The position numbers were made by a program, and so were the translations under genes. From positions 1 through 44,858 of the forward strand of contig JBLINH010000003.1 of the NCBI GenBank assembly GCA_047639165.1: a DNA stretch of 44,858 bases, in the 5' to 3' direction. Below the pieces are notes generated by a model, which did not search any database, was not told the origin of the DNA, and worked only from the letters and a program-made list of their open reading frames with translations. This DNA is from Minisyncoccia bacterium (GTDB lineage Bacteria; Patescibacteriota; Minisyncoccia; Phycocordibacterales; JAACPR01). Below, one piece after another: positions 1 through 44,858 of the stretch. Numbering within the stretch: the first letter of the stretch is position 1; every line of letters starts with the position of its first letter.

Positions 1-290
1 CTTCCGCTGAGGTGAGGCTGTTAAGATCAAGATATCCACCAATTGATTGTGGTAATTTAAGACCTTCCGCTGAGGTGAGGCTGTTAAGATAAAGATCTCC
101 ACCAATTGATTGTGGTAATTTAAGACCTTCCGCTGAGGTGAGACTTTCAAGATAAAGATATCCACCAATTGATTGTGGTAATTCAAGACCTTCCGCTGAG
201 GTGAGACTTTCAAGATAAAGATTTCCACCAATTGATTGTGGTAATTCAAGACCTTCTGCTGAGGTGAGGCTGTTAAGATCAAGATCTCCA
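1..290 (-). repeat. 63-bp in-frame tandem repeat, >=4.6 copies, unit G[D/N/Y]L[D/Y]L[N/E]SLTSAEGL[E/K]LPQSIG
   Basis: cttc(c/t)gctgaggtgag recurs at 1, 64, 127, 190, 253. Confidence 0.97.
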
Positions 291-1600
291 TAATGATAAA
301 CAATGTCACCAGACAAAGCTTCATCTTTAGTAAGTGAAATCTGTTCAGGTCGACAATCAAACACTTGGGATAGATCTTCTTTAACATTCCTTGTCTCTTG
401 TATCTTCTTGATCCTCGGATCCTTGCCATACCCAAACCCTTCAATCTTTCCATCTACTTCATACAGAAATCTGATATCTTCTTTTGATAGTTGTATTTCT
501 TTATTTTGTTCTTGGGCTTTCTCTAGTTTCTTGTCAATCTCTGTAAGTCTCTTCATATCCTCACTCTTCTTGGTATACTTTTCCTTCTCATCACCAAAAT
601 CTTGAAGTTTCTCATCTAATACGTCACCAAACTGTGGTTCCATCTCTTGATGTTCATGTACTCCTCGTACTTCACCTATCTTGCTATCCCCATCCATTCG
701 TATAGCTACTCTTGGTTGTGTAGGTTTGTCATTTTCATCATAGGTATAGTAGACATAGAAATCACCCGAATCTATCTGTGTCTCTGCGGTTGATTTACCT
801 GCTGTACACCATCCTGTTCCTTTACCTTGTAGTGATTCATATAGTGCTTGTGCATGTTCCTTGTTGTTGTGATCATACTTAATCCACTCACCTTTAGTTT
901 CTTCTCCTAACTCTATCCTGCTATCTAGCACCTCTGTAATCTTCTCTGCGTATACTTTAGGGAAAGACCTTGAGAAGTCTTTCTGTACTTCAGGATCTTT
1001 TAGTTTAGTGTTGTCTTTCTCTACTGCTTCGTATGTATCGCATACCTGAGCTAATGCTTCTTGATATATATCTGGAAATGGAGCTACAGTACTTTCTGTT
1101 CTTTTCTTAAACTTACCTAACTCCTTGTCGAACTGTGAAAGTTTAGTGATGTTTTGAAAGAGGAAATACTTAAACCATGTAGGGTATGTAGCATCAGAGC
1201 TTGTTAGATAGTCTATCCATCTGTCTAAGGAGTGGGCTTGGTCTTCAATGATAGTATCTATCATCTGTCCCCTAACCTCTTGTGGTATCTGTTCTACCTC
1301 TTGTCCTCTTTCTCTTGCTATCTGTTGTTGTAATTCAAAGTATGATTCTGGTACATCTTCTCTCTCTATGATGTATTCATCATGTATTTTAGGTCTTAGT
1401 ATGTTTATGTTTCTTTCTCTAATGGACTCATCTTCATTCAAAAAGATGTTTTCTAACCTATCCATGTGCACATCTATCCTTTCATTAGGATTGTTTGGTA
1501 CTTTTTCCTCTTCTTTTCTTTCGTGTTTCTCTACTGACTTCTGTACTTCCTCACTTTTCTGAAGTTCCGGTGTTTTTATGTGGAGAGGGTGTTTTTCCAT
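1..1600 (-). CDS. Large hypothetical protein, 3' end outside the window (>=533 aa), with a central WCTAG...IGEVRG domain and C-terminal 21-aa LRR-like repeats; not in ORF track
   Basis: Manual translation from ATG at 1600 (MEKHPLHIKTPELQKSEEV...GKGTGWCTAGKST...PRVAIRMDG...IGEVRG...GDLDLNSLTSAEGLELPQSIG...) stays open to the window edge; TAAAAT lies 6 nt upstream of the ATG. Confidence 0.9.
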   Translation of the reverse strand, partial: MEKHPLHIKTPELQKSEEVQKSVEKHERKEEEKVPNNPNERIDVHMDRLENIFLNEDESIRERNINILRPKIHDEYIIEREDVPESYFELQQQIARERGQEVEQIPQEVRGQMIDTIIEDQAHSLDRWIDYLTSSDATYPTWFKYFLFQNITKLSQFDKELGKFKKRTESTVAPFPDIYQEALAQVCDTYEAVEKDNTKLKDPEVQKDFSRSFPKVYAEKITEVLDSRIELGEETKGEWIKYDHNNKEHAQALYESLQGKGTGWCTAGKSTAETQIDSGDFYVYYTYDENDKPTQPRVAIRMDGDSKIGEVRGVHEHQEMEPQFGDVLDEKLQDFGDEKEKYTKKSEDMKRLTEIDKKLEKAQEQNKEIQLSKEDIRFLYEVDGKIEGFGYGKDPRIKKIQETRNVKEDLSQVFDCRPEQISLTKDEALSGDIVYHYGDLDLNSLTSAEGLELPQSIGGNLYLESLTSAEGLELPQSIGGYLYLESLTSAEGLKLPQSIGGDLYLNSLTSAEGLKLPQSIGGYLDLNSLTSAE

Positions 1601-1615
1601 GGTAATATTTTAACA

Positions 1616-2755
1616 CTAAACTCCCAAAAATTCATTTTTAACAACATCCCTATGAGCGGCTCTTGCATAGTGTTTCATTCCCATTAGTATTCCAAGACCC
1701 ATAAATACAACTAATATATGAGTACCTCCATAACTCATAAACGGAATTGTAATTCCTGTTACTGGGAGTAACCCAATGTTCATACCAACGTGAATCGTAA
1801 AGTGAGTGACAATCATAATTACAAGTCCAACACCATATAGAATTTCAAAATTAGTAGCCCCTCTAATTGATATTAAAAGTATTCTCCATATGACGACTCC
1901 ATACAAAAAGAACATTAGCATTACACCGGCAAAGCCCCATTCTTCTGCAAACGCAGCGAATATAAAGTCTGTCTGATATTCTGGCAAGAACTGAAGTCTT
2001 GATTGAGTTCCATACCCCACTCCTTTGCCCCAAAACTCTCCAGAGCCAACAGTAATTGTAGATTGGTAAGCATTGTACCCAGCACCTTGAATATCCTCTA
2101 GTGGGTGTATGAAAGAAACTAATCTGGTCTTCTGATAGTCTTCAAAAACAGAGGTCCAAAGGAACCCGAAAGATATCAATCCTGCTATAAAAACAAAGGC
2201 GACATGCTTCTTTGAAATACCAGAAACAAAAACCATACCAAGCCAGATAAAGAATATAATAATAGCTGAACCAAAATCAGGTTGAACCAAAACTAAGAGT
2301 GTGAGTAAACCAGCATATATTCCAGATATGAATATGTGTTTTACGTTTTTTATCGCCACATGCCTTCTTGAAAAATACTTTGCAAGAAGAAGTATTAAAA
2401 CCAACTTAGCTAATTCGGCAGGCTGAAAAGAAAAGATTCCAAAATCAATCCAACTCTTCGCTCCTTTTACAGTACTACCTATTATGAAAAGCGAGAGTAG
2501 AAACCCTATGACAATAAAGAAAAGCCAAGTAATAACTGAAGTTCTTCTGAGAAACTTAAAATCTATAAGACTAAATACAAAGAAAATACCTATACCTATT
2601 CCTATCCATATTACCTGTCTTGTAAAAAAAGTATTATCTCCCACAAAAGAATTCATAGTAATCAGTCCGGCAGACGAAATTAAAACGACTGCCCCGAAAA
2701 GTAACCAGTCTATCCTAGAGAAAACTTCTTTAAGACTATTAGCGAGGAATTTCAT
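1616..2755 (-). CDS. rodA: Rod shape-determining protein RodA (SEDS peptidoglycan polymerase)
   Basis: GAKSW, FQPAELAK, QPDFGS, LPEYQTDFIFA, EEWGF, GLLPVTGITIPFMSYGG motifs; polytopic membrane protein. Confidence 0.9.
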   Translation of the reverse strand: MKFLANSLKEVFSRIDWLLFGAVVLISSAGLITMNSFVGDNTFFTRQVIWIGIGIGIFFVFSLIDFKFLRRTSVITWLFFIVIGFLLSLFIIGSTVKGAKSWIDFGIFSFQPAELAKLVLILLLAKYFSRRHVAIKNVKHIFISGIYAGLLTLLVLVQPDFGSAIIIFFIWLGMVFVSGISKKHVAFVFIAGLISFGFLWTSVFEDYQKTRLVSFIHPLEDIQGAGYNAYQSTITVGSGEFWGKGVGYGTQSRLQFLPEYQTDFIFAAFAEEWGFAGVMLMFFLYGVVIWRILLISIRGATNFEILYGVGLVIMIVTHFTIHVGMNIGLLPVTGITIPFMSYGGTHILVVFMGLGILMGMKHYARAAHRDVVKNEFLGV

Positions 2756-3494
2756 AAAGTGGCACTATTTCAAACCTTACAGGATCACTACTGAATGGTT
2801 TTGGCCATGTGAAAGTAACATTTTTCGCACTATCTTTTGAAATAGAATTTATAAAGGTACTAGAAGTTCCAATAGCGTTATTGTCGATATCGTAGACAAT
2901 TGCTACAACCTTTATATTATCAATGGATTTGAATATAACATTCTGTAACAAAGCATCTATACGTGGTTCCTTATCTTCATTAGTTAGTTTCTCATTTGTA
3001 ACAACAATCAAAGGATCGCTGGTGGCTTCTTTTTTCCATATCAAATCTTCAAGTTCAAAAGATATTCTTTTAATATCTCCATCAAAAACTATATTATCTT
3101 CTGTTATTGGAATAATAGACCTTGGAGGAATTGATACAAATCCTTTCTTACTGCTTACAAGATTATTATCTTTATCATACATATTAAATGTATATTTTGT
3201 ATCTTTTGAACCAGCATCAGTGTTAACATTCTCCACATAAGCTATTAGATTATATTCTCCGTCTACAACTTCAAAAGCTCTTTGCCAAAGAACAAGAGGA
3301 TCAAAGGCCTCTTTCTTACAAATTAACGAACACGCTCCCCCACAATCAACACCGTTCTCACCTCCATTTTGTTTTCCATCAAAACAAGTTGCTGGTTTAT
3401 ATAGGAAAATAAAACCAAAATATATAATTGGCACTGCTATAGCTACGATTAGCACAGTTATTATTGTAAATTGTCTTCTAATACTCCATGACAT
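2739..3494 (-). CDS. Membrane-anchored hypothetical protein with Cys-rich CFDGKQNGGENGVDCGGAC motif and beta-rich domains
   Basis: ORF track; start moved to MSWSIRRQ (3494), 8 nt after TGn-TACAAT; one N-terminal TM helix. Confidence 0.75.
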   Translation of the reverse strand: MSWSIRRQFTIITVLIVAIAVPIIYFGFIFLYKPATCFDGKQNGGENGVDCGGACSLICKKEAFDPLVLWQRAFEVVDGEYNLIAYVENVNTDAGSKDTKYTFNMYDKDNNLVSSKKGFVSIPPRSIIPITEDNIVFDGDIKRISFELEDLIWKKEATSDPLIVVTNEKLTNEDKEPRIDALLQNVIFKSIDNIKVVAIVYDIDNNAIGTSSTFINSISKDSAKNVTFTWPKPFSSDPVRFEIVPLYEIPR

Positions 3495-3513
3495 GTATGA
3501 GCATTGTACCAAA

Positions 3514-3548
3514 TTAAAAACCACTATGCATTGCATAGTGGTTTTTAA
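3514..3548 (-). terminator. Intrinsic terminator of the rRNA unit
   Basis: Inverted repeat ttaaaaaccactatgca-t-tgcatagtggtttttaa just downstream of 5S. Confidence 0.8.
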
Positions 3549-3574
3549 CATAATCTAATTTTTGGGTTCACTGC

Positions 3575-3682
3575 ACCTGGCACCGACCTACTTTCCCCTA
3601 ATGAGTATCATCGGCGCTGAAAGACTTAACTTCCGAGTTCGGAATGTAATCGGGTATACCCCTTTCGCTAAAGCACCAGGAA
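3575..3682 (-). rRNA. rrf: 5S rRNA
   Basis: Minus strand reads TTCCTGGTGCTTTAGCG...CATTCCGAACTCGGAAGTTAAG...AGCGCCGATGATACT...GGGAAAGTAGGTCGGTGCCAGG. Confidence 0.95.
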
Positions 3683-3857
3683 CACTAAATCCAAAATTTA
3701 AAGACTAGAATTCAGAAGCATTTTACTTCTAAAGAACAGGGTGGTTGTGTGTGACACAAGATTGCTTACTCTCTATAAAAAGGGAGGATTCGTACAGGAA
3801 TATATGGTCCTGTGTCACACAAATTTGAAACAAAATGCTTCAAATTCTAATCTTCAA

Positions 3858-3927
3858 TACAACAACAAGAATTAAGACAAGTATTTTACTGTACTTAAAA
3901 CAGCAATTTCCAAATTTCCTAATAGGA
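3858..3927 (-). repeat. 3' arm of the long 23S processing stem, pairing with 7565-7636
   Basis: acaagaattaagacaagtattttact...aaatttcctaat is the near reverse complement of attaggaaattt...agtaaaatacttgtcttaactcttgt. Confidence 0.8.
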
Positions 3928-4022
3928 TCGGGTAATTAGTACACCTCAGCTAAAAACATTGCTGTTCTTACACTTGGTGCCTATCAACCTGGTCATCTCC
4001 CAGGGCCCTCAAACGATTTCTG

Positions 4023-4071
<49 letters not shown>

Positions 4072-4208
4072 CGACATAGCTACCCGACGATGCCGCTGGC
4101 GCGACAGCCGGTAGACCAGAGGTCAGTCCATTTTGGTCCTCTCGTACTAAAAACAGATCTCCTCAAAAATCAACGCCTGCAACAGATAGGAGACCAACCT
4201 GTCTCACG

Positions 4209-4486
4209 CATATCACTCATCTATTACTAGATGTACGGACTATATCTTCATCCTCTCTAGGATGTCTAACGTGTAGTCTCTACGGGCGACCTAAGTCTTC
4301 CCTCGGAATTGTCCTTCATATTGAATAGGATTTCTCCGATATTAGTTAGCTTAACGTAATACATTGCTGAATTACGCCGCCGTGATTGTTGGTTTCTTAT
4401 TTTCGACGAAAAAAATATTTAAATTTAAACATATAACTCTCTATGGGATTCAGATGGGTTGAATGATCTATTTACTAAATCACTCA
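4209..4486 (-). mobile_element. Group I intron at 23S position L2593 (E. coli numbering), 278 nt, no homing endonuclease ORF
   Basis: Interrupts AGACCGU|CGUGAGAC; 5' exon ends in U, intron ends in G; GAGACUA/AAGAUAUAGUCC (P7); IGS AAUCACGGCGG pairs with both exons. Confidence 0.93.
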
Positions 4487-5149
4487 ACGGTCTGAACCCA
4501 GCTCGCGTAACTTTTTAATTGGCGAACAGCCAAACCCTTGGGAGCTTCTCCACCCCCAGGATAAGTTGAGCCGACATCGAGGTGCCGAACACCGCCGTCG
4601 CTATGGACGCTTAGGCGGTACCAGCCTGTTATCCCCAGGGTAACTTTTATCGGTTAATCTGCCGCGCCATCTAATGGCCACGGTAGGTTCACTATGTTCT
4701 ACTTTCGTATCTGCTTGACATCTACGTCTCGCAGTTAAGCTCTCTTATGCCATTACACTATCGGCACGGTTTCCATTCGCGCCTAGAGAACCTTAATAAA
4801 CCCCTCCGTTACTTTTTGGGAGGGTAGCGCCCCACTAAAACTGCCTACCAGATACTGTTCTAATACGGTTTTTCCGTACAAGTTAGGTTACATAATTCTA
4901 CAGAGTGGTATTTCACTGACGACTCCAGATCATCCAAAAACGATCCTTCAAAGTCTCCCACCTATTCTACGCAATAAAAGCATGCAACCAATATCAAGCT
5001 ACAGTAAAGCTCCTGGGGTCTTTTCGTCTAGTTGCAGGTAACCGGCATCTTTACCGGTATTGTATTTTCACCGAGCAAGTCCTCGAGACAGTTCCCCAGT
5101 CGTTACACCATTCGTGCACGTCTAAAATTACTAGACAAGGAATTTCGCT

Positions 5150-5445
5150 TAACGTTTCCTACGTACGTTGGACCATATCTTCACCCCACAAAGTGGGGGC
5201 ATAACGTGTGGTCTCTGAGGATTCTAAAAATATTAAATATTTTTAGTCTTTCCTGCTGATCGTTTAACTTTTTGTTGACTGGTGAAACTACACAAAGTGT
5301 AGAAGTTAAGTTTTCCAGCATATAGTTATGTATTATTTTAGGACTCATTATATATTGCTATATAACAAGGCAGCTTGTCTCTCTACCAAAATCCGTATCT
5401 AAAACAGTCCCAGTCCTTCGTTACACAAATAAATTTATGTAACGA
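5150..5445 (-). mobile_element. Group I intron at 23S position L1931, 296 nt, no ORF, 3'-terminal base A
   Basis: Interrupts CCUAAGGU|AGCGAAAUUCC; P4 AUGCUGG/AUCAGCAGG, P3 CAUAAC/GUUAUG, P7 GAGACCA/AAGAUAUGGUCC, IGS GCUGCCUU. Confidence 0.92.
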
Positions 5446-5479
<34 letters not shown>

Positions 5480-6177
5480 TCAGGGCTTATATAGTCCAGC
5501 CATAAACCGAAGTTTATGACCCCCCATATTTAACCTTCTGACATTGGTCAGGCGTCACCCCCTATACATCCTCTTACGAGTTCGCAGGGAGCTGTGTTTT
5601 TGGTAAACAGTCGCCAGGGATCTTTAGCTGCGGCCCCAATATTGCTATCAGGGCAGGCCTTATTGCTAACTTACGGCCGCTTATTTGCCGAGTTCCTTGA
5701 GGACATATCACTCGTTCGCCTTGGTCTTCTCGACCCGACTACCTGTGGCGGTTTATGGTACGGGTTGTCTTTATCTAATCTTAGAAGATTTTCTCGGAAG
5801 CGTGCTCCCCTATGTTTCCTTGTCCGAAGACAAGAATCCTCGCTCTAATTGGGGTAATGACTGCCGGATTTTCCTAACAATCCCCCTCAAAGCACGAACG
5901 TAAATCCAATAATACGCATAGAGTACAACACTCCGTCCCTCCATCGAAATAAAGACAAGTCATGGAATATTAACCATGTGTCCATCGGATCCAGCTTTCG
6001 CCATCTCCTTAGGCCCGACTAACCCTTCGCTGATTATCATTGCAAAGGAAACCTTAGTCTTTCGGCGTGCGGGGATCTCACCCGCATTGTGGTTACTTGT
6101 GCCAACATTCTTACTTCCACACGCTCCACCATGGGTCACCCCTTTGGCTTCATCGCAGAGTGGAATACTCTCCTACC

Positions 6178-6299
6178 GCTCATAGACTTCATTGAAGATC
6201 CAAAACATAAAGTTTTGGAAATAAAGAAAAATAAATACAGAAACATAAATGAGCAATATGTTCTCTATTTTTAACTTTTCCTCAATGAAATCTACAAGC
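6178..6299 (-). other. Intervening-sequence-like ~120-nt hairpin insertion in 23S helix 45 (~nt 1170)
   Basis: AT-rich insert between cctaccgc and cttcggtactatacttagccccg, closed by an 18-bp stem whose three mismatches are G-U pairs in rRNA sense. Confidence 0.8.
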
Positions 6300-6987
6300 C
6301 CTCATCTTCGGTACTATACTTAGCCCCGATTATCTTCGGTGCAGAATCTCTGAATGAGTGAGCTGTTACGCTTTCTTTAAAGGATGGCTGCTTCTAAGCC
6401 AACCTCCTCATTGTTAGAGAAATTCCACCGCCTTACTTGCACTTAGTATAGATTTAGGGACCTTAGATTGAGATCTGGGCTGTTTCCCTTTCGACCACCG
6501 GAGCTTAGCCCCCGGAGTCTAACTGCTAAGTTATAATCCTTGGTATTCGGAGTTTGATAGGTTTAACGAGGTTTCCCCCTGTTTAAACCTTCCAGTGCTC
6601 TACCCCCAAGGGGATCACTTAACGCCAACCCTAAAGCTGTTTCGGAGAGAACCAGCTATTACTAAGTTCGATTAGCTTTTCACTCCTTACCACAAGTCAT
6701 CCGAACGAGTTGAACGACGTATCGGTTCGGGCCTCCTCCTCCCTTTCGGGAGGATTCACCCTGCTCATGGTAAGCTCACTTAGTTTCGGGTCTAATACAT
6801 GCCACATAATTTTTCGCGCTATTCACACTCGGTTTCCCTAAAGCTCCAACCCGGAAGGTCTTAGCTTGCGACATATATTAACTCGTTGGCTCATTCTTCA
6901 ATAGGCATGCCGTGACCGTCGCAAGGACGGCTCCGACTACTTGTAAGCATATGGTTTCAGGTCTATTTCACTGCCCTAACAGGGCTA

Positions 6988-7027
<40 letters not shown>

Positions 7028-7300
7028 TTAAGAAGTATTTAGCCTTACCAGTTAGTACTGGTAGATTCACTCAGGCTATTCATGTCCTGAGCTACTCAAG
7101 AATAAAAACAATAAAGACAGAATATTTTCATTTACGGGACTATTACCCCCTAGGGTTGAGCTTCCCAGCTCATTCAATTAATATTCTATTTTGTAACTTT
7201 ACTTGTGTAAACACAACGTTTTTATCTTACAACCCCAAACAACTGCAAGCAGTCGTCTGGTTTGGGCTCTTTCCTTTTCGCTCGCCGCTACTAAGGAAAT

Positions 7301-7358
7301 ACCAATTGCGCCTAATCATATCCGAAAAATTCGGATGTGATTAGGTGCAATTTATATT
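7301..7358 (-). other. Hairpin expansion near 23S nt ~225
   Basis: 23-bp inverted repeat 7304-7352 where the canonical rRNA has a short helix. Confidence 0.7.
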
Positions 7359-7696
7359 GGTTTCTCTTCCTCTGGGTACTTAGATGTTTCAGTTCTCCAG
7401 GTTTGCTCCCTACATTAAAGTAGAGTAACCGTACTAGACGGCTGGGTTCCCCCATTCGGAAATTTCCGGATCAAAGGTTGCTAGGCACCTCCCCGAAACT
7501 TATCGCAGCTACGCTACGTCCTTCATCGCCTTCTTAAGCCAAGGCATCCACCATATGCTCTTAAATTCCCATTAGGAAATTTAAAAACCACTTATTTTAA
7601 AGACAAGTAAAATACTTGTCTTAACTCTTGTTGTATACCTGCCCACCTACAAAAAGGTAAAAGACCCCAAATGGGTAACACCCTTAGTGTGATGGA

Positions 7697-7714
7697 ATTT
7701 AGTTTTCGAAGATC
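7697..7714 (-). promoter_or_regulatory. boxA-like antitermination element in the 23S leader
   Basis: GATCTTCGAAAACTAAAT resembles Firmicutes-type rrn boxA (GTTCTTTGAAAAC), upstream of the processing stem. Confidence 0.6.
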
Positions 7715-7897
7715 TGGGCAGATAATCCAAAGTCATTCTTTGGTTCTGCCCCCTGATTATCAATCTCGAAAGATTAGTAATCAGGGGGAAGAAAAAAACC
7801 GTCAAACTCGACGGCTCGTTTAAACGCATCTTACTAAGCATTTTAAACAAACCCTCTTAAATTTCTTATATCTCTTAACATAAATACGGTAAGAACC

Positions 7898-7925
7898 ATT
7901 ATATACAAATACCTCTCTATGTCAA
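7898..7925 (-). promoter_or_regulatory. Sigma70 promoter of the 23S-5S unit
   Basis: TTGACA-16 nt-TATAAT with both boxes perfect. Confidence 0.85.
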
Positions 7926-7953
7926 CAAAAATACAGGTATTTAGCACATATCT

Positions 7954-8550
7954 CTAAACTCCCATTTTATTCACCAAAATCTGATGAGGGTAATCCAGGA
8001 TATCTCTAACTAACCTATCACACACGCCCACCCTGTATCGATAGTCTTTTGTATCAAAAATGACATATCTTAATTGTTTTCCTATCTCTGATTCTATTGT
8101 TTTAATAGTTGTTTTCAACGACCTCTCCTTTATATTATCTCCAACAATAAGAAGGTCTATTCGACTATCATTGTCCTGGATAAATACCCCTGACGTAACA
8201 ACCAGCTTTATACGTCCATGTTTTCCTATTCTTTTAGAAAGGTTTTGGTTGTTAAAATCAGAAGAACCAATAAGAAGATCGTGAAGTGGAATTCTATATG
8301 AAAAATCATAATTTAATATATATCCAGATACTCTTCTTTTTCCACCTGTCTTACTTTCAACAAAAGTACTCTTTTTCCTTATCATCCCCGCTTTCAATAA
8401 GATGTTCAATTCTGCACTTGCAGAGTCCATTCTTATTTTAGATTTATTTATTATATCTGCTTTTTGAAAGACTTTATCTGGGTGGAACAGAAAAAGTCGC
8501 ATCAATTTAACAATTGCGTTACTACTGAACAGTGTTTCCAGAATATCCAT
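7954..8550 (-). CDS. Winged-HTH plus minimal nucleotidyltransferase-like domain protein
   Basis: N-terminal LFSS...KLMRLF...ELNILLKAGMI; C-terminal IKLVVTSGVF...SRIDLLIVGD. Confidence 0.65.
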   Translation of the reverse strand: MDILETLFSSNAIVKLMRLFLFHPDKVFQKADIINKSKIRMDSASAELNILLKAGMIRKKSTFVESKTGGKRRVSGYILNYDFSYRIPLHDLLIGSSDFNNQNLSKRIGKHGRIKLVVTSGVFIQDNDSRIDLLIVGDNIKERSLKTTIKTIESEIGKQLRYVIFDTKDYRYRVGVCDRLVRDILDYPHQILVNKMGV

Positions 8551-8753
8551 AATCTTTTCTAATTAACAACGATAAATACGAGTAAGAAGCTTATACATAA
8601 GAACAAAACGAACCCTACTATATATTTTAATGAGTTTTTATTTAACATAATTTTGATTAAACCCACTAAAATATACTTGTGGTTTTCATAGTATATCAAA
8701 AATCTCTTCTATTTTCTGCTAGCTACAATCGATATTTTGTTTTCGAATTTATA

Positions 8754-9839
8754 TTAATTATTTAGCAATATATTAAAAAATTTACCATTTGGATAGTAAG
8801 CATTTATTGGATTCTTAAAATCTATTTCAAATTCAAACAACTCATCATCAAACATAATAGTACTATTTGCAGATATTATCGTGTCTTCTGGAAACCTGAA
8901 CATATTTTTATCTTGTTCTATCCTATATCCTCCAATGTTAATCTCATATTTACTATCATTTTTTATATGAAAGACATTACCTACTAACAGGAAGTTCAAC
9001 GAAGGATCTACTATCTCAACGAGTATTCTAGATACAGCTTGTTTATTTAATGACGATGCATTAACAACAACATTGTATTTCCCTGGATATTTATATGTAT
9101 GTTTAACCTCTTCTCCGGAACTATCGTCTCCGTCTCCAAATGACCACTTATATCTAACTCTTGTTTTTACATCATCAACTGCCTTGAATACAATTGGAGA
9201 ATTAGTACTTCCCAGCCTCTTTCTACCTATTCCAATCTTTAATTCAGTCTTATCTTCTATGCCCGATAGATCTATCTGTGATGAATGACTTGAAAGTGTA
9301 GTATCTTCTTTTCCTGTATAAGGATAAACTTCTTCTACAACAACCTCTGATGTAGATACATTTTCTTTACCAGGAGTCTTGATCCCAGAAATCCAAACAT
9401 CTCCATATAGTTGCAAACTACTTCCAGTTCCCTTCCCTCCAATTTCTGGATCATATAAAACCTTTGAAATCTCTAATCCTTCTCCATCAACCAAAGATAA
9501 TTCCTCTCCGGAGTTATTTAAGGCAAAAGCACTATCAAATACAAGTCCTGTAAATTCTGGGTTATTCTCTATGAACTTATCTACATTATCTGCAATAATC
9601 GCATATGTTTTAGCTTTTATAACAAGATTATCATCCGAACTCTTTATGGTGTGATTTTTGGAATTTTCTATTAATTTCCACTCTGTTATATCAAAATCTA
9701 TATCTGAGCTGTTAAATACCTCCACCCATTCATATCCACTATCTGTACCGGGAAGATCATACATAACCTCACTAAATCCAATATTTGCAAAGACGTTAAT
9801 TGGTAAGAACAAAACAAGAATGATGATTATTTTTTTCAT
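8754..9839 (-). CDS. Secreted lamin-tail-domain plus PKD-domain protein
   Basis: Signal peptide; FSEVMYD...EWVEVFN...LNNSGEEL (LTD); YKWSFGDG...HTYKYPGKYNV (PKD). Confidence 0.85.
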   Translation of the reverse strand: MKKIIIILVLFLPINVFANIGFSEVMYDLPGTDSGYEWVEVFNSSDIDFDITEWKLIENSKNHTIKSSDDNLVIKAKTYAIIADNVDKFIENNPEFTGLVFDSAFALNNSGEELSLVDGEGLEISKVLYDPEIGGKGTGSSLQLYGDVWISGIKTPGKENVSTSEVVVEEVYPYTGKEDTTLSSHSSQIDLSGIEDKTELKIGIGRKRLGSTNSPIVFKAVDDVKTRVRYKWSFGDGDDSSGEEVKHTYKYPGKYNVVVNASSLNKQAVSRILVEIVDPSLNFLLVGNVFHIKNDSKYEINIGGYRIEQDKNMFRFPEDTIISANSTIMFDDELFEFEIDFKNPINAYYPNGKFFNILLNN

Positions 9840-9884
9840 CCTCTATATATAGCAACATATACGTGAAATTATTATAAAAAACCT

Positions 9885-11819
9885 TTAAAGATTAGTTAAT
9901 GTAACTACAGCTATATTTGGGAAATCTTTCTCTCTTGCCTTGATCTTCTTCAAAACACTATTTGTGAAAAGAATATCAGGATTCAATTCGATTCCAGTAG
10001 TAACTTTCTCTTTAGCTGTCTCAAAGTCCCCTTCATACATACTCACAAGACCGTCCATTACCAATGTTATTGGATTTTCTGGAGATAACCGATAGGAATC
10101 TTCGACAATAGCTTTAGCTTCGTCTAGCCTGTTAGTTCCTAGGATTGTTTGGTTCATTAATAGATAAACACGATTCATTCTAGCTCTGTAATCATTTGGA
10201 ACTCTTTCTATATATTCAACATAATACTTATCATAAGCCGCCATCTGTTCTCTTGTTGAATTAATTACATTGTCATACTTCTCTGTTCCTGGTGGCACAG
10301 AGTTTATCGACACAAAAAATCCTTTCATCAGTGACGCAGAAGAAACTCTTAAAGTTTCAAAGTCTACATCTCCAGAAAGTGCTCTATTTATATATTCTAC
10401 TTGTTTTTCAGTACCTCCTCCGTTAAATATCTCTTTCAAACTACTTTGTTTTTCATATTGCTTATACAACATCTCATATGACATAAATACAGCCATAGCG
10501 ATCAATATTACGACCAATACCTTACTAAACTTACCGCCTTCTTCTGAAGAAGTAATACTCTCTTTTTCAAGCCACAACAGATATCCCAAAACAAATACTA
10601 ATATCCCATAACTGGCTACGGAGTCGAAACCTGTCTGCATTTGAATTAGATGGAAGAATGGTAGCATCCCTAGTATAAACATTTCGTATACCCCAATATT
10701 GTCCTCTCTATGGGCTATGTACGATACTCGCGTAATCATAAATATAAGTATGAGCACAGAAACAACACCAACCAAACCAACAGACACTAACGTGTCCACA
10801 AATATATTATGAGCCCTATCAAACCACACTTCTCCAATGTTCTCTTTCAAAAATAGGTCATTATTAAAATTATGCTCGAAGACCATACGAAAGTTTTCTG
10901 GACCAGATCCAATTACAGGGTTTTGCTTGAATGCCTCTATTCCAATATCCCAAACAATAATTCTAGCTTTTGAAGATACTTCAATATACTTCTCCTGTAC
11001 AACACTTCCCGGAACAAACAACAGTGATATCACAGAAAATACAGAAACTAATATCAGTAAAGACCAAATAGATGCTACTTTCTTAAACTTCTCCCTTGAG
11101 ACCTTTTTTATAGCAATAAGAGATACTACATAAAATATAGCCAATATAGCTGTTGCGCTAGAAGCTCTGGCAAGTCCTAGAGCAGAAACAGGATCTAGTA
11201 TACTACTTACTTTAAGAAGTATAGGAGATGACATTTGAATCAAAATCATCAATCCAACAATATACTTCTGTTTCTTACTCTCTGTGTATCCCAAAAATAC
11301 GATCATAGACACGAGTAAAGCGATCATCTGGTATGAACCAGCAAATGTACTGTTTCCAAATCCAAATGCAGTTTCATCTGTTGCAAAAAACGATAGTACA
11401 GAGAAGGCTGTACTTGATATAACAATTGACCATTTGGTTAGATTCCAATCTTTCTTGTTTAAAAGCTCACTTAAAGAGAACGACATTAATGCAGCGGCTG
11501 TTAGAAACCAAACTCCTGAAGATCTAACAATGTCTGAGTTTAATGATCTGGATGAATCCAAACCAAGAAAAGAAGATACATAATATACACCCAGCACTCC
11601 GGCGGTGATAAGTAGTAACTTTCTACTCTTTAAATTAATCTTTCTTTTATTAATTAGTATTGAAGATGCAAGAGAGATAAGAAGGAGTATAGAGAAAGAT
11701 ACTATATAGAAGTACCTAACATTTACTTCTCCATAGAAAAGGCTATCTGTATCTATAAAAGGAAACAGGAAGAAAAATATAGCTGTTAATATTCCAATGA
11801 AAGTAAGTTTATTATTCAT
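9885..11819 (-). CDS. O-antigen ligase (Wzy_C) family membrane protein with C-terminal TPR-like helices
   Basis: GFGNSTF, RIIVWDIG...PVIGSGPENF...DRAHNIFVDTLVSVGLVG; many TM helices; start taken at MNNKL. Confidence 0.85.
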   Translation of the reverse strand: MNNKLTFIGILTAIFFFLFPFIDTDSLFYGEVNVRYFYIVSFSILLLISLASSILINKRKINLKSRKLLLITAGVLGVYYVSSFLGLDSSRSLNSDIVRSSGVWFLTAAALMSFSLSELLNKKDWNLTKWSIVISSTAFSVLSFFATDETAFGFGNSTFAGSYQMIALLVSMIVFLGYTESKKQKYIVGLMILIQMSSPILLKVSSILDPVSALGLARASSATAILAIFYVVSLIAIKKVSREKFKKVASIWSLLILVSVFSVISLLFVPGSVVQEKYIEVSSKARIIVWDIGIEAFKQNPVIGSGPENFRMVFEHNFNNDLFLKENIGEVWFDRAHNIFVDTLVSVGLVGVVSVLILIFMITRVSYIAHREDNIGVYEMFILGMLPFFHLIQMQTGFDSVASYGILVFVLGYLLWLEKESITSSEEGGKFSKVLVVILIAMAVFMSYEMLYKQYEKQSSLKEIFNGGGTEKQVEYINRALSGDVDFETLRVSSASLMKGFFVSINSVPPGTEKYDNVINSTREQMAAYDKYYVEYIERVPNDYRARMNRVYLLMNQTILGTNRLDEAKAIVEDSYRLSPENPITLVMDGLVSMYEGDFETAKEKVTTGIELNPDILFTNSVLKKIKAREKDFPNIAVVTLTNL

Positions 11820-11868
11820 GATATTAATATAAATTCTAGCACAAGGTATTTTTTTTTGCATTAGACAA

Positions 11869-11908
11869 AACAAAAAAACACTTACATATAATGTAAGTGT
11901 TTTTTGTT
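11869..11908 (-). terminator. Intrinsic terminator after the S-layer-like gene
   Basis: aaaaaacacttacat-ata-atgtaagtgtttttt. Confidence 0.8.
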
Positions 11909-11953
11909 AACTAAAACTTAAATTTATTTAAGTTCAGCTACATCTTAATCAAA

Positions 11954-13963
11954 CTAGTTGATTGAAACGTAATCTGACTCAAACTCTTCTAGGTTGAAGT
12001 CATAGATGTTCTGAGTAGCAGTGTCAGTTGTTGCCCATGAAATTCCCTTAACAGCAGCTCGGAATAGACCATTGTCTCCCAAGTTATTGTTAGTTCTTTC
12101 AATAGTAATACTGAATGATGCTGTTGAACCTTCTGTAATCTTCACACCGTTAGTTACACCATTGTCAGTAACATTGTTTCCATTAGCTGTGAAGCTTACG
12201 GCCGCTGTTACGTCTCCTGTTGTAGCTGTTCCGGACTTATCAACTTGGTATACAACAACGTTTGTCGCTGAAGTATCTCCTGTTGTGATAGCTGTTGTAG
12301 TAGCTGATGCTGTGTCAGAAACATAAATGTCTCCGTCGATTGCCTCAACTGTGTACTTGATCACGAATGATCCAGTATCGTCATAAGTGTTTGAACCTCC
12401 TGAACTTACAGGTGGAATTTCAATATTTACAAACTGGATAACAGGTGCTACGTCATATAGACCAAATGTTTCTCCAAGAGCTGTACCTGATCGGTCACCA
12501 ACTACTAGAGTTTCACCTGATTCATCGTCAACGTCAGCAACGTTTCGGTTTGAAGCTGTGAATTCTGCCTTAATTGTATCTCCCTCAACGAATCCTGATC
12601 CAAGATCATTAAGATCAACTGTAACAACTACTTCAACCTCATCTCCTGCATCGATTGTATAATCGAAGTCTGAGAATGTTACTGAAGCGGCTGCTGATGA
12701 TGTTGATAGAGTTTCTGAGAACTCTTCACCATCGATAGTTATATATACTGTGTGTGCAACTGCATCAATATCTGTTGCAGCTCCTCCTACAGTAAGTGTA
12801 ACTGGAAGGTCTCTAACTCGTAGGTCAGAATCTCCTTCAGCTTCAAGAGTAAATCGTAGAAGCTCTACTCCATCAGTATCATCTGATGTGTCTACGTTTA
12901 TAACTGTAGCATCTAGATTATCGTCTCCAAGTGCAACCTTAAGCTCAGCATCTGTTGCTGTTGCAAAAGTTGCAAAAGTGAATGTTCGTCCTGATCCATC
13001 ATTGATGTCACCAGTTGTAGTATCTGTGATAACTGCAGCTTGTGCATCTCTGAATCGAATGCTTTCGAACTCAAGTGTCCAAGAATCTCCAGCCTCATCT
13101 GAGTCTAGATTTGAAACACCTGAAACCTTAATAACTAGTCGTCCCTCCTCGTCTTCTCCGATAACGGCTCCTGCGTCAAGAGCGATTGTCTTGTCGTAGT
13201 TGTCATCATCTTCAAATTCGTCTGCATCAATTTCTGCAAACTTTTCTCCGTCAAGCCATACAGATACATTTTCTGCATACTTTTCAAAGTCTTCGTTTGC
13301 TGTTCCTTGTGAGAAGTTTAGGTTAATTGCAACGATTTCGATGTCTGAACCATCAGCTTCGATATCGATTCCAGCTACCTCAACATCTGACTCGTCTTCT
13401 CCAACCTCTTCGTTGTTTAGTCCTGAAACGTAATCAACGTCATCAATTGATCCAGCTCCTCCTGAAAGAGAAGATGAATCTGTTGAACTTGATGAATCTG
13501 TTGAACTTGATGAGCTACCTGAACATTTTGTAGCTACGCTAGCCATTGTAGTTGGGCCAAAGTAACCTACTGCTGGAGAAACTCCATTAGCTGCTTGGTA
13601 AGCTGATAAAGCTCCTTGTGTTAGAGCACCGAAGTATCCCTTTGAAACTCCTGTTGGAATTACAAGGTATCCTTCTCCCTCCAAAAATGATTGAAGAGTT
13701 GTAACATCTGTTCCGTCTGAACCTAATGTTAGGTTTCTAGAGTATGTTCCACATGATGTTGAACTTGATGTTGATGTTGAACTTGATGATGATGAGCTTG
13801 AGCTATCATCTGTAACATTAGCCATGATCCACTCTGCTGTGAATCCTTTTGAAATGTAATCATCTAGTTCAGCCTTTGTAAGTGCCAATGCAGGAGCTGC
13901 TGACCCTAATACTAGGGCAAGAGCGATCGCTACACCGGAAACTTTAATTGCTAAATTTTTCAT
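11954..13963 (-). CDS. S-layer-like secreted acidic protein with a peptidoglycan-binding domain and Ser/Thr linkers
   Basis: Signal peptide; RNLTLGSDGTDVTTLQSFL...GYFGALTQGALSAYQAANG...GYFGPTT flanked by Cys; long D/E/T-rich beta region; strong promoters and terminator. Confidence 0.8.
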   Translation of the reverse strand: MKNLAIKVSGVAIALALVLGSAAPALALTKAELDDYISKGFTAEWIMANVTDDSSSSSSSSSTSTSSSTSCGTYSRNLTLGSDGTDVTTLQSFLEGEGYLVIPTGVSKGYFGALTQGALSAYQAANGVSPAVGYFGPTTMASVATKCSGSSSSSTDSSSSTDSSSLSGGAGSIDDVDYVSGLNNEEVGEDESDVEVAGIDIEADGSDIEIVAINLNFSQGTANEDFEKYAENVSVWLDGEKFAEIDADEFEDDDNYDKTIALDAGAVIGEDEEGRLVIKVSGVSNLDSDEAGDSWTLEFESIRFRDAQAAVITDTTTGDINDGSGRTFTFATFATATDAELKVALGDDNLDATVINVDTSDDTDGVELLRFTLEAEGDSDLRVRDLPVTLTVGGAATDIDAVAHTVYITIDGEEFSETLSTSSAAASVTFSDFDYTIDAGDEVEVVVTVDLNDLGSGFVEGDTIKAEFTASNRNVADVDDESGETLVVGDRSGTALGETFGLYDVAPVIQFVNIEIPPVSSGGSNTYDDTGSFVIKYTVEAIDGDIYVSDTASATTTAITTGDTSATNVVVYQVDKSGTATTGDVTAAVSFTANGNNVTDNGVTNGVKITEGSTASFSITIERTNNNLGDNGLFRAAVKGISWATTDTATQNIYDFNLEEFESDYVSIN

Positions 13964-14408
13964 ATATAAGAATTATTCTTTAAACATACCCCTTTCTCAA
14001 GTAATAATAATATTAAGAAAAGGAAAATGTTATTAACGTTAATAACCAATAAAATTGGAAACTTTTAATTTATGTATCTTATTCCGATTCTAATAGATAC
14101 AATTTTATTCTTTCAATCCTAACTGCAATAACAGTAGGATTATGCCGAGTCGGGGCGAGAAGGAAAAAACTAATTTTCCTATGAACCACCAACCCTTATA
14201 CCTTGTAGACTCTTTTTGCAAAGAGTTAAGATCGACTCTTTTGGTATAAAGGATTAGCTTCAAAGATTTCAGTCTGAATTCCACTCTTTAACTGACCGTG
14301 TCTGGAAAAAGAATTACAGTAAATACTATCTCGTATTTTGAGAGTTAACTCCGAACTTTATTCTAGTTTTCAATGAACCTAGAATCTCGGCTTTACTTCT
14401 CCGAGATA
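13964..14408 (-). ncRNA. Candidate long structured 5' leader RNA of the S-layer-like gene
   Basis: No long ORF; at least 8 hairpins, several with G-U pairs in minus sense; begins ~6 nt after a TATAAT box. Confidence 0.55.
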
Positions 14409-14413
14409 GCTCA

Positions 14414-14441
14414 ATTATAAACCTTATAAATTTTGTGTAAA
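14414..14441 (-). promoter_or_regulatory. Proximal sigma70 promoter of the S-layer-like gene
   Basis: TTTACA-16-TATAAT. Confidence 0.7.
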
Positions 14442-14451
14442 CAAGGTCATT

Positions 14452-14460
14452 TGTGGAAAA
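14452..14460 (-). promoter_or_regulatory. Single DnaA-box match
   Basis: TTTTCCACA fits TTWTNCACA. Confidence 0.35.
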
Positions 14461-14498
14461 CTAAATACCCACACAGGGATCTAGCATTCACGGCTGTT

Positions 14499-14526
14499 AT
14501 ACTACACTATTTTGAGTAAAAGTCAA
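14499..14526 (-). promoter_or_regulatory. Possible distal sigma70 promoter of the S-layer-like gene
   Basis: TTGACT-16-TAGTAT. Confidence 0.5.
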
Positions 14527-14540
14527 CATAAAATAGGTGT

Positions 14541-15266
14541 TTATACGAGTGAGTATTTACTCCACCTTCTCTCTCCTTCTTTCTTCAAAATACCCTCTTT
14601 TACAAGTTGTAGAAGATCTCTTTGTAAGGTTTTTTCACTATAGTTCTGAAACTTGAAAGATACATCCTTTACTGACACTATTTTCATATTCCTCACAAGA
14701 TCAGCTATCATGTCTTTTCTGCTGTTTTGTACTTCCGCTCTATCAGACTTAGTTTTAGTGTCCTTTTTATAAAGGACACTAGTATCAGAGTGTCTTTTAT
14801 CAGTATTAATGTCCTTTACACTACTTTTACCTGTCATTACTCTGTCTTTTAAGTAAACTAGAGTGTCACTACTATCATCACCGTGTACACCTATTTCTTT
14901 TAATAACTTAGTCATTTCCGTCCTTAATACGTTAAAATTAGATTTGTTTATAAGACCTACCAAGTGAGCAGAGTCTAGTAGTGTTATTGTCTTATACAAA
15001 GAAACTGGGACTTTATAGTTCTTTTTACTAGATTTTAACTGCCCTAATAAAGTTATGTCCATTAAAAGCTCCGTTACAGATTTCCTTATTGTCTTTTTTA
15101 TATTCTCCTCATCGGACAATTGGTCTGTAACCAGGTAGATAGCGCTCACGATCTTTTCTGTCTTTTTTAGTATGAAAAGAAATTGTGTGTCTTTAAAATA
15201 GTCAGTGTTTAACAACTCTAAATAATGAGAGTCGTCTATATTCCTTTCTTGTCTTTCATTTGGCAT
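14541..15266 (-). CDS. Hypothetical DNA-binding protein: N-terminal four-helix-bundle-like domain, linker, C-terminal DeoR-like winged HTH
   Basis: C-terminus VSVKDVSFKFQNYSEKTLQRDLLQLVKEGILKKEGERRWSKYSL; N-terminus KKTEKIVSAIYLVTD...SLYKTITLLDSAHLVGLINKSNF. Confidence 0.75.
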   Translation of the reverse strand: MPNERQERNIDDSHYLELLNTDYFKDTQFLFILKKTEKIVSAIYLVTDQLSDEENIKKTIRKSVTELLMDITLLGQLKSSKKNYKVPVSLYKTITLLDSAHLVGLINKSNFNVLRTEMTKLLKEIGVHGDDSSDTLVYLKDRVMTGKSSVKDINTDKRHSDTSVLYKKDTKTKSDRAEVQNSRKDMIADLVRNMKIVSVKDVSFKFQNYSEKTLQRDLLQLVKEGILKKEGERRWSKYSLV

Positions 15267-15362
15267 ATAAAGTCTTTTAAACTTATTGTCTTTTATAAAA
15301 AGTTTTTAAATCTTTTAAAAGACACTACTGTTGTCCTATTCTAATAAAATTTATGTCCTAAA
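14711..15362. repeat. Dispersed array of TGTC[C/T]TWW motifs: 15 TGTCYT cores plus degenerate copies
   Basis: Plus strand at 14711, 14759, 14791, 14810, 14843, 14988, 15090, 15159, 15188, 15250, 15287, 15332, 15354; minus strand at 14770-14778 and 15316-15324. Confidence 0.85.
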
Positions 15363-15479
15363 ACAATTGACTACATCATATTTCTTATCAATCGTTTTAA
15401 AATCACCATAAAAACAAGGTTTGATTAGACTTTTTGTGTTATCATATATTAGTAATTAGATCTCGTTTCAACTACTACA

Positions 15480-17672
15480 ATGGGAAGAAAAAAGAAAAAA
15501 GAAAAAGACGATGAAGAGAAATCAGGTTTCCTTTCTTCATTAAAAGAAGAGACAGTTGAGGGTGTCATGGCCGTTATCTTTATTCTGCTTGCCATCTTTC
15601 TATTCTTTGCATCTATTGGTAAGGCCGGTATTGTTGGTACAAAAACATATTCATTACTTACACATATATTTGGTATTGGTTATTTTCTTATACCAGTAAT
15701 CTTATTAGCTCTTGGTATTTCATTCTTTAAATCACTAAAGAAGAACTTGGCGACACCAAAAATCATTGGTGGAATACTCCTACTAATATCAGGTCTGGGT
15801 CTACTGAGTCTAACTCTAAACAAAGGTGGTATTGCTGGTTCACTTATAGCGACACCTATGACGAAATTTTTTGATGGCATTTTAAGTTTTGTATTTCTAT
15901 CTGGAATTCTTCTAATATCTATTCTTGTTATATTTGATGTGCCACTTCAAATATATGCAATAAGAAAGTTCTTAGACAGAAACAAAGAGTACGATGAAGA
16001 CGGAAACCTAATAGAAAAAGAGAAAGAGAAAGAAATTGAAGAGGAGGAAGTTGAAGAAATAGAAGAAGAAGAAGAAGAAGAAGATGAGGAAGATGAAGTC
16101 CCTGTAAAAAACAATGATCCAGTATCTCTTGTTAAAAAAGCTGCCGGGGGACTAATCTTCTTTTCAAGGAAAAGTGCAGCTTTTGATGAGTTTGAACCAC
16201 CTCCACTTTCACTTCTTGAAAAGGATTCTGGTAAGCCTGGTGTTGGAGATGTTAAAGCGAACACAAACATAATAAAGAGAACTCTAAGTAACTTTGGTAT
16301 CCAAGTAGAAATGGACGAAGTTTCAATTGGACCATCCGTAACAAGATATGCTCTAAAACCAGCAGAAGGTGTGAAGCTATCAAAAATAGTTGGACTGCAA
16401 AATGATCTCTCTCTAGCATTAGCCGCACATCCTATCAGGATAGAAGCTCCTATTCCTGGAAAGTCTTTAGTCGGTATTGAAATTCCAAACACCACAAAAA
16501 CTATTGTTGGTTTAGGGAGTTTACTGAAAGCTCCCAACTTTAAGGATTCAGACAAACCTCTACTAACATGTCTTGGTAAGGGGATCACAGGTCTTCCTCA
16601 TTTTTCGAACATGGCTAAAATGCCTCACTCTCTGATTGCTGGTGCCACAGGATCTGGTAAGTCAGTAACAATTCACGCAATGATCACTTCTCTTCTATAT
16701 AGAAACCCTCCAGAAAACCTTAAGTTCATCATGGTTGATCCTAAGAGAGTAGAACTAACTTTGTACAATAAGATCCCTCATCTACTAACACCTGTTATTA
16801 CAGACGCTAAGAAAGCTATTCTCGCACTCAAGTGGGCCGGTAAAGAAATGGATAGACGGTATGACATATTGGAATCAAACTCTGTTAGAGATATCCAGTC
16901 ATATCACGAAACTATTCTTAAACCTGCTGTTGAAAAAGCCAAAAAAGATTCTGACATAGATAGTGTTCCTGAAACGATGCCATACATAGTAGTAGTAATT
17001 GATGAGTTGGCAGACATTATGCAGGCATACCCAAGAGAACTTGAGTCAGCTATCGTTAGATTAGCTCAAATGAGTAGAGCTGTTGGAATTCACCTTATGC
17101 TTTCAACACAAAGACCTAGTGTTAATGTTATAACCGGTCTAATCAAAGCAAATATACCTGCTAGAATAGCTCTTCAAGTTGCTTCACAAATTGATTCAAG
17201 AACAATTCTTGACCAACAAGGTGCAGAGAAACTTCTAGGTGCTGGAGATATGCTATACCTATCAGGTGAAATGTCTAAACCAATTAGATTACAGTCAGCT
17301 TATATTTCTGAGAAGGAGGTTAAGAAGGTTGTTAAGTTCCTTACAGATAAGTATCAAGATGATGTTCCTGAAACAGAAATAGACATTGAAGGAAAGAATG
17401 AACCTAACTCAATATTTGATGCATTAAACGGAAGTAGTGCTGGGAATAATGACGATGATGATGAAAGTGATGAACTATACTCTGAAGCAAAAGAAATTGT
17501 TATCTCTGCAGGTAAAGCGAGCACATCATACCTTCAAAGAAAACTAAGAGTCGGATACGCTAGAGCTGCAAGACTGATAGATATTCTTGAAGATAAAGGT
17601 ATCGTAGGTCCAGCAGAAGGATCTAAACCAAGAGAAGTTCTAGTAAATGGAGACGAGGATGACGAAGAATAG
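15480..17672 (+). CDS. ftsK: DNA translocase FtsK/SpoIIIE
   Basis: N-terminal TMs, acidic linker, AGATGSGKS, DPKRVEL, IDELAD, TQRPS, gamma domain STSYLQRKLRVGYARAARLID. Confidence 0.96.
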   Translation: MGRKKKKEKDDEEKSGFLSSLKEETVEGVMAVIFILLAIFLFFASIGKAGIVGTKTYSLLTHIFGIGYFLIPVILLALGISFFKSLKKNLATPKIIGGILLLISGLGLLSLTLNKGGIAGSLIATPMTKFFDGILSFVFLSGILLISILVIFDVPLQIYAIRKFLDRNKEYDEDGNLIEKEKEKEIEEEEVEEIEEEEEEEDEEDEVPVKNNDPVSLVKKAAGGLIFFSRKSAAFDEFEPPPLSLLEKDSGKPGVGDVKANTNIIKRTLSNFGIQVEMDEVSIGPSVTRYALKPAEGVKLSKIVGLQNDLSLALAAHPIRIEAPIPGKSLVGIEIPNTTKTIVGLGSLLKAPNFKDSDKPLLTCLGKGITGLPHFSNMAKMPHSLIAGATGSGKSVTIHAMITSLLYRNPPENLKFIMVDPKRVELTLYNKIPHLLTPVITDAKKAILALKWAGKEMDRRYDILESNSVRDIQSYHETILKPAVEKAKKDSDIDSVPETMPYIVVVIDELADIMQAYPRELESAIVRLAQMSRAVGIHLMLSTQRPSVNVITGLIKANIPARIALQVASQIDSRTILDQQGAEKLLGAGDMLYLSGEMSKPIRLQSAYISEKEVKKVVKFLTDKYQDDVPETEIDIEGKNEPNSIFDALNGSSAGNNDDDDESDELYSEAKEIVISAGKASTSYLQRKLRVGYARAARLIDILEDKGIVGPAEGSKPREVLVNGDEDDEE

Positions 17673-17687
17673 TACTCAGGATGAAAT

Positions 17688-18134
17688 ATGCGAAGACAGA
17701 AACTCCCAAAAGCAAAGATAATCTCAATCACATCAATAGCTCTCCTACTGATCATATATATCCTATTTAACTTCAGAATATTCATTTCTGGACCTCAAAT
17801 AGAGATAATAGACCCTCAAAGTGGTTCTTCTTTTGAAGATCCGTTTATAGTAATCAGAGGTAAGGTAAAAAATATTTCCTTTCTCAGTATCGACGACTCC
17901 CCTATTTTCGTTGATGAGAATGGGAATTTTGGTCAGAAATTGCTCCTATCACCAGGTCTTAGTATAATTGAACTGTACGCTCGTGATAAATTTGAAAGAG
18001 AAGTAACTGAAATTCTAGAATACGTTTACAACGGAACTCTGACAGAAATAGATTTGAACGAATTGGACTCTATAGAAATAATAGTATCAACTTCTACAGA
18101 AGAAAATATCGCAACTTCTACTTCCACTTTTTAG
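17688..18134 (+). CDS. Membrane-anchored Ig-like hypothetical protein
   Basis: One TM then GPQIEIIDP...IRGKV...[16 protein letters not shown]. Confidence 0.7.
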
Positions 18135-18198
18135 AAATTTTTTATTTTTTATTCACCACTGTGCTTTATTATTACCTCATACAAACTTAAAAAATATT

Positions 18199-19212
18199 AT
18201 GGCAAAAAAAACAACACCAAAGAAAGAAGCTGGTACATCTACAATAGATGAGACATTAAAAGATATCCAAACAAAGTTTGGTGAAGGAGCAATAATGAAG
18301 CTTGGTGAAAAACCAAAGGTAGATATTAATGCAATCCCAACAGGATCAATCGGGCTTGATCATGCTCTCGGTGTCGGAGGATTACCTCAAGGAAGAATAG
18401 TTGAGATATATGGACCAGAGTCATCTGGTAAGACAACCCTTGCACTTCATGTTGTTTCAGAAGCACAAAAGAAAGGTGGTGTGTGTGCATTCATTGATGC
18501 AGAGCATGCTCTTGATCCTGTTTACGCAAAAAAAATTGGCGTTCAGATTGATGACCTTCTAGTGTCACAACCTGACACTGGTGAACAAGCTCTTGAAATC
18601 ACAGAGAGTTTAGTGAGATCAGGTAAATTAGCTGTAATTGTAATAGACTCTGTTGCAGCACTAACACCTAAAGATGAAATCGAGGGTGATATGGGAGCAC
18701 ACCATGTTGGTAAACAAGCCCGACTAATGTCACAAGCTCTGAGAAAACTAACTGCCCTAGTAGCTAAGAGCAACACAGTTGTTATCTTCATCAACCAAAT
18801 CAGAATGCAGATTGGTGTTATGTTTGGTAACCCAGAGACAACTCCAGGAGGAAAAGCCCTTAAATTCTATACTTCAGTTAGACTAGATATTAGGAGAATC
18901 GCTCAAATCAAAAAGGGTGATGAGGTTATGGGAGGTAGAGTTCGAGTTAAGGTTGTAAAAAACAAAGTAGCAGCTCCTTTCAGACTTACCGAGTTTGATC
19001 TAATGTACAACGAAGGTATATCTCGTGAAGGTGAAATAATCGCCCTAGGAGAAAAGTACGAAATCGTACAGAAAGCTGGAGCCTCATACTCATACGGAGA
19101 TATAAAGCTTGCCAGAGGATATGATGCTACAAGAACTTTCCTTAGAGAAAACAAAAAAATTGCAGACGAAATTCTAAAGAAAATTAAATCTGAAATGAAA
19201 AAAGAGGAATAA
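18199..19212 (+). CDS. recA: Recombinase RecA
   Basis: [46 protein letters not shown]. Confidence 0.99.
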
Positions 19213-19236
19213 TAAAAAACATCCTCTCACTATTAT

Positions 19237-19277
19237 AAAAAGAGATTCTTCAAGTACTACTTGAAGAATCTCTTTTT
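19237..19277 (+). terminator. Terminator after recA
   Basis: aaaaagagattcttcaag-tacta-cttgaagaatctcttttt. Confidence 0.8.
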
Positions 19278-19295
19278 ATGTATAGAATAGCAACC

Positions 19296-19880
19296 ATGCT
19301 CAACTACAATGAAATCAAAGAAAGGAGATACATCACTTTAGATAATGAACCATATGAAGTTCTGGAGCACAAAGTTTTCAGAAAACAAAAGAGTAAACCT
19401 GTTAATCAAACAAAGCTCCGAAACCTCATCACTGGTGGTGTCAAAGCACATACCTTTCATTCCAACGATACGGCTCCTGAAGCTGATATTGATAAGAAGA
19501 AAATAACTTTCCTATACAAAAAAGCAAATCGCCAAACAAACAATACAGAATATTTCTTTTGCCATGACAATGATAGGAGTAAAAGATTCTCTCTTTTAAA
19601 CGATATCATCGGAGACCAATCAAAGTTCATGAAAGAAAACCAAATTGTTGATGCCCTACTATTCAATGATGACGTCATTGGAATGAGTCTCCCTCTAAAG
19701 GTAAATCTCAAAGTTACAGATGCACCACCTGCTGTAAAAGGAAACTCTTCAACAGGTGCAACCAAACAAATAACACTAGAAACTGGAACTGTTATAAACG
19801 CTCCCCTGTTTATAAAAGAAGGAGATACCGTCTCAATCAAAACAGAGACTGGTGAGTACACAGAAAGAGTGTCTGGATAG
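19296..19880 (+). CDS. efp: Elongation factor P
   Basis: TKLRNLITG, PPAVKGNSS, KQITLETG...PLFIKEGD...TGEYTERV; start MLNY is 7 nt after TAGAAT. Confidence 0.93.
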   Translation: MLNYNEIKERRYITLDNEPYEVLEHKVFRKQKSKPVNQTKLRNLITGGVKAHTFHSNDTAPEADIDKKKITFLYKKANRQTNNTEYFFCHDNDRSKRFSLLNDIIGDQSKFMKENQIVDALLFNDDVIGMSLPLKVNLKVTDAPPAVKGNSSTGATKQITLETGTVINAPLFIKEGDTVSIKTETGEYTERVSG

Positions 19881-19884
19881 CTTA

Positions 19885-19908
19885 AAACCGCCCATTACGG
19901 GCGGTTTT
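19885..19908. terminator. Bidirectional terminator
   Basis: aaaaccgccc-atta-cgggcggtttt between convergent genes. Confidence 0.8.
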
Positions 19909-19912
19909 AGTA

Positions 19913-20074
19913 CTAATCTGACCATATTCCAGAAGCTTTCAGTTTATCCATCAAATCCAGCTCCAGCTCGTATAATGCCACAGAAAGATCCTCTCCGTTT
20001 CTTATGTTTTTGATTAAATGCTGTCTGGTCATTCTCCAGTCTGTGAGTATGCTATACACTAGATCGTTGTCCAC
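19913..20074 (-). CDS. 53-aa hypothetical protein (GTG start), paralog of the upstream ORF; not in ORF track
   Basis: MDNDLVYSILTDWRMTRQHLIKNIRNGEDLSVALYELELDLMDKLKASGIWSD aligns without gaps to 20059-20232. Confidence 0.7.
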   Translation of the reverse strand: MDNDLVYSILTDWRMTRQHLIKNIRNGEDLSVALYELELDLMDKLKASGIWSD

Positions 20075-20232
20075 TTTAAGGAATCTCTTAAGGTGTTTAA
20101 TCTAGAAGCATAATCCTTATCAATGGCATAAAGTGCCAAATCAAGGTCCCGTCTGTCTCTAATGGTATTAATAAGTCCAAAGCGAACGTTATCCCAATCT
20201 TTGTAGAACATGTTTATTAGGTCATTTTTCAT
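20059..20232 (-). CDS. 57-aa hypothetical protein; not in ORF track
   Basis: MKNDLINMFYKDWDNVRFGLINTIRDRRDLDLALYAIDKDYASRLNTLRDSLKWTTI. Confidence 0.7.
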   Translation of the reverse strand: MKNDLINMFYKDWDNVRFGLINTIRDRRDLDLALYAIDKDYASRLNTLRDSLKWTTI

Positions 20233-20301
20233 ATTTAAAGAACTTAAGGTTCAGAGATATTATATAAAAAGAGGTGTGAAATTACGGTAAAAATATGATA
20301 A

Positions 20302-20333
20302 ATCAAAAACCCCTCTTTCGAGGGGTTTTTGAT
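20302..20333 (-). terminator. Terminator after rpsR
   Basis: atcaaaaacccctc-tttc-gaggggtttttgat. Confidence 0.85.
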
Positions 20334-20342
20334 ACTTCACCT

Positions 20343-20540
20343 TTATTTAGATACGAAAGGCATAAGTCCCATGAATCTAGCTCTTTTTATTGCGCTGGCT
20401 AGCTTTCTTTGGTTCTTGGCAGTGATTCCATTTCTCTTTCGAGACATAATCCTTCCGTGAGGATTAGTGAATTCGCTTAAAGAAGCGATATCCTTGTAAT
20501 CAATGTGGTTTATATTATTTTCTTTAAAGTAATCTGACAT
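20343..20540 (-). CDS. rpsR: 30S ribosomal protein S18
   Basis: IDYKD...GRIMSRK..G...KNQRKLASAIKRARFMGLMPF. Confidence 0.96.
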   Translation of the reverse strand: MSDYFKENNINHIDYKDIASLSEFTNPHGRIMSRKRNGITAKNQRKLASAIKRARFMGLMPFVSK

Positions 20541-20586
20541 ATAAATTAAGTTCTGAAACTATATACTATTAGCTAATACCGTGCAA

Positions 20587-21051
20587 CTAGAATGGGATAT
20601 CGTCTGGATTGATTTCATCCTCTGGGTATTCAATTGGACTTCCATCGTTTTGAGGTGCTGCGGCAGCAACTGCTGCTTGTGGTGCACCGCTTCCTGCTGG
20701 AGATCCTTGGCTTGATCCTTCACCTGTCTTTTGACCAAACTGTACTCGATCTGCAACAATTTCAGTTCTGTACTTCTTTGTTCCATCTTGAGCGTCCCAA
20801 CTTCTAGTTTGTATTCGACCTTCGATTAATACTGACTGGCCTTTTTTAAGGTATTGAGCTGAAGTATCAGCTTGTCTACCAAACACTACGATATTATGAT
20901 AATCAACACTCTCTTGCTTGTTCCCATCTTTATCCTTGTAAACTCTATTTGTGGCTACTGAAAATGACGTAACACTGATTCCAGAAGGTAAAGCTTTTTT
21001 CTCTGGCTCTTGTGTTAGATTTCCTATTATTATTGCTTTGTTTAAATACAT
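20587..21051 (-). CDS. ssb: Single-stranded DNA-binding protein
   Basis: NKAIIIGNL, YLKKGQSVLIEGRIQTRSW, C-terminal DDIPF. Confidence 0.98.
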   Translation of the reverse strand: MYLNKAIIIGNLTQEPEKKALPSGISVTSFSVATNRVYKDKDGNKQESVDYHNIVVFGRQADTSAQYLKKGQSVLIEGRIQTRSWDAQDGTKKYRTEIVADRVQFGQKTGEGSSQGSPAGSGAPQAAVAAAAPQNDGSPIEYPEDEINPDDIPF

Positions 21052-21109
21052 AATGTTATGTTCTCAAATAGTTTTTAGTAAGTCAATCAACAACTTTAGA
21101 AAGAATTTA

Positions 21110-21655
21110 TTATTCTTTCACTAAATCTTCAATAGCTTGGTCTACCTCCTTTTCGTTCACCTTATTCTCTTCAACAACAGGTGCAACTACTTCTTCTTTC
21201 TTTTCTACTTTAGGCTCTTCTTTTCTCCCTCTTCTGTTATCTCTAGGCTCCTCTTTTTCATTATTACTCTTAATCGCATTGGCAACATCTTCAGAAGAAA
21301 TGTCTCCTTCTTCAGTTGCATTAATTAGAAGATATCTAAGCATAGACGGAAGTAGATCTAATTCCTCTTTCATCTTTACTAGTGATTCAGCTTCAGCTTT
21401 AAATTTAACCCAACCGAAATAGGCTGTGTCATGTTTTTGCTTCTTTGACTCAACATTCTTAGATATTGTGTAAGCAAGGTCAATCAGAGTTGGGTTACTC
21501 TCACTAACGATTTCCTTACCGTTTTTAGTAATAATCTCTTTTAGGTTAATAAATTCTTTATCAAGCTCCGCCTCTGGCAGACTTGAAACGAGATTAAAAC
21601 CAAGTTCATAGAACTTGATCACTTCGTCATGGTTTTGAATTTCTGTTTCTGACAT
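21110..21655 (-). CDS. rpsF: 30S ribosomal protein S6 with a long charged tail
   Basis: YELGF...LAYTISK...AYFGWVKF...MLRYLLI; rpsF-ssb-rpsR synteny. Confidence 0.9.
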   Translation of the reverse strand: MSETEIQNHDEVIKFYELGFNLVSSLPEAELDKEFINLKEIITKNGKEIVSESNPTLIDLAYTISKNVESKKQKHDTAYFGWVKFKAEAESLVKMKEELDLLPSMLRYLLINATEEGDISSEDVANAIKSNNEKEEPRDNRRGRKEEPKVEKKEEVVAPVVEENKVNEKEVDQAIEDLVKE

Positions 21656-21694
21656 GGAGTTGAGATTAACACATATATGAGTTTTGGGCAATAA

Positions 21695-22453
21695 CTATAC
21701 TCCAAAAAACTCTTTAGCATTCCCCATCACCTTCTCTCTAACCTCCCTCAGATCCATCCCCTTTATCTCGGCAATCTTCTTCACAACTTCAGAAACATAT
21801 ACAGGCTCATTCCTTTTCCCTCTGTGAGGAACTGGAGTAACAAACGGAGAATCTGTTTCTGACATGATTTTGTCCATAGGCATCATTCTCACCAACTCCT
21901 CATATTCTTTCGCAAAAGTGATGACACCGGTAAATGATGCATAGAAACCTAAGTCTATAATCTCCTGTAACTGTTCTTTTGTGGCAGCACAAAAATGAAA
22001 GTTCACTCGGAGTTTATCACCAAACTTTTCTTTGTACTCTCTAAGTATTTCTAAAACTTCAGGATATGCTTCCCTACAATGAATCATTAAAGGTTTGTCA
22101 TATTTCTTCGCAAGCTCAATTTGTTTTCTAAACACATCAATTTGTCTTTCTTTTCCGTCCTCCCCACGAAAGAAGTCTAATCCACATTCCCCCACTCCAA
22201 CAACCTTTGGTTCTTTGATCAAATCTTCAAAAAACTCCGTATCAAATTCTTCTTCATATGTTGGATGGAGTCCGATAACAGCAAACATGTTGTCATTTTC
22301 TTTTGCAAGATCAACAACTTCTTTTGAAGTTTTCTTATCTGTTCCAACGTTGATAACAGTTGTATCTGTTTCTTTAGTTCGCGCGATAACATCCGCACGA
22401 TCTTCGTCGTACTTATCAAAATTTAAATGCGCATGTATATCTATATATTTCAT
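21695..22453 (-). CDS. tatD: TatD family DNase
   Basis: DIHAHL, GLHP, GECGLD, IHCREA, ETDSPF, RNEP. Confidence 0.95.
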   Translation of the reverse strand: MKYIDIHAHLNFDKYDEDRADVIARTKETDTTVINVGTDKKTSKEVVDLAKENDNMFAVIGLHPTYEEEFDTEFFEDLIKEPKVVGVGECGLDFFRGEDGKERQIDVFRKQIELAKKYDKPLMIHCREAYPEVLEILREYKEKFGDKLRVNFHFCAATKEQLQEIIDLGFYASFTGVITFAKEYEELVRMMPMDKIMSETDSPFVTPVPHRGKRNEPVYVSEVVKKIAEIKGMDLREVREKVMGNAKEFFGV

Positions 22454-23883
22454 TAGTCTTTCCTAAAAAATAGTGGAACCTCCGGTTTCTTGTTTTCTTT
22501 AATCCCCGCCCTAATCTTCAAACTTGTCTCCGGAAGGATTGGTTCAAGTAACAAAGCCACTTCGTACAATCCTTGTACAAGCCCCTTAATGATCTCCTTT
22601 CCTTTCTCCTCATCCTCCTTAATAACCTTAAAAGGTTCCTCATCCTGAATCTTTTGATCAAGATCCCCAATCTTCTTCCATACGAAATCTCCCACTTTTT
22701 GTAGGTTAAACTCATCAAATGCTTTTGTATATTCGGAAGGAAATGGAACGTCCTTCACCTCAACACCATCAAGATTATCCTCTGACATCTTTAAAATTCG
22801 ATTGGTTAAGTTACCTATTCCATTTGCAAGATTTGCATTGTAGGCTTCTTTGAAACGTGATGTGGTAAAACCACTATCCTCGTACGGATGTATTTCTCGG
22901 ATAAGATAATATCTCATAGCATCAGTTCCATACTCATTAACAATATCAACAGGATTGATAACATTCCCGATACTCTTAGACATCTTTACTCCATCACTTG
23001 TAACAAAGCCATTCACAATTACAGTGTTTGTAGTTGGTAACCCAACAGAAAGCAACATAGCTTGCCACCTTGAAGCTTGGTGGATGACATTATCCTTTCC
23101 ACAGTATTGAACCGGTGTTCCACCTACCCAATACTTCTCGAAATCCCCCTCTGGCCACCCCAGTGTAGAGATATAGTTTACAAGGGCATCAAACCAAACA
23201 TACATAACGTGTTCATCATCTCCCGGAACAGATACTCCCCAAGGCATTTTATCTTTCAATCTTGAAATACTAAAATCTTCTAATCCTTGTTCGATTAGAC
23301 TTGTGAGTTCATTTAATCTAAATTCTGGTACAACTTTTATCTCATCACTTTCATATCTAGAAAGTAATTCTTTTCCAAACTCTGAATATTTAAAGAAATA
23401 ATTTTCTTCTTCAACCTCTTCTGGTTTTGTACCTGGATGATGAGGACAATATTCATCAACAAGGTCTTTGTCTGTGATAAACATTTCACATCCTTTGCAG
23501 TATAGTCCTTTGTATTTCTTCTTATAAATATATCCATTTTTGTCACACAACTTCCAAAACTCCTGTGCTGCTTTCTTATGATCTTCATCTGTAGTTCTGA
23601 TGAACTTGTCGTATGAAAGATTAAGAGTTTCTTTCAACGACTTGAAATGTTCTGCATTTCCATCAACAAAGGCTTGAGTATCTATTCCCTCTTCCTCTGC
23701 TCTTTGATGAATCTTCACACCGTGCTCGTCTGTACCTGTATTAAAAAACACATCAAAGTTTTGAAGTCTTTTGTATCTTGCTACTGTATCTGCACGCACT
23801 ACTTCAAGAGCAAAACCAATATGTGGTTTTGAATTAACATACGGAAGTGTTGTTGTTATATAGAAAGGTTTTTTACTAGTCAT
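22453..23883 (-). CDS. metG: Methionine--tRNA ligase (short form)
   Basis: PYVNSKPHIG, GTDEHG, YVWFDAL, KMSKS. Confidence 0.97.
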   Translation of the reverse strand: MTSKKPFYITTTLPYVNSKPHIGFALEVVRADTVARYKRLQNFDVFFNTGTDEHGVKIHQRAEEEGIDTQAFVDGNAEHFKSLKETLNLSYDKFIRTTDEDHKKAAQEFWKLCDKNGYIYKKKYKGLYCKGCEMFITDKDLVDEYCPHHPGTKPEEVEEENYFFKYSEFGKELLSRYESDEIKVVPEFRLNELTSLIEQGLEDFSISRLKDKMPWGVSVPGDDEHVMYVWFDALVNYISTLGWPEGDFEKYWVGGTPVQYCGKDNVIHQASRWQAMLLSVGLPTTNTVIVNGFVTSDGVKMSKSIGNVINPVDIVNEYGTDAMRYYLIREIHPYEDSGFTTSRFKEAYNANLANGIGNLTNRILKMSEDNLDGVEVKDVPFPSEYTKAFDEFNLQKVGDFVWKKIGDLDQKIQDEEPFKVIKEDEEKGKEIIKGLVQGLYEVALLLEPILPETSLKIRAGIKENKKPEVPLFFRKD

Positions 23884-23904
23884 AGTATGACGAGTGTATA
23901 AAAG

Positions 23905-24984
23905 TTAGCGTTTCTTAGCAAGTTTCTTTTCTTCTTCAAGTTTACTCCTCTCAATATCTCCAAGAAATTCCATAAAGGCAGCTGCTATTGGAACTGCAAT
24001 GATAATACCTAGGAACCCGGCAATTTTGGCACCTATGATAAGGGCGAGGATAGCGACAAGAGCTGGAATACCAACAATCTTCTTTACTACTAAAGGGTGA
24101 ATCAACTGACTCTCAAACTGTTGAATGATTAGATATAGACCTGTTGTTAGAAGTCCCAGAGAAGCTCCTCCTTCAACTAAGGCAAACCCAACAGCAGGGA
24201 CTGCTGCAAGAATAGGACCAAAGACCGGTATAAGTTCCATTATCGCTGCGATAACAGCAAGAAACAAAGCATTATCTACCCCAATGATAGAGAGACCGAG
24301 ATATGTAAGTGCACCAACAATTGCTGCGAGTAGGACCTGTCCTTGCATCCAAAGACCAATCTTTTTCTGTGATCGTGCCCAAAGGTCAAGTACATACGCT
24401 TCATTCTTTAAGGGTGTGATAATTCTAAGGAAATTAGCAACTCCATTTTCTTGTACAGCAAGATAGAAGGAAATAACTATAATCAATACGAAACTTAAAA
24501 TACCTCCCAAGAAACTACTTGCTGTACTAATAAATCCTAACGTCGCACCAGATATAGTATTTGTTATCTGTGATACCAAATCACTAGTCAAAAATGATGA
24601 TGATAATGACTCAGCAATTCCTCCAACACCTGGGAGACCAAGTGCTTCATCCCCTGACAGAGATTCAAAGTATGTAGGCAGAGTAACCACCAAACTTCTG
24701 ATATCATCAACAAGTGGTGGTAGGAATATCGCAAACATTCCAATCAAGACCACCAAGACTGAAACATAAATAGCCACAACAGATAGTACTCTGTTTATCT
24801 TATACCTCCCTAGTAGTCTAGTAATAGGCTCAATTGCTGAAGCAATTATGATTGCAGTTACGATTACTAAAACTAGGTCTCTTATTATATACAGAACATA
24901 AAGTGACAAAAGTATCACTATTGTTTTTATAATAGTACTTGGTGTAATAGAGACCAGTATTGCGTTGTCAGTTTTTCTTGTCAT
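23905..24984 (-). CDS. AI-2E family transporter
   Basis: ELIPVFGP, QQFESQLIHP, GFLGIIIAVP; start MTRK is 7 nt after TTGTAA-16-TAAAAT. Confidence 0.9.
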   Translation of the reverse strand: MTRKTDNAILVSITPSTIIKTIVILLSLYVLYIIRDLVLVIVTAIIIASAIEPITRLLGRYKINRVLSVVAIYVSVLVVLIGMFAIFLPPLVDDIRSLVVTLPTYFESLSGDEALGLPGVGGIAESLSSSFLTSDLVSQITNTISGATLGFISTASSFLGGILSFVLIIVISFYLAVQENGVANFLRIITPLKNEAYVLDLWARSQKKIGLWMQGQVLLAAIVGALTYLGLSIIGVDNALFLAVIAAIMELIPVFGPILAAVPAVGFALVEGGASLGLLTTGLYLIIQQFESQLIHPLVVKKIVGIPALVAILALIIGAKIAGFLGIIIAVPIAAAFMEFLGDIERSKLEEEKKLAKKR

Positions 24985-25031
24985 TACCATAATTTTACCA
25001 CCTAAAACTTTTATTACAATTTTTAATAACT

Positions 25032-25071
25032 AAAAACCCCAAACAACTAAGTTTAGTTGTTTGGGGTTTTA
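25032..25071 (-). terminator. Intrinsic terminator
   Basis: aaaaccccaaacaactaa-gt-ttagttgtttggggtttt. Confidence 0.8.
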
Positions 25072-25085
25072 TATTAAAAAGAGCT

Positions 25086-25253
25086 CTAAAGGATATCTAA
25101 ATACCCTAACCCTCTACCGATTCCAACCACCAGTAAACCTAATCCTATTTTTATAAAGATTACTTTAAGATGTTTTTTGGATTTTACATCCAAAAGATCC
25201 ATAAATGAAAAAAATATAGAGAGAGCTCCAATAAACATTATTATTCCTGACAT
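25086..25253 (-). CDS. 55-aa two-TM small membrane protein; not in ORF track
   Basis: MSGIIMFIGALSIFFSFMDLLDVKSKKHLKVIFIKIGLGLLVVGIGRGLGYLDIL; GAAAGGA upstream, terminator downstream. Confidence 0.6.
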   Translation of the reverse strand: MSGIIMFIGALSIFFSFMDLLDVKSKKHLKVIFIKIGLGLLVVGIGRGLGYLDIL

Positions 25254-25305
25254 TTTTGTACTTTTCCTTTCTTGTTAAGTTTCAAGGAACTCTAATGCAC
25301 AAAAA

Positions 25306-26571
25306 CTATATAGTCAACAACTTCTTAAACTTACCTTCATCCTTAAAAGGTCCAACAATTGCAAGATTTAGATTGTCTTCTTTTGCGATTTGATTGAAAA
25401 CCCTTTGAATATCTTTTGCAGTAACTGCTTTTAGGTTCTTGTACTTCTCTTGTGGACTTACTATATCTTGATGATGAAGTTCTTGAAATCCAAAGAAATC
25501 AGCATACTGGTCTGAAGTTTCAAGTGATGTGGCGATAGAACCAAGTATCAGCTCCTTAGCTTTCTTTAATTCTTTCTCATCTACAAGTTCATCTTTTAGT
25601 TTTTTAAACTCATCCATGATAACAGAAACTGCCTCCTCTGCTCTCTTATTTCCTACTCCAGCATTAACAACAAAAAGTCCTGCGTCTGTGACAGTATCAC
25701 TGTATGCTTTTGTGTAGTAACACATACCAAGTTCATCTCTCATCTTAGTAAACAGTCTTGAACTAAAACCTTGTCCAAGTACAGTAGCAGCAACTTTAAG
25801 AGCAAAATTTCTCTTATCTCCCATCTTAAATCCTCTGAATCCAATGGCGATATGAGCTTGATCAGTTTTCTTATACTTTACTTTAGTTTGCGCTCCTTTC
25901 TGACTTTCTTTGATCTTCTTTTTCTTAATTACCTTTCCATCATTCACATTAATGAAAGCTTCCTTAACTTGTTTCAAAATTTTCTTTTCATCAAAGTTTC
26001 CAGCTACAACAAAAGTTGTTTTGTCCGCAACATAATGTTCTTTATGATACTTAACAAAATCTTCTTGTTGGAATTTTTTAATGTTCTCTTTTGAACCTAA
26101 GATAGTTCTACCAGCTGGTTGGTCTCCGTACAGAAGTTCTCCAAGAACTTCCCAAACTCCTCTTTGAGGAAGATCTTCGTACATGTTTATCTCTTCGATA
26201 ATAACCCCTCTTTCAATATCAATATCTTTTTTAGGAAATGTTGGGTTTATATATATGTCAGAAACAATATCTATAACCTTAGGTAGTTTCTTGTAGTGAA
26301 CCTTCGCGTAGTAACCAGTATACTCTTCACCAGTGAAAGCATTACTTGAGGCTCCCATACCATCAAGTTCTAACTTAATATCATCCCCTGTTCGACCGGA
26401 TGTTCCCTTGAAGCACATGTGTTCAAGAAAATGAGAAAGGCCATTTACATTCTTATCCTCATAATGTGATCCGGTTTCAACCAAAACCATTCCGATAGCT
26501 GTTTGAGTATCTTTCATTGGGATAAAAATAACTCTTAAACCACTTGGTAGTATATGTTTCTTATATTTCAT
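25306..26571 (-). CDS. M16 (pitrilysin) family zinc peptidase
   Basis: GLSHFLEHMCFKGT inverted zinc motif, NAFT, ERGVIIEE, SSRLF. Confidence 0.95.
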   Translation of the reverse strand: MKYKKHILPSGLRVIFIPMKDTQTAIGMVLVETGSHYEDKNVNGLSHFLEHMCFKGTSGRTGDDIKLELDGMGASSNAFTGEEYTGYYAKVHYKKLPKVIDIVSDIYINPTFPKKDIDIERGVIIEEINMYEDLPQRGVWEVLGELLYGDQPAGRTILGSKENIKKFQQEDFVKYHKEHYVADKTTFVVAGNFDEKKILKQVKEAFINVNDGKVIKKKKIKESQKGAQTKVKYKKTDQAHIAIGFRGFKMGDKRNFALKVAATVLGQGFSSRLFTKMRDELGMCYYTKAYSDTVTDAGLFVVNAGVGNKRAEEAVSVIMDEFKKLKDELVDEKELKKAKELILGSIATSLETSDQYADFFGFQELHHQDIVSPQEKYKNLKAVTAKDIQRVFNQIAKEDNLNLAIVGPFKDEGKFKKLLTI

Positions 26572-26593
26572 GATCGTCAGTTTAACAGAAAGC

Positions 26594-26622
26594 AAAAGAG
26601 CGGGCAAATTTGCCCGCTCTTT
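26594..26622 (-). terminator. Intrinsic terminator overlapping the peptidase promoter
   Basis: aaagagcgggcaaatttgcccgctcttt. Confidence 0.75.
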
Positions 26623-26663
26623 AAGGTTTATTTTTTCTCTAGAGCATCTACATAAAACACAAA

Positions 26664-26801
26664 TTAATTCGTATCACCAAACGTATTTTCTGTTTTTGTA
26701 GGAACTCTGAACGGTTCTCTAATTGGGGTTTCATGAACCCAACTGATGTCATGTGGATCTATTTCGTCGTTAAACATAGCTTCAAAATATTCATACCACA
26801 C
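26664..26801 (-). CDS. Possible 45-aa ORF or gene remnant
   Basis: GTG-start MWYEYFEAMFNDEIDPHDISWVHETPIREPFRVPTKTENTFGDTN fills the gap; no recognisable motif. Confidence 0.25.
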   Translation of the reverse strand: MWYEYFEAMFNDEIDPHDISWVHETPIREPFRVPTKTENTFGDTN

Positions 26802-26825
26802 TTTTGTTTTTAGATAGAGGTATTT

Positions 26826-28106
26826 TTACAACTTCCCTTTCAAATATGAAAGTATTTCTTCAACCTTAACCTTCTCCTGCTTTCCAGTATCTCTGTCTCT
26901 CACAGTAACCTCTCCCTCCTCTAGAGTTTCAAAATCAACAGTTACACAAAGTGGTGTTCCTATCTCATCTTGTCTTCTGTATCTCTTTCCAACATTCCCA
27001 TTGTCATCAAACATAACTTGTGGAATCTCTTTTCGAATAGAATCAAATATTTCTCTAGCTTTTGAAACCAACTCTGGTTTGTTTTTAAGTAGAGGAAAGA
27101 CTGCAACTTTCACTGGTGCAACTTCTGGTTTCAATTTCAAGAAAACTCTCTTCTCTCCATTCATCTCATCTTCTGTGTATGCAGAAACCAAGACTGCAAG
27201 AACTGACCTATCAACTCCGAGTGATGGCTCAATCACATGAGGTACTATCTTTTCTCCTGTATCTGGCATTACGTAGTTTAGATTATGATTGGTTAGATCA
27301 TAGTTAGTTCTATATGCTAAACCATATAATTCCTTCTTTCCAAATGGAAATTCAAACTCAAAATCAATAGTTTTCTCTGAGTAGTGCGCTCTATCATCTC
27401 CTTCTACATCAAGTTCACTAACCGAATCTTTCTCAAGACCGATTCTCTCAACATACTCCCACATTACTTTCTTCCACTCCTCGAAGTGCTTCTCCCAATC
27501 ATTTTCATTTACAAAATATTCTACTTCCATTTGTTCAAACTCTCGTACTCTAAAGATAAAATCTCTTGGTGCAATTTCATTTCTGAACGCTTTACCGATT
27601 TGTCCTATTCCAAAAGGAAGTTTTGGATGGAATGAATCAATAATGTTTTTAAAGTTTACAAAAATACCTTGTGCAGTTTCAGGTCTAAGATACGATACAT
27701 CCTTACCAGATACACCAACCTTTGTTTCAAACATCATATTAAATTGTTTTGCCTCACCAAGATCTCCTTTACATTCTGGACAACTATCTCCTTCTATATG
27801 ATCTGCTCTAAATCTTTTTTTACATTTAGTACACTCAACCATTGGATCAGAGAACCCATCGACATGTCCACTAGCTTCCCAAACTTTTGAACTCATAAGG
27901 ATAGAAGCATCTAGTCCGTAAACATCTTCACGACTATCAACAAACATACTCCACCAAATGTTTTTAATATTGTTCTTCAAAGAAACTCCTAGAGGTCCGT
28001 AGTCATATGTACCAGCGAGACCACCGTACACCTCAGAACCCTGGTATATAAAACCACGCCTTTTGGCTAAAGAAACTATGTCTTCCATGTTTACGTCTTT
28101 TTTCAT
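26826..28106 (-). CDS. glyQS: Glycine--tRNA ligase, homodimeric (eukaryote/archaea-like) type
   Basis: YDYGPLG, LRPETAQG, GKAFRNEI, REFEQME, VIEPSLG, GKRYRRQDEIGTP. Confidence 0.97.
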   Translation of the reverse strand: MKKDVNMEDIVSLAKRRGFIYQGSEVYGGLAGTYDYGPLGVSLKNNIKNIWWSMFVDSREDVYGLDASILMSSKVWEASGHVDGFSDPMVECTKCKKRFRADHIEGDSCPECKGDLGEAKQFNMMFETKVGVSGKDVSYLRPETAQGIFVNFKNIIDSFHPKLPFGIGQIGKAFRNEIAPRDFIFRVREFEQMEVEYFVNENDWEKHFEEWKKVMWEYVERIGLEKDSVSELDVEGDDRAHYSEKTIDFEFEFPFGKKELYGLAYRTNYDLTNHNLNYVMPDTGEKIVPHVIEPSLGVDRSVLAVLVSAYTEDEMNGEKRVFLKLKPEVAPVKVAVFPLLKNKPELVSKAREIFDSIRKEIPQVMFDDNGNVGKRYRRQDEIGTPLCVTVDFETLEEGEVTVRDRDTGKQEKVKVEEILSYLKGKL

Positions 28107-28129
28107 ATCGATATATTACCTTAATTAAT

Positions 28130-30034
28130 CTATTCTACAACTTCACCATTGGCGACACTATCCGTAATAGTAGTTGGAGAAACCATATTTTTAGAAATTG
28201 TTGATTTTGTATATGTGTCTTGAGCCTTGAATACAGTATTCTTTATCAAAGGTAAATAAGTACCTATCTGAGTAGTACTTGGAATTAAAGACACTTTGAA
28301 AGATGCTGTCCTTTTAGGCAGTGTATACCCAGATCCAGCAGAAACATTTCCGACTTCCCAAACTATAGATTTTGACACACTGTCGTAACTAAAATCTTCT
28401 CCACTCGGAGAAACTACACCGGCCCAATCAACATACTCTGGCAGTACAGCTATTATTCTCGCGTTTGATAAATCACTAGATGTATTAGATATATCCCACT
28501 GAATTGTATATGTAGTTTTTTGATCTACCTTAGGTGGTATTGGACCTGAGTTTGCTATCGATCCTACTCCGTAGAAAGACGCTGCTGATGTATCTACTTT
28601 TGAATTAAACTTTATGTTTTTAAATACAGTAGAAACAATTTCCTCTTCAACATTATTTTCATTAACTCTTCTACCTTTTACTGTTGCTTCAAAGTTAATT
28701 TCTGGATTACCAACACCAAATAAGCTCTTTGAAGAAAAATCAAAGGACACAGTTCCTTCTTTTCTTGGAAGAATCTCTTTAAACCTATCATCTGTATTTG
28801 GTGTCCAAACTATTGTGTCGTCTATTGATCTATATAGTCCTGTTCTTGAGCTTATTTTTTTTTCGTCTACAGCACTTCCTGATATCTTAACTTCTATAGT
28901 AGCGTTATATATTGGGTCATCTAAATTGTTATTATACTGAACACTAGCTGAAATAGTCTGCCCTAAATCTTTAACAATTTCATCTGAAGTGTTGCCATCA
29001 AAAGCTATATCTAAACCAAAGAATGATTTTTTTATCGTTACAGATCTAAGTAAACTAGTAAACACAACTTCCATTTCACTTCTATTTATTGCATCAGCTA
29101 ATCCAGTTTCGAATTTAAATATTCTTTCCTCATTGTTTTGTCCCTCTAGTCTTCCTTTTATTTCAAAAGTTTTAGTGTCATTAGGATCCAAACTTTTAAT
29201 TAACCATGTGCCGTCATCAATAGGTTCTAGGTCTGAATCTAGAAACGTAAACCCAAATGGATAATCAACTGTAACTAAAACATTTTCTAATCTTGTATTT
29301 GAATTAGAATTAACTTCCACATCAAACTTAATGTCCTGACTAGAACTAATTTCTTTTATATTATTCACTCCGATTCTTATTGGTGATGACTGTAATACAA
29401 TATTGTATATCTTTTTCTTTTCAAAAACTGCTGTTGAATCAGCTAATCTATACTCTACTCTTACTTCAATTTCTTTATTCTCGTATTCCTCACCAAACAA
29501 AACTGATCTCTTTGTTTTCTTTACAATTGAATTAGGTGAAATATTTCCGAGTGTTTCCCTGTCTCGTGTAAGACTATCCTTGATAGAGTCTGGGTTTTTT
29601 GTGTTGGATGGGTACTCAATTATCAAATCAACTACTTCAAGTCCTACTTGATTATTGTTCTGAACAATAATATCAAGAGACAGTTCCTCACCACCACCAA
29701 TTTGAACTGGACCAATGATTGTTATATCTACATCGCTCCCCGATACTGTTTGAATCCCTTGGGAAAATACAAAAAGTCCGTAACCTACAGACACAGCAAA
29801 GAAAACGAAGGCTAAAATGAAAATAACTTTAAAAGCATTAAATTTACTTTTACCTGAAAAATCTCTCTCAAGTTCTTCATCAATACCTTTCTCCCCTCCC
29901 CAGTCAGTATTTAAATTACTTTCTTCTCTATTTAGTATTCTTCGCTTACGTACGTCAAAAGTTTCTCCGGGTGTATAGAGTCTTTCTTGTAACTTTTCTA
30001 ATTTTGACGAATCGTCGTTTTTAAACTCGTCCAT
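28130..30034 (-). CDS. Single-TM membrane-anchored multi-beta-sandwich hypothetical protein
   Basis: One TM, repeated beta-rich domains, SGPIPPKVDQKTTYTIQW; start MDEF is 7 nt after TGnTATAAT. Confidence 0.8.
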   Translation of the reverse strand: MDEFKNDDSSKLEKLQERLYTPGETFDVRKRRILNREESNLNTDWGGEKGIDEELERDFSGKSKFNAFKVIFILAFVFFAVSVGYGLFVFSQGIQTVSGSDVDITIIGPVQIGGGEELSLDIIVQNNNQVGLEVVDLIIEYPSNTKNPDSIKDSLTRDRETLGNISPNSIVKKTKRSVLFGEEYENKEIEVRVEYRLADSTAVFEKKKIYNIVLQSSPIRIGVNNIKEISSSQDIKFDVEVNSNSNTRLENVLVTVDYPFGFTFLDSDLEPIDDGTWLIKSLDPNDTKTFEIKGRLEGQNNEERIFKFETGLADAINRSEMEVVFTSLLRSVTIKKSFFGLDIAFDGNTSDEIVKDLGQTISASVQYNNNLDDPIYNATIEVKISGSAVDEKKISSRTGLYRSIDDTIVWTPNTDDRFKEILPRKEGTVSFDFSSKSLFGVGNPEINFEATVKGRRVNENNVEEEIVSTVFKNIKFNSKVDTSAASFYGVGSIANSGPIPPKVDQKTTYTIQWDISNTSSDLSNARIIAVLPEYVDWAGVVSPSGEDFSYDSVSKSIVWEVGNVSAGSGYTLPKRTASFKVSLIPSTTQIGTYLPLIKNTVFKAQDTYTKSTISKNMVSPTTITDSVANGEVVE

Positions 30035-30052
30035 TCTCAATATTATACCATG

Positions 30053-30637
30053 TTAAAGCTGGCTTTCTTTTATTGCCCTGTTGATTTCGTTGATTGCAAA
30101 CTTAGATTTTTGATTCATCTTGTCTAAGAGATCGTTATCCCATCTAAAGTGATCATCTAGAAACTCTCTGAGCTCTGCTCTACTACTTATATATCCAAGA
30201 TTATCTAAAATACGAAGTGCTAACATATATTCAATATCTAAGATGTTTTCATCTTTTATCTCCCCTTCCAAAAACTTTTTTGAAGAAGTTAGTATTTCAT
30301 ATAAACCTTCATTCTTTTCTTCACCCTGAAGCAATCTCTCAAGAAGTGCTGATACACGAGCAACAACCATAAAATTCTTGTAACTTAAACCACTCTTCAT
30401 ATTTTCTTCAGGAGAAGCATTAACAATCATCCATCCTCCTTTTCCTTTAACTAAAGAAACTTTGGAAAAACAATATGGTTGAAGAGAAAATCTAAGTTTA
30501 GATTTTAGATATCTAACTCCTTTAGCTTTAGCTTTAATCAATCCAAACTCTTTACTAAAGAGGATGATAAGATAGTCCGCTTCGTTGGAAGGGATATTGT
30601 TCATGACGAAAGCGTCAGTGTTATATATATTGTGCAT
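30053..30637 (-). CDS. recO: DNA repair protein RecO
   Basis: EADYLIILFSKEFGLIKAKAKGVR..KSKL...LQP; helical C-terminus L.ILDNLGY. Confidence 0.88.
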   Translation of the reverse strand: MHNIYNTDAFVMNNIPSNEADYLIILFSKEFGLIKAKAKGVRYLKSKLRFSLQPYCFSKVSLVKGKGGWMIVNASPEENMKSGLSYKNFMVVARVSALLERLLQGEEKNEGLYEILTSSKKFLEGEIKDENILDIEYMLALRILDNLGYISSRAELREFLDDHFRWDNDLLDKMNQKSKFAINEINRAIKESQL

Positions 30638-30638
30638 G

Positions 30639-33600
30639 TTATTCTTCTATCTTAATACCAATCTCAGTGTTCAATACTTTAACTTTTTGACCATCATTCT
30701 CTTCATATTTAACATTTAAAACATTAGTTGTTTCCATAATCTCCTTTTTATTCTTCTCGAACATTTCTTTTACATTACCTTGTGCTCCAACAACGATACC
30801 CACTTTATCAGCTGGGTTTAGTTCGGCATTCTTTCTGAGACTTTGTATTAGACGTATAACTTCTCTAACAGCTCCCTCTTCAAGAAGTCTTGGTGAAAGT
30901 TCTGTATCAAGAACAACCTTATCTTCCTGTTCTTCTTTAAAGATGACCTGTTTTACATTTACTTCATCCTTGATGATGTCCAGGAGATCATCACTCATCT
31001 TGTTTCCTTTTACAGTTATCTTCTGAATTGGTTGTCTAACTTTTATACCCACACTTGATCTAGCTTCTAGAGAGATGTTTACAATATCTCGAACCTCCTT
31101 CATTTCTTTTAGGACAGCTTCGTTAATACTTTCAGTTTGTGGCCATTTATCTAAGTGAACGCTTTTATCTAAATACTCGAAGTTCAGATTATTAACAGTC
31201 TGGTATATATTTTCAGAAACGAAAGGCATGAACGGAGCTAGTAGTTTAGAAAGTTCTCCCAAAACAAATTTGGTAGTTGAAAGTGCTAACTCTCTTTCAA
31301 AAGATTCACCCTTAAAAGTATCTCTTGATCTTCTTATGTACCAAGTTGAAAGATCATCAATAAACAAAACAAATGGTTTTGTTGCCTTATCGATTTCCAA
31401 GTTATCAAGTGCCTTTGTAACTTGGTTTCTTGTTTCTCTAAGTCTTGCGATTATCCACTTATCCAAAACATTATTACTCCTATCATTTCCAATCACAGAA
31501 GTATTTGTGTACATACTATAGAAGGTGTACACATTATCTAATCTGTTGATTATCTTCTTCACTACATCATCAACTCCTTTTTCACTAAATTTAAGTTCTT
31601 CTCCTTTTACTACTTGTGAATTCATTAGGAAAAACCTTAGAGCATCGGCTCCGTACTTGTCCAAAACAATATTAATGTCTGGATAATTTTTTAAACTCTT
31701 ACTCATTTTTCGTCCGTCCTCTGCAAGAACAAGGCCGTTAACAACTACTGACTTAAATGGAGCTTTTCCAAACAAAGCTGTGTTTATAACCATAAGTGTA
31801 TAGAACCAACCTCTTGTTTGATCTACTGCCTCAGATATGAAATCAGCTGGGAATCCTTTTGATTTCTTAAACCAGCCGCCAATGTCAAAAGTTTTATTGT
31901 TCTTTGGATATCCATTACTTGCGAAAGGAACAGATCCTGAATCCACCCAAGTATCTAATACGTCTTCTATCCTTTTGTACGTTTTACCATCTTCTTTGAA
32001 GGTGATGTTATCAATATACGGTCGATGAAAATCTAATTCGAAATCTCTGTTATGTGGAATCTTTGCAAAGTCATATGTTTTAAAGTGTCCTGTTGCAACA
32101 AAGTCATCATTCCCTTCTTTTATCTCCACTGCTTCATTAACATTAAGACCGTCCTTGATAGCTTCAAGCATCCAAACGACATATTCATGAGTTACTATCA
32201 GTATTGTTTTGTTTTCGTATGCTGAATCTATGTCATATATGAAATCCCCGACTCTCTTTCGTACGTCGCTTAGATTTTCACCTCCTGGAGGAGTTTTGAA
32301 AAACTTTTCTTTTTGATTAGAAAAATACTTTCTATATTCATGAATTGTTTTACCGTTAAAACTATCCCCAACTTGTGTTTCTTGTATTCTCTTATCAACC
32401 ACGATATTGTCATGGGATATTCCTAACTCATCTGCAACAAGCTTTGCCGTTGCATGAGTACGAAGTAGTGGTGATGTAATTATGACATCAGGCTTGTTTG
32501 ATCTTAATCCAGATGCACAAGCTGTTGCTTCTTTCGCTCCCTGCTCTGTCAGATTACTGACAATAGAGTTATCAGAACTAACAGTTTCTTTTACATTACT
32601 TTCCGCTTGACCGTGACGCATTACAAAGTATTTGTTTGTACTTCTTGTTTTCTCTTTTATGCTTTCAAGTGAACTCAGGACTTTTACATCACCTTCTTCT
32701 GATTTCCATATTGGAATTGGAGTTCCCCAATATCTTGATCTCGAGATAGACCAGTCTTTAGCTTCTTTAAGCCAATTACCAAATCTAGACTTTCCAACGT
32801 TTTCTGGAACCCACTTAATCTTGTTGTTAGCAGCGACCAATTTATCCTTTAGATCAGTAACTTTAATGAACCACGAACTCATTGCATAGTTAATTAGTGG
32901 AGCATCTGTTCTCCAGCAGTGTGGGTATGAATGAACAATCTTTTTCTTTGAGAAAAGGCTTCCTTTATGAGCAAGATGCTTAATGATCTCAATATCAGTT
33001 TTTTGGTGGTCATCTTTTGGTTTTACCTCCATACCAGCAAAATCTGTAACTTCATCTTTAAATCTTCCATTCATATGAACGTGTGAGATGATTGGTATGT
33101 TGTTTTCTTGTCCAAGACCAAGGTCTTCATCACCAAATGCAGGTGCTATATGAACTACTCCTGTTCCTTCACCAACTTCCACAAAAGAAGCAGCGTAAAT
33201 TTTCCATCCATTCTCTTTATTCTCCAAATCTTCTTGTTCACTGTAATATTTAAATACTGGTCGGTATTCTTTTCCAACAAGTTCACTCCCTTTGAAAGTT
33301 TCTAGTATTTCTACTTCTTCTTCAAAAACTTTACCTACTAATTCTTTAGCGACAATATATTTTCCACCAGGAGCTTTAACTTTTGCATATTCAACATCCT
33401 CGTTAACAGCAAGGGCTGCATTACCAGGGAGTGTCCAAGGTGTTGTTGTCCAAGCAAGAACAAAAGTATTTTGTTCTTCTAATAACTCAAACTTAGCTGT
33501 TACAGAAATATCTGTAATGTCTTTGTACCCGAGGTTCACTTCAAAGTTTGAAAGTGCTGTCTCAAGTAGTGGTGACACATGCATTGATTTAAATCCTTCG

Positions 33601-34112
33601 TAGACCAATCCTTTGTTATATAGCTCTCCGAACATCCACCATACAGATTCTGTGAATTTTGGATCCATAGTTGTATAACTATTCTCCATATCAACCCATC
33701 TACCAGTTCTTGGTATGATATCTTTCCACTCTTTGTCATATTTAAAGACACTTGCCTTAGCCTCGGCATTAAATTTTTCTACTCCAAACTCTTCAATATC
33801 TTCTTTAGTCTTTAGATTATTTTCTTCTTGAATTAGTTTTTCAATTGGAAGACCGTGACAGTCCCATCCCCACTTCCTCACCACTCTCTTTCCATTCATT
33901 GTTTGGTATCTAGGAATGATATCTTTTATAGTTCCAGGAACTAAGTGACCATAGTGTGGAAGTCCCGTAGCAAAAGGAGGACCATCGTAGAAAACATACT
34001 CACCATTTGGTGCGTCTCTATCTACTGATTTCTTAAAGAAGTCTCCTTCTTTCCAGAATTTAAGTATTTTCTCTTCTCTTTTAGCTATTTCTGTTTTATT
34101 AGAATCCTCCAT
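30639..34112 (-). CDS. ileS: Isoleucine--tRNA ligase (type 2) with an inserted histidine-phosphatase domain
   Basis: DGPPFATGLPHYGH, GWDCHGLP, WTTTPWTLP, GTGVVHIAP, DWSISRSRYWGTPIP, DQTRGWF, KMSKS; insert RHGQ...SPLLR...GENL...VTH. Confidence 0.96.
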   Translation of the reverse strand: MEDSNKTEIAKREEKILKFWKEGDFFKKSVDRDAPNGEYVFYDGPPFATGLPHYGHLVPGTIKDIIPRYQTMNGKRVVRKWGWDCHGLPIEKLIQEENNLKTKEDIEEFGVEKFNAEAKASVFKYDKEWKDIIPRTGRWVDMENSYTTMDPKFTESVWWMFGELYNKGLVYEGFKSMHVSPLLETALSNFEVNLGYKDITDISVTAKFELLEEQNTFVLAWTTTPWTLPGNAALAVNEDVEYAKVKAPGGKYIVAKELVGKVFEEEVEILETFKGSELVGKEYRPVFKYYSEQEDLENKENGWKIYAASFVEVGEGTGVVHIAPAFGDEDLGLGQENNIPIISHVHMNGRFKDEVTDFAGMEVKPKDDHQKTDIEIIKHLAHKGSLFSKKKIVHSYPHCWRTDAPLINYAMSSWFIKVTDLKDKLVAANNKIKWVPENVGKSRFGNWLKEAKDWSISRSRYWGTPIPIWKSEEGDVKVLSSLESIKEKTRSTNKYFVMRHGQAESNVKETVSSDNSIVSNLTEQGAKEATACASGLRSNKPDVIITSPLLRTHATAKLVADELGISHDNIVVDKRIQETQVGDSFNGKTIHEYRKYFSNQKEKFFKTPPGGENLSDVRKRVGDFIYDIDSAYENKTILIVTHEYVVWMLEAIKDGLNVNEAVEIKEGNDDFVATGHFKTYDFAKIPHNRDFELDFHRPYIDNITFKEDGKTYKRIEDVLDTWVDSGSVPFASNGYPKNNKTFDIGGWFKKSKGFPADFISEAVDQTRGWFYTLMVINTALFGKAPFKSVVVNGLVLAEDGRKMSKSLKNYPDINIVLDKYGADALRFFLMNSQVVKGEELKFSEKGVDDVVKKIINRLDNVYTFYSMYTNTSVIGNDRSNNVLDKWIIARLRETRNQVTKALDNLEIDKATKPFVLFIDDLSTWYIRRSRDTFKGESFERELALSTTKFVLGELSKLLAPFMPFVSENIYQTVNNLNFEYLDKSVHLDKWPQTESINEAVLKEMKEVRDIVNISLEARSSVGIKVRQPIQKITVKGNKMSDDLLDIIKDEVNVKQVIFKEEQEDKVVLDTELSPRLLEEGAVREVIRLIQSLRKNAELNPADKVGIVVGAQGNVKEMFEKNKKEIMETTNVLNVKYEENDGQKVKVLNTEIGIKIEE

Positions 34113-34153
34113 ATGTTTGTATACAATACGCTTATATTACCATTTTTCAAGTT

Positions 34154-35848
34154 CTACATCCTTTCCACCACTTTTATACCCAAAACGTCTAGTGACTTCT
34201 TGATTACATTCATTGTGGCCTCAGTTAAAGCTACTTTGTATGGAGAATTTGGATCTTTAGTATCTACAATCTGTGATTGAGCATAGAAAGAGTTGTACGC
34301 TCCTGCCACTTCAGTGGCGAAAGAGACGACTGCTTGTGGTGCATAGTTTGAGTATGCATATTTGATAACTTCAGGAAGTCTGTACAAAAGCTTTTCAAGT
34401 TCGCTAACATCCCAATCATCACTTGCCTCGCCTACTTTCACCCCTTCGGCTTTAGCTTTCTCTAGAATAGATCTAGCTCTTGTATATGTGTATTGAAGAT
34501 ACGGTCCTGAATCCCCTTCGAAAGAAACTGACTTTTCAAAATCAAAGATTATATCTTTTCCAATTGATTGTTTAAGGATTGAATACTTTATCGCACCAAC
34601 CGCAACCGCTTCTTTCACTTCTTCTTTGTTTTCAATATCTCTATCTTTGATTCTTTCTTCAACAAGTTCAGCTATGTCATCTATGATTCCTTCTCCGGTA
34701 ACGACATTACCTTTTCTTGAGCTCATCTTTCCTGATGAAAGTTTCATCATTCCGTGTGACATGTGTTTTGTCTTTGAAGCCAATTCTGGAAAAACATCAT
34801 TCATTGCAGAAAGGATAACTTTGAAGTAACTATCTTGTTCATTACCTGTAATGACAACAGAAGAGTCATAGTTGAATCTCTCTTTTTTAGCTTGAGCTAA
34901 ACCAAGTTCTTTAGCTTCATATGTAGGAAGACCTTGGGAGTTTATAAATACTCTTTTATGTAGTCCTTTTTTCTCACCGTCGTAAATTATAGCACCCTCA
35001 CTTTCTTCAAAGATTCCATTTGATATATTATCTTCCACAGTCTCCTTCCCTCTTTCTGCCTCCTCACTTTCAAAGAAGTAGTAATCAAAGTCGGTTCCAA
35101 GTCTTTCATATATTGTTTCAAAATAGTCCAGACTCCACTTTCTTCCAAGAGAGTATAGTTCATTTAAATCATCATCTGATTTTGCAAAGAGTTTTTTGTT
35201 CACCTCAAGTATCTCAGCTTTTACACCTTCATCCTCTTCAAACTTTTGTGATCCAAGTGTATACGCCTTACCCAAGAAATTAACTTTATCTTGTATTGTT
35301 TTGTCTTCATCAGGAAGATCACCTTGCTTCATACCCCATACAGCAATAGCTACATTTCTTCCCATGTCTCCCTGCCAGTTAGCTCTCTTAACATATGCTC
35401 CATTAGCTTCAGCCAACCTAGCGATGCTCTCCCCTACTGTATTACTCATTAAGTGACCAATATGAAATTCTTTAAAAGGATTTGGATCGGTAAATTCAAC
35501 AATGATCTTTTTGTTTTTCAAAGAATCATTCTCTCCAAAGTTATTATCCTTCAATATATCCTTAGTTTTTGAAAGAAAATATTCTTTTGATAGGTAGAAA
35601 TTAATAAATCCAGGTCCCGCTATCTCAATCCTATCAATCTCCTTTGGAGTATGTTTTCTAATATTCTCTACAATTTCTGTAGCTACTTCTTTAGGATTTT
35701 TCCCTGCGGCTTTAGATACTATTAAAGAAACATTTGTGGAGTAATCTCCATTTGATGTGTCAGTTGGGTGTTCAATTTGAAAATCAGCTTGTCCTAAAGA
35801 CAAGTCATTTAATGCTTTGTTTACCGTCTCTTTAATTGTTTCCTTCAT
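34154..35848 (-). CDS. argS: Arginine--tRNA ligase
   Basis: GDYSTN, AGPGFINF, PNPFKEFHIGH, KMSSRKG, GPYLQY. Confidence 0.97.
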   Translation of the reverse strand: MKETIKETVNKALNDLSLGQADFQIEHPTDTSNGDYSTNVSLIVSKAAGKNPKEVATEIVENIRKHTPKEIDRIEIAGPGFINFYLSKEYFLSKTKDILKDNNFGENDSLKNKKIIVEFTDPNPFKEFHIGHLMSNTVGESIARLAEANGAYVKRANWQGDMGRNVAIAVWGMKQGDLPDEDKTIQDKVNFLGKAYTLGSQKFEEDEGVKAEILEVNKKLFAKSDDDLNELYSLGRKWSLDYFETIYERLGTDFDYYFFESEEAERGKETVEDNISNGIFEESEGAIIYDGEKKGLHKRVFINSQGLPTYEAKELGLAQAKKERFNYDSSVVITGNEQDSYFKVILSAMNDVFPELASKTKHMSHGMMKLSSGKMSSRKGNVVTGEGIIDDIAELVEERIKDRDIENKEEVKEAVAVGAIKYSILKQSIGKDIIFDFEKSVSFEGDSGPYLQYTYTRARSILEKAKAEGVKVGEASDDWDVSELEKLLYRLPEVIKYAYSNYAPQAVVSFATEVAGAYNSFYAQSQIVDTKDPNSPYKVALTEATMNVIKKSLDVLGIKVVERM

Positions 35849-35876
35849 TGGTATAAAAATATCATTTAAAAAGGAA

Positions 35877-35906
35877 ATTGCCCAGCCGTAATTACGACTG
35901 GGCAAT
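35877..35906 (-). terminator. Hairpin/terminator after tmk
   Basis: attgcccag-ccgtaattacga-ctgggcaat. Confidence 0.6.
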
Positions 35907-35922
35907 ATATAATTCTTTTGTT

Positions 35923-36495
35923 CTAGAGCTTTTTTTTCACATGACTCCAGATTTCTTCGTGAATTTCATCAATAGATTTTCTATTGTTAATATGGATCCA
36001 GTTTCCGGACAAGATGGGTTGCCGAAAAGCTTTAGAAACTTTATCATATAACGAATCATCGATCTTATTCTTGTGATCTTTTTCTATACTCCCAGTGTAT
36101 TGAGTACCGTAGAGAAGGAAGGTTATGTCGGGTTTTAACAGATTTGTATTAATCCTCCAAAGAAGCTTAATATCAACTCCTCCACTAATTCCCCAAGCAT
36201 AACTTGTTCCAATGTAGTCTTCGGTAACGACAGGTCCTACCTCTATCATAGACTTAAGTTCACTACTATTCTCTGTCCTCCTTAAAGCATAGAGAAACTG
36301 TGTCTCACGAGGAGAAAGATCTTCTGGATGATCTTTTAAAGTGGCACTTAATGAGGTAATTGAGTTAACTGGGTCTACATATTTAGAGACTGGACCAGGT
36401 ATTTCTTCTCTTATTCTCTCAAAGAGTTTTTCAAGTTGAGTCGACTTACCGGTATTATTCATACCGCAGATAACAATAAATGGATTTTTATTCAT
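35923..36495 (-). CDS. tmk: Thymidylate kinase (divergent)
   Basis: FIVICGMNNTGKSTQ P-loop, FLYALRR, VVTEDYIGTSYAWG, KPDITFLL; context next to dut. Confidence 0.75.
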   Translation of the reverse strand: MNKNPFIVICGMNNTGKSTQLEKLFERIREEIPGPVSKYVDPVNSITSLSATLKDHPEDLSPRETQFLYALRRTENSSELKSMIEVGPVVTEDYIGTSYAWGISGGVDIKLLWRINTNLLKPDITFLLYGTQYTGSIEKDHKNKIDDSLYDKVSKAFRQPILSGNWIHINNRKSIDEIHEEIWSHVKKKL

Positions 36496-36538
36496 TTGTA
36501 CTTTCTTGTTGAATTCAAAAGAAGATTACCACAACAAA

Positions 36539-36964
36539 TTACTTGTGACCAGTAGAGCCAAAACCTCCTTCTCCTCTTTCAGAACCACTCAACTCATCAA
36601 CTTCTATTAAGTTAGCAGTTACTTTTTCTTGTATTAACATTTGCGCTACCTTGTCATGTTTTTCAAATGTATATGACTCACCAGTGATATTTATCATTAC
36701 GATATTTATTTCACCTCTATATCCAGAATCCAAAACACCAGATGTTTTTATCTGTCCTTTCTTGTATGAAACTCCACTCTTGTCCCAAACCAGTCCTACA
36801 TATCCTTTTGGAATCTCCATAGCTATTCCAGTTCTAACTAACTTTCTTTCCATTGGTAGAATAGTTGTGTCTTCCAGTGCATAGAAATCCATCCCAGCAT
36901 CATCATCTGTTGCGTATGTTGGTGCTTTAGCTTCAGGATATAGCTTTTTAAATTTAACGTCCAT
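36539..36964 (-). CDS. dut: dUTP diphosphatase
   Basis: AGMDF, KSG, GVLDSGYRGEI, AQ, RGEGGFGSTG. Confidence 0.97.
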   Translation of the reverse strand: MDVKFKKLYPEAKAPTYATDDDAGMDFYALEDTTILPMERKLVRTGIAMEIPKGYVGLVWDKSGVSYKKGQIKTSGVLDSGYRGEINIVMINITGESYTFEKHDKVAQMLIQEKVTANLIEVDELSGSERGEGGFGSTGHK

Positions 36965-38111
36965 TTTTTAAAATCTTATCAATTCTCCCCGCAAGCTTTA
37001 CCATATCTTTCTCATCCATTCCTTGTGTAGTTACAAAAGCAGTTCCAATCCTAATTCCTGAAGGATCCATTGGTGACCGAGTATCTTTTGGAATTGTATT
37101 TTTGTTTACGATAATTCCTTCTTTCTCAAGTTTTGAACTTGCCTCCTTTCCACTAACACCTTGTGAAATAGTATCAACCAAGAAAAGATGTGTGTCTGTT
37201 CCTCCTGATACAATTCTCCATCCAAGTTTTTTCAATTCTTCACTTAATGTTTTTGCATTTAAAACAACTTGTCTTATGTATTTTTTAAAGTCTTCACTTT
37301 GTGCTTCTTTTAGTGTCACTGCAGTTCCTGCAATTTGATTCATGTGTGGACCACCTTGGATTCCAGGGAACACTGCCTTATCAATATCTTTAGCCAATTC
37401 TTTCTTACAAAATATAATAGCTCCACGTGATCCTCTCAATGTCTTGTGAGTTGTAGTAGTTACAACATCTGCATATTCAAATGGTGATGGGTATTCACCT
37501 CCAGCAACTAGCCCTGCGATATGTGACATATCAACCATTAATTTTGCACCACAAGCATCTGCGATCTCTCTAAACTTTTTCCAATCAACAATTCTTGGAT
37601 ATGCTGTGTAACCTGCAACGATAACAGTTGGTTTTTCTGAAATGGCTATTTCTTTTACCACTTCGTAGTCGATATGTTCATCTTCCCCTACTCCATACGA
37701 GATTTGTTCCCAAACCTTTCCTGTAATTGAAACTTTGTGACCATGAGTTAAGTGACCTCCATCACTTAGACTCATTCCCATAATCTTTCCTCCAACTGGC
37801 ACAAGTGCGAGATATGCAGCTAAGTTAGCGGGAGAACCTGAGAGTGGTTGTACATTAACGTGCCATGAGTCATCTAAACAAAAAGTTTCTACAGCTCTCT
37901 TCTTAGCAAGATCTTCAATCTCATCAATATACTCATTTCCTCCATAGTATCTAAATTGAGAATAACCTTCCGCATACTTGTTAGTTAGTTGAGACCCTAA
38001 AGCCTCTAGGACATCTTTTGATACATAGTTTTCAGATGCGATAAGGTTAACGGCGCTCCTTTGTCGTTTCTTTTCGATCTTTATTATTCTCTTTACCTCT
38101 TTGTCTTTCAT
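36954..38111 (-). CDS. glyA: Serine hydroxymethyltransferase
   Basis: LIASEN, NKYAEGY, GGHLTHG, TTTTHKTLRG, GGTDTH, SGIRIGT. Confidence 0.98.
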   Translation of the reverse strand: MKDKEVKRIIKIEKKRQRSAVNLIASENYVSKDVLEALGSQLTNKYAEGYSQFRYYGGNEYIDEIEDLAKKRAVETFCLDDSWHVNVQPLSGSPANLAAYLALVPVGGKIMGMSLSDGGHLTHGHKVSITGKVWEQISYGVGEDEHIDYEVVKEIAISEKPTVIVAGYTAYPRIVDWKKFREIADACGAKLMVDMSHIAGLVAGGEYPSPFEYADVVTTTTHKTLRGSRGAIIFCKKELAKDIDKAVFPGIQGGPHMNQIAGTAVTLKEAQSEDFKKYIRQVVLNAKTLSEELKKLGWRIVSGGTDTHLFLVDTISQGVSGKEASSKLEKEGIIVNKNTIPKDTRSPMDPSGIRIGTAFVTTQGMDEKDMVKLAGRIDKILKNGR

Positions 38112-38151
38112 TCCAATAATTATGCAGAATATATTGTTTTTAGCAAACAAA

Positions 38152-38181
38152 AAGGCCCGATTGCAACTGCAATCGGGCCTT
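38152..38181 (-). terminator. Terminator after dcd
   Basis: aaggcccgattgca-ac-tgcaatcgggcctt followed by a T tract on the minus strand. Confidence 0.8.
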
Positions 38182-38195
38182 AAAAGAGCGAAGAA

Positions 38196-39320
38196 CTAAT
38201 CCTTCCATGGGAGGAAGTGCTTGCTAAGGCGAGCACCTCTTTGACCTCCATAATGATTCACTCCAGTATTACCGTATGTGACTTTTGGAGGATCAATCAT
38301 CCTTTCAAACTTGAACCTACAAACAGGGTCACGGTGTCGAATGATTATATTCTCAAAAGGACGAACTTCAAGAGTTGCTGTGTCACCAGTACCCTCTCCG
38401 TTATTTCCCCAACCCCAACCAGGATCAAAGAATCCTGCATAGTGAGATCTAAACTCACCACATCGCTCATCCATTGGAGCTATTTCAGAAGCCAAGTTTG
38501 GTGGAATTCTAATCCCTTCACACGTTGAAAGAATATAGAATTTTCTATTCTGAAGATGGAGTTGATTTGTTTCAGCACAAACACGTTTGAAAAAGTTTTC
38601 AGGATCGTGATTTTTCATCGACATATCTAAAACATCTTCAGTTGTAAGCGCCTGGAAACCAATTCCATTGCCTAAATCAAGTGATAGAATCACTGATCCA
38701 TCTCCGTCATAGGTGTTAACCTCCGATGATGGTACAGGTCTTTCTGTGTGTTGATCCCAAATAAGTTTTTCAGACTTATTCAAAGCCTCAAACTCAAATC
38801 CACGAAGTCTTGTATCGGCATTAAAAAGCCGAATCTGACAAAGACTAAGCCCTTCTTTAACTATAACTCTAAACGATTTAGGAATTACAGAAATCCAGAT
38901 CTCTCCTTGGTATCCTTTCGACACTCCATCAAACCTTGGAACACCGTCAGAAAGAAGTCTTACATGGACATCAACCCTGCCAGTGCTCGACTTAGGATTT
39001 GAATATCCATACACATCAGAAGGAAGTTTTAACTTCTGATTCAGACGGATAAGATATGTTTTTCCTATTTCAAGCGGCTGATCTAAAGAGATCTTTTTTT
39101 CATTCCCAAGACTGACTAGAACATCTCTAACAGTTTCCTTTTTGGTTGGAAGCAGAATTCCTGGCACCTCATATGCCTCGCTCGAAAGAGTAAGGTCTAG
39201 TGATGCTGGTTGAAACTGGTCTTCAGTTATAATTCCGATAATTCTTTCAGTATCCCGAAGTTGCATTAAGTTCTGGTGCGCTAACGCTCCCCTATCATTA
39301 GAATGGTATTTTCTTTTCAT
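38196..39320 (-). CDS. dcd: dCTP deaminase, long two-domain type
   Basis: QPASLDL, NPKSSTGRVDVHVR, EFRSHYAGFFDPGWG, LEVRP, Y.GQRG.RLSKHF. Confidence 0.9.
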   Translation of the reverse strand: MKRKYHSNDRGALAHQNLMQLRDTERIIGIITEDQFQPASLDLTLSSEAYEVPGILLPTKKETVRDVLVSLGNEKKISLDQPLEIGKTYLIRLNQKLKLPSDVYGYSNPKSSTGRVDVHVRLLSDGVPRFDGVSKGYQGEIWISVIPKSFRVIVKEGLSLCQIRLFNADTRLRGFEFEALNKSEKLIWDQHTERPVPSSEVNTYDGDGSVILSLDLGNGIGFQALTTEDVLDMSMKNHDPENFFKRVCAETNQLHLQNRKFYILSTCEGIRIPPNLASEIAPMDERCGEFRSHYAGFFDPGWGWGNNGEGTGDTATLEVRPFENIIIRHRDPVCRFKFERMIDPPKVTYGNTGVNHYGGQRGARLSKHFLPWKD

Positions 39321-39406
39321 GATCGTCTGGGAATGATGGTATTTAAAATATGTTGTCATGTCAATCAAATTGATATATACATAACCTTGAACAACCCATT
39401 AAATAA

Positions 39407-40249
39407 ATGAAACAGTACATTGATATTCTTAGAAAAATCAAAGAAACCGGAGAAGACAGAGAAGGTAGAAACGGCGACACCAGAGCTCTCTGGTGCGAAC
39501 AAGCTCGCTTCAATCTTGAAGACGGCTTTCCGGCTGTAACAACCAAAAAACTGGCTTTCAAAGCAGTTCTTTCAGAACTGCTTTGGTTCATACAAGGACC
39601 AACAAAAAATGGTCGTATGGACAACAACGAACTTAAAAAACTCGTCGGCAAAGATGAAACCGTTTGGACAGCAAACGCCGAGTCTGACTACTGGAAACCA
39701 AAAGCTCAATTCGAAGGAGACTTGGGACGAGTGTATGGTGCTCAGTGGAGAGACTGGAAAGGTCCAGCTGGAGAATCTGTTGATCAATTAGCTAACGCTA
39801 TTGAAAATATAAAGACAGATCCCTATGATCGTCGAATCATTGTTTCAGCTTTCAATCCTGGAGAAATTGACCAAATGGCACTTCCGCCATGCCATCTCTA
39901 CTACCACTTCTTTGTGGTTAAAGGTAAGTTGTCCATGCATATGGTCCAAAGATCTTGCGACATGTTCCTCGGAGTTCCGTTTAACATCGCAAGTTATGCC
40001 ATCCTTCTAAAGATGGTTGCACAGGTAACAAACTTGGAAGCGCACGAACTAGTGATCACTTTTGAAGATGCTCACATCTATCATAATCACTACGACGCTG
40101 TTGATAAGCAATTAGCTAGAACCCCTGGAGAATTACCACTTCTTTGGATCAATCCTAACATCACCAATATTGATAGCTTCACTATGGATGATTTTAAGTT
40201 GGTAAACTACAAACCTCAAGAATCGATTAAAGCCAAAATGGCTGTTTAA
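39407..40249 (+). CDS. thyA: Thymidylate synthase ThyA
   Basis: ELLWF, LGRVYGAQWR, MALPPCH, QRSCDMFLGVPFNIASY, HIYHNH. Confidence 0.98.
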   Translation: MKQYIDILRKIKETGEDREGRNGDTRALWCEQARFNLEDGFPAVTTKKLAFKAVLSELLWFIQGPTKNGRMDNNELKKLVGKDETVWTANAESDYWKPKAQFEGDLGRVYGAQWRDWKGPAGESVDQLANAIENIKTDPYDRRIIVSAFNPGEIDQMALPPCHLYYHFFVVKGKLSMHMVQRSCDMFLGVPFNIASYAILLKMVAQVTNLEAHELVITFEDAHIYHNHYDAVDKQLARTPGELPLLWINPNITNIDSFTMDDFKLVNYKPQESIKAKMAV

Positions 40250-40268
40250 GTATAGATCTTTAATGAAC

Positions 40269-40302
40269 AAAAGCCGCTGACCTTCCATGGTCAGCGGCTT
40301 TT
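40269..40302 (+). terminator. Terminator after thyA
   Basis: aaaagccgctgacc-ttccat-ggtcagcggctttt. Confidence 0.8.
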
Positions 40303-40372
40303 TACTTTTAGATATTTACTTCAATCTCTTTTTAATATATAGTCCAAATAAATCTAACCCGTACATTTATAT

Positions 40373-40879
40373 ATGAGTGAACCAAAAGTACACGCAATAG
40401 TAGCAATGACAGAGAGACGAGTTATTGGGAATGGTAGAAACCTTCCTTGGAAAGGATTAAAGCAAGACATGGCACATTTCAAAGAAATGACCATGGGACA
40501 TCCTGTGATTATGGGACGAAAGACTTGGGATTCTATCCCTGAAAGATACCGACCTCTTGAAGGAAGAACTAACTTTGTTCTTTCAAGAAAAAAAAGATTT
40601 ATTCTCCCACCAGGAGTCTTCTTGATGGATAATATCGAAGATGCACTAGATCTTGCCACAAAGTTTGATAATGAGAAAGTATTCATCATAGGTGGAGCAG
40701 AAATATATAAAGCAGCTCTTCCATATACTCATGTTATTAATGCCACCGTCATCATGAAAGGCTTTACTGGTGATACTCTCTTTCCTCCCATTCCTGAAAA
40801 CTTCAAAGAGACACCGAGATCGAAAACCTTCGAAGAAAATGGAATTCAATTCTATTACATTGACTACGAAGCGATATAA
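40373..40879 (+). CDS. folA: Dihydrofolate reductase
   Basis: VIGNGRNLPW, DMAHFK, IMGRKTWDS, RPLEGRTN, IIGGAEIY, GDTLFP. Confidence 0.97.
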   Translation: MSEPKVHAIVAMTERRVIGNGRNLPWKGLKQDMAHFKEMTMGHPVIMGRKTWDSIPERYRPLEGRTNFVLSRKKRFILPPGVFLMDNIEDALDLATKFDNEKVFIIGGAEIYKAALPYTHVINATVIMKGFTGDTLFPPIPENFKETPRSKTFEENGIQFYYIDYEAI

Positions 40880-40892
40880 GAAACTCAAAAGA

Positions 40893-40923
40893 AAAACGCC
40901 TCCGGAATTTCCGGAGGCGTTTT
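40893..40923. terminator. Bidirectional terminator between folA and rplK
   Basis: aaaacgcctccgga-att-tccggaggcgtttt. Confidence 0.85.
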
Positions 40924-40934
40924 ACCTTTTATAC

Positions 40935-41357
40935 TTATTTAACCTCTACCCCCATCGATTTACATGTTCCTTCAATAATTTTTGAAGCAGCATCTAAGTC
41001 ATTTGCGTTTAGGTCAGTCATCTTCTCTTCTGCGACTTCTCTAACTTGAGCTTTTGTGATTGTACCAACCTTTTTGGTTGTATTTGTACTTGATCCCTTT
41101 GGAATACTTATTTTCTTCAAAATTAGTCTTGAAGCAGGAGATGTCTTGTATAGTATTTCAAAACTCTTATCTTCAAAGACTGTTACAACAACAGGGACAA
41201 TATCTCCCATTCGGTCTTTTGTCTCGTTGTTAAACTTTGTAGTAAATTCTCCAATGTTAATTCCTGCTTGACCAAGTGAAGGACCAAGAGGTGGAGCTGG
41301 AGTAGCTTTTCCACCTGGAATCTGTAGTTTCATTTTTTTCTGTATCTTTTTTGCCAT
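40935..41357 (-). CDS. rplK: 50S ribosomal protein L11
   Basis: [37 protein letters not shown]. Confidence 0.98.
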
Positions 41358-41374
41358 AGTGATGAAAGATTACC

Positions 41375-41920
41375 TTAAATCTTCTTAACCTGCAAGAAGT
41401 CTAATTCCACAGGGGTTTCTCGACCGAACATTGAAACCATAACTTTTACCTTACCTCTACCCTCGTCAACATGATCAACCTTCCCCTCAAGCTCCTTGAA
41501 TGGACCATCAATTATAGTAATTGTATCCCCCGCTTCAAGATCAATAGCATGTTTTGTAACATCTGTGTTCATTCTTGAGAATAGTTCCTCAACCTCTTTC
41601 TTTGAAAGTGGCACTGGATATACTCCAGATCCAACGAATCCTGTAACACGAGGTGTGTTACGTACGATGTACCATGAATCATCAGTTACGATCATATCAA
41701 CAAGAATGTATCCAGGATATATCTTTTCTTCTACTTCTACTCTCTTTCCTCCCTTGATCTTGATCTTCTTTTCGATAGGGACAACTACATTAAAAATCCT
41801 GTCCTCCATTCCTAGAGATTCAATTCTTTGATTTAGGTTACGTAAAACGGCACCTTCATATCCTGCGTATGTATGGATCGCATACCAATTACGATCTCTT
41901 TTTGGTTGTTGTGTTGCCAT
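41375..41920 (-). CDS. nusG: Transcription factor NusG
   Basis: WYAIHTYAGYE, PGYILV, TPRVTGFVG, KOW motif GPF, FGRETPVEL. Confidence 0.98.
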   Translation of the reverse strand: MATQQPKRDRNWYAIHTYAGYEGAVLRNLNQRIESLGMEDRIFNVVVPIEKKIKIKGGKRVEVEEKIYPGYILVDMIVTDDSWYIVRNTPRVTGFVGSGVYPVPLSKKEVEELFSRMNTDVTKHAIDLEAGDTITIIDGPFKELEGKVDHVDEGRGKVKVMVSMFGRETPVELDFLQVKKI

Positions 41921-41921
41921 A

Positions 41922-42101
41922 TTAGATTAGGAACTTATCTATAAGTCTTGTAAATCCGAAGTCAAGAATACCGATGTATGAAGAGATAAAAGCTGAAATA
42001 ATGATTACAAGCAATGTATATGATGTAGCTTGCTTTCGTGTTGGCCAACTAACATGCTTCATTTCCGCCTTTGTTTCTTTTAAGTAATTGATTAATTTCA
42101 T
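41922..42101 (-). CDS. secE: Preprotein translocase SecE (59 aa); not in ORF track
   Basis: MKLINYLKETKAEMKHVSWPTRKQ followed by one TM; secE-nusG-rplK synteny. Confidence 0.95.
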   Translation of the reverse strand: MKLINYLKETKAEMKHVSWPTRKQATSYTLLVIIISAFISSYIGILDFGFTRLIDKFLI

Positions 42102-42153
42102 GGTTTTTCTGTATTTAAAAACACCCCTGAGGGGCGTTTGTTATATACTTTAT

Positions 42154-42181
42154 ATTGTATCAGGTTTATTGATGTTGTCAA
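42154..42181 (-). promoter_or_regulatory. Sigma70 promoter of secE-nusG-rplK
   Basis: TTGACA-16-TACAAT. Confidence 0.7.
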
Positions 42182-42266
42182 ATATATTAGTTAGGTGTAT
42201 AATATCTCCTACAAGTCCCATTAAGTTGGCCCACCCCTTAACTGGGGAGAAAAGAAAGAAAAGCTG

Positions 42267-42647
42267 TTAGATATAATCTCTGATAGCTTTTTTTATTAAA
42301 TCAAACCTTTCCTTATCTAAAATACACATCCTTTCAGTAAATCTCCTGGTATCCATTACTCTCATTTGAGAAAGTATCGCTGTGGCATTTTTCTTATCAA
42401 CAATCCCAACATCTAACCTATTCCTATCTCTACTACTTGATTTTGTTAATGGAATAACAAAGCAGGTATTTCTACTTGATGGTTTTAATATTAAAGCTGG
42501 TCTTTGATATAGTTCACCATTACCATCTTGCTCAAATCCAACGTTTAGTCCCCAACTACACCACCACACTTCTTTTGGGTGATATCGTTTACCATCGAGA
42601 TTATCTATTTCTTTTTTCAAAGTGTTCCATCTATCAAAATCTTTCAT
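42267..42647 (-). CDS. PemK/MazF family endoribonuclease toxin
   Basis: EVWWCSWGLNVGFEQDG...RPALIL...VIPLT...SQMRVMDTRRF. Confidence 0.85.
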   Translation of the reverse strand: MKDFDRWNTLKKEIDNLDGKRYHPKEVWWCSWGLNVGFEQDGNGELYQRPALILKPSSRNTCFVIPLTKSSSRDRNRLDVGIVDKKNATAILSQMRVMDTRRFTERMCILDKERFDLIKKAIRDYI

Positions 42648-42761
42648 CTTTGGATGTTACCAAAAATGACATTAGGATTTTATAAAAAAATATTAAAAGG
42701 ATAAGTGTTGTTAAATATATCTATTCATTGTATGTTTGTCTGGAAACCAAATTAGATACTA

Positions 42762-43196
42762 ATGCATAAAAAAATACAGTTCCTTAATACCAACTACAGT
42801 ATCGACTCTCCATTGCTAACAAATACTCACATACTCATACCAGAAAAAGGATATCTAAAAGTAATAAATTGGTGTTCCGGTAATGACGGCATCCCTGTTA
42901 TAACCGGATATGAAATGAAATGCGATGTTTCAAGTAAGGTTGCCTCTGAGGCAATAAAAGCGTTTAAACAAATCGTGCTTGAATATGAAGGACATAAGTA
43001 CTACATCAATCATTCAGTTTACATTAATAATGACCTCATATTTCTTCCAGATGGGAGAAAACTAAAAGTTATGAAGTGGGACGATACACAAGATCCACCA
43101 ATACCCGAAAAGTTTCTGGTTATAGAGTCTACTCAACTAGTAATCGCACATGAGATGAAGAGTAATAAAATCACACCAGTCGAAACGGCTGTGTAA
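42762..43196 (+). CDS. Hypothetical protein with two copies of a ~70-aa domain
   Basis: ILIPEKGYLKVINW...IPV and IFLPDGRKLKVMKW...PPIP. Confidence 0.75.
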   Translation: MHKKIQFLNTNYSIDSPLLTNTHILIPEKGYLKVINWCSGNDGIPVITGYEMKCDVSSKVASEAIKAFKQIVLEYEGHKYYINHSVYINNDLIFLPDGRKLKVMKWDDTQDPPIPEKFLVIESTQLVIAHEMKSNKITPVETAV

Positions 43197-43208
43197 ATTC
43201 AACTCATA

Positions 43209-43239
43209 AAAACCGCTGATCAGAAATGGTCGGCGGTTT
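43209..43239 (+). terminator. Terminator
   Basis: aaaccgctgatc-agaaat-ggtcggcggttt. Confidence 0.7.
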
Positions 43240-43337
43240 CTTCATTGACCACCTCCTCCAAAAGGCGTATTTTATAAATAGAGTGATTAGTATCCGAACT
43301 TCTGTTTGGAGTCATATGAACACAACCATAATTAGAT

Positions 43338-43553
43338 ATGAGTACTACCCGTGTAATAATCAGCCATGAAGGAACTCTGTATGAAGTTTCTAAAGAAGCC
43401 TTCGATGATAAGCCTCCTTTTAGGCTTCCCGACGGAACGATCTTCGAGGTAACTGGATGGTCAGATGACCGTCCTCCAAAAGGTAAAGATTGTCGAACAA
43501 TTCTTTCGACATACGACGGTAACGACACCGTTGACTTAGTTGAAGCGGTATAA
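43338..43553 (+). CDS. 71-aa hypothetical protein, single copy of the same domain
   Basis: HEGTLY...LPDGTIFEVTGWSDDRPP...VEAV matches YEGHKY...LPDGRKLKVMKWDDTQDPP...VETAV. Confidence 0.75.
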   Translation: MSTTRVIISHEGTLYEVSKEAFDDKPPFRLPDGTIFEVTGWSDDRPPKGKDCRTILSTYDGNDTVDLVEAV

Positions 43554-43582
43554 CAGAAACTCAAAATCATGGCACAAACATA

Positions 43583-43612
43583 AAAACACCGATCAGAGAT
43601 GATCGGTGTTTT
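43583..43612. terminator. Bidirectional terminator
   Basis: aaaacaccgatca-gaga-tgatcggtgtttt. Confidence 0.8.
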
Positions 43613-43617
43613 AACTT

Positions 43618-44418
43618 TTACTTTATCTCGTAAGTCACGGAGACCGTAACCGATACCTCATTCTCCCCTACAGGTAGCTCTGGAACTGCTTTGGCTGAAA
43701 CAGCACTATCAAAGCTAGCTTCCATCATTATTGGACCTCCTCTACCACCTTCCTCATAGAAGTTCACAACCCTCTTTATCTTCACACCTAGATCACTTGC
43801 GAGCTTCTCTGCTTTGTCGCGAGCTTCTTCAATAGCCATTGATCTTGCTGATTCCTTCAAAGCTTCAGGATCATCTATTGAGAAGTTAAGTCCTGAGATG
43901 TTGGTGATACCTCTTGCACCAACCCCTGAAAGGATTCCTCCTGCCTTTTCTGTATCTCGTACCTTCACAAGTGTAGTTTGATTCACTGAGTATCCAATTA
44001 GTTTTCTTTCAGACGCTCCACAATCAAATCCTCTACAAGGAATGTACTCGTAGCGGGGTGAAGCATTATATGACACAGTCTTTATATCCCCCTCTTCGAT
44101 ACCAGACTCCTTAAGGAATTCAAGAACTATATTTGTCTTCTTTGCAGCTTCTTCTTGAGCTGACTCAACAGACTCTGATGTTATATCAACTGAGTATGTA
44201 AATGTAGCAACATCTGGAACAGCTACGATCTCTCCAGTACCTTGTACTGTGATTGTATTAGCTGCATATTCCCCATCATTATTCCATGCCACTAACTTGT
44301 CTACTACAAGCAGTGTAAGGAAGATTGATAACATAAGTGTTACTAGAACACCTCCGAACAATGCCCATGAAATGGCATAGTTTCTATCGTTAAAGAATTT
44401 GTTTAGACATTGCTTCAT
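43618..44418 (-). CDS. SIMPL domain (DUF541) protein
   Basis: TITVQGTGEIVAVPDVA, GIEEGDIKT, AR..AIEEARDKAEKLA, V.VTYEI. Confidence 0.93.
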   Translation of the reverse strand: MKQCLNKFFNDRNYAISWALFGGVLVTLMLSIFLTLLVVDKLVAWNNDGEYAANTITVQGTGEIVAVPDVATFTYSVDITSESVESAQEEAAKKTNIVLEFLKESGIEEGDIKTVSYNASPRYEYIPCRGFDCGASERKLIGYSVNQTTLVKVRDTEKAGGILSGVGARGITNISGLNFSIDDPEALKESARSMAIEEARDKAEKLASDLGVKIKRVVNFYEEGGRGGPIMMEASFDSAVSAKAVPELPVGENEVSVTVSVTYEIK

Positions 44419-44481
44419 ATATATTGTGATTACTTTTTAATGTATTTAGCATACCTGTATGGAGGGAAATGGGAAACCCCC

Positions 44482-44775
44482 TCAGGAAGAGGGGGTGGCT
44501 ACGTTGTATATGTATATCTTTTCGGTTGAGCGATCTTGGTCTTTGGTTATTTGGAGGCCGGTTGAGGCTTCGATGAATTCGATCACACCTCTCAATTCCA
44601 ATTCTAATTGAGTAAATGTAAAAGGAAATTCAATGGTTTGACCTCTTTCGTTCAAAAGATAGATCTTAATATTTCTTGTAAATCTTACAAGAAAAGAGGT
44701 TTGTGATATTAAGACTTTTACATTGTCTCCTTTTAATAGTTTAGTTGCTTTTCCTTCTTTAGTGTACAAGTTCAT
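44482..44775 (-). CDS. Hypothetical protein (97 aa)
   Basis: ORF track; GAAAGGT upstream; no recognised motif. Confidence 0.55.
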   Translation of the reverse strand: MNLYTKEGKATKLLKGDNVKVLISQTSFLVRFTRNIKIYLLNERGQTIEFPFTFTQLELELRGVIEFIEASTGLQITKDQDRSTEKIYIYNVATPSS

Positions 44776-44858
44776 GGGTTGGTTACCTTTCTGAACCTAT
44801 ATTCCTTAAATTATTACTTGAAGTCAAATACTAAATGTGTTTTAAAATTTAATCACAT

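What the first reader, a model, noticed from the sequence alone, without database searches (positions are those of the whole stretch)
14700..15365. Winged-HTH gene carrying a dense TGTC[C/T]T site array in its own coding sequence and promoter, head-to-head with ftsK
Seen: 15 TGTCYT cores in ~650 bp, 13 in the same orientation, plus degenerate copies (14832, 14864, 14919, 15056, 15271). A rough hand estimate at ~33% GC gives under 1 expected. Inside the ORF the motif falls in all three frames (K-D-M/T/I/R, K-T-I/E, K-R-H, E-R-Q, S-V-L) and it continues into the non-coding upstream region, so selection appears to act on the DNA rather than the protein. It includes a palindrome with 11-bp arms, TAGTGTCCTTT-ttat-AAAGGACACTA (14756-14781). 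Several spacings (11, 21, 22, 32, 33 bp) are near whole helical turns. Density peaks in the inter-domain linker and the promoter, next to an AT-rich stretch. Established: lambda O and repABC RepC initiators carry their origin inside their own gene, and partition proteins bind iterated centromere sites. Inference: the protein binds this array to build a nucleoprotein complex, acting as an origin/initiator, a centromere-like segregation locus linked to FtsK, or an autoregulatory hub. I do not recognise this as a described system.
Basis: partly seen in the sequence, partly recalled or inferred. Interest (0 to 1): 0.85.

Follow-up and report, generated by a model that had tools for sequence, protein, structure and literature searches.

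The report
DNA-binding gene carrying its own sites
A small DNA-binding protein found in one group of ultra-small bacteria has its own gene and promoter packed with what look like its own binding sites, and the same sites also flank a DnaA box at the likely replication origin.

Summary
TGTCYT occurs 15 times in window 14711-15359, where the genome rate predicts 0.92. No other 650-bp stretch of the 622,637-b assembly has more than 6. The full motif is TGTCYTTTA.

The array is conserved. In 30 of 30 orthologous loci examined (30-38% protein identity, 31-62% GC), density is 10.8/kb in the gene and 9.1/kb in the 350 bp upstream, against 0.88/kb in far flanks. Sites use all three frames and both orientations. 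They are densest in the unalignable linker, where they read as KGH/KGQ, (I/V)KD and MSF. They survive synonymous-codon shuffling, 250 observed against 107.7 expected.

The 241-aa protein is an uncharacterised family of this order. It has an Avd/23S-IVS-like four-helix bundle, a disordered linker and a C-terminal winged helix. It lies head-to-head with ftsK in 28 of 29 relatives.

The locus is not an origin or terminus. However, the same sites flank a perfect DnaA box in 48 of 151 genomes of the order. In the two genomes with a readable GC skew, that element sits at the skew minimum.

Best reading: a self-binding autoregulator that also acts at the origin. Binding is inferred, not shown.

The parts
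14541..15266 (-). Gene for the 241-aa protein: four-helix bundle, disordered linker, winged helix. It holds 11 exact TGTCYT cores.
   Evidence: ORF. Pfam HTH_DeoR over aa 183-229. AF2 model. Homologues found in 52 of 61 related genomes.
14892..15188 (-). Codes for the N-terminal four-helix bundle (aa 27-125), Avd / 23S-rRNA-IVS-protein-like.
   Evidence: pLDDT above 90. Foldseek matches 2gsc, 2rld, 4dwl and 8ub7 at TMt 0.71-0.81. VIA Z is 13.0-14.5 against 10-11 for generic bundles. Pfam bAvd and 23S_rRNA_IVP hits fall below their cut-offs.
14751..14885 (-). Codes for the disordered K/D/T/S-rich linker (aa 128-172). This is the densest intragenic part of the array; the palindrome lies at 14756-14781.
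   Evidence: pLDDT below 50 over aa 128-172. Pooled density is 17.2 sites/kb, linker identity 15%, length 39-102 aa, and 27 of 30 orthologues have at least one linker site.
14544..14750 (-). Codes for the C-terminal helix plus winged helix-turn-helix (aa 173-241), the presumed reader of the motif.
   Evidence: HTH_DeoR at 21.7 bits against a cut-off of 21, and in 13 of 15 members at E<=1. Mean pairwise identity is 45%, with the block EKTIQR..L...G.LKKEGERRWS.YS conserved. wHTH structural matches reach Z of about 10-12.
14711..15255 (.). Intragenic array of 11 TGTCYT cores (14711, 14759, 14773-, 14791, 14810, 14843, 14988, 15090, 15159, 15188, 15250), plus one-mismatch copies.
   Evidence: Synonymous shuffle gives 2 of 2000 reaching the observed count.
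15287..15359 (.). Promoter-proximal sites at 15287+, 15319-, 15332+ and 15354+, which are -26, -58, -71 and -93 from the start codon.
   Evidence: In the pooled loci, 81 of 96 upstream sites lie within 100 bp of the start and 91 of 96 within 150 bp.
15292..15319 (-). Putative promoter of the gene, read by eye: -35 TTTAAA (15314-15319), 16-nt spacer, -10 TATAAA (15292-15297). The -35 is covered by site 15319(-) and the -10 by site 15287(+).
   Evidence: Inference from the sequence, in the same register as the TGTCC|TTTACA-N16-TATAAT promoter at the second locus. The consensus scan did not list it.
15480..17672 (+). ftsK, divergently transcribed. The shared intergenic region is 213 bp.
   Evidence: Pfam FtsK_4TM, FtsK_alpha, FtsK_SpoIIIE and FtsK_gamma. 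Head-to-head in 28 of 29 relatives.

Best explanation
The gene encodes a sequence-specific DNA-binding protein. It has an N-terminal Avd-like four-helix bundle that probably oligomerises, a flexible linker, and a C-terminal winged helix whose half-site is TGTCYTTTA.

Its own promoter and coding sequence have been shaped into an array of about 10-17 such sites. When the protein accumulates it coats its own gene. Sites over the -35 and -10 block initiation, and sites within the gene block elongation, giving steep negative feedback. The many sites may also buffer the free pool of protein. The array sits where the protein tolerates it, mainly in the disordered tail and linker, whose peptide sequence is largely dictated by the DNA motif.

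The same protein has at least one other conserved target. This is a single-copy element in which its sites flank a perfect DnaA box, lying at or next to the replication origin as judged by GC skew. The protein is therefore most likely a lineage-specific regulator linked to replication or the cell cycle, encoded next to ftsK.

Shown: the array, its conservation, the DNA-level selection, the fold, the synteny and the position of the second element. Inferred: that this protein binds the sites, that it represses, and that it oligomerises.
For: 1. The array is unique in the genome and far above chance.
2. It is present in all 30 loci examined, at 10.8/kb in the gene and 9.1/kb upstream against 0.88/kb in far flanks. 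The shared logo is TGTCYTTTA, with T 82%, T 72% and A 73% at the three positions after the core. It is also present in six further loci whose homologue matches full-length or nearly so, five of them of the same order, with 9-15 sites per locus.
3. Selection acts on the DNA. Sense sites fall 46/90/58 across the three frames. Antisense sites read as MSF, sense sites as KGH/KGQ/KRH and (I/V)KD. Synonymous shuffling gives 250 against 107.7 expected, and 189 against 60.3 for the 8-mer. Density is highest in the least conserved segments.
4. The winged helix is the most conserved part of the protein, matching the invariant motif.
5. Upstream sites are anchored to this gene's start, not to ftsK. At the second locus the sites overlap a -35 (TGTCC|TTTACA) and the 16-18-nt spacer of a -10-bearing promoter in 11 of 14 loci shown.
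6. The triple-site pattern hits 36 of 61 genomes, with only 4 hits for the reversed control. The hits fall on the gene itself, on the DnaA-box element and on the CCA-enzyme coding sequence.
7. TAAARGACA-N0-12-TTATCCACA occurs in 48 of 151 genomes of the order, with 0 control hits. In a phylum-wide sample it occurs in 1 of 301, and that one is G000 itself. Outside this order, full-length matches were few: G401, and shorter diverged ~200-aa forms in the same class.
8. In G033 the element at 341,347 coincides with the cumulative GC-skew minimum at 338-340 kb, and gene strand bias flips there (14+/43- on the left, 31+/14- on the right). In G153 it lies at 166,293, at the edge of a broad minimum (154-166 kb), beside parS-like sites and a second cluster in which the sites flank three DnaA boxes.
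9. A diverged class-level homologue (G382) has 8 copies of a variant motif, TAGGACA, in its locus (3.4 kb), six of them within about 120 bp of its stop codon.
Against: - No binding data exist, and no RNA run holds this DNA.
- Nothing shows that this protein, rather than another one, reads the motif. G057 carries the DnaA-box element, yet neither the single protein nor the profile finds a homologue there. That genome is 96% complete in 90 contigs.
- Nine of 61 relatives gave no protein match. Three of them (G013, G017, G060) still have a triple-site hit.
- The proposed promoter of the gene is read by eye and was not listed by the consensus scan.
- Oligomerisation is untested. The N-domain fails the Pfam cut-offs for bAvd and 23S_rRNA_IVP, and Z values of 13-14.5 for a helical bundle are only just above what common arrangements reach (note).
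- Only 2 of the 4 genomes fetched for skew gave a readable minimum. G150 and G155 did not.
- Related genomes are not independent, so the pooled counts overstate the statistical support.
- The sites in the CCA-enzyme coding sequence could follow from a conserved peptide (IDLYKGQEDIKD) alone.
Confidence: 0.6

Rival explanations
1. Titration sink or timer. The array's main role is not to control transcription of the gene. It soaks up the protein, as datA does for DnaA or incA iterons do for P1 RepA. Replication of this locus, about 100-125 kb from the origin, doubles the sink and changes the free pool that acts at the origin and perhaps at ftsK.
For: There is one dominant cluster per genome, far larger than an operator needs. 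The other conserved target flanks a DnaA box at the skew minimum. The distance from the gene to that element is similar in four genomes, at 104, 112, 116 and 126 kb.
Against: The similar distance may be inherited gene order and nothing more. There is no evidence on occupancy or copy number. This reading is compatible with, and hard to separate from, plain autoregulation. datA and incA are recalled analogies, not tested ones.
Confidence: 0.15
2. Chromosome landmark. The protein and its array form a centromere-like or organising complex that works with FtsK in segregation or at the septum. Transcription control would be a side effect.
For: Head-to-head synteny with ftsK is kept in 28 of 29 relatives. 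The array is single and large. The architecture of an oligomerisation-type N-domain, a flexible linker and a DNA-binding C-domain resembles nucleoid proteins (the resemblance is recalled).
Against: A canonical ParB is present, with parS-like sites near the probable origin. The upstream sites are anchored to the gene's own start, not to ftsK. The motif is not over-represented or distributed like an FtsK guide sequence, with 73 in the window against 66 +/- 8 expected. Class-level homologues pair with a sigma-factor gene instead of ftsK.
Confidence: 0.08
3. The sites belong to another factor. A different protein reads the motif, for example a partner of DnaA or an unrelated regulator, and this gene is simply its strongest target.
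For: No binding evidence exists. G057 has the DnaA-box element but no detectable homologue.
Against: The array is centred on this gene in every one of 30 loci. The winged helix is the most conserved part of the protein. The motif-plus-DnaA-box pattern was found in the order and in no other genome of the phylum sample, and that sample gave one full-length match outside the order (G401) besides diverged ~200-aa forms in the class. A diverged homologue has a variant motif beside its own gene.
Confidence: 0.1
4. Origin, initiator or terminus at this locus. The array would be iterons of a replication origin inside the initiator's gene, as in lambda O or RepC, or a polar fork barrier as with RTP/Ter.
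For: A site array inside a gene's linker-coding region beside an AT-rich stretch recalls ori-lambda in the O gene (recalled). Most sites share one orientation.
Against: GC skew runs negative on both sides of the locus. The only deviation is a local bump over the + strand ftsK-recA genes. G153 shows no inflection at its copy. DnaA boxes are at 0.33/kb in the arrays against 0.54/kb in the flanks. Spacing is irregular, unlike tandem iterons. The orientation bias equals the coding-strand background. The gene is a core chromosomal gene found in 52 of 61 relatives.
Confidence: 0.03
5. RNA- or peptide-level feature. The motif would be read in the mRNA as UAAARGACA, or it would be a by-product of a repeated peptide or of lysine-rich composition.
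For: Seventy-eight percent of intragenic sites are in the sense orientation. The linker is K/D-rich.
Against: Both orientations and palindromes occur. Sites lie in non-transcribed promoter elements at the second locus. All three frames are used. The excess survives synonymous shuffling. The arrays persist in 60-62% GC genomes. The sense bias equals the genome background.
Confidence: 0.03

Closest known systems
Avd / 23S-rRNA-intervening-sequence four-helix-bundle proteins (PDB 4dwl, 8ub7, 2gsc, 2rld; Pfam bAvd, 23S_rRNA_IVP)
   Same: The N-terminal domain has the same four-helix bundle. VIA gives Z 13.0-14.5, rmsd 1.9-3.4 over 101-112 residues, and Foldseek gives TMt 0.71-0.81. Weak Pfam hits cover the same residues.
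   Different: The sequence scores are far below the family cut-offs (16.2 against 40, 13.4 against 33.8). The domain is fused to a linker and a winged helix, which I did not see in the solved relatives. No reverse transcriptase was looked for or noticed nearby. That Avd forms pentamers is recalled, not tested here.
DeoR / BlaI-MecI type winged-helix repressors
   Same: The C-terminal domain matches Pfam HTH_DeoR at the cut-off (21.7 against 21) and Penicillinase_R in 7 of 15 members. The closest solved sequence is BlaI 1p6r, E 0.022. Palindromic sites over promoter elements fit a repressor.
   Different: The winged helix is C-terminal rather than N-terminal. There is no sugar-phosphate sensor or BlaI-type dimerisation domain. 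The number of sites (10-17) and their position inside the regulator's own coding sequence are unlike ordinary operators.
Lambda O / ori-lambda and RepC / repABC: binding-site arrays inside the binding protein's own gene (recalled)
   Same: The site array lies within the gene of the protein presumed to bind it. As I recall for lambda O, it lies in the part coding for an interdomain linker.
   Different: No sign of an origin was found here. There is no skew inflection, no DnaA-box enrichment, irregular spacing, and the gene is a conserved chromosomal core gene.
Origin-binding cell-cycle regulators: CtrA, MtrA, and Spo0A with 0A boxes among DnaA boxes (recalled)
   Same: Sites are interleaved with DnaA boxes at the probable origin. 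The protein appears to regulate itself, and its gene neighbours a division and segregation gene.
   Different: There is no receiver domain and no partner kinase is evident. The fold and the motif are different. The very large array embedded in the protein's own gene has no counterpart that I know of in those systems.
DnaA-datA and P1 RepA-incA titration loci (recalled)
   Same: A single dense cluster of sites lies away from the origin for a protein that also acts at the origin.
   Different: Here the cluster is the protein's own gene. Titration is untested.
ParB-parS, with a parS inside spo0J in Bacillus subtilis (recalled)
   Same: A binding site lies inside the binder's own gene in an origin-proximal region.
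   Different: The protein has no ParB_N domain. A separate ParB and parS-like sites exist. There are many short half-sites instead of one 16-bp palindrome.

Membership tests
Pfam HTH_DeoR (winged helix) | Score at or above the gathering cut-off of 21 bits | tested here: met
   21.7 bits, E 1.7e-4, aa 183-229. Thirteen of 15 aligned members match at E<=1, best 2.5e-5. The match is marginal, so the domain class is secure but the subfamily is not.
DeoR-family regulators (whole-protein architecture) | N-terminal HTH followed by a C-terminal DeoR sensor / oligomerisation domain | tested here: not met
   The HTH is C-terminal. The N-terminal domain is a four-helix bundle, and no DeoRC domain is found.
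bAvd / 23S_rRNA_IVP four-helix-bundle family | Pfam score above the cut-off (40 and 33.8 bits) | tested here: not met
   16.2 and 13.4 bits. Only 1 of 15 and 2 of 15 members match at E<=1.
bAvd / 23S_rRNA_IVP four-helix-bundle family | Same fold as solved members | tested here: met
   Top seven VIA rows are 8ub7_B, 2rld_D, 8ub8_C, 4dwl_C, 2gsc_D, 8ube_D and 8ubb_D, with Z 13.0-14.5. Generic bundles score 10.2-11.2. Foldseek probability is 1.00. The margin for helical bundles is small.
bAvd / 23S_rRNA_IVP four-helix-bundle family | Homo-oligomer (pentamer, recalled) | tested here: inconclusive
   A complex prediction with 4 copies of aa 24-128 gave no verdict. Not counted either way.
Iteron-type replication origin with its initiator (lambda O, Rep_3, RepC) | Replication starts here: skew inflection, DnaA boxes or an unwinding element, regular tandem iterons | tested here: not met
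   No inflection. DnaA boxes at 0.33/kb against 0.54/kb in the flanks. Irregular spacing. No Rep or O family hit.
ParB-parS partition system | ParB_N / HTH ParB domains and a 16-bp parS palindrome | tested here: not met
   The protein has no ParB domain. ParB_N is found elsewhere, at G000:C8. parS-like GTTTCACGTGAAAC lies at G000:C11 around 14,942.
Replication terminator (Tus/Ter, RTP/Ter) | Location at the terminus (skew maximum) | tested here: not met
   The skew is monotonic through the locus in G000 and G153. The gene lies 63-95 kb from dnaA in genomes of 600-900 kb.
Autoregulated transcription factor | Own binding sites overlap own promoter | tested here: inconclusive
   Sites lie at -7 to -127 from the start in 25 of 29 loci. 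In the window they cover a by-eye -35 and -10. The promoter is not mapped and binding is not shown.
Autoregulated transcription factor | The protein binds the motif | not testable with these tools
   This needs EMSA, footprinting or DAP-seq. Only co-occurrence evidence is available.

The most novel reading that the evidence does not exclude
The protein is a lineage-specific regulator of replication initiation. It clamps DnaA boxes at the chromosomal origin. Its own gene, written over with 10-17 of its binding sites, is a replication-coupled sink. Once the fork has copied the gene, about a third of the way along the replichore, the sink doubles and resets the free pool, which would couple initiation to ftsK-linked division. 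The disordered linker would then be a stretch of protein whose sequence is set mainly by the need to encode DNA sites. The Avd-like bundle would form a multivalent hub, with several winged helices on flexible tethers, which would explain why irregularly spaced half-sites suffice.
Probability: 0.18. Interest if true: 0.9.

Novelty: new variant of a known kind. Interest (0 to 1): 0.72.

Why it matters
Ultra-small Patescibacteria have very few characterised regulators, and how they control their cell cycle is essentially unknown.

This work gives a conserved, uncharacterised DNA-binding family together with a clear predicted motif. It has two conserved targets, its own gene and a DnaA-box element at the GC-skew origin, and a conserved neighbour, ftsK. 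A hypothesis about replication and division control in these organisms can therefore be tested directly with a purified protein and short oligonucleotides.

It is also an unusually clean case of overlapping codes. A binding-site array has been maintained for a long time inside a coding sequence, in three frames and both orientations, and it visibly dictates the peptide sequence of a disordered linker.

As a by-product, the skew analysis suggests that the origin in these genomes lies at the xth / CCA-enzyme intergenic element, roughly 20-35 kb from dnaA, rather than next to dnaA.

Tried and rejected
- **Complex prediction.** Four copies of the N-domain (aa 24-128, alignment A1) gave no verdict, score 0.02 against a mark of 0.42. 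This is not evidence either way.
- **RNA evidence.** No RNA holder is listed for window 13900-15900. Six DNA holders are listed, three of which may be the source.
- **NCBIfam.** No family matched.
- **Rfam.** The gathering-threshold search of the window and L031 found only rRNA, tRNA and a group I intron. The E-value search of four loci carrying the DnaA-box element found only noise such as miRNA models. ARAGORN found no tmRNA there.
- **Profile search in genomes without a match.** The A1 profile found nothing in five of the nine genomes that lacked a protein match.
- **Helical phasing.** A weak period of 11.5-12 (R 0.19) is confounded by codon triplets and by related genomes. I did not use it.
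- **FtsK guide-sequence idea (KOPS-like).** Rejected because the motif is at chance frequency in the window outside the cluster and follows the coding strand.
- **SOS / LexA idea.** Raised because ftsK and recA are neighbours. I did not pursue it. The protein has no peptidase domain, and no site cluster lies at recA. The paper on the Patescibacteria SOS network that I recall was not in the listings that I read.
- **Skew in G150:C1 and G155:C1.** No clear minimum in the stretches fetched.
- **Literature.** Five searches were read as listings and abstract starts only, and none dealt with this family or motif. Supplements were not consulted.
Full report
**1. The observation**

The gene is window 14541-15266 on the minus strand and encodes 241 aa. 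It is divergent from a complete ftsK at 15480-17672, which has 4TM, alpha, motor and gamma domains.

The DNA search finds 73 TGTCYT in the 44,858-b window, close to the shuffled expectation of 66 +/- 8. Fifteen of them lie in 14711-15359. Across the whole assembly (G000, 22 contigs, 622,637 b) the rate is 1.42/kb, which gives 0.92 expected in that interval (P about 9e-14). The next densest 650-bp window holds 6. Ten of the genome's 115 TGTCYTTT copies are here. Among 452 non-overlapping ORFs of at least 150 aa the gene ranks first, at 15.2/kb against 5.7/kb for the next.

The flanks give a longer consensus, TGTCYTTTA.

**2. Selection on DNA or on protein**

- Shuffling synonymous codons within the gene keeps the protein and the gene's own, already biased, codon pool. 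It gives 4.74 +/- 1.61 sites against 11 observed, and 2 of 2000 shuffles reach 11.
- The same test over 30 orthologous genes gives 250 observed against 107.7 expected. For the 8-mer it gives 189 against 60.3.
- Sense-oriented sites fall in all three frames (46/90/58), and 56 sites are antisense.
- In the translations the sites appear as K-(G/R)-(H/Q), as (I/L/V)-K-D, and in antisense as (M/V)-S-F. These short peptides recur throughout otherwise unalignable linkers, including those of two genomes with 60-62% GC.
- Density is highest where the protein is least constrained: N-terminal tail 15.3/kb, linker 17.2/kb, four-helix bundle 6.6/kb, winged helix 9.9/kb. The linker has 15% mean identity and varies from 39 to 102 aa.
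- The preference for one orientation is not informative. It equals the coding-strand background of the genome, 0.80.

**3. Conservation**

A six-frame search of 61 related genomes finds a homologue in 52, at 30-38% identity for the full-length hits. In all 30 loci read, G000 included, the sites pile up on the gene and on the last 150 bp or so before its start. Densities are 10.8/kb in the gene, 9.1/kb in the 350 bp upstream, 1.9/kb downstream and 0.88/kb in far flanks.

ftsK is head-to-head in 28 of 29 relatives; the remaining locus is too short to tell. The intergenic sites keep their distance to the regulator's start codon (-7 to -127), while their distance to ftsK ranges from 3 to 370. They therefore belong to the regulator's own promoter. 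Six further loci whose homologue matches full-length or nearly so, five of them of the same order and one (G401) filed elsewhere in the phylum, carry 9-15 sites per locus.

**4. The protein**

Pfam gives only HTH_DeoR at the cut-off, plus sub-threshold bAvd and 23S_rRNA_IVP hits over aa 31-124. NCBIfam gives nothing.

AlphaFold2 with a 15-sequence alignment predicts three parts:
- a confident four-helix bundle, aa 27-125;
- a disordered stretch, aa 128-172;
- a helix plus winged helix, aa 173-241.

The bundle's best structural matches are the Avd / S23-family proteins 8ub7, 2rld, 4dwl and 2gsc, with VIA Z 13.0-14.5. Generic bundles score 10-11. The C-domain matches many winged helices, with Z of about 10-12.

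The large protein database returns 402 homologues; every one that a source names is called 'hypothetical' or given a generic regulator name, and the named ones come from Parcubacteria / Minisyncoccota. The closest solved sequence is BlaI, at E 0.022.

Outside the order, the same class has shorter (about 200 aa) forms placed just upstream of an ECF-like sigma-factor gene. Elsewhere in the phylum only the winged helix matches, in other architectures, apart from one full-length match (G401) that is filed under another family of the phylum and also carries the array. The class-level homologue in G382 has eight copies of a variant motif, TAGGACA, in its 3.4-kb locus, six of them within about 120 bp of its stop codon.

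**5. Not an origin or terminus at this locus**

GC skew in the window is negative on both sides of the locus. The only deviation is a local bump over the plus-strand ftsK-recA genes. dnaA lies 63-95 kb from the gene in the six relatives where both are on one contig (G007, G011, G025, G150, G153, G205). DnaA boxes are not enriched in the arrays, at 0.33/kb against 0.54/kb in the flanks. In G153 the cumulative skew passes straight through its copy of the gene. A canonical ParB exists in G000.

**6. Other targets**

The second cluster in G000 is at C11:12731-12790. It consists of an 18-bp palindrome, TGTCCTTTATAAAGGACA, then a perfect DnaA box, TTATCCACA, then two more sites.

- A triple-site pattern hits 36 of 61 genomes, against four hits for the reversed control. 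The hits fall on the regulator gene, on this DnaA-box element and on a conserved stretch of the CCA-adding-enzyme gene.
- The strict element ARGACA-N1-2-TTATCCACA-N4-TGTCYT occurs once each in 17 of 301 genomes of the order, with 0 control hits.
- The looser TAAARGACA-N0-12-TTATCCACA occurs in 48 of 151, with 0 control hits. In a phylum-wide sample of 301 it occurs only in G000 itself.
- In the 14 loci read, the element lies beside an exonuclease III gene and, wherever the locus reaches that far, the CCA-adding-enzyme gene; in most of them the two genes converge on it.
- In 11 of the 14 loci its downstream site supplies a TTTACA -35, the next site lies in a 16-18-nt spacer, and a -10-like hexamer follows. 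About 300 bp of non-coding DNA with terminator-like hairpins follows, and in several genomes a parS-like palindrome.
- The non-coding stretch in G000 folds well (z = -5.1) but matches no Rfam family.

**7. Position of that element**

- In G033:C1 the cumulative GC skew has a clean V with its minimum at 338-340 kb. The element is at 341,347. Long ORFs are 14+/43- to the left and 31+/14- to the right. dnaA, with six DnaA boxes nearby, is at 375-376 kb.
- In G153:C5 the minimum is broad (154-166 kb). The element is at 166,293, with parS-like sites at 166,643 and 168,745. A second cluster has the sites flanking three DnaA boxes at 170,291-170,431, and a third lies at 171,644-171,736. The regulator gene is at 40 kb.
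- G150 and G155 gave no readable minimum in the stretches fetched.
- In G000, five DnaA-box-like sequences and a perfect parS-like site lie about 2 kb from the element, at C11:14795-14956.

The element is therefore at or next to the origin in the two genomes where skew can be read.

**8. Mechanism**

The most economical reading is that the winged helix reads TGTCYTTTA. On this reading the protein represses its own promoter, where sites lie over the by-eye -35 and -10, and blocks elongation through the intragenic sites. It would also act at the origin-proximal DnaA-box element.

The irregular spacing of half-sites, together with an Avd-like N-domain on a 40-100-residue flexible tether, suggests a multivalent oligomer. 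The oligomer is inference only (one search gave no verdict).

Several points weigh against this reading or remain open:
- There are no binding or expression data.
- One genome has the element but no detectable homologue (G057).
- Nine of 61 relatives gave no protein match.
- The promoter assignment is not supported by the consensus scan.
- Only two informative skew profiles are available.
- Related genomes are not independent.

**9. Comparison and novelty**

The protein works like an autoregulated repressor with an oversized operator array. It may also work like origin-binding cell-cycle regulators such as CtrA, MtrA or Spo0A, or like titration loci such as datA or incA. All of these are recalled analogies.

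It is not a member of the ParB, Rep/O-initiator, Tus/RTP or DeoR-architecture families by the features tested. Five literature searches, read as listings only, found nothing on this family, motif or arrangement.

I rate it a new variant of a known kind, with interest 0.72. The bolder reading is an origin regulator whose own gene serves as a replication-coupled sink. I put that at about 0.18.

Noticed in passing
G000:C11:12725-13085 (L035 2026-2386); also L032-L034 and L036-L047: A single-copy composite element in which TGTCYTTTA sites flank a perfect DnaA box. In most of the 14 loci read it lies between the converging exonuclease III and CCA-adding-enzyme genes. About 300 bp of non-coding DNA with terminator-like hairpins follows. 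That stretch folds at z = -5.1 and matches no Rfam family. It could be an unknown RNA gene or part of the origin.
   Followed up: partly
G033:C1:338000-342000 and G153:C5:154000-172000: The cumulative GC-skew minimum and the flip in gene strand bias fall at the composite element, roughly 20-35 kb from dnaA. The replication origin of these genomes may therefore not be next to dnaA.
   Followed up: partly
G000:C11:14795-14960: Five DnaA-box-like sequences (at most 1 mismatch) within about 100 bp, next to a perfect parS-like GTTTCACGTGAAAC and two degenerate copies. The cluster is flanked by near-sites of the form TAAAAGAC(C/G). This is a candidate oriC / parS region just past two tRNA genes.
   Followed up: partly
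G000:C11:14108-14155 and the same gene in G011, G012, G049, G054, G055 and G056: Three or four TGTCYT sites lie within 45 bp inside the CCA-adding-enzyme gene, at the conserved peptide IDLYKGQEDIK(D/G). They could be real sites or a by-product of protein conservation.
   Followed up: no
L074 (G382), L063 (G522), L073 (G430), L058 (G355): Class-level homologues of about 200 aa lie directly upstream of an ECF-like sigma-factor gene. In G382 the spacer holds TAGGACA repeats and a TGTGGATAA. In G522 it holds ATTTCCACATC three or four times.
   Followed up: partly
window 3915-7577 (-), with 4217-4415: The 23S rRNA gene spans 3663 b against a model of 2925 positions. It contains a group I intron match, and 5S rRNA lies at 3575-3680.
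   Followed up: no
window 15480-19212 (+): ftsK, a 148-aa protein with a hydrophobic N-terminal stretch, and recA lie in a row on the strand opposite to most genes of the window. They may form one operon, head-on to replication as judged by skew.
   Followed up: no
G000:C11:12163-12722 (L031 4164-4722): A small antitoxin-like ORF (79 aa) overlaps a 108-aa ORF that looks MazF/PemK-like by eye. The pair lies directly upstream of the composite element. It was not searched.
   Followed up: no
window 11954-13963 (-): A 669-aa protein with a signal-peptide-like N-terminus, long serine runs and one PG_binding_1 domain lies downstream of the regulator gene.
   Followed up: no
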